NCBI GenBank assembly: GCA_051294375.1
Contig: CM119269.1
Span: 6,247,919 to 6,311,918, forward strand
DNA from: Paraspadella gotoi
Lineage: Eukaryota > Animalia > Chaetognatha
Length of the DNA: 64,000 nucleotides
Reading direction: 5' to 3'
A program made the translations under genes and the position numbers. This document shows positions 1 to 64,000 of the stretch, piece by piece (the first letter of the stretch is position 1; each line of letters opens with the position of its first letter). The notes below the pieces were generated by a model. That model searched no databases. It was not told the origin of the DNA and worked only from the letters and a program-made list of their open reading frames with translations.

Positions 1-88
1 GAGAGAGAGACAGAAGCCAGAGAGAGGGAGATACAGAGAGACAGAGAGAGATACAGAGAGAGAGAGAGACAGAGAGAGAGAAGAGAGA

Positions 89-958
89 AGAGCAAAAGTT
101 AGAATTCTTGAAAATCCAAGAAGATTTTTAGCTAACGCCGATTCAACATTCAATCACAACATTCTCAAGCCATGATTCCAATTGTCATCCGAAACTAGAC
201 ATTTTCCGCGCTGTCATTTAAAACGACACTGCTTATTTACTAATTGAGACTGCAATTCAATAGTTGACCCTTTGATTGACTTCGATTTGTCTTGGACAAA
301 GGGGGGGGGGTACCGGGGGTTAGGAGGAGGAGAAAGAGGGGGGGGGGAGTGGATCGGGAAGCGGCACAAATTGCGATCGCCGCTGGTCGCTTTTGCCCTT
401 TCGACTTTCCCCTCGCCCTTCGGACTTTCCATTCCTAATTAATTTGTTCTTTCATTCTGCTGCTCTTTTTTTTTTTCTTTCATTCTGATTGGTCGATTTC
501 GAGCCAATCAATTGCTGCGATATTTTTCTCTTTCTTCAATCAATCTTCTTTCTTCGATTTACTTAATCAATCTCAACTTAATCATCTCTTTCCTTCCTTC
601 ATCTCGCGGCCCCGCCTAGATTTCTCATCTAAGATTCTCCCGCCGCCGGCGAGTAACGTCTTTGATATTCAATTTTCAATTCCATCACATTCCCCAATAT
701 TTTTTTCCCCATATTCTTTCTTAATGTTTTTCCCTTTTCTTCTTTTTCTCCATTTTTTTTCCCCATTTTTCGCTCTCGTGTTTAACCTCGACCTCGATTT
801 TTCGCTTCCCTCGTTTTTTCTTCTCCATTCGTTCTTTCGACCTTCACCAGGCTCCTCGCGCTTACTTTTGTGATCTCTCTCACTCACAATCTTGAGTCTA
901 TGTTTCTTTCTTCTTTCTTTCTTTCTTTCTTTTTTTTTTTTTTTTTTATTTATTTATT

Positions 959-1048
<90 letters not shown>

Positions 1049-2029
1049 TGTTATTTATTTATTTATTTTTTATTTATTTATTTATTTATTATTTATTTAT
1101 CTTTTTAATTATTTATTTTTTTACTTTCTTTCTTTCTTTCTTTCTTTNNNNNNNNNNNNNNNNNNNNNNNNNGAGAGAGAGAGAGAGAGAGCAAAAGTTA
1201 GAATTCTTGAAAATCCAAGAAGATTTTTAGCTAACGCCGATTCAACATTCAATCACAACATTCTCAAGCCATGATTCCAATTGTCATCCCGAAAACTAGA
1301 CATTTTCCGCGCTGTCATTAAAACGACACTGCTTATTTACTAATTGAGACTGCAATTCAATAGTTGACCCTTTGATTGACTTCGATTTGCCTTGGACAAA
1401 GGGGGGGGGGGTACCGGGGGTTAGGAGGAGGAGAAAGAGGGGGGGGGGAGTGGATCGGGAAGCGGCACAAATTGCGATCGCCGCTGGTCGCTTTTGCCCT
1501 TTCGACTTTCCCTCGCCCTTCGGACTTCCATTCCTAATTAATTGTTCTTTCAATTTGCTGCTTTTTTTTTTTTCTTTCATTCTGATTGGTCGATTTCAGC
1601 CAATCAATTGCTGCGATATTTTTTCTCTTTCTTCAATATCAATCTTCTTTCTTCGATTTACTTAATCAATCTCAACTTAATCATCTCTTTCCTTCCTTCA
1701 TCTCGCGGCCCCGCCTAGATTTCTCATCTAAGATTCTCCCGCCGCGGCGAGTAACGTCTTTGATATTCAATTTTCAATTCCATCACATTCCCCAATATTT
1801 TTTTCCCCCATATTCTTTCTTAATGTTTTCCCTTTTCTTCTTTTTTCCTCCATTTTTTTTCCCCATTTTTCGCTCTCGTGTTTAACCTCGACCTCGATTT
1901 TTCGCTTCCCTCGTTTTTTTTCTTCTCCATTCGTTCTTTCGACCTTCACCAGGCTCCTCGCGCTTACATTTGTGATCTCTCTCACTCACAATCTATGAGT
2001 CTATGTTTCTTTCTTTCTTTCTTTCTTTC

Positions 2030-2064
<35 letters not shown>

Positions 2065-2091
2065 TTTTATTTATTTTATTTATTTATCTAT

Positions 2092-2126
<35 letters not shown>

Positions 2127-2130
2127 TTTT

Positions 2131-2173
<43 letters not shown>

Positions 2174-2252
2174 TTTTATTTATTTATTTATTTATTTTTA
2201 TTTATTTATTTTATTTATTTATTTATTTATTTAATTTATTTATTTTTTTATT

Positions 2253-2287
<35 letters not shown>

Positions 2288-2290
2288 ATA
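89..2290. repeat. ~1.1 kb tandem duplication (89-1147 and ~1188-2290) across an N gap, with (GA)n, (TTTC)n and (ATTT)n microsatellites
   Basis: Both copies begin AGAGCAAAAGTTAGAATTCTTG and differ mostly by 1-nt indels; N run at 1148-1172. Confidence 0.9.
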
Positions 2291-2309
2291 GGTTCATTCT
2301 TCCTTACGG

Positions 2310-2378
<69 letters not shown>

Positions 2379-3806
2379 CTCTCTCTGCTCTCAATTCATA
2401 TTCGATAAAGAACAAGTTCTCTATCCTTTTTTCAAATTCGCACCATTTCCCAATCGCATTAGTTTTTCTTGCTTGAGAAGACGCAAGCTCGACGGCGAAT
2501 GGACTATTGTTATAGTAGAATCAAGTGATACATAGATATTGCAAGAAAATTGTTATCTATGCCATGCTCAATCATTTTTTACTAATATATCTTCCCAAGA
2601 CTGTTTTAACTCGAATTGCAGCACGACTTGAATGTATCATCGGTATCGATCGACATATACGGTCTGATAGACAGACTGACCTGCTCATTAACGTGCTGCT
2701 TTCCCCTTCCAACGGGCGATGCTCTCCCGGGCCAGACCCCTTGGCGAGGGAGTTCCGTCGTGGTCACTGTGGGTAAGGGTGGGCGTGGGATAAAGATTTG
2801 GCATTTAGGCAGGGATTTTGGACTTGGATGTAGATTTGGGATTTGGAAAGGGATTCGGAATTAGGATGGGGATTTACTGTTGGTATTTGGGATTTGAATA
2901 GAGATTGGTTAAGAATTGGGATAGTCTTCAGGTATAGTAACTATTCATATAAATTACTTTATGGAATAATCAAAAAGTAATAGGAAAAGTCTTTCAGTGA
3001 AGTCAGAGGCCTGGGTCTAATCTAATTTTTAACATTTTTTTTTAAACTGAAAATAGCTTATCTTTTAAGAATACTCAATATTCTATATAAACATACTTTT
3101 TTTTTTGTATTTTTATCGGATACAAAAACTGGCGTTTACATTTCTTCCTGTTCTCTCAACATATTCTTATCACTTTAAAATGAACTTAACCAGCTTTCTT
3201 GATATCAAAATTTTGCTATTTTTTACAATTTTTTTGCATTCAATTTCTTCTATAAAACGATAGAACGGGAAAATTTAGCGACCGAATTTTCAATTTTCTT
3301 TGTCTTGGGCGCATCAGTATTATACCTCAATATACCAAAAAATTAAGGGGACACCAAGAGGTATATATCATATTTTTCGTCTCATTTATCGTCTCCGTAA
3401 TGGGCACACACTCCGCGGCCTATACGACCTTTTAATCTTCGTACAAAGGTTATATGTAAAATTAGAAGAACTCAATAATTTAAGTCACAGTACTGAAGAC
3501 AGCTTTTGAAAAATTATAGTTCCACAACTACATACAAACGAAAAAACGAAAATAGTTACGGTTTGCAATAGAGAAAAAACAAAACCATAAACAACAAAAT
3601 AACGTCAATTCGCTCAATAAAATGTTCGGAATAAGAAACGATCCAACTTGAAGAAAACCCGTAGAACTTGCAATTGCAAAGCATTCTTGTCTTCTCTTCC
3701 CCGACTACTATGTTCTCCTTCTATCGCTCTCTTATCGTATTTTGTTAATTCTCTTTCCAAAGATATATTTTTTCTACACACTGCCCTTAATCAGGCCTTA
3801 ATCATC

Positions 3807-3871
<65 letters not shown>

Positions 3872-4177
3872 TCTTCAACCCTTCGTCATCTCACACACAT
3901 CCCCCAAAACCATACCACCCCCCGCTCACCCCTAATCGTCTCCTCACTCTGATGTCTACAATAGAGTCGCCGACTCCGCCCGCCTCCACCTCCGCCGCCG
4001 CGTCACGAAGATCTCGATCCCGCACTGGCTGGAGGTCGACAGACCGACCGGTCCCGTCGAGCCGGCAGCCCGATCGGCTTGGTCCCGGCTGGCTAAAGTC
4101 GGGCACGAATGTTGACGCTTGAATTTGTTGGGGTTGGGGAACGGCATCCGGCCGGGCTTCTGTACCTGGGAGGGAGA

Positions 4178-4250
<73 letters not shown>

Positions 4251-4477
4251 ATAAAACGTAATACATGAGCAAGAATCGAAATAAACTTTTCTCCCTTCGT
4301 CGCTTTAATGCGGAATGAAGGTGAGTAAGTCGATTTGCATAACGGCGAGACTTTCTCTACTCTCTCTCTCGGACTAAGTTCCGATCAAGGTCGAATAGCG
4401 AGTCATAAAAACGCGTTAAAAACGTTCGTAACCTGGAAACGGGGAGAGGAGAGGGTGAGAAAGAGAGAGAGGGGGGG

Positions 4478-4560
<83 letters not shown>

Positions 4561-4639
4561 AGTTGATTTGTCTCGTTCATTGCGCGAGTTTCGTCACCAT
4601 TGCGCGCGATGTGTATACTATAAGGGCGGAATGACCGGA

Positions 4640-5050
4640 GAAAGAAGAAAGAAATTGAGGGAGGACGGAAGAGAGCGAGGAAAGAAAGGAAAATAAGAAG
4701 AAGGAAGGAAGGAAGGAAGGAAGGAAAAGGAAGGAAGGAAGAATGAAGGAAGAAAGAAGAAGAAAGGAAGGAACAGGAAAGAATGGATGGATGGATGGAT
4801 GGATGGATGGAGATGGTATGGATGGATGGATGGATGGATGATGGATGGATGGATAGAAAGAAGGAAATGATTAAATGACCTGACTGAACGAAATTAAAAG
4901 TGAATGAAGAATGAATGAATGAATGAAAGATGAATGAATGAATGATGAATGAATGAAAGAATGAATGAATGAATGAATGAATGAATGATGAATGAATGAA
5001 TGAATGAATGAATGGATAATGAATAAATAAATAACTGAATGAATGAATGA
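4640..5050. repeat. compound microsatellite (GGAA)n/(GGAT)n/(GAAT)n
   Basis: Direct reading. Confidence 0.9.
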
Positions 5051-5097
5051 TGGTTAAATAATATATTGATAGATGACCGAAAAAAAAGACTCTACCT

Positions 5098-5394
5098 GCA
5101 GGAACTCCCCTAATCGTGGCGGAGGCTTCCATCGAACTCTTCTCCGGATCATCTTGGCGGTGGAGGCGGAGACGTCCGTCGCTTCGGCGGTCCGCCTCCA
5201 CCCGGCGCCACGATGACTTCGGCATGCGTCGACGAGATAGTCCGGGTCGATCATCGGGATCGCCGCCGGGACCGCAACGCCGTCCCACCAGTCCGCCCAT
5301 GCCGAAGCTGATCCAAGGCGTCGTCGCCTCGAGAGGATCGTCGAGAAAAGTCGCACGGGGAACTGCGACGCGACCAGAGGTCCGGCGGAGGATC
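5098..5394 (-). CDS. probable internal coding exon of an unidentified gene (may splice to the duplicated exon at ~3956-4166)
   Basis: GC-rich open frame ILRRTSG...GEFLQ between acceptor ccgccttcag and donor GTAGAG; no family recognised. Confidence 0.4.
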
Positions 5395-5636
5395 TGAAGG
5401 CGGAAGGGGAATGGTCAATTGGGAATTAATCTTACAACATTAATAGGAAGCCATTTACTTACAGTCGCCGGACGTAAGATAATTTGGGTTAGCCATTAGG
5501 TATTAAGTTATGTGATTTGGTTAGTAAGGCGTTTTAAATTTAACTTTAATTAAAATTCTAAAAAGTGAGGAACGAACAACATTATCTTAATGAACATTTA
5601 TGTAATAAAAAAATTTGTAATAAATTTTACAATTTA

Positions 5637-6017
5637 CGCAGTAGGCCATATTTATACTATACTAAACCAATAAATGTTAAAATTTCAAAACAGTTTTTTT
5701 CTAAGTATTTTTTTGGCAGATTTGGTTAGTCATAAAATTGATAAAAAGAAATATAACTCTTTTAAAAAATTCCTTCATTAGGTGGGTCAAAAATTAGAAA
5801 AAGCTATATTTTAAGCTGAAAATTAACTTTTATAATATTAATATAGTTTTTTTAATTTTTAACCTACTTAATGAAAGAATTTTTAAAATGATTTATATTT
5901 TCTTTATCAACTTTGGACGAGGAATTCAAATCTGCAATCAAATTAAGAAAAGCTTTATTTTTGAAATTTTCGATTTATAAAGGATAGTACTATATATATA
6001 AATATAGCCTACTGCGC
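5637..6017. mobile_element. degenerate MITE
   Basis: Terminal inverted repeats CGCAGTAGGCCATATTT / AAATATAGCCTACTGCG; a similar end recurs at ~24426. Confidence 0.55.
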
Positions 6018-6603
6018 GAAAATTAAAAAACATAAAATTAATTTTTTTACAAATTAATGTTCACTGATGGTATGTTGTTCATAATTGNNNNNNNNNNNNN
6101 NNNNNNNNNNNNTCTACATTCTAAAAGTTTCGTTAAATACAGTGAAATTGATAGCGGATAAGGACATAACAATTGCCAATAGCAAATGCGTGCGTATTTA
6201 AAAACGCACTAGACATTTTTTAAAAACATCCACGACGCCTTTTATTTGCTTAAAATATTTTTTTTTTCTTCATTGTATATAAAAGTAAAAAAAAAACCAA
6301 AAAAACTTTTGCCACTTAATTTTATAATCTTCAAATCGTTCAGACAGGGCAGGACGACGTTAAGTTTGTCTCGATTTATCTATAGTATGTAGTAACGAAA
6401 GGAAAATGGCGACGTTGAAAGACGAAATCGGAAGCGTGTTAGAGAAAAGCAAAGTTGCACTGTGAGTCTTGCGGAAAGAACGAAGTCTGATGAAAGGAGA
6501 AAGCGAAACTCGAATCATAAAAGAGGGCGGGAACGGTTGCCGACTGATTACTGACCAGGGAATTGTGCGGGAGGAGCAGAGAGAGAGAGAGAAGAGAGAT
6601 GAG

Positions 6604-6653
<50 letters not shown>

Positions 6654-7104
6654 ACGAGGCAAGAGGAGAGAGAGAGGAGTTGGAGAGATTGAATGTAGAG
6701 ATTCGGGAAACTTTAAGGGGACCCTTGGGAGTCAGAGGCGGGGGCGGGAAAATGAGGATGAGAAAAGTTTATGTTAATTTAGGATTTTTTTCCCCTCATA
6801 CATGAACGACTTTTGGCGACTCGCGACTTCATGGAAAGCAAAAGTTGAGAGGTCATAGATCGAAGTTATTAGGGAGTTGATTGATAGAGGAGGGAAAAGA
6901 GGGAGATAGACTAACGAGACAGAGAGAACGTCAAATATTAAAGATAAGGAGAGAGAACAAAAAAATAAAAGAGTAAGAGGGAAAAAGGAAAAAAAGGAGA
7001 GTTAGGTCAAAGATCGAGAATATTAGGAGACTCGAAACAAGGAAGCCCAGTGATGTTTAGCGGAGAATGGGGGGAGGGGAAAAGGGGAGGGAGGGAAGAG
7101 GGAA

Positions 7105-7146
<42 letters not shown>

Positions 7147-7605
7147 TGAATGAATATGCGGATCGGTCATGGGCACACACTCCGCGCGCCTATACGACCT
7201 TTTAATCTTCGTACAAAGGTTAATGTAAAATTAAAGAACTCAATAATTTAAGTCACAGTACTGAAGACAGCTTTTGAAAAATTATAGTTCCACAACTCAA
7301 AAACGAAAAACGAAAAATAGTTTACGGTTTGCAATAGAGAAAAAAAAACAAAAACAAAAAACAAAAAATAAAGTCAATTCGCTCAATAAAATGTTCGGAA
7401 TAAGAAACGATCCAACTTGAAGAAAACCCGTAGAAACTTGCAATTGCAAAGCATTCTTGTCTTCTCTTCCCCGACTACTATGTTCTCCTCTCTATCGCTC
7501 TCTTTATCGTATTGATTGTTAATTCTCTTTCCAAAGAATATTTTTTTCTACACACTGCCCTTAATCAGGCCTTAATCATCAACATCATCATCATCATCAT
7601 CATCA

Positions 7606-7653
<48 letters not shown>

Positions 7654-7985
7654 TTTCAACCCTTCGTCATCTCACCACCCAATCCCCCAAAACCATACCA
7701 CCCCCCCCGCTCACCCCTAATCGTCTCCTCCATCTCGATGTCTACAATAGAGTCGCCGACTCCGCCCGCCTCCACCTCCGCCGGCCGCGCGTCACGAAGA
7801 TCTCGATCCCGCACTGGCTGGAGGTCGACAGACCGACCGGTCCCGTCGAGACCGGCAGCCCGATCGGCTTGGTGCCCGGCTGGCTAAAGTCGGGCACGAA
7901 TCGTGACGCTTGAATTTGTTGGGGTTGGGGAACGGCATCCGGCCGGGCTTCTTGACCTGGGAGGGAGGGGAAAGAGAGGAGAGAG

Positions 7986-8023
<38 letters not shown>

Positions 8024-8286
8024 AAGGAGAGAGAGGAGAGAGAGAGAGAGAGCATAAAAACGTAATACATGAGCAAGAATCGAAATAAACTTTTCTCCCT
8101 TCGTCCGCTTTAATCCGGAATGAAGGTGAGTAAAGTCGATTTGCATAACGGCGAGACTTTTTCTCTATCTCTCTCTCCGACTAAGTTCCGACTCAAGGTC
8201 GAATAGCGAGTCATAAAAACGCGTTAAAAACGTTCGTAACCTTGGAAACGGGGAGAGGAGAGGGTGAGAAAGAGAGAGAGGGGGGC

Positions 8287-8343
<57 letters not shown>

Positions 8344-8882
8344 AGAGAGAGAGGAGAGAAGAGAGAACAGAGAGACAGAGAGAGAGAGTTGATTTGTCTC
8401 GTTCATTGCGCGATGTTTCGTCCCATTGCGCGCGATGTGTTATAGGGCGGAATGACCGACAGGGATCAAAAAGGTAATTTGCACGACGGAGAGGACGGGA
8501 ATGTGAGTGCAGCGCTGTTATGCGGGAAAGGTGCATTTGTGCGCGCAGAAGGAAAGTAGAGGAAAGGGTGATAAATACCATATTATTATATTTTAATCAA
8601 GATAACAAGAATAGATAAGATACGAACAACTAGAGGTACAAAGATATTAAGTAAAAGAAACAAGAACAAAAAAAAAAGACATGTAGAGATAGAATAGTAA
8701 ACTGGAAAGAAGTATACCACATAAAAGAAACGGTTATCTCTCTTCTCTACTTTTAGAATTTTTGTATGTAACTTTCACTACGCCTTATCAATGGTTAGGG
8801 ATTAGGGTTTAAGGGTAGGAAATATGGTTGAAGATTAGGGATTAAAATAGTAGCCGAATCTTCGGGCTCCCTCGAATCCGAT

Positions 8883-10467
8883 TTAAGACGCAAACCTCCT
8901 GGAGATGTCGTCGTAGAGATCAAAGTCGTTGGCGACGGCGGTGAGGCGGCGTTTGGACGAGCTGCTCCAGTCGCCGCCTTCAGCCTTGAAGGTCTTCAGT
9001 TTCTCGACGACGGAGGCGAAGTCGACCGGCTCTACTTCGGTCGATGTGTTTCGGTTCTCCCGGTTGTCTCTGGAAAACAGGGGGGGCGGGAAGGGGTGAG
9101 AGATGATGCGGAGTTTTATCAGTCTCCCTTGGTGGTCTTGAGGCATTAAGCATTTGCGGGAGGTAAATTATTATATTTAAACATATGTAAATTTATGTAT
9201 GGCCACAGAATATTTCTTCATCTTCGTTTATTTTCGGTATTTCTATCGACACTCAGTTCAAGAGTCCATTGAAATGTTTTTAGTTTTATAACAACTGTTT
9301 AATATCTTTTATTATATGATAATCCTTTCTTTTCGTTGTAAATGATTTAGAGAAAAAACAAAGTTTTATTAGTTTCAACGAATTTGTTTTTATTGGAAAA
9401 CAGACATGTTTCGGCTTTGGTTTTCAAGCCGAAACATGTCTGTTTTCCAATAAAAACAAATTCGTTGAAACTAATAAAACTTTGTTTTTTCTCTAAATAT
9501 CTTTTATATAATTATATAATTAACGCGGAGCTCACTTGTTTCTCGCGTCCGCTTCTTCGACATGAAACGCTGTCTCAAGTTGGACCAGTGGTCGACCTCC
9601 TCTTGGATCGTGTTGATGTCCGCGCAAGTCATCGATCGGTGCCGCTGAGAATATGATTTAAATTCAATTTACATCTGTAAAAAATTATTAATTTTAATAC
9701 GGGTTAGAAATGTTGCCAATGGCCATGGTTAAAATTAAATTAATAAAGTGTTGAAATATCGGGATTAGGAGTACACACAGTTAGTAATTAGCGAAAGTTA
9801 TTTTTGTATCATTAACTCAGGAACAGAAACGGGTATATTGTGGCGAATCCTAAATCCTAAATCTTTAGGCGTCACTCGCGAATATATAATTTCATATTCT
9901 TTTCACTTTTTCGATAAAGTTTTAAAAGATCAATAATTATAATACCTTTCCTTCGATGCCGGGAAAATCTTTTGCCTTTGAAAGTCGCAATTTTAAAAAA
10001 AAAATAAATCAAGATATGATTTCTTTAAAATTTCGGCGTCGCAAAATAGTCAAAGCAGATTGTCGTAGTGTTGTTGTTGTTGTTGTTGTGGGAACACGTC
10101 TCTCGATTATTATTTTTTGTTTGCTAGAAATGCTAGAATTGTTTACGTCGTTACAAATATTCGCTAACCTCTTTAATTGGAGAATTCTGAATCGAGACGT
10201 GGTGGGACCATCCGTATCTGACAAAAAAAATGGGTTCGTATACCCCAAAAATATTATTATCTTACCAGCTTTTCTACGCAAGCTTTTTTTTTTTAAAGGA
10301 GCTCACCTTTCTTTCAAACTCCGCTTTTCACGCATTCTCTTCTCGTTCTCGGCCGAGTCACCGATTTTCAATAATTGTTCGAAGACAGTTTCGTCCTGCA
10401 ATAACAAAGGGAGATAGAATTCATTTGTTTTCTTTTATTCTTTCTTTCTTTCTTTTTTTTTCTTTTT

Positions 10468-10551
<84 letters not shown>

Positions 10552-12504
10552 TTTTCCTCCCTTTCCTTCCCGCAACTCAGTCTTTTTTGCTTTCCACGGC
10601 TCGCGTTATCCTCGTTCTTCTTCCCTTCCCCAGTCGTTACTCCATTTCCTTCCCGTTATCAGTCGAAAACGCGATATTTTATGTTCCTTCGTCGAGCCAC
10701 GCCTACTTCCTGCCCATTACGCATAATTATGCTCGGGCGGGGCCGCGAGTCGAACTGCTTTTTTTTTCGTACTTTCGCGTCTTTTTACTTTTCCTACTCA
10801 GTACCCATCCGCTTTGGCCCAGCTCCACCGCCGACTAATGGCCGATCAATGGCCCAATTTGACTTGATTGAAAGCTTTTATATCGAAGAAGAATGTCCAC
10901 GTCTTCTTCTCTCATTAATGCCCCCACCGAATGTACATCCAAGGCACTTTCTCTATTTCAAAGAGATTACATGTACTCTGAAGAACAAAAAGAAAAGTCG
11001 AGAAGGAAAATATCTCATTTGCTTCACGGTCACTAATGGTACCGAGGTATCATTCAATAAGAGTGAATTCATATTTCTGGTCGTAAATATATACAAACTG
11101 AGTCTTTAATGTACGTAGCGTTGTCCTTTAAAACCAAATTAATTCCACTTGGAATCCACTTGGAAAGATACAAAAATTAAGAGAACTGTGCTATACAAGG
11201 TGACACACGACAGCCCGCCGCTAAAAAAAAATCGTCATTTGAACACGTGCAAAGATTTTTTTAATCTGAAAGTTTTTTTTGTAGTAAAGACCTAAATCAT
11301 TTATATATCTAAATTTGATATGATGTTATGATTGACTTGGCAATGAAGGAGAAAGTTGCCTTAAAAATCGTCTTTCATTTTAAAACTCAAATATTTTTTT
11401 CAATCTTTTTGTCTAACTTTCTGAACATTTTTATAAATACTTTTATATAAAAAGGTATCAATATTGATATCTTTCTGAAAGCTCTTAAAAATATAAAGAG
11501 AATGCATAATTAAAAAATACTGTAATATAAAAATTAGTCAATCTAGCTTTAATCAATAAAGGTAAGCAAAATTAAGATAACCATTTCCAAGAGCTTTCAG
11601 AAGATATTAACAATGATACCTTTTTATCTAAAATTTTTTTAAAAAATATTCAAAAAATGAGACAAAAAGATTGAAAAAAATATTTGAGTTTTAAAATGAA
11701 AAACGATTTTTAAGGCAGCTTTTCTCCGCTCATTGCCAAATCAAATCAAAACCAATCAATATGAAATTTGGATATATAAATGATTTAGGTTTTTACTACA
11801 TAAAAAATCTTTCAGATTAAAAAAATCTTCACACGTTTGCAAATGACGATTTTTTTTAGCTGCGGGCTGTCGTGTGTCACCTTGTAAATGTTAAGATTTA
11901 AAAAAAAAATTAAAACAAATTTGTAAGATTAAAAAAAGAAGTTCTGTCACTGCAATAAGTAAATTGGACGGAGAAAAGAGGGCTCTCGATGTAGCACCGA
12001 ACATATTTGGTGGTGGTTTGTATTTCTATTTCTGTACGTTATTTTCCATTTTTCCCTCCCTCTCTCATCCACCAAACGACCTCAGCCACCACCTCCCCCC
12101 ATTCTCCCTCACCACTTCGGCCCGGTGCTTCTGCTCCCGCTCGGCGGAGATGTTGAGGCCGATCATGATGACGATCCCGAGTCCGTAGAAGAAGATGGTG
12201 CAAGAGATGTAGATGGCGGCGTTGAAGTCGTCGTCCACGAAGTCGTTGCAGGATTTAGAGTTGGACCAGTAGGTGATCGGCGTCGGCGGCGGCGTCGGCG
12301 GCGACGGGATGATGCGGAAGGTCTGGCCGCCGCAGCATCTGGGAGGAGGAGGAGGAGGAAGAAGAAAATTGTAAATTGAAAATTGTAAATCTTCGAACAT
12401 GTGATTTTCTCTCTCTCTTCGTCTCTCTGCTCTCACTTACTTGAGTAAATCTTCGAACAAGTGGTGTTTTCCTCTCTCTCTCTCCCAATGTCTCTCATCA
12501 ATCG

Positions 12505-12548
<44 letters not shown>

Positions 12549-12673
12549 TTGACGATCAAGTCTTCATCAACATTGCTCTGGATGACGGTATATTCGTTGT
12601 ATTCCTCGTCCATCATCTTCTTCATGAAATCAGTTCGCGTGATGTCCCGAACTTCGCTCAAAATCGTCTCCAT
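8883..12673 (-). CDS. multi-exon single-pass transmembrane protein (uncharacterised); 3' exon structure uncertain
   Basis: Exon 12673-12549 (METILSEVRD...) splices in frame via GT-AG to 12338-~12113 (KCCGGQ...AAIYISCTIFFYGLGIVIMIGL...EV); further GC-rich exon-like blocks at ~9536-9644 and ~8883-9069, possibly continuing to ~7957. Confidence 0.6.
9345..9498. repeat. perfect palindrome (73-bp arms, 8-nt loop) centred on a hammerhead-type GCCGAAACATGTC motif; Penelope-like remnant
   Basis: Arms 9345-9417 and 9426-9498 are exact reverse complements. Confidence 0.8.
11196..11884. mobile_element. fold-back Tc1/mariner-type MITE
   Basis: CAAGGTGACACACGACAGCCCGC ... GCGGGCTGTCGTGTGTCACCTTG, imperfectly palindromic over ~300 bp per arm, TA on both flanks. 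Confidence 0.9.
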
Positions 12674-13079
12674 TATTTCTTTCTTTTTGTTTTTTTTTTA
12701 TATATATTCTCTGCTAAACGCAAAGAATTAATAGCGTTCTCCGTTTTCAGTTAATTCATTTAAATCTTTTTCGATTTCCGTTGAAGAAAAACAAAAAAAT
12801 TCATTTAGCTGAGCTCGCAGGCGTTCTTATTTCATATCGCAAGTAAAATAAAAACAAAGAAGGTAGGTTTGCTTTTGACCTTTTTTTTTAAAAGACTCAA
12901 AGTCAAGAAGTACTTGAAACGATAGCGAGAGAGTCTCTCTTTTTAAAATTCTTCTGACCTTCAAAAAAATAAGGTTAAATTCGAGTCGGGAAAATCGCGG
13001 CGGGAGGAGGAGAGCCGAAGATTAGGGATAATATCCCTAATAGGGATATGATTCAGGAGGAATTTCGAAAGCGATGAAC

Positions 13080-13420
13080 GGAAGCTGGAACGGAACGGAA
13101 AAAAGAAAAGAGGAGAAGAAGGAGGAAGGAAAAAAAAGGAAGAGTGAGAAAAGGGATAAAGAAAGAAAGAGTAGGAGAAAAGAAAAAGGAAGGAAGAAGA
13201 AGAGAGAAGAGGAAGGAGGATGGAAAGAGAACGAGGATGGAGAAAAGGAAGGAAGAAGAGAGAAGAGGAAGGAGGAAGGAAAGAGAACGAGAATGGAGAA
13301 AAGGAAAGAAGAATAAGAGAGAAGAAGAAGGAGGAAGGAAAGAGAACGAGGATGGAGAAAAGGAAGGAAGAAGGAAAGAGAAGAGGAAAACTCGATGAAC
13401 GAAAGAGAGAATGAGAAATA
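13080..13420. repeat. purine-rich degenerate tandem repeat (GGAAAGAGAACGAGGATGGAGAAAAGGAAG unit)
   Basis: Unit seen about three times among GA-rich low complexity. Confidence 0.7.
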
Positions 13421-15728
13421 TGAAGAGAAGGAAATGAGACCCCGGAGCGTAGTGGGGGTCGGATTAGGGGGGGGAAGAGTCGGGGATGGTGACAATATTT
13501 GAACGAAGACGAACGATTTGAAGGAAAATGGTTTTTTAAAGGGAATTTAATGCGCAAAAGATGAAGGAAGAAACCCCGGAGCAAGAAATGAAAATTTAAA
13601 AATAAAAGAGGAAGGGAAAAAAAAGAGGACAAATTGATAAAAGCGAAGATGAAAAAAAAAACGGAGAGAGAGAAAAAAATTTGGAAAAGCGAGAGACGAA
13701 AGGCGAAAGGCGGGAAGCGAAACGCGGGACGCGGGACGCGCGCGCGAGGATGACCCGGAAATGGGAGCGAGAATTAGGAAACGGAGAGTTCTAAAGTGGG
13801 GCAGAGCGAAGACTCTTGTCGTTGTTGTTGTTGTAAGCGTTACTTGCCGCTTGAGAAGGTGAACGACCCTCGCGGCATAGATGGCGTCGAGGTTCGTAAG
13901 TTATGAAATGGAAGAAGAATTCGTAGCAATTGTGGCAACTCGAATCTTTTTTGAATTTGGATCAAAATCGACGCATTGCGAAATGTCTGTCCCGATGGGC
14001 GATGGGCATTACGTTGAAAAACAACTAACAAGGTTGAAAAACGAGCTTTTAAAATTATATCTAATCTTTGAAGTAAACTAACGGTTCGAACGACGCGAAC
14101 TTGTTTTTGTTTTCCAAGTTTACGAGTTTCCAACCAAACATCTCCAGGACCTTGACGGTTCTTTTTCGCTTTGAAACGAGAAAACAGTGCGCAGACAAAT
14201 TGACCCCAAACGATGTCGCGCTGAGAAAAAAAAAATGGCGAGGCAAGCGAGTTCTTTTTAAAGTGACTACTTGAGACTGCGGTGAAAATAAGACTCTTTG
14301 AAAAATATCAAAAAATACTCGTTTTATTTTTGGATGCAGACCTGTCGGCAGAGAAAGACGGGAAAATTCTTAGACGAGCGTTGCAAGTATTTGTTCGTTG
14401 TCTGAAATCAGCACGTAAATGGTGCTTTTTCGTAGAAAAAATGAAAATGTTACACAGATTCACTGATCTATGTATATTATTCTTAAGAATAAGAATGATT
14501 CTCCACTCTCCAGATAAGGGAATAATTTATGTATAAATATTAATCTAATACAAATAGAAAAATTCGAACCTCCGCGCAAAAATGTCAGAGCAGTCTTCGT
14601 CTCTTCCGCCCGACGTCAAAAATGCGTTTCTGTTTTTTTCCCCCGACGCGCGAAAGAAAAAAAAATAAACTGGCAAAGTCTTCGATCGGGACGGAAACGG
14701 AGGAAGAAGAGGAGGAAGAAGAGGAAAAGAGGAGGAAGAAGAAGAAAGGAGAAAAAGAAAAGAAATAATAGGATGAGGATAACCCGGGAGGGAAGAAGGA
14801 AAACGCGAAATGAGAATTTGTAACAGAAAAGAGATTGAAAAAAAAGCGAAGACGAATATAGAGGAGAAAGAAAGCAATTTTGTATAAATGGGAAGGAAAT
14901 GAGAAGTACGAAATATCAAACAGGGTTTACGTATTTTAGAGAAGCTATTGGTTTTTTTGAAATACAGAACAAGAAGTGAAATCATGTTCGAAGAAGAATG
15001 GATTTTCGATACTTGAAACGACTTAAAGATGTCTTTGACGAGTACTTTATTAAGTTAAATATGCTAAAACTTTGTTCTACTACCATAGCCACTTCGTAGG
15101 GTATGTTACTATTTTTAACATAAAATCAATTCTCTGTTTCCAATTGTTGTAAGGTTTATTTGTTAATTTTCAATTTCTTTTTATCAATCATAATACATAA
15201 TTTGTTTTTAGAATTTTTTAAAAATAATGCTTGATTTCAGATTATAAGTAAAGTAAAACAGATGACTATATCATTTATTTATGAAAATTTTCAAATTACT
15301 TGTTTCACTATTATTATATTATATTATATTATTATATTTTTCAGAAAACTATCGAACTCGAGCTGAAGTATACAGTTTGCTATTTTTATATTTTCTGAAG
15401 TCCACCAGAGTGCGACAAGAAACAGTTTTGTCTAAGGTGCAGGAACATAAGACTAATCAGTTTCTATTTTTAACTTCAGCCGTGATCACGCTTGATATAA
15501 ATAAAAATACATGGAACTACTGCATGACAAAATATTATTTAAAATCACTCTCTGACTCTGTTGATTTTCTCGAGAAAATTGAGTTTGTTTAATTGTTTTA
15601 ATTACAACAAAAGAAAATATATATTATATATGAATCATAAAATTATTAATAATATTAATTATTTATAAATCAATCAAAAGCCACGAATTAACAGAATATA
15701 AAAATATAATTGACCGAACTGTACGATA

Positions 15729-16157
15729 CAGAGTGTCTCAAGCGTACTTTGCTTAATCATAGCAAACTAAGTTTGAATGTTTATCAGTTTCCTGAAAGTA
15801 AGTTTATAAAAACTTTTTTCATAATCATTCTTTGCATCTTCTCTTCTAAAGCATTATCATCATCGTCATTCCCAATATTCCGTGCAATAAACAATGTGGC
15901 TTTCTGTAATATAACATGCAAAACAGCTGGATAACTACTCAAATTCATTGTCACCTTCCAAAATGAAAATCCCCCCCTTCGTTTGAACTGCGCATTGTGT
16001 ATAACTGTAAATAAAATTGCAAGAAACATGATATTGAGGAAACAAAGCAAAAAATGAAGGAACCCATTTTTTCGGTGATTCTTTCAAATGAATTATTCAC
16101 ACTACCAATTTAAGTCAGCGTTCATTTTTTAAGTGACAGAACGCTTGAGATATACTG
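15729..16157. mobile_element. Tc1/mariner-type non-autonomous element
   Basis: TIRs CAGAGTGTCTCAAGCGT / ACGCTTGAGATATACTG with TA on both sides. Confidence 0.7.
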
Positions 16158-16234
16158 TATTTGATTGACACGATTTGAGGAAAAACATTAGCGTTTTCAT
16201 AAAACCAAAGATAATAAAGTAACAATCTTTAGCT

Positions 16235-16520
16235 TGTGGCGGTATATTCACAGCGCCTCACCAGGAGCTTCATTCGAAGCTCATCTGATAACAACAGATG
16301 AGCTTCTACAATTCAGCCAATACCATTGACTCAGAGAGGGAACGTACAATCCGAAGCGTTACATTCCATCCACATTCCACAATCCTAACGCCTTCCCTAT
16401 GAGTTGGCAAAGGGAGACCGTCCTATGGTAACCGTGCAAGTGGCAGGCGGCGCTACTGAGGGTCGGAATCCCCAAATGTGAGACGCCCCGTCCCAATGGG
16501 CATCTCAGTCAACCCGGCTA
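16235..16520 (+). mobile_element. structured interspersed repeat (SINE-like or ncRNA-like), copy 1
   Basis: Homologous to 54290-54524 (TGTGGCG...CGCCTCA, GTTGGCAAAG, GGTAACC, GGGTCGGAA, CAACCCGGCTA) with compensatory changes. Confidence 0.75.
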
Positions 16521-16689
16521 ATCAGATGTTAAATCACGATAATTCTTTCAATTTTTGATCGTAACTGATCATAACAGATCATACCATACCAAACTAATGG
16601 CTGCGCCAATACATGTAAATCGCTTGCAAGGGATTAAACTGAACTGTTACTATGGTACAAACAAATAATTTTTTTAACTATTGTTTTTT

Positions 16690-16948
16690 AAACTTGTGTC
16701 ATTTTTTTCACTTGCATCATTTTTTCAACTTTCATCAATTTTTAACTTGCATCATTTTTTCAACTTTCATCATTTTTTCAACTTTAATCATTTTTAATTT
16801 TTTACAACTTTCATCATTTTTTTACCTTGCATCATTTATTCAACTTGCATCATTTTTTCAACTTCATCATTTTTCAACTTTCATCATTTTTTCAACTTGC
16901 ATCATTTTTTTCAAATTGCAACATTTTTTTAAATTGCATCATTTTTCA
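16690..16948. repeat. ~19-bp minisatellite (CATCATTTTTTCAACTTK)
   Basis: About 13 degenerate tandem units. Confidence 0.85.
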
Positions 16949-17039
16949 CTTTAATTAAATAATTAATGAATTAATTAATTAATTAAAAAATATTTATGAG
17001 TGAGCATAAATGATAAAAATTCAAGTCAACTTGACTTCG

Positions 17040-17420
17040 GTTTTTTCCATGCAAGCTCATTTCCACACCTCGATTCCATCTAAACTTTATATTCTGCTCA
17101 ATCACACACTTTCCTACCCACCCACAAAATTTCATCTCATTCTATCCATCCAATTATGATTAATTCGAGTAATTATGGGTTAAAATTAGTAAAAAGATTT
17201 ATCTAAATGTGACTTATATATTTTCCATTTAAACTCATTTCCACTTGTGCGATTCCATTGAAACTTTATATCAAGCTCAATTACACACTTTCCTAACCAC
17301 AAACAAAATTTCATTCCAATCTAACCATCCAATCACAGGTTTTTGCTAAGGGGGGACGGACAGACAGAACGGAACGGACGGACGCACGGACATCATTTTT
17401 TTGGGCATAATTTATCATAA
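17040..17420 (-). mobile_element. Helentron/DINE-1-like repeat fragment with (GTCC)n microsatellite
   Basis: Core CTCATTTCCAC...GATTCCAT.GAAACTT...CACACTTTCCTACCCAC also at 23300-23520 and inverted at 23650-24000. Confidence 0.55.
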
Positions 17421-17548
17421 AGTAAATACAAAGGGAAACCGACGGCTTCACTCTACAGCTCAGGTCTTGACCAATTACAACACAAGCACTTTCACGTTTT
17501 ATACACTGCGGCGCAAAAAAAAAGTAGCCACTTGTTAGCTTTAAATAT

Positions 17549-18965
17549 AGTGGAGGTGGTCGAGATAAAAATGGCGAACAAAATGAGATGAATCGATTTA
17601 TTGAAATCAGAAAAGCGAATGGAATCGAATTGGCTAATTGTACAAAGTGGCATTCATTTTTATATGGCGAAGAGAGAAAATTTTGGTTTACATTTGTAAA
17701 GTAAACAATTCTAAAAATACTTCCAAATAAGGTAACGTTTTGCGACCGGCGTTTGAACAGAGGGAGCAAAATATTTCTTAGCGGGCATTGGAATTTTTAA
17801 AGAATTCGGCCGGCGATTTTATTTACTTTCTTACTAATAATAATAATCAGGATCTCCACTCGGCCACGTACCAAAGAAAGCAAATAAATGAGTATCAAAG
17901 TAAAGCAAATAAAATTAAATTAAAAACGGCCACTTTCTAAAAAAAAGTACACATCACAGTAACTTCTTTTTGGCCAGTTAAAGCTAAATAATGCGAAAAT
18001 ATCAAAATGAAATTTAATAATAATTTAGGAAAATATACGGTAGCGTTGGTAAATCACACATGAAAATTCAAATTACGAAGTTCTGATTTATGAATCACGA
18101 AAGACATCCAGTTTGTGATGAAGTTGAAGCACCCATGAACACAGTGAACAGCACAAACCGATGAGCACACATTTAGACTTTGAAAAGAGTGATGACGTAG
18201 CATCGTGACGCAGATCCTCTGTGGCGTAGGAGGCATAACCAGGGCTATTTCTCCAGTACACGTACAAGTGACTACTGGTGCATGTTGCCGCAAACGCAAA
18301 CATGATCCACTGGTCTCAAACATCTCCCCTCTCATCGCCGATCCACATGGCATTTTTGGCGTCCAAAACTTGCTCATAGAACGTGACGCTGACGTGCCCA
18401 TAGATGACGAACTTTCATCGCAAAAATTTGATGTCGTTTTCAAGTTGGCAGAGACTTTAACGAAGCAGGAGAAACGTTAGTCCAAATTTTGCATATCCAC
18501 TCAGTGACACAAAAAAAAACAACCCATTTTATGTCGTTTTTGCGATGACGTTTTCTCATTTCTTCAAAAAGTCCCAATGCCAAAGGATTCATCTTTTGCC
18601 ATTCTCAGACGCATCTTCTTTTAGGTGTAATCCCACCATTGAGGTGGGACCCACCGCTGCCATCAAGTGGAGGTGGTCGAGTAAAAATGGCGAACAAAAT
18701 GAGATGAATCGATTTATTGAAATCAGAAAAGCGAATGGAATCGAATTGGCTAATTGTACAAATGGCATTCATTTTTATATGGCGAGAGAGAGAAAATTTG
18801 GTTTACATTTGTAAAGTAAACAATTCTAAAAATACTTCCAATAAGGTAACGTTTTTCGACCGGCGTTTGAACAGAGGGAGCAAAATATTTCTTAGCGGGC
18901 ATTGGAATTTTTAAAGAATTCGGCCGGCGATTTTATTACTTCTTACTAATAATAATAATCAGGAA
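17549..18965. repeat. ~300-bp near-identical direct repeats (17549-~17855, 18666-~18965) flanking a decayed coding-like segment; Tc1-like end at ~17504
   Basis: AGTGGAGGTGGTCGAG...TAATAATAATCAGGA occurs twice; TACACTGCGGCGCAAAAAAAAAG just upstream. Confidence 0.8.
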
Positions 18966-19744
18966 TCTAATCCCACTATTTCTTTTTTTATTTTGAGAAA
19001 ATATTTATGAAAAAAATATAGCTTTTTTAAAAAGCTATCGATTGTTGCAATTAAAAATTAATATGATCAGGCAGTAGAATACAGTAAAACTTTAAAGTCA
19101 GAAACTGAAAACGGAATTGAAGAAAAATAATTTTTAGAGGTTTGATACTTTTTTTCCTGACAGAGGATAATCGTAAATAATTGATATAATCATAATGGAA
19201 TTAAACAGATGAAAAGGTTGAAAATAAATTTGTTTTACTTTTCTATAAAAAAAACTTTTTTAATTGCTGGAAAATAGGACATTTTAATAATAAATATATA
19301 TAAATAATTTAATTCTAATATATTTGTGAGAGTTTATTTTAATATGCTTTAATACAAGATACTATAATAAAAAAAAAAGATATGAAAAGTAACTTAAGTA
19401 AGTTATCATTCAACTGCTTTTTATATTTTTATATATATAGTTTCCTTGTAAACTTCTTTTAATTTGATTTAGGTTAAAAACTATCCCTACAGATATTCTA
19501 TGCTGATTTGTTCAGCCAATTTCATATTATAAACATTTTATACTAATTTCTTCTATTTCGATTTTTTGTACGTCTTTGTACGACTGTGACATCCTTTAAC
19601 TTTCGATGGCTTCGCTCCATTTTCATCGCTTTCATAAAGCTTTGTTTTTCAATATGAAAAAGTGGCATCAATTAACAAAGTTGTCGAAATTTTTAACATT
19701 TTTTATCCGAAATACAGAATTAGGTTACTTTTTTAAGTTGAAGA

Positions 19745-19945
19745 TTAGGTTGGAGGTGAGGGCTAGGGATTAGGGTAAGGATTAAATTAATGATTAAGGT
19801 TAAGGATTTGGATAGAGATTCAGGATAGGGACTAACAATTAGGGTTAAGGGTAGGGGTAAAAATTAAAGATAACGTTTTAAGGTTAGGGTTCAGGATTAG
19901 GTTAGGGTTAGATATTAATGTTAAGGATTAGGGTTAAGGATTGGT
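19745..19945 (+). repeat. degenerate interstitial TTAGGG-like repeat
   Basis: Runs of TTAGGG/TTAAGG; similar patches at ~2800-2930, ~8795-8845 and ~37230-37310. Confidence 0.7.
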
Positions 19946-20192
19946 TTATAAGTTTAAAAATATATTAATATTAAATATTAAGGCTAAAAGAAGTTCTGGT
20001 AAAAACGAACAGAAAAGGGGGCATTTTCGGAAAAGAATATGCAATTATGCATGTGTTAGCCTTTTTCCTCAAGCATCGGCTTCAACTCTACCACGTTTCT
20101 TTTTCTTGTTTAGCTTTTCCTCCTCATTTTATCCCCACTCATATCACTCATATCACTGCCACACCATATGGAGGGTAGACTGCATCTACTCG

Positions 20193-20383
20193 GTTTTTAG
20201 TTGCGCCGTGAGTACTCACGCAGCAACTCTATTATAAGTCTTTTTTTGGTCGGTCGGTCCGTTGGTATATCTGTCCATCGGTCTGTCCCACTAACGTTAA
20301 AAACGATTATCACTTGCCTATAGATTGTTGCTCATTTGTTAAAAATCAAATCTAAGCGACTACTGGCGCTGCTTTTTGTTTTT
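20193..20383 (+). mobile_element. Helentron-associated short element (HINE/DINE-1-like)
   Basis: TTTTTAGTTGCG...GCAACTCTA subterminal hairpin, GGTC/GTCC microsatellite, 3' GCGACT plus T-run. Confidence 0.6.
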
Positions 20384-21589
20384 AATGATAAGTAAAAAGA
20401 AAAGTAATGTGGCGCAACACCATGGAATAACCGTTCCTTGTTTCTTTTATTAATTAATTCACCTCTAGGAGAGTTTGACATATTATTGCTAATAAAGCTA
20501 TTAACCCGTCACTGTTTTGTAAAAATAAGATTTTTAAAATCTTAACTATTTTCAAAGTAAGAAATACAATAAAAGTCAAGTTTGCTAAAAAAGTTTAAAA
20601 ATAAAAATAAAATCAGAGCTACTAGGATACAAAGAAAACAATTCCGGTTGAAATAAATGTTTTGTCAATGTGGTTAATGGTATTACGATTATGTATGATA
20701 TTTCTACTATTTAAAAACATTAATGGCCGTTCTTTAGTCAAAGCTGTACGCTAGTACGATGTCGATGACACCATCTCCGGTCATTATCATAATCAACATG
20801 ACATCAACATTTAAAAGTAAAAAATTTATCTTTATTATTATAATACTCCCTTTTTCATTTTTTCGGGTAAATCAATATAAGCCTGCACGGCTAACTCAGA
20901 AACTGCCTGAAAATCTCTAACCTAAGATTAAGAGCTGAATAGAATAGAATAGAATAGAATAGAAGGAAAAGATTCATGCTGATTTAGGGGCTCCGAGCTT
21001 CAGCGGGCTTCGTCGACGCGGCAGAGCAGCGGCTGGCTCGTCTCGAGCCACGGCCCACAAAATCCTCTCATCTTGCCCGCGAGAAAATTCAACAAAGAAA
21101 TGAAAGAGAGAAATGGAGAGTCAGCCTGCAGCAGCTTTTCTCGTCTCGCTGGGCCGGCCGATACCGGCCAATCTCTCCTCGCTTTTCACGTGAAAAGAAT
21201 CCCTAAACAGCTTCCTCCTCCTCCTCCTCGCGAAGAACGAAGTCGATATCCGAGTCTCGCCTAGCATAGAGCCCATTTTAAAGCTTTTTACCCCAGCCGG
21301 ATAAAGTTAAGGGTTCGTCAACCTCTTTTCAGGTTTGTATGCTATTAATATGTTATTAATATATTATTAAAATAGGAAATAATTATAAGAATATAAAAAT
21401 CTATTTTATAAACTTTTAAAAAATATTTTTTTATTTGTTTTTAATATTTTTTTATTATATTTTTTTAAAAAAATATTTAAAAAAATTAAAAATTAGTTTA
21501 AAATCTTATGCGACAGTAATTTTTTTAATAAATTTTTTAATGATCATATCATTATATATTATATTAATTCGACCACAATAATATTGACT

Positions 21590-21790
21590 CGATTAGATAA
21601 GGTTAACATTGATTGGACCAAGATAATATTTATTTAACCAAGGTAACATCGGATTGATCAAGATAACGACGATTCGACCAGGGTAACTTCGGCTCGACCA
21701 GGGAAACATTAGCTTGACCTAGGTAATATCGGCTCGATCAGGGTGACATTGACTTGACCAGGGTAACATCAACCTGACCAAGGTATCGTT
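21590..21790. repeat. 20-bp minisatellite (GACCARGGTAACATYGRYTY)
   Basis: About 10 degenerate tandem units. Confidence 0.85.
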
Positions 21791-22925
21791 GATAAGGATG
21801 ACATCTATTATAGGTTTATAAATTATTTTAGTAATGAAAAAAGATTTGTATTTGATTTATTATCTAAAATATTTATTTTAATGCTTTAATAATTGTTTTT
21901 TTAATTTTTTGTATAAATCCTAAAAAAAATTATAATGTATTTATATTATATAAATTTTATTACAATTTTTAACTTAGCCAAAACATGTCCGTTTTTAATA
22001 AAAATAAATCGTTGAAAATTAATTTCAAACTCTTCTAATCATTACACAACAAAACGAAAGGATTACACCACAATATATGGAAATAAAATAAAATAGTATT
22101 TTGAAAAATATGATTAAATAAATATAATAATAAATGATAAAATTTATAAAGTTTTTGGATTAAATAAATAAGAATTTATAGAAAGTTTGCTTTTAGATTT
22201 AAAAATTTTGATTTATACTATTTTCCTCAAAGAATAATATTTTAAAAACTTTGTCAGTTTCTTTTATTTTTTCCGACTATTAATTTAATATTTATTTTAT
22301 TATATTATAAAATTATAATTTTTAAATATATCTTTTATTCTTTTTACTTTTTTTATGTACTGTTAATCTTATAAATAAATAAAATATAGCTTTTTAGATC
22401 ATCTACTGCGTATACAAATATAAAATATAAACATTTTATTTATTATTTATTTATATTATTATATAATATATTTTAAATATTAATTTAAATGTGTAACTAT
22501 GATTATGGGTATAAAATATAAGGATAAATTTATCGATAAACAGACTGAGACCTTATATACCCAAATGTTATAATACTTTCTCCGCATGTACTCGCTTTAA
22601 ACAATAAGAAAAAAAAAACCAACTGGGCAAAAAGGGGGAACAGTTATGCTAAAAGCTATCAATCATTCCAGTTGAAGTGAAGTAAAAGGAAACGGCCGAA
22701 CTCTTTTGCTTTACTTCGACTGAAAAGATCGTAACTCCGCCGGCCGTTTTTTCCTAATCTCATAAGAGGGGCCCCTATGAGACTGACCTATTTTGAGGAC
22801 GGAGTTTAACTACCGTCATTTTAATAATTATGATTATAATTCTCTTAATCTATGAAAGATTTTAATGATTATTGATTAAAACGTATAATTAAAACTTGTT
22901 TATTAAAAATTAAAAAAACAATAAG

Positions 22926-24405
22926 TTTGAGCAAACAATGTCAGATCTGCCCACGATAATTAGCCGTAATTATTAATAAATTAATATAATAATTAATTTG
23001 ATTTGTTTTAGGTCAAACCACGAAAAAAGCAATGACGACGATGGCGATGACGACAATAATAACGATAACGATTGACTTGATTGATTGAATGATTAATTGA
23101 TATATGAATTTGATTGAATAATTAATTATTAGATAAATTGATTGATTAAATAATTAATTGATTAATTGACTGACAATTACTTATTGATTAATTAATTGAC
23201 TAATTGATTAATTAACTGATTAATTATTTGATTAATTAATATATCTTGCATTTATATTTTATATAAAAAGAAAAAGAAGCATAATCAATTAATTTTTGTT
23301 TTTTCCATTTTAATTCATTTCCACTCAGACGATCCTATCAAAACTTGATTTCCAGCTAAATAAAAAACTTTCTTACCCACATACAAAATTTAAATTAATT
23401 TTCACTTGCATGTTTCCATTGAAACTTCATATCCAGCCATATCCTACATACGCACAAAATTTCTTTATATTCCAGCCATCCAATCACGAGTAATTAAAGT
23501 TTTTTTCAAAGCTGGGATAGACGGACGGACAATTTTTAGTCGGATCTGTTTTCAACAGATCCCGACTCTATAATTCACTTTGTCGGTCCGTCGGTCTGCC
23601 CCCTCAATATTGTCGGGCACTCATTTATATCATGTCAGAACATCGAATTATGATAAATTATGCAAAAAAAACGATGTCCGTCCGTCCGTCCATCCGTCCC
23701 TACCTTAGCAAAAAATACCAATTACACATGATTGGATGGATGGATTGGAATGTAAATTTTGTGTGTGGGTACGGAAGTGTGTGATTGAGCTGTATATGAA
23801 GTTTCGATGGAATCGTCCGAGTGGAAATGAGTTTAAATAGAAAAAACAAAAAAATATATTTCACTATTTGAACACCAATTACTCATGAGTGGATGGGGCG
23901 ATTGACTTGAAATTTTGTATTTGGGTAGAAAAGTGTGTGATTAAACTGGAAATCAAGTTTCGATGGAATCGTTTGAGTGGAAATGAGTTTAAATGGAAAA
24001 ACAAAAAACCTATTTCACTAATTGATTGCTTTTTTTACTTTTTATTTTAAATATAAATGCAAGATATATTAATTAATCAAATAATTAATCAGTTAATAAA
24101 TTAATCAATAATTAATCAGTCAATTAATCAATCAAAACAAACATTTTGGATCAAATTAATTAATTGCCTAATTCATTAAATAATTAACTTGAATAAATTA
24201 ATTATTAAATAATTAATTTGAATTAATTATTAATTAATTAATTACCGATAATGATCGTGGGCAGATCAGACATTCTTTGCTCAAACATTCACTAATTTCT
24301 GACATGAAATAAGTGAATGCTCGATAAGATTGATGAGGTGGACCGATGGACCGACAAAGTAAATTATAGAGTCGGGATCTGCTGATAAGCAGATCTGACT
24401 AAAAA
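22926..24405. mobile_element. interleaved inverted Helentron-like elements
   Basis: 22926-~23530 is inverted relative to ~23650-24290; TTTTTAGTCGGATCTG..CAGATCCCGACTCTATAAT at 23533 is inverted at ~24337-24405. Confidence 0.7.
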
Positions 24406-24543
24406 TATTAATAGTTTTATAATTTGCGCAGTAAGCCATATTTATTCAAATAAAATTTTTCATTAAAAAATAATTTTTAAAGATTTTAGTTGGCGAATTC
24501 GCCATGGCAATATCGCCAGTAGCCTCGCTGGCGACCCTGCCAG

Positions 24544-25120
24544 TGATGAAAGTAACGAATATGACAAACGGTGTGAGTTAGAGAGGCTCGCGGCTGACAT
24601 TTAAGCACTGGGATGAACTGGAGACCCAGGTTAGTTGGTGATGCTAGTATTAGAGTTTTGGCTGGGCATAAGACAGGAGGTCTGGGTTAGTGTTGGGGCT
24701 AGGGAAGTGGCTTGTAAGTTAGGGTTAGTGTTTGGATCGGGGCCCAGTTTAGGGTTGTGGGAGGCTTGCTGTCGATGTCGCAAACGGGCGAATGGATTAG
24801 GTTTAGAACCATAGAATCTGAGGCCGAAGTAGTTCTAAAACTAATCCATTTTGTTGGTTCGCAACATTGCCAGTAAGACTCAACCCTAAACCAAGCCCCG
24901 ATCAAAACTCCAAACCAGTTACCTCAGCTCGCGACATTACCCGCGGGGCACTTCCTTAGCCATAACTCTTACCCGGACCTCCTGTCTTATGCCCAGCCAA
25001 AACCCTAGCATCACCTGCTGGCCCCTCCCCTAAACCGGGTCTCCAGTTCATCCCCGTTCCCCAACATCAACCGCGAGCCTCGAGCTGCATCTTTTATCAT
25101 ATTCCTTACTTTTATCAGCA
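24544..25120. mobile_element. MITE with ~170-bp imperfect TIRs
   Basis: TTTTGGCTGGGCATAAGACAGGAGGTC / GACCTCCTGTCTTATGCCCAGCCAAAA and GATGAACTGGAGACCC / GGGTCTCCAGTTCATC. Confidence 0.75.
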
Positions 25121-26814
25121 GTTTGAAAAGTTATTTTTATCCTTGATTATTAAAAGCAATTTTAAAATTTATATTTTTTCTTAAGTTCACACTGTAGTGG
25201 CCCACTCTGTCTGAGTACAATCTCTGTAAGCTTATGAAAACTATAACTAAAGTAGTTGGGACTCTGTATAAAATATAAAGTTAATAGCGTAATGCAATCT
25301 AAATATTTTTTTGTATTTTTTCTACTGGGTTAAAAACCATTGCTGCAGTTTACTATTAAAGTACTGAGATTCCATTTCTTGACATTTATGAAGAGGCAAT
25401 ACCCTTGCCCTTGGGTTTAATATTTAAGGCTATAACAAAGGGCTTTATAGTTTACAGCTGAAAAAAAAAAGATTTCAGATGCAGCAACATTTTAATTTTT
25501 GACTAAAAGATTTTCCGATTTTTCTTTTTAACTTTGCTAAGTAGGGCATTTTAAAGGGGGGCATCCATATGACTTTTAACCAAAATATGAAGAGCAGCTG
25601 TGATTATTTTGGTGCTGTGGCAGGTGTCGTTTTTGCAACAGCGATTATCGCATTGCATTAATAGTTAGAACAAGGTCTGGTTAAGTATCTTCAATTCTAA
25701 TTTTTCATTTTATATGTTATAAAGTAAAAAAAAAGTGATACGGATTTTCTAAGTTTTTAACCCCTACCCTGTATTAAAAGTGTTTTCTTTTTCATACCAC
25801 TTAAAAGAAAATAAAGCATTTTTAAAAATTATTTCATTATCAATTTTTGATGAAGAATTTAAATCTGCCATCAAAATTTAAAGAAGCTTGTTTTGATTTT
25901 TTAAATTTTATTAGGATATATACATACATATATATATAAAATTATTTTTATAATTTAATGTTTACTGATGGTATGTTGTTCGTAATTGACTTCGTAACGT
26001 TCACTATGCTCTAATATGCATGTTAGATTGTAATAAATAGTAATAATAGTTATAAATGGAAAGAGGGTGATAATTTTAATATATCTCTTTATATTTAATA
26101 AGATTATAATTTGCAACAATAATTTTTTATGAACAGTTAATCATTAAGGCGTAGTGAAAGTTGCAGATCAAAATTCGAAAAATTGTTCATGAACAGTTTT
26201 GTATATATATTAAAAAAAAATTATTTTTTTTAATTTTCGAATTCCTCATAAAAAGTTGATAAAAGAAAATATAAGACTTAATCAAAAATTATTTTATCAA
26301 GTTAGTTAAAAATTAAAAAACTATATTTTTTATACCAAAAATAAGAAAAATCTATTTTAAAATTTTAACATTTTCTCTGGTAACTATTATGCATTAATAT
26401 GGGCGTATGCGAAAATTATTAAATTTAAAAAAAATTTTTATATATCAATTTTGATTCTACTTGATTTTAATATTTTTATATATATTTTTATATATATTTT
26501 TATATATCAATTTTGATTCTACTTGATTTTAATATTTTTGCTACGCTTTATTAATCATATAATTTTAAAACATAGGTTAAAGAAATTCATTCAAGTTTTA
26601 AATATTTTAATCTTTACCAAATTTAAATATTAATAAAAAAAATTAATTTTAGAAGAAATCGAAAAAAAATTTTAACAGTTGTGGATATGTTTAAATATTT
26701 TTTCAATGATTCTGAAATAGAACATAGTATGATTGTAAATTTTTAAAGTATGATTATAATATTAAATATAAATTATACATTAAATATATTTTTATTCAGA
26801 TACAGTAATGGACC

Positions 26815-29800
26815 ATGGAACCTAATCAGACTGAAAATGCTGATTCATCTTTGACAGGTAAATAGATCCTTCGTCTTTATAAAATTCTATAGTTAATAAA
26901 TAAGTTAGTAAATGTATTTTATCTATAAATGTTTTTAGTATTTTTGTATTGAAATGATAAAATAAAACCTATCTTAAATATGGCTTTCGGTTTTCTAACC
27001 CATTTTTTAATTTTTTTTACAGCAATTGATACTGATGGTAATCAGGTTCCAGTAGATCATACATCATCTAAAGGTAAGGGATTATAATGGATAATAATAG
27101 TCAAGATAGCAAGATACCTTATTTATTAAATGAATGGATAATTTTTATATTGGTTGTACCAATTTTATGTAACTAAGAGAGGTAACCCGTACGAATTCCT
27201 TATATAATTAAACCCTCTGTCTCCCTCTGTAAAATCAAATATATCGTAACAGGATTTTTTAAAAAATTATCCCATTATTTTAATAACGACTTTCAAATTA
27301 ATCGTTGAACTGTAGTATTCTTTCAGATTTATCGAAAAACTTTTTTAAATTTTTCTCAGGAGTTTTTGGTTGGTGCGAGATTAATGGAATATCCTTACCT
27401 ACCATTTTGCGGCAAGAGAATTCTTTCCTCAGTGTTCGTATGGTTGAACTGAAACTAATGGGTCATATTCGACAGGAAATTGCAAAGCTACGTTTGGATG
27501 TATGTTCGTTTTACTTTAAAAGCGTAAAAAAAATAAACAAAATTAATTAGTGAAAAAATCAATTGACGTTTTCAGAACCCCGTCGTTTCTCATTATGTCA
27601 CCGCCAACGAAGCGAAGTTACTCAATGAAATCAACTTCAAGCATTGCGACAGGGAATACGGCAAGGAGTCATTTTCTTCGAAGGACCTCATCGTAGAACG
27701 AGAGCAATTTGCAAAGTTTTATCAGTTTCTTCTGGAGAAAATAAAAGAGACTACAGGAAAGGACGTATCGCCGGCGGCCGCCGCAGCTGCCGTCGCAGCC
27801 GCCACCGCCGCCAAACAGACCGCCGTTGCTGCCGCCAACGCCGCAAACCAGGCCGCCCTCGACGAAAGTCTCCAGAAAAAAAATTACGCAAAAAAACAAA
27901 AGGAATGGAAGCGGCAACAGCAAATCCGCGCTCTAAGGCAGCAGCAGTTGCACCTCCATATGCAGCAGCAACAACTGCAAAAGCAAAAGTTAAAACCCCT
28001 GGCACCAAAGCAAACTTCGGGATGGATTCAACTGAACAATACGATGGTGCCCTATCTGCTGAGGACCGGGATCGCTGACAAATTCATTCCTATGGACATT
28101 GTCGTGGGGGCGGCACAGTTGCTCGGTCATGTCGTCGACAAAAAGGTGAGAATATTATTATTGACAGAATTACTGACAATTACTGACAGAATTACCATAA
28201 TGACACCCTATACATCTTTCCCTCGACATAGCCTATCGCTCAGCCCGCATATCCTTTCGAAATTAACACTCTCAACGCCGCCTGTCAACGTGAAAAAATA
28301 GACTTCACATTTGCGATGCCGACCTTTTTGATCGGCCTGTCCACGGTTGAAAACTTGACGAGGAGCGTTGGAGGCACCTTGGAGGTGACCGAACGTCCGG
28401 CCATAAATCCTTTTGGACACGCTCGTCATCATCTTCCTGCGGTATTTTATTTTTATATTTACTGAAATATCCGAGCTGACCGTTATTATAATTATTGAAG
28501 TTTCTTACCGGCGATATAAATATAAAGTTTTCGCCTTACCTTAGCTTTTTTACTTCTTTTTTTCTCAGGTGGGCCCGGAAAATGTTCAAGTCGGCAATAA
28601 TCCACAGGTTGGCTTAATTACGTAAATTCTTTTACATTTTTATATTTGGTCATTTGTCTGTTGAAAATATGTTGAGTTGAAAATAAAATTGGGTCTTATG
28701 TCTTATGTTATGACTAGAAATCTACTATTAAATTAAATTCAATATGGGCTGGGGTTCAAAACTAAAAAACTAAAATTTTTTAATCAATCTTAACTTTTTT
28801 TGATGGATTCTCATAAAAAGTTAAATAAAAATATAACTACAACTTTCAAAAAATTGTATGTTTTCTTGATCAAAATTAAGAAAAAGTAATAAAATTATCG
28901 AAAGATGATGATGATGTTTATAAATAGTTTTTCACTTATGATCAAAATATCGAAAAAAGAATTATACTTTGTGTAGACAACTTTTTGCAAGCTACCTGAA
29001 TCTTATCTTAAAAATAAAAAATCCTAAAAAAATTTTAGCCTTTCCTATTTATAAATAAATATTAAAAAATTAATATATGGAGTATGGAGTACTATAAATT
29101 GTTTTGACTTGACATTTTTTTAAAATGTCTAAATTTTCGTTTGAGCAGGTGTTTAATTCAAATTTCTTAACCACCTTACTGAGTTAGGCTCTCTCTATTA
29201 TGACTTTTGTTTCACGTAGGCGCAAAGTCAACCAGTTATCATTCGCCGACCAAACGTTGTGCCCCAAAAGTCTCGTGAAGCGTCGCAGCAACAATTCATC
29301 GCGCATAAATTTCCGATGGTAAATTTATAGTTCATGATACAGGTTCCGAGATTTGTCTGCTACCTAATTTGATTTGAATTTCCATTTCAGCTACACCAAA
29401 CTCAAATGCCTCAATCGAATCATGATGTTGTGACAACGGCCAGCATTCGCCAGTCGCTGAGCGACGCCTTGCACGGCCAGTCACCGAAACTCGCCGTTGG
29501 GGTTAGAGGCACCGTTGCTGCCACCAACCCCTTCGGCACGCCGCCTCGAAATTCTCAGCAGGCGTACCCTATCGGGCAATCCATCGCTCCACGTCCGCCA
29601 CAGAACCCCTTCGGTCCGTTAATATCCGTTAAATTCGTCAAAATCGCCAACAAGGACATTTTGTTTGTCATATCGCCTACTTTTCCAGAAGGTAAGAATA
29701 ATGATTTAATATGTAATTTGTCAAGTTAAGAAGTTGCGAGGCGGGGTGAAAATTCGACAGAGAGGTGAAAAGGAATTTTAACATTTTTTTTTTCAGGAGC

Positions 29801-32519
29801 TGCTCTGGTGGGCGACGTTTGCCGTCAGCTTTTTCCCCGCACCGACATGGACGAACTTTTGTACGCGATGACTTCAGTATTGCATATCCCTTTGTCAGAT
29901 TGTCCGCTGGAAATGGAGCTGGCGTTCCGCGCCAACCTTCCCCCTTTAGATCCACGCGCCAGTCTAAAACTCATTCGCCAAAGCGTGTTAGACGAATACT
30001 ACCTCCGTCTGTCTTATATGTTTCCCGGTGGCGACGCCGTCCCTCCCAAAGTTATCGTTCAGAAAACGCAGCAGCAACAGCAACAGCAAGATTCGCAGCA
30101 AAACCATTCGCAACAGGGTCAACCCCAGGAAGTCCACCATAACCTGCACAAACAGCCAACCATGACGTTGAAGCAAATAGCTCAGCAACTTAACGCGGTT
30201 AGTCTTAAAAAATGAAATCTTTTTTGTGAATTGGTTTATTTTTTAGATATATGCCTCGTTCATTTCTTTCCCAAAAATCTATTTTGTACCCCAATAATTA
30301 ATTTAAAAATTTACTTTGCCGCTCTTAACAATACCCCGCAGCACGCCGCCTCAGCCGGAGTCGTTCCCGGCCAAAGCGGCGTCGTTACCTCTGCTCGTGG
30401 TTCCGCCAGCGTTGTGCTTAAGCAGCACCTCGATTTACAACTCTCGACGCGGACAGACCGTTTGCCCCATGTTTCGCCATCGCTTGCTCCCGGGATCCAT
30501 GCCGCGTCGACCTCCTGGGATCAGTCTTCCCCCGCCTCGAATCATCAATCGATTCACGTCAAACCGACCGATCACCCCACGAAACTTCAACAGCCCCCAA
30601 CATCGCAGCATAATTGGCAACCGCATCAGCATTCGGCTTCCATCGAGCATCCGGCCCCCGCCGCCAAAGTTAGAAGCGATCCCATAATCCTGAGCGATTC
30701 GGAAGACGAAGAGCCCGAAGTCCCCGCCATCATGGTAAACCCGCCCAAGGCTGCGACGACGGCTCCGGAAGTCTCTGGCGTTGCGCCGACGGCGTCTGTT
30801 GATAACGACGGATCAGCCTCCAACTCGCTCGTTATGTCTGATACGGATAACGGATTGGAAACGTGGAAGGTAAAATAACCCAAATTTATTACTTTTGGGT
30901 CCCTGAGACTCGAGAGAATGACCTCAAATAAAATTTAACTTACATTAAATTTTGTTATAATTCACAGGATTCACAGGACGACGAAGATGCAGTGAACTTC
31001 GTTCTGGCAGAAAACCCGGAAGTGGTTCAAGACGACGTCCTCAAACTGGCATTCGCGTTGTCGCCGCCCCCACCTCCCACGTCGCTCACGCCTCCCGCCT
31101 CCGAGGCCGACTTCCCTTCCCCGGCCGTTAAAAAGAAAATGAAACCTCTATCGAAAAAAAGAAAGTTGGAAAAACTTCAAAAAATGAAAGACAATTTGTC
31201 GGGTGCGTTCTAAATATTAGGCTGAAGGCGTCGTTTAACGTAAATTTTATGAAGCGTACTTTTTCCTTTCATCGTGTTTTTCGTGCCCCCAGGCACCTTG
31301 GACGCAGACGAGGAGTTTGCCAAACTCGTGAAACTGGAGGAAGAAGTGATGACGTTCGGCGAGGCGCTCGAAAATTCGTCCAGCGGGTCTTCATCGGACG
31401 AGTGGTCGCCCTCAACCGCCACCCGGAGGAAGAAGATGACGGCAAGGATCGAGGAAGACGGCGACGAAACGGAGCGGTCCGAGGCGGGGAAAGACGGACC
31501 TTTGATCAAAAGATGGCGGCAGAATCAAGAGACGCGCGATGTCGTAGGAAAGGTTAGTGGAAGGGATCGATTTGATCGCCTGCTTCAGAATATTGTGCTG
31601 AAGATACGAAAAAATCAGATTAAACATTAGCCGACTAAATTTTACTTTCGCCGACCGCGGTTTTGGCGTCTTTTAAAAAAAATATAAAGATCGCCGAAGA
31701 AGACTCTTAATAAAGAGTTAAAACTTGTCCGACTTATATCCAATAATAAAAAATCGTTGTTGACTTTTAAAAACTATTTTTTCATAAAAAAAATATTTAA
31801 AAAAACTTATATAATTTAAAAAAAAATTATATAATTACCCTAACTCTAAACCCCTAACCTTAAACCACCCTTAACCCTCACCCCTCCAGAACCCCGGTCG
31901 GCGAAAGTAAAAGTAAGTATTTAACAATAACTAAACGGGCTTGAACAACAGGAGGACGAAGCTAACGTGTCAGACGATTCTTCGGAGTCTTCTTGGGATT
32001 TGGGCGACGAAGACTTAAATCTACTGGACGCGCGAGATCGAGAGCGCCTCTCCTCGACCGGATCCTCGGCCCGGCCCTCCTCTCCGGGTCTCCGTCACCA
32101 GACGCTGCAAGCCAACAGGTGACGTTATATGATGGAAAGAAAATGAAATAAAATACAAAACCATTTTACAATGATTAACGCTTCCCCTCTGCAGATCATC
32201 AGTCTTGTTCGGGCCAAACCACTGGAGCGTTTTGGCTTCCGTCGACGCCCGCCTCGAAGAACGGAGAAAGTTAAAGGAACTTTACGACAAATACAAGACA
32301 GTTTTTCGCCTTAAAAGATGCGAGATTCGTGTGCGTCGCGTCTGCGCCTCTATCGGCGAAAAAAAGAAGCGTGTGCGGAAGAAGAAAAACCACGGCGATA
32401 AACAAAAGCAAAACTCCGGAACGAGAGCGAAATCCAAAGACAAATTTATATTGTTCCAAGAATCTATATCAGGATCTGGTGACACCAGAACCAAACTCAC
32501 AATCTTAAAAGACTCCTAA
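26815..32519 (+). CDS. uncharacterised multi-exon nuclear-type protein with SKI/Dachshund-like repeats and Q/A-rich and acidic regions
   Basis: In-frame GT-AG exon chain MEPNQTEN / IDTDGNQ / GVFGWCEINGISLPTILR..SVRMVE / VSHYVTANEAKLLNEINFKHCD..FYQF..SGWIQLNNTMVPY / ... / LVGDVCRQLFP..LHIPLSDC..KLIRQS / ... ending TILKDS*. Confidence 0.8.
28716..29190. mobile_element. interspersed AT-rich repeat (intronic); second copy ~35655-36206
   Basis: Shared GGGGTTCAAAACT, TTTGTGTAGACAAC, TTTTCGTTTGAGCAGGTG, TTACTGAGTTAGGCT. Confidence 0.75.
31640..31912. mobile_element. MITE family with TTTTACTTTCGCCGACC TIRs and CCCTAA-like interior (further copies ~40875-41073, ~42924-43008, ~49082-49243, partial ~50193-50223)
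   Basis: TTTTACTTTCGCCGACC ... GGTCGGCGAAAGTAAAA in several copies. Confidence 0.85.
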
Positions 32520-32790
32520 AACAAAAATATTTTAAATTAACTATTCGCCCACCGTCCTCCTTCCCGCTCGAAAAATGGCCCGCGTTGAATTTGGTTTATA
32601 TTAAACCTCTTGTTTTTCTTTTTCGCATTTCCGATTTCGTTACGTTACCATAATACTTTTTTTTCGTTAGAAAGTCAAAGTCAAGAAAAGTCAAAAAAAG
32701 TTAGATCGTTATAATTTTAAAAAAGTAATTGGTGAACAAAACGAAACAATTTAGCTAAACTTGACATGCAACTATCAAGATGCAAAGTTT

Positions 32791-34376
32791 TTAATTGTCG
32801 GCGTCGTCGTCGTCGCTGGACGGTTCCCGACTGGAATCGGAGGATTCGACCCCGGAGCCGTCAACCGAGGCGCCGACACCGGATTCTAGCGCCTCTTCGG
32901 ATCCGCTTACGGCGGTTCCAGACATGGGCGACCGCGTCATAGCGACAGGGGTGTGGAGGCGCGAGTGGTGGACTCCCGGCAAGGGGGATGACCGACCTGA
33001 ATGGAAAAACTCATCTAGTAAGTCACTAAAAAAGTATGTCGATTGTGGCCATTAAGTTCGCTATTTCCCCTACCGTTTTGCGACTTGCCGCTGGGCATGC
33101 CGTATTTGTTTGCCACGTTGCCGAATTGCGCTGCCTGCAACGCGTATTTGGTGACTGGGGTTGTTTTGTTGTTGGGTCTTCCGAGAGAACCGTCGGTGGC
33201 GACGGGCCTATCGGCACTGGAATCGCGCGCTTCTTTTTCTCCTTCGTAATCGAGGAGTTTGTTCTTGGGAGGAAGCTTGCCGATGGAAGAGTTTAGGGAT
33301 TCGCATTTGACGAGCGCCATGATAAAACCGTAGAAGGACACGCGCTGCGTAGTCAAAAAAAGTTGGTCCTTGAACCATTATCGTTGGAGCAATATTCCCC
33401 CTCTTTCTCTCTTCTCACCTGCATGGGCAGCAAGATCTCCCTTAAAACGCTGGGCAACGGAGCGTTGTAGTCTGTCTTCTCGCAGTGGCTTACGAGGGAT
33501 TTGAGGAAGAGTTGGGCGTCGACTGTATCCGAATTTCCACCATTCATCTTGGTCGGTCCGTCCTCCTCGACCGTCGACGCTCCCTCCTTACCGTCGTGAG
33601 GAGGCGTGTTCTTTCCGTCGTCGGACGTTTCCGTGGGTACGACGACCGCGTCGCGCGGACTGTGCGGCGACGTCAGGAGTTTGTTGAAGGCCTCGGCGCA
33701 TTTGGCGAGAAACTCGTTCAGGTAAAACTGAACTTGAAAGGCATAGATGAAGTCGGCAAAAGACATGAGACAATCCAAAGCATCGTCCATGAGAATTATG
33801 CGAGCCGTTTTCTGCCATGTTTGCGGATGTGAAGGGAAAGTTAGAAGAGGGACGAAGTAACCATTGTAACCTGATTGAGAGCTTACTTGAACAATTTCGT
33901 AAGGAAAGTCAAAGCATAGCAGCGACAGTAGGGCGTGATATTCCCGGACTTGAAGTAAGTCTTGCTTTTTTCCGATGTAACGAAAACATTTCCAGAAAGT
34001 ATGCGTGAAGCAGGCGCGATTGTAGGGCGTCGCTGAAATGAATCGGTACTCTCTGAAGAGAGTGTGTGTTCCGCGTTTGATTCCGTTGAAGTAGTCTGCC
34101 AAGAATTTGGCGGGATTTACTGTTAAGAGACAAAATTGAGAGATTTTTAGTTCGCCAGAAGTACTTCTGCAATCAGATATATGGAAAAGTCATGCGGCAT
34201 ATGTTTAATTTTTTGTGGTGTAATATGGTCAATGTAAATTGCCATTCCTTGTTTTGTGTTTTTGTATTACCTTTTGAATTTTCTTCTTTTTGTTCTAAAA
34301 GTTGGCAAATTGCGTCTTCTAGGTATATCAGAATATGATGAGAAGACAGATATTTTTCCGCGTTTAAAGAAGTCAT
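32791..34376 (-). CDS. CSTPP1: centriolar satellite-associated tubulin polyglutamylase complex regulator 1 (C11orf49/UPF0705) homolog
   Basis: AEKYL..HILIYLEDAICQLL; DYFNGIKRGTHTLFREYRFISATPYNRACF; EYHALLSLLCFDFP; ARIILMDDALDCLMSFADFIYAFQVQFY; acidic tail; GT-AG introns. Confidence 0.85.
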
Positions 34377-34434
34377 TATTATTAGCCATTTAATTAGTTT
34401 AAGGCAAAAATAAAGTTTTGGCTTAAGAAAAAAA

Positions 34435-35341
34435 TTAGTTTTTCAAAGTTATAACTTTATCGATAAACAGTTTATAGAAGGATTTGCATAAGAAATGAAA
34501 AGGCGCTTCAGCATTGTTGAATTCTTTTGTGGATACATCGAAATATTCTAAATCTAATTCGGTGGCCAGTTTGCGTGCTTCGCTCTCTGAGATTTTGCGA
34601 CGCTGACTCAGGTCCGTCTTGTTCCCAATCAACACGCCTTGATTGAAATTTAGGTTATATGATTATTCGGCAAGCTATATTACTTGTGCCAGTTTGTACC
34701 TGGTATACGCACGCCACCCCTGTTGGCTCTTATTTGCTCAAGCCAATTTGGTACATTTTTAAATGAAGCTTCGTTGGTTACGTCGAAGACAATAGCAATA
34801 CAAGATGGATGGTCCCAGTGCTTTGATTAATATCAATCGATTATAATTCTATTCAGTTGGTTTTTGAAAAAAGTTTTTAGATAAAACAAAGTTTTATTTG
34901 TTACAAACAACGATTTTTAATGTAAATAGCGGACATATTTCGAGTATTTCGACTCCTGTTTTTGCGAGTCTTCATCAGCGCGTTCAAAGTCAAACAGTTC
35001 AAACGAAAACGACGACGACGAAGACTGTCTACTTTTTACCTTTTTAACGAAATCAAGAAAAATTTTTTCACCAGAGCAATCATACATGTATAGATCGACC
35101 GTGTCCTATAAATTAAATAAATTTAAATAAATAAATATAATCAGATAGTGATTTTTAAAGATAGGACGTTTTGCACCTGCGAATCCATAATATTGATCAT
35201 TTTTTCGCATAATTCAACCCCAGTGGTCATTGAATAGTTTTTGGTGAAATGTGTACCTCCACTGTGAAATGTTTGAATAAGAGCGCTCTTGCCAACTGTT
35301 GGATCACCAACTACAATAAGTTTCGCGCGAAGAATCGTCAT
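34435..35341 (-). CDS. IFT27: intraflagellar transport protein 27 (RABL4), small GTPase
   Basis: LRAKLIVVGDPTVGKSAL..SGGTHFTKNYSMTTGVE; DCSGEKIF; GVLIGNKTDL; EAPFHFL; 4 exons. Confidence 0.93.
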
Positions 35342-36688
35342 AGTGAATATTTTATATTCCTTATATAAGATTGTCGCCCAACTGTTTATAGAACAAAATG
35401 ATGAGTGTTTTGTTAGGATTTATCAGGTGTAAATTAAAATATACTGATTAATTTTTGTATGCTAATATACATAATTTATTACAATTAGAAAGGTAGATTC
35501 TGGATTAGTTTATTTTTAAAAAAAATTATAATCTAAAGAGACAACCATTTCGTTAATAAACAATTATTTTTTTGGGGGGGTGGTGGGGAATGTACACGTC
35601 GTACAGGTTTCGACTCTTGTTACAAGCCTTTAAAAAGGCTTTACGAGCGTATAGGTAGAAATTTACTATGAAATTAAATTCAATAGGGGCGGGGGTTCAA
35701 AACTTTAGTCTTGAAGTCTATTTTCAGGTAAAAAAAATCATTTCTAAAAAAGTTAAATTTTAATGCTTTTATTGTTACTATTAAAATTACAATATTACTA
35801 TATAATGATAACAATTTTTTTTAATCAATCTTAACTTTTTTGATGGATTCTGATAGAGCATAAAAAGTTAAATAAAAAAATATAACTACAAATTTCAAAT
35901 TTTTTTGTTTTCTGGGTAAAAATTAAGAAAGAGTAATAAAATTATCGAAAGATGATCATGATTATTAGTAGTTTTTTATATTTTTCACTTATGATCAAAA
36001 TATCGAGAAAAAAATTATACTTTGTGTAGACAACTTTTTATAAGCTACCTGAATCTATTTATAAATAAATATTAAAAAAATAAATATATGGGTTATGGAG
36101 TAATATTAAATTTTTTTGTCTATTCAAATTTTTTAAAAAATGTCTAAATTTTCGTTTGAGCAGGTGCATAATTCAAATTTCTTAACCACTTTACTGAGTT
36201 AGGCTACACTAGTATAACTTATTAGGTATTATAATCGCAATAATGAGTTTTGACTTATGTTATCTTTAGTAATACTAATTTTTCATACTGCCTTGGGATT
36301 ATTTTATTTTATTTTATTTTTTCTCGCGACTAAAGAGAAATATTTCCAAAATATTCGCAAAAGAATATTTTGTGTGCTAGTTCGTAACCATAGTGATTTT
36401 TCCGTTTGCATGTTAAAGCAGGTTTCTGCTTTCTTTACTTCGTCAAACAAAAGATCAGTTTGAGCTTAAATAAAGTTTGTTAGAAACTGTTCTTGTAACA
36501 TTATTTGAATACTGCCAAAATTCATGACTTGATCGTATTAGGAGAACCGTAAAACGAATTTTCCGCAATCATCTTTTGTTTTTTTCCAAATGTGGAATGG
36601 AACCTGTAAGGAAAGGAAGCATTCCAACGTGTGATGGAATATTAATGTTTAATCAAAGCCATTTTCATGACAAGTCATACCGTATGCC

Positions 36689-39600
36689 ATGGCATTATGC
36701 GTCACGTCTTTGTTTGTACAAGTTTTCTTATTGCTAATTATAGTTTCAGGTAAGAAATTGATTTTTATACTCGGAGTCTTGCTTTGATTGCCCTCTTTAA
36801 TTAGTTAAATATTTTTCTTAGATTATGTCAGCTCGTCAAGCAATATCGATGACGAAGATTTTCTGGATAATAAATCATTTTTTGCTCATGTGAGTAGTAA
36901 CATTGGTCTAAATCTGAATTTTAATCAAACATGAAAAACATATGATACCTTAGTTATCAATACGATATAAAACTTAATTTGGCATTCCTGGAGATCAATG
37001 CCCTCTGGAGGCCAATGGGAAAACGAAGAGCAAGGTTTTTCTTAAAGAATTAACGGAAAAAAGAGGAACAAAATGGAATAGAAGAGGATAACATTTAGGG
37101 GAAAAAAATAAAGGAATTCTGATATCATAATTTTTTTTAATATTTGGGTAAAAATTAAGGTTATAATAAATTATGGTTAAGAATAAATGAAGAATAAGTG
37201 TAAATTAATTAAAAAAATAAATTAAGGTTAAAAATAAGTTAAGGGTAAGTTAGGGTTAAGGGTAAGTTAGGATTAGGGGTAAGTTTGGGTTAGGGGTAAG
37301 TTAAAGGTAAATTAGAATTAAATTTAAAATTAAGTTTTGGCTTAAGTATACAATAATTAAACAATTCAAAAAATAATATTTAAATATTAATAAATTTCTA
37401 AAAAATATAATAATAATATTTATAAAGTAACAGTTTTTATTTATGATTACAATGGTCATTTGATAATTTGGAGAGTGAAAGATATCAAGGTTAAAATTAC
37501 CTTTTTCTCTATCTCTCAAAGTTAGTATCCAAATATTTATTAAAACTGGTTGATAAAGGTTCAAAAAACAAGAACCAAAACATATCCAAATTATTAAATG
37601 ATCGTGGTTATCACAAATAAAAACTTATTTTGTAAATATTTATCAAAAGCAATAAAAAAAATATTATAATAAAATTTTTTAGAGAAAAGTTTGAATGTAG
37701 TGGCAATAATGAATTTGTTTTATTATGAAAACGAACATGTTTCGGTTCGTTGTTGCCACTATATTCAAACTTTTCTTTAAATCATAATACATAACGAAAA
37801 GAAAAGAAAATAATACAATTAAATTTTTTAAAGAATTAAAAAGAAATCCATAGCTTGTGAAGCTTAAAAACGTTTTTAATATCATTGTTGTTACGGTCTT
37901 AAATTTTTTTTTCTGTAAAGAAACGAACTTTATTTTTTCCTCTTCCTTCTCTTCGTTTTCCCATAAGCCTCCAGAGCGAATTCAACTCCGGGATCGCCGA
38001 TACATTCTGTATACCCTGGGTAAAAATAAGCTACAGGTTTTTGAGCTTGAGTATTTTCCGACATTTGAGCTGTTACAATGGTGACATTTAAATGGTTCAT
38101 TATAATATAAAAACTATACTGGGAGATCCACTGTAATGGGACCAACTTCAAGTGCTTATCGCACAAAAACGGTTTATGATAGAAAAAAAGGGACTATATT
38201 TAAAAATTAGGTTAAATTTTTTTTGATTGATATCAAAAGCGTCTGGAAAATCCAATGCAACTACTGTAATTTAAGCTTTTTACATTTTACAAAACGGCGC
38301 GGTGTTTCGCACAGCACTTAGAAAAGGTCATGGTTACTGATTGTGAATCTTTTCAATTGATTACAACTTTTTACAAATGTACCAATTTTTAATCAATTTT
38401 GTTTATTTACTCATCCAAACTATTTCTTTAAGTTAGTCCCAAAAGAGCTGGACCTTCATGTAGAATAACCAAAACTTTGCTCAGTTCATAACATGAATTA
38501 GTACGTTTTACGATTTAAAACTTGGTTTGTGGCAGCGTATTAATTTTGATATTATTGCTGTGTTGTGACAGTATTCCTTAAGATGGCAAAATAATTGTTT
38601 TTTGTTTTCCATACAGAGCTTCAAAATGCAATTAAAACCTTATTCAGAAGACTGCGTTTGGCAAAGACTAAAAGTTGGAACCTATATGAGTTTTGGATAT
38701 GAAGTAATCATAAATGAAATGATCACTCAAATTACTGAATACTAATTTTGTCCACAAGCTAAAAATTATATTAAAATTAATTCAAGGTTTTGCGAGGAGG
38801 GAACAAAAAAATTATATTCTCTTTAAGAGATGTCAATGGAGGCATTCTGCAGAAGGAGGAAGAGAAAGAAGAGTTATTCATTGAAAGAAATATTGAAACT
38901 GATGGTAAATGATAATATATATATAAATATTATGCTCAATATTAAAACTATGAATTTGATTAAATTTTTTTAGCAATATTATTTCCTTTAGTCACATATG
39001 GATTTTGCATGGAGAATCAAGATGGGAAATTTGTTGAAAAACTCGTTTTTTTTTATCTAAGTGGTTATATATCTCAAGAATGGGAAATGACTGAAAGTGA
39101 AATTCGTCAATATGATGAGGAAGCCACAAAGATTAATTCAAGATTAAGTACTGTTGACTCTCATGTAAGTTTTTTTGCCAAACTAAATTTTTTTAATAAT
39201 AAAATTTGCTAAGACAATAGATATCTCGTTTCAAGAAGAGCTAAACACCAAGTTTTTCTGCCAATATTGTAAAAACGAGTTTTAAAATGAACAGTAAAAT
39301 ACATATAGTCATTTGTCCTAAAATTATCTTTAAATTATTTAATTATTCTCCAGATCTGGGCACATTTCATGTAACGAAATTATTTTTAGGTGCAACAAAT
39401 GAAAAATCATCAAATGGTGAGCAGGATGCATCTTGTGGCTGACTGGTACATTATCTCAGGTATTATGCATGAATTAAAAGAAAAGTTGTCGCGAAATTTT
39501 GATGCAGTGCATGTCATAAATACACGTGCTTAGAAAGTTATTGTATTTATGTAATATCACGTCATGTCAGGTCACGTGAAATACACGTGATAAGACAGTC

Positions 39601-39957
39601 ACTGCGACGCAACACCTTTGAATTACCGTTCTTGCTTGTTTAAATTAATTTTTGTATTGGCTTGGATTATTTATATAATTTATTTCGGCTTAAGAGAAAA
39701 GTTATTTTAAATTTAAAATAATTGCAGCTCTTCTGAAAATCACCAACTAATTTTCTAAGCGTTTCAAAACATTTGTAAAACATTGTTTATAAATTATTTT
39801 ATGCTTTATTTCAGGAAATCTACAATGGGTGACGTACTGGTCTGCAATTCAAGGATGCGTCATAGGTTTCGTGGGTTTTTTTCAAGTGTATTTTATCAAA
39901 CGGTTTTTTAATCCCGAAAATTCAGGAAGCTCCGTGTTGTTACGAGAGAGAGCCTAA
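36689..39957 (+). CDS. p24/TMED family GOLD-domain protein (p24-gamma/TMED6-like)
   Basis: Seven exons: signal peptide MALCVTSLFVQVFLLLIIVS; GOLD motifs LKPYSEDCVWQ, YEVLRGG, YGFCMEN..EKLVFF; coiled coil; TM/tail VTYWSAIQGCVIGFVGFFQVYFIKRFF. Confidence 0.88.
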
Positions 39958-41183
39958 ACTTTAGGCTAAAGAGTTGTTTAATTAAAAAATGTTTTGAAAG
40001 TCCCGTAAATGTTTCGTTGTAGTTTAGACTTTTACGAAATATTTATTAAATGTTTACTTGGATATTAAATTTTGATTGTAACAGAGAAAGAAACTAAAAT
40101 TTTCACTAACTGAAATGAAATTATTAAAAATCAGATAATTTACTTAAATGGTTTCTCGTAAAGTGGCAAATAAGTTCAGCTTTTAACTTACAAAAAAAAT
40201 AGTACCCATTTTTTAAAAAAATTTTTACTAACAAACATTGTTTAGTTAGATTGACTATAGGAAGTATATCGTTTAAATGGAAGAGGAAGAGAGATATGTG
40301 TGGTTATAATACAATACACAACTTATAAAATTAAAGCACTTTTAGACAAAAAGATAAAAATTTTAGTGCTTGGAAACACTAGGTTCCTTTAACTTTTGTA
40401 GTTTTGTTGCAATTGTTGGTTGTTCGAGCTCTAGCAAAAAGCATGAAAAGCCGGTTTTGATCTTCCGTGGTCAAGGCGACATGCCGGATGAGGTCTTTTG
40501 TTCAGTTCTGGAGCGGAGGGAGGGAGCTCGTTGCATCATCGCTAGAGAGAAAAGGAGCTCGCCTACCGGAGAAGTGCTAGCTCTGCACAATTTCCATAGA
40601 CATCTTTGTTCTTAGTCAATCGTAAAACCCGCTAGTACCACGTTTCTTGGAACCGACTGCGCCTAAAAATTTTTTTTCTAAGAATCTGATCTGTTGGGAT
40701 TATTATTTTCTAATAAGCTTAAAATTTGTTGAAAAACTGGATAAAAAAATAATTAATTATGACTCGATCACTTTTTTGTAAATACGGAATTTGAGCAGTA
40801 TTTTAAATTCGGTTACAACTGACTCAAAGAAATAATTTTAAAATTTTGTAGTTTTTAAATCCAAGCAGGTAAAATTTTAATTTCGCCAACCGGGTTTTGA
40901 CGTTTTTTAAAATACTTCGTTTTTTAAAAAAATTTAAAAAATTATTACCCATTTACCCTAACCCTAAATCCTGTAAACCTTACCACCGCTAATCTTAAAC
41001 TACCCCTAAACTACTATAATCATCTCTTACACTACCCATAACCACCCCTAACCCCTGGCGGCGAAAGTAAAATTATGCCTCCAAGCAAATTCCTAAAATT
41101 TTAAAAACGTGGTTTGAAACTTTATCGTGGGTCTTGACACAAACTGCAATTCTTTTCACAGAAGTGCAGTAAAGTAATTCAAT

Positions 41184-42768
<1,585 letters not shown>

Positions 42769-43614
42769 ATCTAAAACTGCAACGATGGACAAAATGAAAT
42801 GATCACCAAGTTAACTGCTTTGCAGAAATATAAAATCCATGCTTCAATCAGTAATTAACTTTCTAGGTTTTGTGGAGGTCTATAATATTCAACAGTATTT
42901 ACCTCGTTACTGATTTGGCATAATTTTACTTTCGCCGACTGGGGTTGGGGTAATTAACAAATAATTTTTTTTTTTAAACGCCAAAACCCCGGTCGGCAAA
43001 AGTAAAATTTTACCTCTGATTTTTCCCTATTGCTATCCTTCATTAAGATCTCGATTAGAGAGCACCTTTTAGAATCTTCAGTTTCGAATATTATCAAGCA
43101 TATAAAAGTTATGTTTGCAAGTTGCATCATGCAACGTTCATTTTTGTTTTGGCGTGCTATCGTTCTTTGTTAAGATGGGATATGCATAGCAATGCTTGTC
43201 GGTCTATAGGTTTAAAATTATAAGACCTAATAAAGATGTGTTTGTTTTCAAAGAGAGGTGGAAATTGTTTTAAAAAAATATAAAAATACAATCGACCGAG
43301 ACTGCCATAATAATATTTGGCTTTTTATCTGATTCTCAGTATAGCTCATCGAGCTTCATAAAACATGCAATTTTTTTTCTATTTTAGAAGCTTAGTTTTT
43401 TGTTACTGGAACATAATAAAACGAAAATGTTATTAGACTGCTTCGAGCATGTACTTATTTTTCCATTTAATTGCATGCAAAATAAGTTAAATAAGTTAGT
43501 TAAATCTGTAAAACTCTTGTCCAAGGCTTATAATAGGGCCCATCTATATCAATGGAGTGGGTCAGAAGTTTGATTTGGGAATCTTCCCAAATGAAACTTC
43601 ATATATTTCTGAGA

Positions 43615-44370
43615 ACTTTCAATGGACCAACATTTTCTAAAATGGCTAGAAGCACTAGTAATTAATTCTTTAATATTTATGAATAGGAAATGTCAAATTT
43701 TTTTTTATTTTCAAAAGCAGATTCGGATATACATTGTGGATAAATATATATATCATCAATATTTTTTATGATAAGTGAGATAAAATTAGGAAAAACCTTA
43801 AAAAATCATCATCCGATCATTTTAGCAATTTTTGATAATTTTTGATAATTTTACTTTAAGCAAAGTTTGAAAATGATTACATCAACGATTTTATTTGTGT
43901 ACGTTGATGTAATCATTTTCAAACTTTGCTTAAATCTCTAAACTCAACGAAGCTGAAAGGATTAATACAATGGCTGCTAATTTTACATAATAAAATATCA
44001 AAATTTTAAAAGGTAAATTACATTTTTTGCTTAACTATTTGAGCTTTCAGAATCAATTAAAAAAACTTAATATAAAAAAAAATATTTGACATTATATAGC
44101 ATTCTGTGAATAGCATAAAAAGTCTATAAATTTTAAATATGTCTGAATTCTTAGTAGATAAGTACGCAAAAACGTTAAAGGATTTAAGAATAAATTCAGA
44201 ATTCAAAAAAAATATTTGACATTATATAGCAATATAATAAGTTTAATCAACGAATTACTTATGGTTCGGAACATTTTTGCAAAAAAATATTTTAAAACTA
44301 ACTAATACCAATAATAGATTTGTTTGATGCTGTTCCCATTAAAATTTGAATTTGGTCGGCTACCGCTACT
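43615..44370. mobile_element. interspersed repeat; second copy ~46983-47525 in a DDX21 intron; ~100-bp piece near-identical at ~41567-41670
   Basis: Shared AACTTTCAATGGACCAAA, TGGCTAGAAGCA, ATGGTTCGGAACATTTTTGC, TTTGGTCGGCTACCG. Confidence 0.75.
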
Positions 44371-44626
44371 AGATAATTATTATTATCAATTTAAGGAGCG
44401 CTGTAGATTTATTTTAGTTAGAATTTCGCTTCTACCGTTTTACTTTGTTTCCTTCTAAACTTCAAGGATAGCTTTAAGAACCTGTTCTGTATTCAGTATT
44501 CAAATTTTTAGCTGACTAATTTGGTAATAATTAAAAATTAGTAATTCTGGAACTAAGTATATTTTAAATACAACAAAACGGGTTATCACCGATCAAGTCC
44601 ACAATTCTCAAAAACTAGTCTGAAAT

Positions 44627-47600
44627 TTAAAACGAAATTTTTCTTTTCGGCGCTCCACCCCGAGAAACAAAGCTTCCCCTTCCTCCGAACGATCGGTTAA
44701 ATCCACCTGACGTAGGAAAAATTGTTTGATTAGAATGATCTCATATTTCGTTGCCAAGTATTCTGATTTTAACCATATTTATTTACCACGATTCTGCCTA
44801 AATCCGCCGCCGCCTCCTCCACGGCCAAAACCGTATCCACGACCGGCCCCAAAGCGCTGCGCCTCCTGCAGCGCCGGAATCTCTTGACAGACTTCGATCC
44901 ACTCGCGATGGTCGCTGTTGAAAGATTCCAGGACCTACGAAAAAAGAATTTGGCTCAATTGTAACTAAAAATCCACTATCTTGGGGTTAAAAAGGAGACA
45001 GAGTTCCTTATTAAATCGGAAAATACGATATTGTACTCTGCACTAGCATGAGAATACAAGGAGCTTCCCGATATGAAATTGGTACAACCAATATATAACC
45101 CTCACCTTTTCCTTCTCCTCTGACGGGAGGTCAAACACTGCGCTGTCCCCGTTTTCGCTGAGCGAAAGACTAGAAATTCTTTCTTTCAATTCTGCGCCAA
45201 GTCGACCCTCGATGATTCGATAGACGAAACCTGAGCAAAAAATTGAAACCAAGCGTTACAAAAAGAATTCACTAAACATAATCTATTTTTCTTCCACTCA
45301 CCTTTAGTTCGGAATCCAGCCCTCCCGGTTATGATCATGGTGGTATGATTTTCGGCACCCGTCAACAGGGATCGTTGGCAAGTTTTGATGCCGCTGAGGG
45401 CGGCCAGTGCTGTCGCCAGGGCTTCACGGGCTCCCGACGATTCGATTAGCGTGTCGGCCGAATCGAGAAAAACGTCTCGAGCCTCGTCGCTTATTTCCTT
45501 TGGTAAAAAATCAGTTATATTATGATAATGATGTATTTTTCATTTTCATCACTTTATGATGTACTCTCCGACTCCTAACAGCTAACCTTTAGTGATTCTA
45601 AAATTTCGTCTTTCTTCAGATCCATCAACTCTTCCGCCTTTGGAGCTGGAGTTCGCGTAAAATTAACTTTGGCCGCTCGTTCCACCTACGAATGAACGAG
45701 AAACTGAGATTCTGGCAACAAGAACAAGTATCCTAAAATGAAAAATCACCTGTTTTAACTTCGACTCTTCGTTGGGTGCGTACAAGCAAATGCATACGCC
45801 CCTTCTCCCCGCCCTGCCCGTACGGCCGGAACGATGAATATAAGAGTCGACATCCTGGCGACAAAAAAAAATAATCATTTAGTTTAACTTTTTATTTTTC
45901 AAAACAGAATTAAACAAAACGTTCATTACCCCAGGTGGTGAACACTGGATGACCATGTCGACCTCTGGAACGTCCAATCCTCTGGCGGCAACGTCAGTGG
46001 CGACGAGACACTGACATCTTCCTTCGCGGAAATCCCGCATAACTCGTTCCCTCTGATCCTGTGGGACATCGCCGCTCAGCATCTGACGCGGGAACGTCAG
46101 CAGCGGAGACGTGGCGAGCGACGCACATTCCGCCTTCGTCTGAATTAAATTCGGGAAAATTCGATCGAGATTTAAATTGGGTTGATTAACGTCCTAAAAA
46201 TTTCGACCTCATTCTTACCTGACAGAAAACCATTGCACGAGCTTCTTTTCTTCCTGCGACGCCCCCATACTTTCGAAGAAGAACGTCGATTATTCCTGAA
46301 CGAAGTTAATACCAAATTAGAGCGAAATTTTCAGAATAATAAACGATTTTTTTTCATTCCGATTTTTCCTAACCTGGTCTTGCCGTAGTGACGCATCGAA
46401 CGGCTAAGTGATCAACTGTAGTGGAAGTCTGATTCCCTTGATTGCCGACCAGGTCCACTTCCTCCAGATTGGATGTCTCTAGATACTTGTTAGCGATGTT
46501 GCGCACCCACGATGGAACAGTGGCGCTAAACAACAGCGTCTGGGGTTTTTTTCCGTCGGAGCGTGCTTCCAAATCGTAGGCTAAAGAAAGTATAAATTAT
46601 ATGATTTTAATTATGATTCTTTAATCTTTTTTATCATCATTTTCTTTCTTTCTAACCAGATTTCAATATGTTCTCTACATCGTCGGCGAAGCCCATGTCC
46701 AACATGCGGTCAACTTCGTCCAGAACGACGTACTCCAGTTGAGAGAGGTTGAGGACGTTCGGCCCCGTTTTGCTCAGGTGGTCCAAGATGCGGCCGGGAG
46801 TTCCGACGAGAATGTCGATGCCCCGACGAATTTCACCGAACTGAAAGAATTCTTATTTAATAGAAACTTATGAATACTTTGAGCATTAAAAATATCATTT
46901 TATCAGTTAATCATAACCTGTCAATTTAATAAAACCCAGAATCGTAGACTGAAGGGTCTTCAATCTCGACTGATACGAAAAAACTTTCAATGGACCAAAT
47001 TTTTTTTAAATGGCTAGAAGCATTATTAACTAATTTTTTAGTATTTATTTATAGATAGGAAATGTAAAAATATTTTTTTGGAATTTTGTATTTTTAAAAG
47101 CAGATACAAATAGATTATAAAAATACAAAGTCTAGTTCTTTTTTCAATATTTTAATAAGTGGGTCAAAATTGAAAAAACCTGAAAAAATCATCCTCATCA
47201 TCCGTTGATTTTAATAGTTTTTGCTCATTTTCAGTAATAAATCATCAAAATTTTAAAAAGTTGTAATTACATTTTTGCTTAACTTTTGAGCTATATCAGA
47301 ATCAATAAAAAAACAACTTTAAATATCCCCAAAATTTTTTTACATTATATAGCAAAATAATAATTTTAATTAGCGAATTACTCATGGTTCGGAACATTTT
47401 TGCAAAAAAAAATATTTTAACACAATAACTAATACTACTAATAATAATATTATAATATAATAATAATAATAATGGATTCGTTTAATACTGTTCCCATTAA
47501 AATTTTAATTTGGTCGGCTACCGTTATTTTCATGCTTCATTTTTATGAAGATATAATAATATATAAATAATAAGATACTGTAGTAAATGTATCACGTGCC

Positions 47601-48929
47601 AGAATAATTTTTTTCTTTTTATAATATGAATAATACTTGATAATAATCATCAAGTTTTCCCTTTAAAAATGTATTAAAAATAAAAATTTCAGCTTGGGGA
47701 AAAAAGTTACAAAAAACGACTTTGTTAATAAATAAGTTACCATAGTAAATAAGTTAGGTTTTACTTTAGAATTTTTTTGAATAATAAAAAATCACCAAAC
47801 TGACTTATCACCAATTTTTTTTTATTAGATAACTTCACACGCAGCGTTATTATTTGTTAAATTGTTAAAAACTGTTAAAATTTTGACGAAAAAAAAAAGA
47901 AGAAAAGTGACTCCACGCTTGAGAGCCACTGTGATTATACTATTAGGAAATTTTAAGATTTTTTTAGGTCAATATAAACGTCAAGTAGTTTTTTAACTAA
48001 TAAATGTTATAAAAATAATATACAATAAAGAATTACGAGCTTAATCAAATCTTTTCGTATCAGTCCAGATTGAAGACCCTGTACCTACTGATAATTAATT
48101 AACCCCCTAATCACCTGCGTTCCGTAGGCGGTTCCACCGTAGAAGCAGGTTGCGCGGGCAGAGGTGGCGATGGAGGCGAAATCGTCGCCGATCTGTTTGG
48201 CCAACTCTCTCGTCGGAGAGAGAACGAGAGCACGGGGAGCTCGTCCGTAGGTGCTGTTTGGGTTAGCCTGGAGAGGAATGGAACACTGGGTTGAACAGTC
48301 TTATTTACAATAAAAATATCTTAAAATCAATTCCTTCCAACCTGAATTCGCTCCACCAGCGGAATGGCAAAGGCCAATGTTTTGCCCGAGCCAGTTCTGG
48401 CCTTTACCACGATGTCGTGACCCGCCAGGCAATTGGACAAAGTCAAGTACTGAACCGGAAACAGTCGGTTGATCCCGCGCGCCTGCAGTTTGAAGAGGAT
48501 TGAGCTGGAAATGTTGAAGTTGGAAAATTGGCCAGCCTTTTCTTCGGGCGTTAGAGCGGGAGGGGCAGATTCTTTATCGTCGGAATCGGTCAAGGAAGAC
48601 GCCGTCGACGAAGGTGACGACATCGCCATGGGCGTCGACGACGTTGCTTCCTTGTCTTTCTTCTTTTTCTTGGCCTTGGGCGTAGTTTCCGGCGAAGAAA
48701 GTTCCGCAGGTTTGTCTCTCTTCAACCTCTTGGCCGGTTTTTCAACTTTTGCTTCGACCTCGCCAGATTTGCGCTTCTTTTTCTTCTCTCCGCCATCCGC
48801 GGAAGCGATGGAGTCATCGGCGGTCCCATCAGTGATCTTCTCCTTTTTCTTCTTCTTTACTTTGACGTCGGTGCCGTGAGAATCGGAAACTATGTCGATT
48901 TTTAATTTGGAATCCGAGTCTGGCTTCAT
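44627..48929 (-). CDS. DDX21: nucleolar RNA helicase 2 (DDX21/DDX50 family)
   Basis: Lys-rich N-terminus; [77 protein letters not shown]-like RSLLTG, RGG tail. Confidence 0.93.
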
Positions 48930-49350
48930 TTTATCTTAAAATAAAAAATTAGGGTACTTTATTATTCGACGTCCGCAACCAACCTTAGGCACCACCATTT
49001 AATTTTGTTTTCCCTCAAGCGTCGAGTCTCAGTTTGCGCAATAATATACATTTTTTTGTTAAGTATTATAAATTTGGCTAAATTTTTCTTTCGCCGACCG
49101 CGGTTATGGCGGCTTTTAAAAAACATTTAACAATATTTATTTTTAAAAAAACAAATTATTTAAGTACCCTAACCCTTAACCACCCCTAATCCTAAACCAC
49201 CCATAAATCACCCTTAACCATAACCCCGGTCGGCGAAAGTAAAAGTAACCCATAAATTTTATAATTTTATAATAAATAATAATTTATTAAAATTTATTTT
49301 GTTTGAGGTAGAAAATGAATTGTTTACGTACGAGTTTTTCATAAAGAAAC

Positions 49351-49973
49351 TATGGTGGACTAAAATCCACCAACCGTTCATCAGCGGCCATTGGTGCCGG
49401 AGGCAAGTCATTCGCCTTCCAACCCAAAGGTCCGTTGGTCGCCTAGCAGTTAAGAGGGACGGGGCGCTTAACCCGCCTGTAACTGTTACAGCCTGATCCG
49501 AAGCTCAGGGACTGCTTATATTGAACGGTTCTGTCACTCACACAAAATAATTACTTTCATTGGTGAGCCCGACTTCCGTACACAACAGCAACAACACTTT
49601 CAGGCGACATGCCTCAACCTGGCGATGCTCTTTCCGCCCACAACACATCAGGCGACATGCCTCAACTTGGTGATGAACTTTCCACCAACAATAATTCACT
49701 GAAGAGACGCAAAAGACTTCTCCCTATGGGAGGGGGGGCATGTAAGGTGGACTAAAATCCACCAACCGGTCATCAGCGGCCATTGGTGCCGGAGGCAAGT
49801 CATTCGCCTCCCAACCCAAAGGTCCGGTGGTCGCCTAGCAGTTAAGAGGGACAGGGCGCTTAACCCGCCTGTAACTCGGTGTTACAGCCTGATCCGAAGC
49901 TCAGGGACTGCTTAATAATGCTTATATTGAACGGTTCTGTCACTAACACATAATAATAATTACTGTCTCTTCA
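49351..49973 (+). mobile_element. TRIM (miniature non-autonomous LTR retrotransposon)
   Basis: LTRs 49351-49559 and 49741-49973 (3' LTR TG...CA; 5' LTR starts TA, ends CA), PBS-like TGGTGAGCCCG at 49561, PPT GGGAGGGGGGG at 49728-49738, AAAC TSD on both sides, 181-bp non-coding interior. Confidence 0.88.
49445..49516 (+). ncRNA. twister-like ribozyme motif (P5 permutation) in the 5' LTR; second copy 49837-49912
   Basis: AGCAGTT-AA-GAGG-GA-CGGG-GCGCT-TAA-CCC-GC-[CTGTAAC/GTTACAG]-[CCTGA-TCCGAAGC-TCAGG]-GACTGCT maps onto twister P5/P2/T1/UAA/T2/P3/P4; P2 is imperfect and P1 minimal. Confidence 0.6.
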
Positions 49974-49975
49974 AA

Positions 49976-50160
49976 ACATAAATTTCGGACATGTTTCAGC
50001 TTCAATGTAAGCCTTCATCAGCGCAAAAACGAATTGATTTGTAAAACAAATATTTTTACAGACTCTTTCAAAGTCTGTAAAAATATTTGTTTCACAAATC
50101 AATTGGTTTTAGCGCTGATGAAGGTTTACATTGAAGCCTAAAAATGGCCGAAATTTATGT
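49976..50160. mobile_element. Penelope-like inverted repeat with a minimal hammerhead ribozyme motif on each arm
   Basis: Minus arm CTGATGA-A-GGCTT-ACATTG-AAGCT-GAAA-CATGTC; plus arm decayed CTGATGA-A-GGTTT-ACATTG-AAGCC-TAAA-AATGGC; ~88-bp arms. Confidence 0.75.
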
Positions 50161-50319
50161 AAGTCGCTCATAAGAAGCGAAAAAAAATAACCGACCGCAA
50201 AATCCCGGTCGGCGAATGTAAAAATAAGCCAAAATTTAAATGAATAATAATAATGAATTAATAATATTAAAGTTATAAAATTTTCGATTTTTCTTAGACG
50301 ACAAAATTCTTTTACTCAC

Positions 50320-50700
50320 CTATTTCTACTGCGACCGTGACTTGATCCTGTTCCGGGCACGTGGTGATTTTTTTCTTTTTTAATTTTTTTATTTTTCCAG
50401 AATCGGTTAGCTTCATATTTTCTTTTACAGACTCTACCAGTCCAGGCATCTTAACTTTCGACGCGGAAAATTAGAATTACCCGGTTTTCTTTCGCCAAAA
50501 ACAAGCGTGGCAACTAAAAGCTAATAAGAATAAACAATAACTGAATAAGGCGAGGCGAGGCGAAACCCCCAATGAATGAAAGGGAAGAAGCCAAACTCAT
50601 TTCGTTTTCTTCACCAGATTTTTCGAAGAAAAGAGCAACGGGTTCTCCTGCATCCCGGATACTAGCAGCAGCAGCAGCAGCACGAAAGCTCGTTGTTTTG
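50320..50700. promoter_or_regulatory. probable bidirectional promoter / 5' UTR region of DDX21 and GOLGA1
   Basis: Between divergent genes; minus-strand donor AG|GTGAGT at ~50319 can pair with the acceptor 5 nt upstream of the DDX21 ATG; CACGTG and CCGGAA motifs. Confidence 0.45.
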
Positions 50701-51336
50701 GCTTCGATCTTACATCGAAATTCTTAATTTGTCCTTGACGCTAATTAATTACCTAACTTACGCCTAATTGATTGACATCAAAATTTTATTTATCTTAAAA
50801 CGTTTTCGACAATCGCCAATCTGCAATGACGTTGCAACGATTCCGCCCGCGACCACCAGCGCCGAGGGAAGATGCGCGGCGCTGCGTCGACCGATACTTG
50901 GACGCGGCGGAGGCGACTCCGCTGCCGCCGCTCCGATGCCCACAACCACGACGACGACGATGATAACGACGATTGTGCTTTTTTAATTTTCCTTTGTCAC
51001 TTTTGATTTTATTTTGGCGTCACCTCGAAAGGGGGTAAGGCGTCCTGGGGGTGATTACGACGCCATTGGATCTCACCTTTCCGATCAATTCTTTGAAGAA
51101 TCGTCTGTCATGAGGTTTTATCTTACCATCAGATGATCGGCGACATTTTGTTGGCATAAATCGGCCGCCATTAAGCCTCTGCGCAGCGTCGCGAGAGAGA
51201 TAAGGAGAGCAAGAGAAAATTTTGAAAACATCAGGGAAATAATTGATATCGAGCTGCAGGATGCTTCGTCTTTCCAGCGACGATCGATGTTTATTGATAC
51301 GGTGAAGGCGATCGTACCCACGCTCGCGGCGAAGTA

Positions 51337-54300
51337 ATGTTCGCCAAACTGAAAAACGAAAAGCTGGGAGGCGCCCCCGCCAACGTCCCTGGGCCCGCCA
51401 ACAGCAGTATTATTGACGAGGGCGCCGAGCACGACGGTCCGCGTGATGTCGGTAACCAAATAAGGGTTGGCGGGGCATCCATAAAATTATTATTTGTAAA
51501 TGAATCGAGGCGTTGAGATCCGGTTTTTTTCTAACGTAGTTAAAATTTAGAAGCATTTAATGGTTAGGCTCGGAAGCGGTCGTCAACGGGAGCGAGAAAC
51601 CGACGAACGTGAAAGATGTGGCGTTCCTTCAAACGAAGCTCAACGATCTCTTGGGCCGGATGAAGACGTTGAAGAAGGAAAAGGAAGTCGCAGAAGCCAC
51701 CGTAAAGTCCTCCGCCTTGCAGTACGAAGAGAGGTGAGGACAAAAGCGCCGTCTCTGTAAAATTCGGATCGCCGCCAATCTTTGATGCAATCTCAGGTTG
51801 GAGACCTTAAAGAAAGAGCACCTGGCCAAGCGGGACGAAGTCAGGGAGAGTTTCAGCCTCTCTCTCAGACAAAGTCAACTTGAGAAGGAGGAACTCCGCA
51901 CAAAATTGGAAGAGAGCGAAAAACTCAGGTACGGGTGGAGGTTTCGGGGGGGGGGTCAATAGGATAGATTCTTTGCTTCCTCGTCAAACTCTCTCTTCCT
52001 ATCGCCAGGAAGAAAATTCAAAAACGCGACGAAGATTCGGACGAATTGAAGGATTTTCAAAATCAAGAACTTGCTAAGGTCAAGCACATGCTGATCAACG
52101 CTCAAAACCAGGTGAATTTCTTTGTTCTGTATTTTATTTTTTTGCCAAGACGAAGCGTCTTTCACTTGACCGTCGCTGTTCTTTCAGGTCTCGGGTCTCC
52201 AAACCAAACTAAAGACGGAGACGGAGGCGGGCGAACGGGAGGCGCAGCGCGGACGGGAACTCGACCGCCAGTTGCGAGATGCTCAGGAATCGCTTCAGCT
52301 CAAAACCGTCCAGTTGAGGTTGTTTTAAATTAATTTAATGCGCGGCCACTCGGATATTAATTTTTTTTTTTGCGATTGATTAGATCTTTGGAGGAAAAAA
52401 GCACCGAGGATATCAACACTTTCACTTCAACTTTGAAAGACTTGAGAGCGGAAAAAACGTCTTTGCAAAATCAACTGCAACAAGTCAACGAACTTTTCGC
52501 TCAAAAGAGGACGGCTTTCTCCGCCCTCGAGGAAAAATTCACATCCCTAGAGGAAGATTACGTCCGGGACAAGAGAGCCGCCGAAATTTACAAACATGTT
52601 AGTTTTTTTCACACTTTATGATTTTAAAAGGATTTTTTTTCCAAAATAAAAAAAAACACAAAACTTTTTTGTAAGGATGCGGAATCGGAGAAGATCTCGC
52701 TCATGGATCAGATCGAACAGTTGCGCGAGAAGACTGAAACTCTGGAAAGCAGATTAGGCAGTTCCGAGTTAAGTGAGGACGAGCGAATCAAGGGTTAGTA
52801 TCTCGTTTCCACAATGTTTCTTAACACTGAGCGATTTATGAGTCTTCCTCAATATATCGCAGCTCTAGAAAGGGAGCGCATTACTTTGGAGCGACGATTG
52901 GACGAAAGCCGCGAGCAACTCACGGAGATCAAAACGTCGTGGAGCTCCAAGATAACTTCCCTCGAAAATCAAATCACTCACCTCAATCTGAAGCAGGTTG
53001 AGGACAACCAGGAATTGTCGGCCAAGGAAGAACAAATCGAGCAAATGCGTCTTAAGAACGACAGTCAGGTAAAATAGTATTTTTGGTTTGATTCCCGGGC
53101 CGAGTTTTGTTTCCAGTTTTCCATCCACCGTTCTTTGTTGCAGATAACCGAGCTAAAGGAAAAACTAGGCGCAGCCGAAAAACGCTCCGCCGACGCCGCT
53201 ATCGCCGCCCAAGAGTCCGAGTTGAAGTTCGAGCAAAAATTATCTCAATCGCGTCTCGAGGGAGAATCGTTCGAGGCCGAGTTCATTCGAGTGAAGGAAG
53301 AGAACGAAGATCTGAAATCACGGGCGACCCAATTGGAGGAGAGATGCGCCTCTATCGAATCAGCTTCTCTCGATTTGGAGTTGTCCTTCGAGGAAAAGAA
53401 GAAAGAAGCGAGAGAAACAACGGAGACATTGGAAGCGACCATCGCCGATTTGCGCGCCGAGAAGGAAACCGCAGTCGTTAAGTTGAAGGAAAGCAAAGAA
53501 AAGTACGAAAAGGATGTGATCGGCGTTCGAGAAAATCTTTACCGTCAAGCGGCCGACAACGAAAAAGCCGCCAACACGTCAAAGGAAGAATTACGCCTCA
53601 GTCGCGAAACGATTTCTCGGTTAGAAGAAGAATTGAAAAAAACAAAAATCAGGATGGAAGAACTCGGGTCTGCCAACGAACTTCTCGCCGGCGAAAAGGA
53701 TCGTTTGACGTCAGAATCCGAGTCTTTACTTCAGAGATTGCGGCAGATGGAAGAGGAGATTGGGCAGGCGTCGCGGAGGCTTCCCGCGAATGACGACCAC
53801 TCCGTTGACGATTTGAGATCACGTTTAGCTGATGCCCAGGACGAGTTGACACGATTGCGACAGAATGAGAAAAAACTCGCCTCCGAAGTTTCCTTGGAGC
53901 GTAAAGAGAAAGACTCTCTTTTGCTGCGGAACGCCGAGTTGTCGCACAACGCTACGGCGTTCAAAGCTCAGCTCGACGCCGTTAACGGCGCTGCCGGTTC
54001 CGGCTCCTCGGCGAGCACTTCGACGACGGATTTAAAAGAAGCCGCGGAGGAGATCGGCGTCTCTGACAAGTCCGATACCATCGAAGATCTGCATAATCAG
54101 TTGGCGGAGAAAAACAAGACGGTCAAATTGCAGCAGCAGCGAATCGCCGACCTCAAGAAAACATTGCAAAGAGAATTAAAGTTGCAAACGGGTGTCAACA
54201 GTCTCTCGGTGGCTCAGGGGTAAATAAAAATTCATAAATTAAATACCGCCACAAAACCATTTTTTATCGAATGATCGTTAAGTGGGTTGTGTGGCGTTAT

Positions 54301-55281
54301 ATTTACACCGCCTCACGCCCATCATCGTTCATCCAATCCCATTGTCTCAGAGGGGGAATACACCATCCCGAGTGTCGTGTTCCACCCACATTCCTCTGCG
54401 TTGGCAAAGCGAGACCTTCCTAGGGTAACCGCGTCAGTGACAGGAGGCGTCACTTAGGGTCGGAAGCCCCCAAAGACAACAGTGAGATGCCCCATCTCAA
54501 TGGTTGTCACAGGCAACCCGGCTATTGCCATAGTTGACGCTTTTTTAATTTGATTTTTTTTAATTTCAGATACAGTAGTAACGGGGGGAGCTCGACGGAG
54601 GACTTGACTACCCTAGGCGATCCATCCTCCTTTTCGCATTCCACGCCTCTGTCTTCCGCTTCCACAAACGCTATTCCTAGTTCCACCGTCGTGCCTTGCA
54701 GCATTTCAAGCAGTTCCAACGCTGCCGTTCTCCCAAACGTTTCCAGGTATTTCGAAACTGTCCTAATCCTATTTTTACTTGGATAAAAATCCTTGGCCTT
54801 TTTGTCCAGTTCCGATTTGGCCAATTTTCGGAGATCGTCGTCTCATTCGTCGCCTTTTTTACCGATGGACGTCGATGACGTCATCTTCCCGCCGGGTAGG
54901 TCATTCATTGTGCTTTTATTTTAGAAAAGCGCGAAACTTAAAAAAAAAAAACGCATACTTTTTTCTTCAGGGTCATCTCAAAGCGGAGAACCAGATATCG
55001 TTAGTTTTCGGTATTTGAAGCACGTGATTATTCGTTTCATGATCAGCAATCGGTACGAAGCGCAACATCTAGTCAAGGTACTTCATGTATGAAATAGGTT
55101 TTTTACTATTTCTTCTACAATTTAACGTTCATTATTTATACAGGCGGTGAGCACGGTACTGCGCTTCGACAAAGAAGAGGAAAAGCTCGTAACTGATCAC
55201 CTTAACTATAAAATCAGTTGGTTCGGTGCTAAACCCTCTACTAAAAAGCTCAAGTCCGCCAACGTTAAAGACGTTCATTAA
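51337..55281 (+). CDS. GOLGA1: golgin-97 (GRIP-domain coiled-coil golgin)
   Basis: N-terminus MFAKLK; EGFQNQELAKVKHML; KTVKLQQQRIADLKKTLQREL; GRIP domain FRYLKHVIIRFM..EAQHLVKAVSTVLRFDKEEE..YKISWFG. Confidence 0.92.
54290..54524 (+). mobile_element. structured interspersed repeat, copy 2 (in a GOLGA1 intron)
   Basis: Homologous to 16235-16520. Confidence 0.75.
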
Positions 55282-55602
55282 ACTGCTGACTTCAATTTCA
55301 TTTTAACTGCTAGTCTTTTTTTCACTCATGCACTTTTCGCGACTTATGATGACGTTAATTATTACCGTAGAAGCTTATTTGTTTTGACTTGTTAGTAACT
55401 TGAAAAATCCCATCCCGCTTTTTCATACATTATTTAGAAATGTATTCGCAATCCATGTCCTTATAGCCGATCTCTCTTTCATCGGTCCGCGCCGTTTCGT
55501 CGCTCGATGCGGACACTCGAGTCAAAAAGAATCGCCGCACATCCGACGGCGTGACGAACCCCCCCCCCACTCTGTCAGCCGAGGAAACGCGTCGCCGATA
55601 TC

Positions 55603-58600
55603 ATGCAGCGAGGCGGAAGACGAGACGATCCGCCGACCTTCTCCCCCGCCGGCGCCAAAACTCCCGACACTGGCGCCACCAGAAGGTCTTCCCGACGACG
55701 CGGTGGCGGCGCCGACAAGACCGATGACGAAGCACCCCTCCCCGCGGGAGAGTCTTCCTCCTCCTCCTCCACATCCTCCTCTGCCTCCAAGCGTCTGCAC
55801 GGCAGAGGCGTCCCCTCGACTCCTGGGGACCCACTGCTTAAGATCGACGAGCGAGCCGCTCTAATGGAAACCGACGCTTTCGTGAAAAGCCCCGATGCGA
55901 AACTTCCCAAGATGGCGCCGGTGGCGTCCGCGACAACGTCAATGCCGGAAAAGCGAAAACTGGATACGAAGAACGTCGGCGGACGGAAAAAACCCTGCCT
56001 GAAGGAGACGCCGAGTCGGGAGAAGATCGTCGAGGATGTCGACGCTGAGACCGACGAGATGAAAGTCGGAAACTATTCCTCTCCCATGGATGAAGGAGAA
56101 GAGGACGAGAACGAAGACTTAACGCAGGAAAAGCTCTTGTCTCAGGTTAACCTTGTTCAGATTCCCGCCGCCTCTTCCATCGGAAGTGCCCCTAACAGCG
56201 TCCCCAGCAGCGCCGGTAGCGCCTGTAGCACCTCCCTCTGCTCCTCTCCCGGGGACCGCCCACCGGCCTCATTCCCGCCGGCAACGAATCTCGACTCCGT
56301 CTCGTCTTCCGTTGCCAATTCGTCCGCCTCGCCCTTCTCCCCGCTCATCTCCGCCGCCTCTTGCTCACACAGTCAAGGGACACAGACTAACGAGTTCCAC
56401 CGTAAAATCCCTTCCCGCGCCCACCCACCGCCGGGGCTGCAGGAATGGCTGGAAGTCTTCAAGGGCTGGAGCCACGCGGAGAGGCTAATCTCGTTGGATC
56501 AGTTGGTCGAGTTGTGCGAACCCCAACAGGTTGGCGAAAAGAATGGAGGGATAAGTTTAAATTCAATTAATTATTATTGGTTTCTTAAGACATTTAATAA
56601 GGTGCACTTTCATTTAAAATTACATGGTGACAATTTTACAAGCGCCGGTAGAAATACGCTGTCATTTGCAAACCAGTGGTTATTTCATTGATTTTAAAAA
56701 TTAGTTGAGTAGAACATATTAAAGTCATTTTTGTGTTCAAATTTTATATTGATCAGTTAAGATATGCCTTGGCAATGAGTGGAGAAAGTTGGCTTGTAAA
56801 ATCGGGTTTCATTTTTTAACTCACTTTTTTAGATTCAATTTTTTTTCTTATTTTCAGTAAGTTTTCTGAAGAAATTTAAAATAAAATAATATTAATATTA
56901 TTATCTTCTGAAAGCCCTTTCAAATCTAAAGAGAATGACATATTTGCAAATACTTTAGTATATAATTTAACCGGCCTAGCTTTAATTTAATTAGGATATT
57001 CAAAAACAAGACATCTTTCCAAAAATCAATAGCTGGAGGGTAAATTTAAGATTTTTATCAAATTGTAATTGGCTATCTGAAATCTTTTTTCGGGCTCTTT
57101 CATAATACTTATATAAATAATAATATTTTATGTTATAATAATTTAATCAGGTCATATATTTTTTAAAAAAATTTGATATTTTAGATAATTAACTTTTGAC
57201 TCTCTTAATTGAACCAAGGCTGGGCAGCTTAATTTTTATGTTAGAGCTTTCGTAAGTATATCATTCTCTTCATTTTTTTAAGGGCTTTCTGAGGATATTA
57301 ATATTGTTAATATCTTAATAAATACTTTGTTTAAAAAAGAGCTAAGAGTTGAAAAAAAAATTGAATTTAAAAACAGTGAGTTGGAAAATGAAACCCGATT
57401 TTACAAGCCAACTTTCTCCACTCATTGCCAAGGCATATCTTAACTGATCAATATAAAATTTGACTTTAATATGTTCTACTCAACTAATTTTTAAAATCAA
57501 TGAAATAACCACTGGTTTGCAAATGACAGCGTATTTCTACCGGCGCTTGTAAAATTGTCACCATGTAAACGCTTTGGATGCGAACTTTTTTTTAAAACTA
57601 CATAATTTCCTTTTTTCCTGTAGTAGCGATAAACCTAAATCACTATTGTTTTTCCTCCGTTTTCCCCACCATTAGGTGAAGCACGTGATGACGGTGATCG
57701 AGCCGCAGTTTCAACGCGACTTCATTTCTCTCCTTCCGAAAGAGTTGGCTCTCTACGTTCTCTCGTACCTCGAACCTCGCGATTTGGCAAGGGCCGCCCA
57801 GACCTGTCGCTACTGGAGGCTCCTATGCGAAGACAATCTCCTGTGGAAAGAGAAGTGCCTCGAAGCTGAAATCTTGGAGCCCCTGAGAATATTTTTGCCG
57901 GCTTCCGCGGCGCCGGATCGAACCAGGACCGTCTCTGAGTGCAGCGGTCTTTCCGGCGACGTTTTTCCGGCTCGGTGTTTAACTTTCCATGAGGGGCCGC
58001 CCGAAGCCGGAATGCGCATCTCGCCTTCGCCTCCCTTGATCACGGATTTTCCATTATACGGGCGCCAACGACGACCCTCGTCCGTCGGCGGCAGTGGCGA
58101 GTCGCACACTTCCGCGGCGACGTCGACACATTCTCCTCCTTCGCCGCTGCAGCCGTCAGAATGGAAGCGAGCCTATATGCGGCAGCACGAGATCGAGATG
58201 AATTGGCGTCGCCGGCCGCTGAGGCACCCCAAGACCCTCAAAGGCCACGACGACCACGTGATCACCTGTCTGCAGTTCTGGGGAAATCGCATCGTGTCCG
58301 GCTCGGACGACAACACGCTCAAGGTTCGAAATTTTAGTTCAGTGAATAATGAACATATTGATAATATTGCTTTCGCTAAAAAATTCTTATTTCTCTAACC
58401 AGGTGTGGTCGGCCGATACCGGAAAGTGCCTACGAACGCTCGTCGGACACACGGGCGGCGTGTGGTCTTCTCAAATGAAGGACAACATCATCATAAGCGG
58501 TTCTACGGATCGAACCTTAAAAGTCTGGGACGCGGACACCGGGGATTGCATCCACACGCTATACGGACATACGTCTACAGTGCGTTGCATGCACATCCAC

Positions 58601-60347
58601 GACTCTACCGTGGTTAGCGGATCGCGCGACGCCACTCTTAGAATATGGGACGTCGATTCCGGTAATTGATCTCATATTGATGAATTCTGGAGATTTAGTG
58701 ATGGCTCGCCTCGACCTGGATATAGGGATTAAAGAGCCGACATCCATGATGACCTTCCCATTGTATAGACATTAAAAATAAAAAATATTCAAAAAAAAAA
58801 ATAAATAAAATAAAAGTAGGATAAAGAAAAAATATAATTTTAAAATTATATTTATGACATAAAGATGCCCCTATAGACCTATCCCCAGTATGTATCCCTA
58901 TCAGAATTTACAATTCTACATGGTAGTCTTATCCCTATTGGTTCAGCCTCTTCGATATTATGATTTTGTGACTTTCTAACAGAAATGATGTGTGATATCT
59001 ATTAGAAAACTGGGACAGATTGTAATTTAACCTTTAAGAAAGAAAGCAATATATATTTGTTTAAATAATATAGATTAAATACTAAATCCTTCATAAAATA
59101 TAAAAATAGAAAATAGTGAAACAAGTAATTTGCAAATTTTCATAGACAAGAAAGAAATCTGTAAGCATATTTATTAATAGGTTTTTATTTTATTTTTAAA
59201 CTTGGTTCAACCAATATAAAAGTTTTCCATTCATTTAATAAACAAAGTGTTTGAGGATAAAGGTTTTTTGGTTTAAAGTTCAACTTAAATTAATAATACC
59301 GTTTTCACTTTCGGTACAGGCGAGTGCCTTCACGTGTTAATGGGTCATGTGGCGGCCGTTCGTTGCGTGCAATACGATGGGAAACGCGTCATTTCCGGAG
59401 CCTACGATTACATGGTCAAAGTGTGGAACCCCGAAATGGAGGAGTGTCTCTACACCTTACAAGTAATAATAGACTTTTACTACTCTAAAACTTCAGTGTT
59501 TTATTCCTTGACAATGTCCGTCACAGGGTCACACGAATCGGGTCTACAGCCTTCAGTTCGACGGGAAGCACATCGTCAGCGGCTCCCTCGACACTTCGAT
59601 TCGCGTTTGGGACGTGGACACCGGAAACTGCATCCACACCCTTATCGGCCACCAATCGCTCACTTCGGGGATGGAGTTAAAGAACAATATCCTAGTCTCT
59701 GGAAACGCCGACTCCACCGTTAAGGTCAGTTTTCTTTCATGTTTTTAGCTGTTTATATTTACTATTACCAGAAGTCGCAAACTCAATTTATATTTTTTTT
59801 TTGCTCTAGGTTTGGGACATAATATCGGGTCAGTGTCTTCAAACTTTGTCCGGTTCAAACAAACATCAGTCGGCGGTGACTTGCTTGCAATTTACCTCCA
59901 AATTCGTCGTCACTTCGTCCGACGATGGAACCGTAAAGTTGTGGGATCTGAAGACTGGCGAGTTTGTGAGAAATTTGGTGACTCTCGAGTCCGGGGGCTC
60001 GGGCGGAGTCGTTTGGCGGGTAAGAATGAGTCGATTTAGTTTTCCAATTATTTATATTAATTGAAAACTATGGCGCACTATCCCAAAACCAGGTCCGCTC
60101 TTCGGCGACCAAGCTCGTTTGCGCCGTCGGAAGCCGCAATGGAACAGAAGAGACGAAACTCTTAGTTCTGGACTTCGACGCGGCGCCGCCCACCTCGAGC
60201 CTCTGCGCTTCCCCCGAGTCCTGCGCCGTCGTCTCGGAAGAGGCCGGCGACGGCGGCGGCGACGGCGGCGGCGACGCCGCGGAATCCTTCCCAGACTCTT
60301 CTCTCTCCGTCGACAACGAAAACCAAATCTTCCTCGCCAGTTTGTAG
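55603..60347 (+). CDS. FBXW7: F-box/WD repeat protein 7 (archipelago/SEL-10); start uncertain
   Basis: [10 protein letters not shown]-domain; [26 protein letters not shown]-box; [70 protein letters not shown]. Confidence 0.96.
56623..57565. mobile_element. fold-back Tc1/mariner-type MITE in FBXW7 intron
   Basis: CATGGTGACAATTTTACAAGCGCCGG ... CCGGCGCTTGTAAAATTGTCACCATG, long near-perfect arms, TA flanks; shares TTGGCAATGA..GAGAAAGTTG with 11196-11884. Confidence 0.9.
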
Positions 60348-61280
60348 TTTTTTGCTTTCTTGTCGATCGACGCACGTGGGATGGTTTTCTTTTTTTTCCC
60401 CTTTTTTAATATTCATTGCCTAATATAATTTCTACAGTTTTGCGGTATTTTTTTTTTTTTTTTCGTTTGGTGTGCGTAAACCGGGGGAAACGATTTGGTT
60501 GAGACAGCGCGTGCGCCCTGGAAAGCGGCGAACTGAAATGATACTCGATTTTCGCGGCTTAGGGATTAATTTTATGGTCTATAGTATTACGGAATTATTG
60601 AACCAAATTTCGAGGCATGAAAAGTAGTATGAAAAGTCTAAATAATGAAAAAATAAATTTATTTGTGAAATATTTTTTACCAAGTAACATTTTTAAAACA
60701 ATCTCTTGCTTAAATATTTTCCGTGATCAAAAGACTGGAATACTTCAAACAAAAATAATTTCGACTCTGTTATTCTTAATGTGTACGTGTCATGACATCC
60801 TTCGGATGTGATCTTGTCTCGATTCTGAGAAATGTTATCAAGACGTTTTTCATCAGAATGAAACATCTTGAATTGTTTTAGCTTATAGAAAAAACTATTC
60901 CTAACCATCAATTTATGGAATTAGTCTTTTTTTTTAAAAAAGGTCACAACTATCTTTTAGCCATATAACTTTGACCCGAGGGCAAACTGTAAAGTTACTC
61001 TAATTCGTCTCTATCTGTTAGATGATGTGAATCTTACTTATAAGTATGATAGTATATGATATTTCCGAATCAGTTGGGCGAGTCAAGAACTGACTGAACC
61101 ATAAACAGGAAATTAAATATAAATTTAGACTAACACTCTCGTATTGGTTGTACAATAAATTTGATAGCGTAGTCACATGGAAACCTCCCTTATTTTCCCC
61201 CTCCTCCCCAAATATTTCGTTATAACTATGGTTTTATTTCAGTTAATCCAAATTATAAAAAAACCGACAAAAAACTATCG

Positions 61281-62110
61281 ATGTCTGCGGCGGGGGGATA
61301 CGCTAACCCCAACGCTTATCCCGAGAGCGAGGAGCAGTCGCGGCTGCGGTTTCAGGTCGAACTCGAGTTTGTGCAGGTGAGATTGTTTTGTCTGTAGCAT
61401 CTGTAGATACATATTTCATCTTCCAGTTCGCACAAATATTGCTGATTATTGTAGATAGCTCACCTCGGTTCAGCTTGACACGGTTTAGATAAGTTCAGTG
61501 GATGTTGAAGTGTAAATAAAGTTCTTGAGAAATCCTGCTCAGTCTGGCTAATCAATAAACTTGTCACGTGATCTGTATAAGAAAAGAAAGGTTTATACAA
61601 AGTAATAATCACTGATGATTAATGATATTTAATCCTAATCATACGTACGGCTTTATTAAATAATCGCGAACGAAATAAGTTTATTTTTGATCCAACGTTT
61701 AGTTTATGTCCAACATTGCCGCCTCCTTTCTTCCTCCCTCTCATCAGTGCCTCGCCAATCCCAATTACCTTAACTTTTTGGCGCAACGAGGACACTTTAA
61801 AGACCGCGCCTTTGTCAACTATCTTAAGTACCTCTTGTACTGGCGCAAACCCGAATACGCGGCTTATCTCAAATATCCCCAGTGTCTCAATTTGCTAGAG
61901 CTGCTCCAGTACGAGGGATTTCGTACTGAGATTATCAACACTCCCTGCGCCAAGTTCATCGAAGACCAACTTTTGCTCCACTGGCAGCACTATCCGCGGA
62001 AGCGATTAAAGTTGCTGGAGCAACAAGACGCAGAGGCGGCTGGAGTTCCTTCTGAAGCGCCGGCTCTCGAGGCCCTAGAAGAGGCGCCCGCTCCGACCAA
62101 CGGACAGTAG
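61281..62110 (+). CDS. MED31: Mediator subunit 31
   Basis: Exons 61281-61376 (..RLRFQVELEFVQ) and 61748-62110 (CLANPNYLNFLAQRG..YLKYLLYW..YLKYPQCL..LLHWQHY). Confidence 0.97.
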
Positions 62111-62136
62111 GAGGTCGCGAAAGACTGTCACTCCCC

Positions 62137-62931
62137 ATGTCAGGGTCGATCCCCGTGAACAGCTCGAGACCGTCGCCGGCCGCGGTGGTTCTGCTCTCCG
62201 GGAAGCGAAAATCAGGCAAAGACTTCATCGCCGACCGATTGGCCGAACGTCTTGCGCCCCGTCGGGTTTTTGTTGTTAGATTAAGCGCTCCACTCAAGAG
62301 GCAATACGCGCTGGAAAATGGGCTCGACTTTAAAAGGCTGCTGGATTCCTCCGGATATAAGGAGTTACATCGAAAAGGTTAGCGGGTGAAATAAATATTT
62401 TAGATGCTTTTTATTAGTAACTTAAAGTTAGTATCCGCTTGTTTGTCTTTTTTCTTTTAGCCATGGTCGTTTGGGGAGAAAAGAAGCGAGACTGCGATCG
62501 CGGATTCTTCTGTCGCGCCGCCATCGATGACGCTCTTCTCGGCGTCGACGACGAGGTCGTCGGGGAAAGCGTTTGGATCGTGCCCGACGCCCGACGACTC
62601 TCCGACCTCCAGTTTTTTCGGAACTTTTTTTCCGACTGCCTGGTGATTCTGACTTTCGTCGCGTCTACGCGTCGAGGCCTAAATATTAAGAGACTATCGA
62701 GCCTTTTTATTTCCATCACTCTTTCAGATGACTGTGCGCGTTCGGGCCTCGGAAGAAACTCGACGCGGTCGCGGGTGGGCGTGGTCTGCTGGTGTGGATG
62801 ACGCGGAGACGGAGTGCGGACTGGACGCCGTGTCCGAATGGGACGTCGTGGTTGATAACGAAGGCGTCGACGGAGAGTTGGAAGAGTTGTTCAGAACATT
62901 GGAATATGCCTTCGTGAAACACTCGCCGTAA
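62137..62931 (+). CDS. PMVK: phosphomevalonate kinase (animal type)
   Basis: LSGKRKSGKDF, RLSAPLKRQYA..LDFKRLLDSSGYKE, WGEKKR..GFFCR, WIVPDARR..D, VRVRASEETR..RGW..GVDDAETECGLD; 3 exons. Confidence 0.95.
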
Positions 62932-63170
62932 ATTCTTCGTCTTTTGGAGGGCCTTTCTGCTCTGATTATTATTGTTAAATGTTCAATGTGTTAAATATTC
63001 TAGCTTATATATAATTTAAATATTCTTTTTCTGATATTTTCTTTAGATTCCAAGTATGACTAACATGACTCGTAGCCTTCAACGTCGCTATTCACCGTAA
63101 TAACCTTTCCGATTTTAAACTCACGTGATATTCCGCATGATAAAAAAAATAAGCCCTCGAAAGAAAAAAT

Positions 63171-63808
63171 ATGATTGTCTCGGACACCAGCGCCCTCTTG
63201 TTTGATCTCTTTCTATTTCTCTCTTGGTTCCGCGGCACTTACGCAGACGGCTCCGAAGATGTCGCCGCATCTCTTAATGATACGGCTTCATCGACGGCGG
63301 CGCCTGTCGTGGAGACCACCGCATTTCCTTCAAACGGGACATACCCCGGCAGAATTGGCGACCTCTGGCAGAATCGCGGGATGATTCTGAGGATGACCTA
63401 TGTCTTAGTCGGCGTCTCTCTCCTCGTCCTTTGCTACTTTCTCGTCAAGGCGATTAGGATGAGGAGGAAAAGGTTAAATCACTTTGGAAAACAATTAAAT
63501 CACGGTAACAGGGGATTGCCTATTAATATATTTAATTCCAGTTCGTTTGCGTTTGTTTACAGAACAAAACCTCGCAAGTACGGAGTGCTTATAAACGAGG
63601 ATAAAATGGAGATATCAGCCCTGAGGGATGACGAGGACGACGACGAAGTACGATTGCGCATAATTGTGTATTTTGAATTGTAAAGGACGGTGACTTGTAC
63701 TCATGATTTTGTTTTTTTTTCTAGGTTGAAGTTTTTGAGGTCAACGGATCAAACATCCGGGGTGGGAGAACTTCTGACGGTGGCGCCGCTACTCGCCTTT
63801 TGCCTTAA
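63171..63808 (+). CDS. FAM174: FAM174/TMEM157 (DUF1180) single-pass membrane protein
   Basis: Signal peptide, S/T-rich ectodomain, RMTYVLVGVSLLVLCYFLVKAIR, RKYGVL..MEISAL.DDEDDDE.EVFE; 3 exons. Confidence 0.85.
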
Positions 63809-64000
63809 GTAGCGCCATTGTCGACAGTGAGAGCGGCCCCCCTATTTGCCACGTGGTTACAAACTCATGCCATGCCAGGAAAAAAACCTGGCCAAACATA
63901 AGTCATATCAAAAATGAATCTACTTCGATTTGATGCCAATTGAAAGTAAAAATCGCCTCAGAACTTGTCCAGACTCACTTTGGCGCAATATTTTTCAAAC

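Follow-up and report, generated by a model that had tools for sequence, protein, structure and literature searches.

A miniature Helenus-type LTR retrotransposon with a twister-like motif in each LTR: a candidate for retrozyme-like propagation

The window, i.e. the whole stretch of 64,000 nucleotides analysed here, contains a genuine miniature LTR retrotransposon without coding capacity at 49351-49973. Each of its two LTRs carries every core element of a twister ribozyme in the type-P5 order, save a normal P1 helix. We furthermore found a tRNA-derived segment in both LTRs that is absent from the earlier note on this DNA, and based on this segment we place the element in the Helenus/TRIMp3 group. 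It is thus filed as a Helenus-type (RNA polymerase III) TRIM plus a twister, which lies outside Rfam family RF02684 and outside retrozymes as they are defined. Taken as a whole, the best explanation is that the twister would cut the RNA to a unit that is circularised and copied by a Gypsy partner, in the manner of a retrozyme; we give this complete reading about an even chance.

Anatomy of the element, its family and its insertion site

The features of the element and of its surroundings are as follows.
48935-50319, minus strand: host intron, probably in the 5' UTR, of a DEAD-box helicase gene; 1385 nt, GT-AG (CT..AC on the plus strand), joint 48934->50320 in sequencing run X9
49347-49350, no strand: left target-site duplication AAAC, from the sequence and from empty-site joints in paralogues of the host repeat
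49351-49973, plus strand: TRIM element, 623 bp, with two LTRs and a non-coding interior
49351-49559, plus strand: 5' LTR, 209 nt, begins TA and ends CA
49384-49442, plus strand: tRNA-derived segment of the 5' LTR, with a 7-pair acceptor-like stem (z -2.4) and an A-box-like region
49561-49573, plus strand: primer-binding site (PBS) of tRNA-Trp type, with one T between LTR and PBS
49600-49695, plus strand: tandem pair of 48-nt units, 81% alike, in the non-coding interior
49728-49738, plus strand: polypurine tract (PPT), from the sequence
49743-49973, plus strand: 3' LTR, 231 nt
49776-49834, plus strand: tRNA-derived segment of the 3' LTR, with a 7-pair acceptor-like stem (z -4.1)
49974-49977, no strand: right target-site duplication AAAC, from the sequence

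The two LTRs, the PBS, the PPT, the AAAC duplication and the non-coding interior with its 48-bp tandem duplication had all been described in the earlier note and are borne out here. The longest ATG open reading frame in the element has 48 aa. The LTRs align to each other in 5 blocks, in which 202 positions match and 7 are substituted. The PBS is identical at 12 of 13 nt to the tRNA-Trp PBS of Helenus-2_SyJa and Gypsy-32_NVi in the part of the supplement of PMC10886601 that was available. No second copy of the element was found within the 64-kb window.

To describe the family, we used contigs from public sequencing runs, which form unphased piles and are not aligned genomic copies. Nine runs of one organism, from three studies, contain the stretch, and our analysis covers 6 of the 11 listed runs. 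Over the LTR bins, the summed contig depth is 3.1-4.8 x 10^5 in run X1 and 1.5-3.1 x 10^5 in run X5, whereas the flanking gene has 34 and 20-39, respectively; summed contig depth is not a copy number, yet the family is plainly very large in the genome.

These contigs also delimit the element. Integrated copies start with TA (49351) and not with TG, and 139 and 93 contigs with differing flanks break off at this position; likewise, 118 and 80 contigs have loose ends with varied flanks at 49973. The ends of the element are thus fixed. Empty-site contigs of the surrounding host repeat bridge the element (49338->49974, 49319->49974 and 49325->49980), and the first of these contains AAAC once. An ATG stands between the PPT and the 3' LTR (49739-49743), while integrated copies start with TA; the left end thus seems to be trimmed by 2-3 nt, resulting in the termini TA...CA. 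In most family copies, the PPT is one G longer, at 49739. In comparison to other copies, the 5' LTR of the window copy is short of 4 nt in the P3 loop and of some bases at its 3' end, as read from an insertion behind 49483 and from joints 49969->49556 in family contigs. We also considered these joints as evidence of circles and rejected them, since 5' LTRs whose ends are complete, or tandem arrays, account for them. The 3' LTR of the window copy has a 10-nt duplication after 49914 that is absent from other copies (loose ends at 49914 and 49973).

The assignment of the LTR segments to a tRNA was made by eye, and so was that of a Gly-type anticodon loop at 49416-49422 in the 5' LTR. All three family variants in the acceptor strand of the 3' LTR preserve pairing. 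The A box of the window copy deviates from TRGCY and the B box is absent from both of its LTRs (sites 49435/49436 and 49827/49828); neither ARAGORN nor Rfam gave a tRNA match on this B-box-less copy. Many family contigs have 13 additional bases with a B box at 49435/49827. At 49824, the B-box form accounts for 108, 73 and 13 loose ends, and it recurs among those at 49432; of the 16 listed records with a start no later than 49806, 11 show gaps of 13-14. The same 13-nt segment is missing from both LTRs of the window copy, which means that a lineage without the B box has undergone at least one round of copying. A second B-box form is present in runs X9, X1 and X4. At loose ends at 49827 in runs X4 and X5, the consensus leaves the tRNA-like arm for a sequence other than P5; these continuations may belong to related SINEs or to subfamilies that lack the ribozyme.

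In run X9, one contig leaves out 48935-50319, whose ends on the minus strand are GT-AG. The element is thus intronic and antisense to the DEAD-box helicase gene, which is probably DDX21. The earlier note had placed it antisense in the probable 5' UTR intron of DDX21; the orientation, the intron and the helicase hold, and the position in the 5' UTR is probable. The TRIM is inserted into the left end of a foldback repeat at 49976-50160 (two 89-nt arms, 91% alike, 7 nt apart), which is itself repeated in the genome and for which all Rfam miRNA rows were below threshold. Foldback and TRIM are in turn bracketed by a second repeat (49050-49277 and 50198-50253), made of inverted and direct copies round a CCTAACC-like minisatellite. 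The three are nested insertions in one 1385-nt intron. Elsewhere in the window, we observed an FBXW7-like F-box/WD40 gene (57676-58398), whose named relatives are animals, and a MED31 gene (61703-62110). Near-duplicate low-complexity stretches at 439-2535 and 3891-8596, recognisable by repeated translations of open reading frames, are either a local duplication or an assembly artefact.

The twister-like motif

The motif occurs at the equivalent place in both LTRs.
49445-49516, plus strand: twister-like motif 1, P5 order, predicted cut 49469/49470; P2' at 49454-57, GA 49458-59, T1 49460-62, U/AA 49469-71, P2 49472-74, T2 49475-76, then P3 and P4, with L4 at 49497-49504
49463-49468, plus strand: P1 segment GGCGCU, copy 1, 6 nt, self-complementary
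49837-49912, plus strand: twister-like motif 2, with an A.C middle pair in T1 (49853), predicted cut 49861/49862
49855-49860, plus strand: P1 segment, copy 2, 6 nt, self-complementary

Every pair of P5, P2 (3 pairs with one bulged A), P3, P4 and T2 is valid in both LTRs, and T1 is perfect in the 5' LTR, with an A.C mismatch in the 3' LTR. The catalytic and pseudoknot positions are all present (A+1, A+2, the general-base G, T1, T2 and L4), and in both motifs L4 has the form U-NNN-AA-GC closed by P4. The fold that had been proposed before stands except for the length of T1, which had been given as four pairs and is best read as three (CGG/CCG), with the fourth G closing a G.U pair at the base of P1. 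That G.U pair is the only P1 pair of the monomer, in agreement with the previous remark that P1 is nearly absent. The self-complementarity of the P1 segment had not been noted: as a dimer it forms 6 pairs. The GGCGCU self-duplex has -8.3 kcal/mol and a hairpin is impossible; 21 of 4096 hexamers pair with themselves as well as GGCGCU does, or 1 in 16 when the ends are taken as fixed.

We compared the motif to null sequences with a pseudoknot-aware descriptor that demands GA, T1, N/AA, P2, T2, P4 and L4 and ignores P3 and P5, and that was written after the motif had been seen. On the plus strand of the window, it finds one perfect site (GA at 49458) and one with a single T1 mismatch (49850); on the minus strand it finds none. 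Matched Markov nulls yielded 1 and 3 perfect hits per 60 Mb, i.e. 0.002-0.006 per window. The descriptor recovers 15 of 32 phage loci. P3 (6-8 pairs) and P5 (7 pairs) lie outside the descriptor and add 13-15 pairs at places typical of twisters.

Covariance models gave a different picture. The Rfam twister search that had been proposed as a check found no match at E<=10 in either LTR, and both motifs stay below the 37.6-bit threshold of Twister-P5 (RF02684). As a positive control, 20 twisters were scored in 18 of 20 phage loci taken from a set of 32. The hammerhead families of Rfam had no match in the element at E<=10. We also built two models from phage twisters selected by pattern, which biases both. 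Model R1 missed both LTR sites; model R2, built from phage twisters only, ranked them first and third of 6 in 128 kb, in the wrong register and without significance (E 1.3 and 2.7). The alternative register suggested by R2, with UAA inside P3, was rejected as it lacks T1, P2 and T2.

The motif departs from the Rfam consensus in three ways. First, the 5' strand of P2 has 3 nt, which the earlier note had listed, together with the bulge, as a caveat. The structure is as described there, but the 3-nt form is natural: 17 of 18 phage matches with a 3-nt P2 score above the Rfam gathering threshold. Second, the first T1 pair is C-G, which is natural but rare, being present in 1 of 20 pattern loci (L071:150-220, a phage Twister-P5 with 45.0 bits); Rfam gave no hit in 19 of the 20 viral loci with the C-G pattern. 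Third, the P1 segment has 6 nt, compared to a minimum of 14 nt among 44 phage examples, of which 17 close the base of P1 by G.U as the LTR motifs do. In a large test of natural twisters, imperfections of P1 and P2 did not lower cleavage and P1 was dispensable, according to the part of the source available (PMC11662667). The twister fold lies 9.5 and 5.2 kcal/mol above the free fold in the two motifs, compared to at most 7.0, with a median of 1.9, for the 44 phage twisters, with pseudoknots not counted, and the motif segments fold no better than shuffles (z -1.7 and -1.3). We conclude that the twister reading is well supported by structure, by the null test and by precedents for two of the three deviations. 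The motif is very probably derived from a twister and probably active in the family.

Several scans for relatives gave candidates that we rejected. The 16 bare motif matches from metagenomes are chance matches, as none passes the descriptor and none has an Rfam hit or a BLAST match. A single viral locus that matches the window's own letters with a 4-nt P2 fails the descriptor. A viral scan with a rice/Schistosoma-like P5 pattern returned 0 loci, and BLAST against phage sequences had no match. As a side observation, type-P5 twisters form arrays in phage DNA, with six within about 4 kb of one viral contig (L052 and L063-L066; 38702-42557) and three within about 1 kb (L025).

Between 49796 and 49930, the variant list for four runs has 13 rows, at 11 places, with at least 2% in one run or more, and it contains no indel. 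At position 49853, G makes up 96.1, 98.9 and 99.6% of the family depth. The mismatch that had been held against the 3' copy (CGGG>CAGG) is thus real in the window copy, but the T1-breaking A is a minority state particular to that copy. Six variable places lie within the motif: two each in P1 and the P3 loop, one at the end of P5 and one at an A of a linker. This count leaves out 49853 and 49876, where the window copy has the minority letter. None of the 6 falls on the 35 core positions (P about 0.02, with site classes drawn by the analyst and coverage dropping beyond 49900), and 4 of the 6 are CpG sites. No compensatory changes were seen in these contig piles of low variation. Conservation of the twister core lends weak support to function, because the family varies little. 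Two further runs are not independent support: run X10, from a second organism, covers the PBS side and the LTR end and not the ribozyme region, and run X11 has one 200-nt contig spanning 49847-49914.

Proposed propagation and its alternatives

The element is likely transcribed by RNA polymerase III, which would start near 49384. There is no TTTT on the plus strand of the element, where four AAAA runs occur, and the first downstream TTTT is at 50053. Transcription by Pol III from the 5' LTR would thus meet no internal terminator and run through both motifs. Among window tiles of 590 nt, 32 of 1244 lack TTTT, and it is absent in 29% of shuffles of the element itself. Cleavage at U/A in both motifs (49469/49470 and 49861/49862) would then free the following RNA.
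49470-49861, plus strand: predicted unit RNA between the cut sites, 392 nt

This RNA would have no terminal repeat, so that rebuilding the LTRs would need a circle: a host RtcB-type ligase could close it, and minus-strand DNA primed at the tRNA-Trp PBS could continue only round the circle, rebuilding the LTRs as the Gypsy partner copies the unit back. RtcB has circularised hammerhead retrozyme monomers in vitro (PMC7229834), and reverse transcription of a circle is the route proposed for plant retrozymes (PMC7761336, PMC4918200), each as given in the parts of these sources available. The circular minimum free energy of the 392-nt unit is -120.8 kcal/mol (z -3.5, 60 shuffles), with 55% of it paired. 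A ligated circle junction would read identically to a genomic LTR in contigs. Run X9, which we guess to be an RNA run as it holds the spliced contig, contains family sequence, and its contig depth is uninformative on level, strand and circles. RNA that is uncut or cut once retains the terminal repeat on which reverse transcription depends and so needs no circle. We regard circle-based propagation as evenly balanced.

Each motif might cut alone with its one-pair P1. Alternatively, because GGCGCU is self-complementary, the two LTRs in one transcript could swap strands and share a 6-pair P1 made of the two GGCGCU segments, such that each cut site would use the GA/T1 strand of the other LTR. The swapped dimer has -177.5 kcal/mol compared to -176.0 for two monomers; the free fold, at -200.9, is about 24 kcal lower (pseudoknots not counted), and the pairing probability of the swapped P1 is 0.0. 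The energy model thus neither favours nor excludes the dimer. For the window copy, cleavage should be better at 49861/49862 than at 49469/49470 under the dimer model, and the other way round under the monomer model. The hammerheads of some animal retrozymes act as dimers in the available part of PMC7229834, and we put forward the strand-swapped twister tentatively, as well short of an even bet.

The main alternative is that the twister is active but merely forms the ends of a linear RNA, with no circle. Cleavage in the 3' LTR would make up for the lack of a Pol III terminator, or cleavage in the 5' LTR would trim the 5' end, and the remaining terminal repeat of about 86-90 nt would serve ordinary strand transfer. 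The lack of TTTT is consistent with this, and the coordinates show that a single cut leaves sufficient repeat. By eye, many Helenus LTRs in the available sequences have a T run behind the tRNA-like part, where the element has the ribozyme, and twisters form the 5' ends of Perere-3 RNA (in the available part of PMC8501958). However, the LTRs are mutual copies, and both motifs should therefore cut unless their context blocks one; the self-complementary P1 segment would moreover couple both cuts. We consider this alternative unlikely.

We judge it similarly unlikely that the motif, though of twister origin, has no function in a family that moves as an ordinary Helenus TRIM. The motif could have arrived in the LTR with a tRNA-headed SINE or another piece of a retroelement and then lost P1; an origin of Helenus through SINE insertion has been proposed (PMC10886601, in the part available). 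A P1 far below the natural range, the unfavourable folding and the missing Rfam score would fit such a history, and a young burst varies little whether the motif is used or not. Yet P1 was dispensable in the twisters tested in the source cited above, and nearly all of the family depth has intact catalytic and pseudoknot positions, with frequent variants located in loops and stem ends. That the likeness is due to chance and that the LTR hairpins serve packaging or transcription is very improbable: the descriptor post-dates the sight of the motif, the covariance models do not score the site and the segments fold like shuffles, but the null rate is low even before P3 and P5 are counted, and the phage-only model ranks both LTR sites near the top, albeit without significance.

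We retain a cleaved and circularised unit as the preferred reading for the family. The window copy itself is probably a weak member, with no B box in either LTR, a T1 mismatch in the 3' motif and an orientation antisense to the host gene. In its most far-reaching form, the preferred reading would make this the first animal and the first twister-based LTR retrozyme, a Pol III-driven element with a palindromic-P1 double twister and an RNA of about 400 nt that RtcB closes into circles; this full combination appears rather unlikely.

Comparison with known systems

LTR retrozymes are known from plants with hammerheads only, and animal retrozymes lack LTRs, in the parts of the sources available (PMC7761336, PMC7229834, PMC11722881). 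Similarly, the available parts of PMC6765202, PMC10085705, PMC11722881 and PMC13725137 describe LTR retrozymes as plant hammerhead elements and contain no case like the present element, while PMC7761336, as far as available, mentions truncated twisters in RTE elements. Among titles and the starts of abstracts in openly licensed PMC articles and bioRxiv, we found no description of a twister in an LTR element or of a dimeric twister. If the proposed propagation is true, a route through circles evolved anew, using a different ribozyme and a Pol III promoter, a ribozyme can stand in for a Pol III terminator, and a dimeric twister would parallel the double hammerhead. Furthermore, a P1-less, P5-ordered twister that is missed by Rfam suggests a hidden class in animal repeats.

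The closest relatives are the Helenus TRIMs (TRIMp3; Kojima 2024, PMC10886601), for which the following rests on part of the paper and its supplement. Shared features are a length below 1 kb without coding sequence, two LTRs with a tRNA-derived segment, PBS and PPT, a 4-bp target-site duplication (in animal members), a Gypsy-type PBS including tRNA-Trp and a high copy number. Helenus LTR segments have the B box GGTTC; the family of the element has a B box, whereas the window copy does not. Three Helenus LTRs in one part of the supplement also start with TA. The difference is the ribozyme: none is described for Helenus, whereas the element has about 70 nt of twister-like RNA after the tRNA-like part. 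In the available text of the paper, 'twister' occurs 0 times and 'ribozyme' once, in a reference, and a search of the available consensus file for four L4 loops revealed nothing twister-like by eye, in a format whose line breaks may hide motifs.

The element likely works like a retrozyme. Like plant LTR retrozymes, it is of a kind with these features: both are non-autonomous, with a non-coding interior, a 4-bp target-site duplication, PBS, PPT and dependence on Gypsy, and both have a motif of self-cleaving type at an equal place in the two LTRs, here predicted (PMC4918200, in part). In the plant elements, the ribozymes are type III hammerheads and the primer is tRNA-Met (PMC7761336, in part), in contrast to the twister-like motif and tRNA-Trp found here. 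The plant elements are also larger and their circles have been shown by experiment, as far as the sources were available, whereas here the host is an animal, the promoter is tRNA-derived and the circle is predicted. With metazoan non-LTR retrozymes (PMC7229834, in part), the element shares an animal host and a unit RNA a few hundred nt long, bounded by tandem ribozymes; those retrozymes, some of which work as dimers, have type I hammerheads and lack LTRs, PBS and PPT.

With respect to the ribozyme, type-P5 twisters (RF02684) have the same strand order, U/AA site, GA, T1, T2 and L4; their P1 is a hairpin of at least 14 nt in phage examples, in contrast to the 6-nt self-complementary segment and closed P5 found here. 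The available part of the Naiad paper (PMC8557442) does not mention twister, and the available part of its supplement contains no twister with the L4 loop of the element. The twister T-variants of Perere-3 RTE elements (PMC8501958, in part) are likewise located in an animal retroelement and have a weak P1, a similar start of P3 and a similar L4. Perere-3 is a non-LTR element with a single ribozyme of type-P1 order at its 5' end, whereas the present element has two, in P5 order and within LTRs. Its P3 starts with CUGUA, as in 5 of the 7 S. mansoni twisters tabulated there, which hints that the motif may derive, through circular permutation, from a twister of an animal retroelement.
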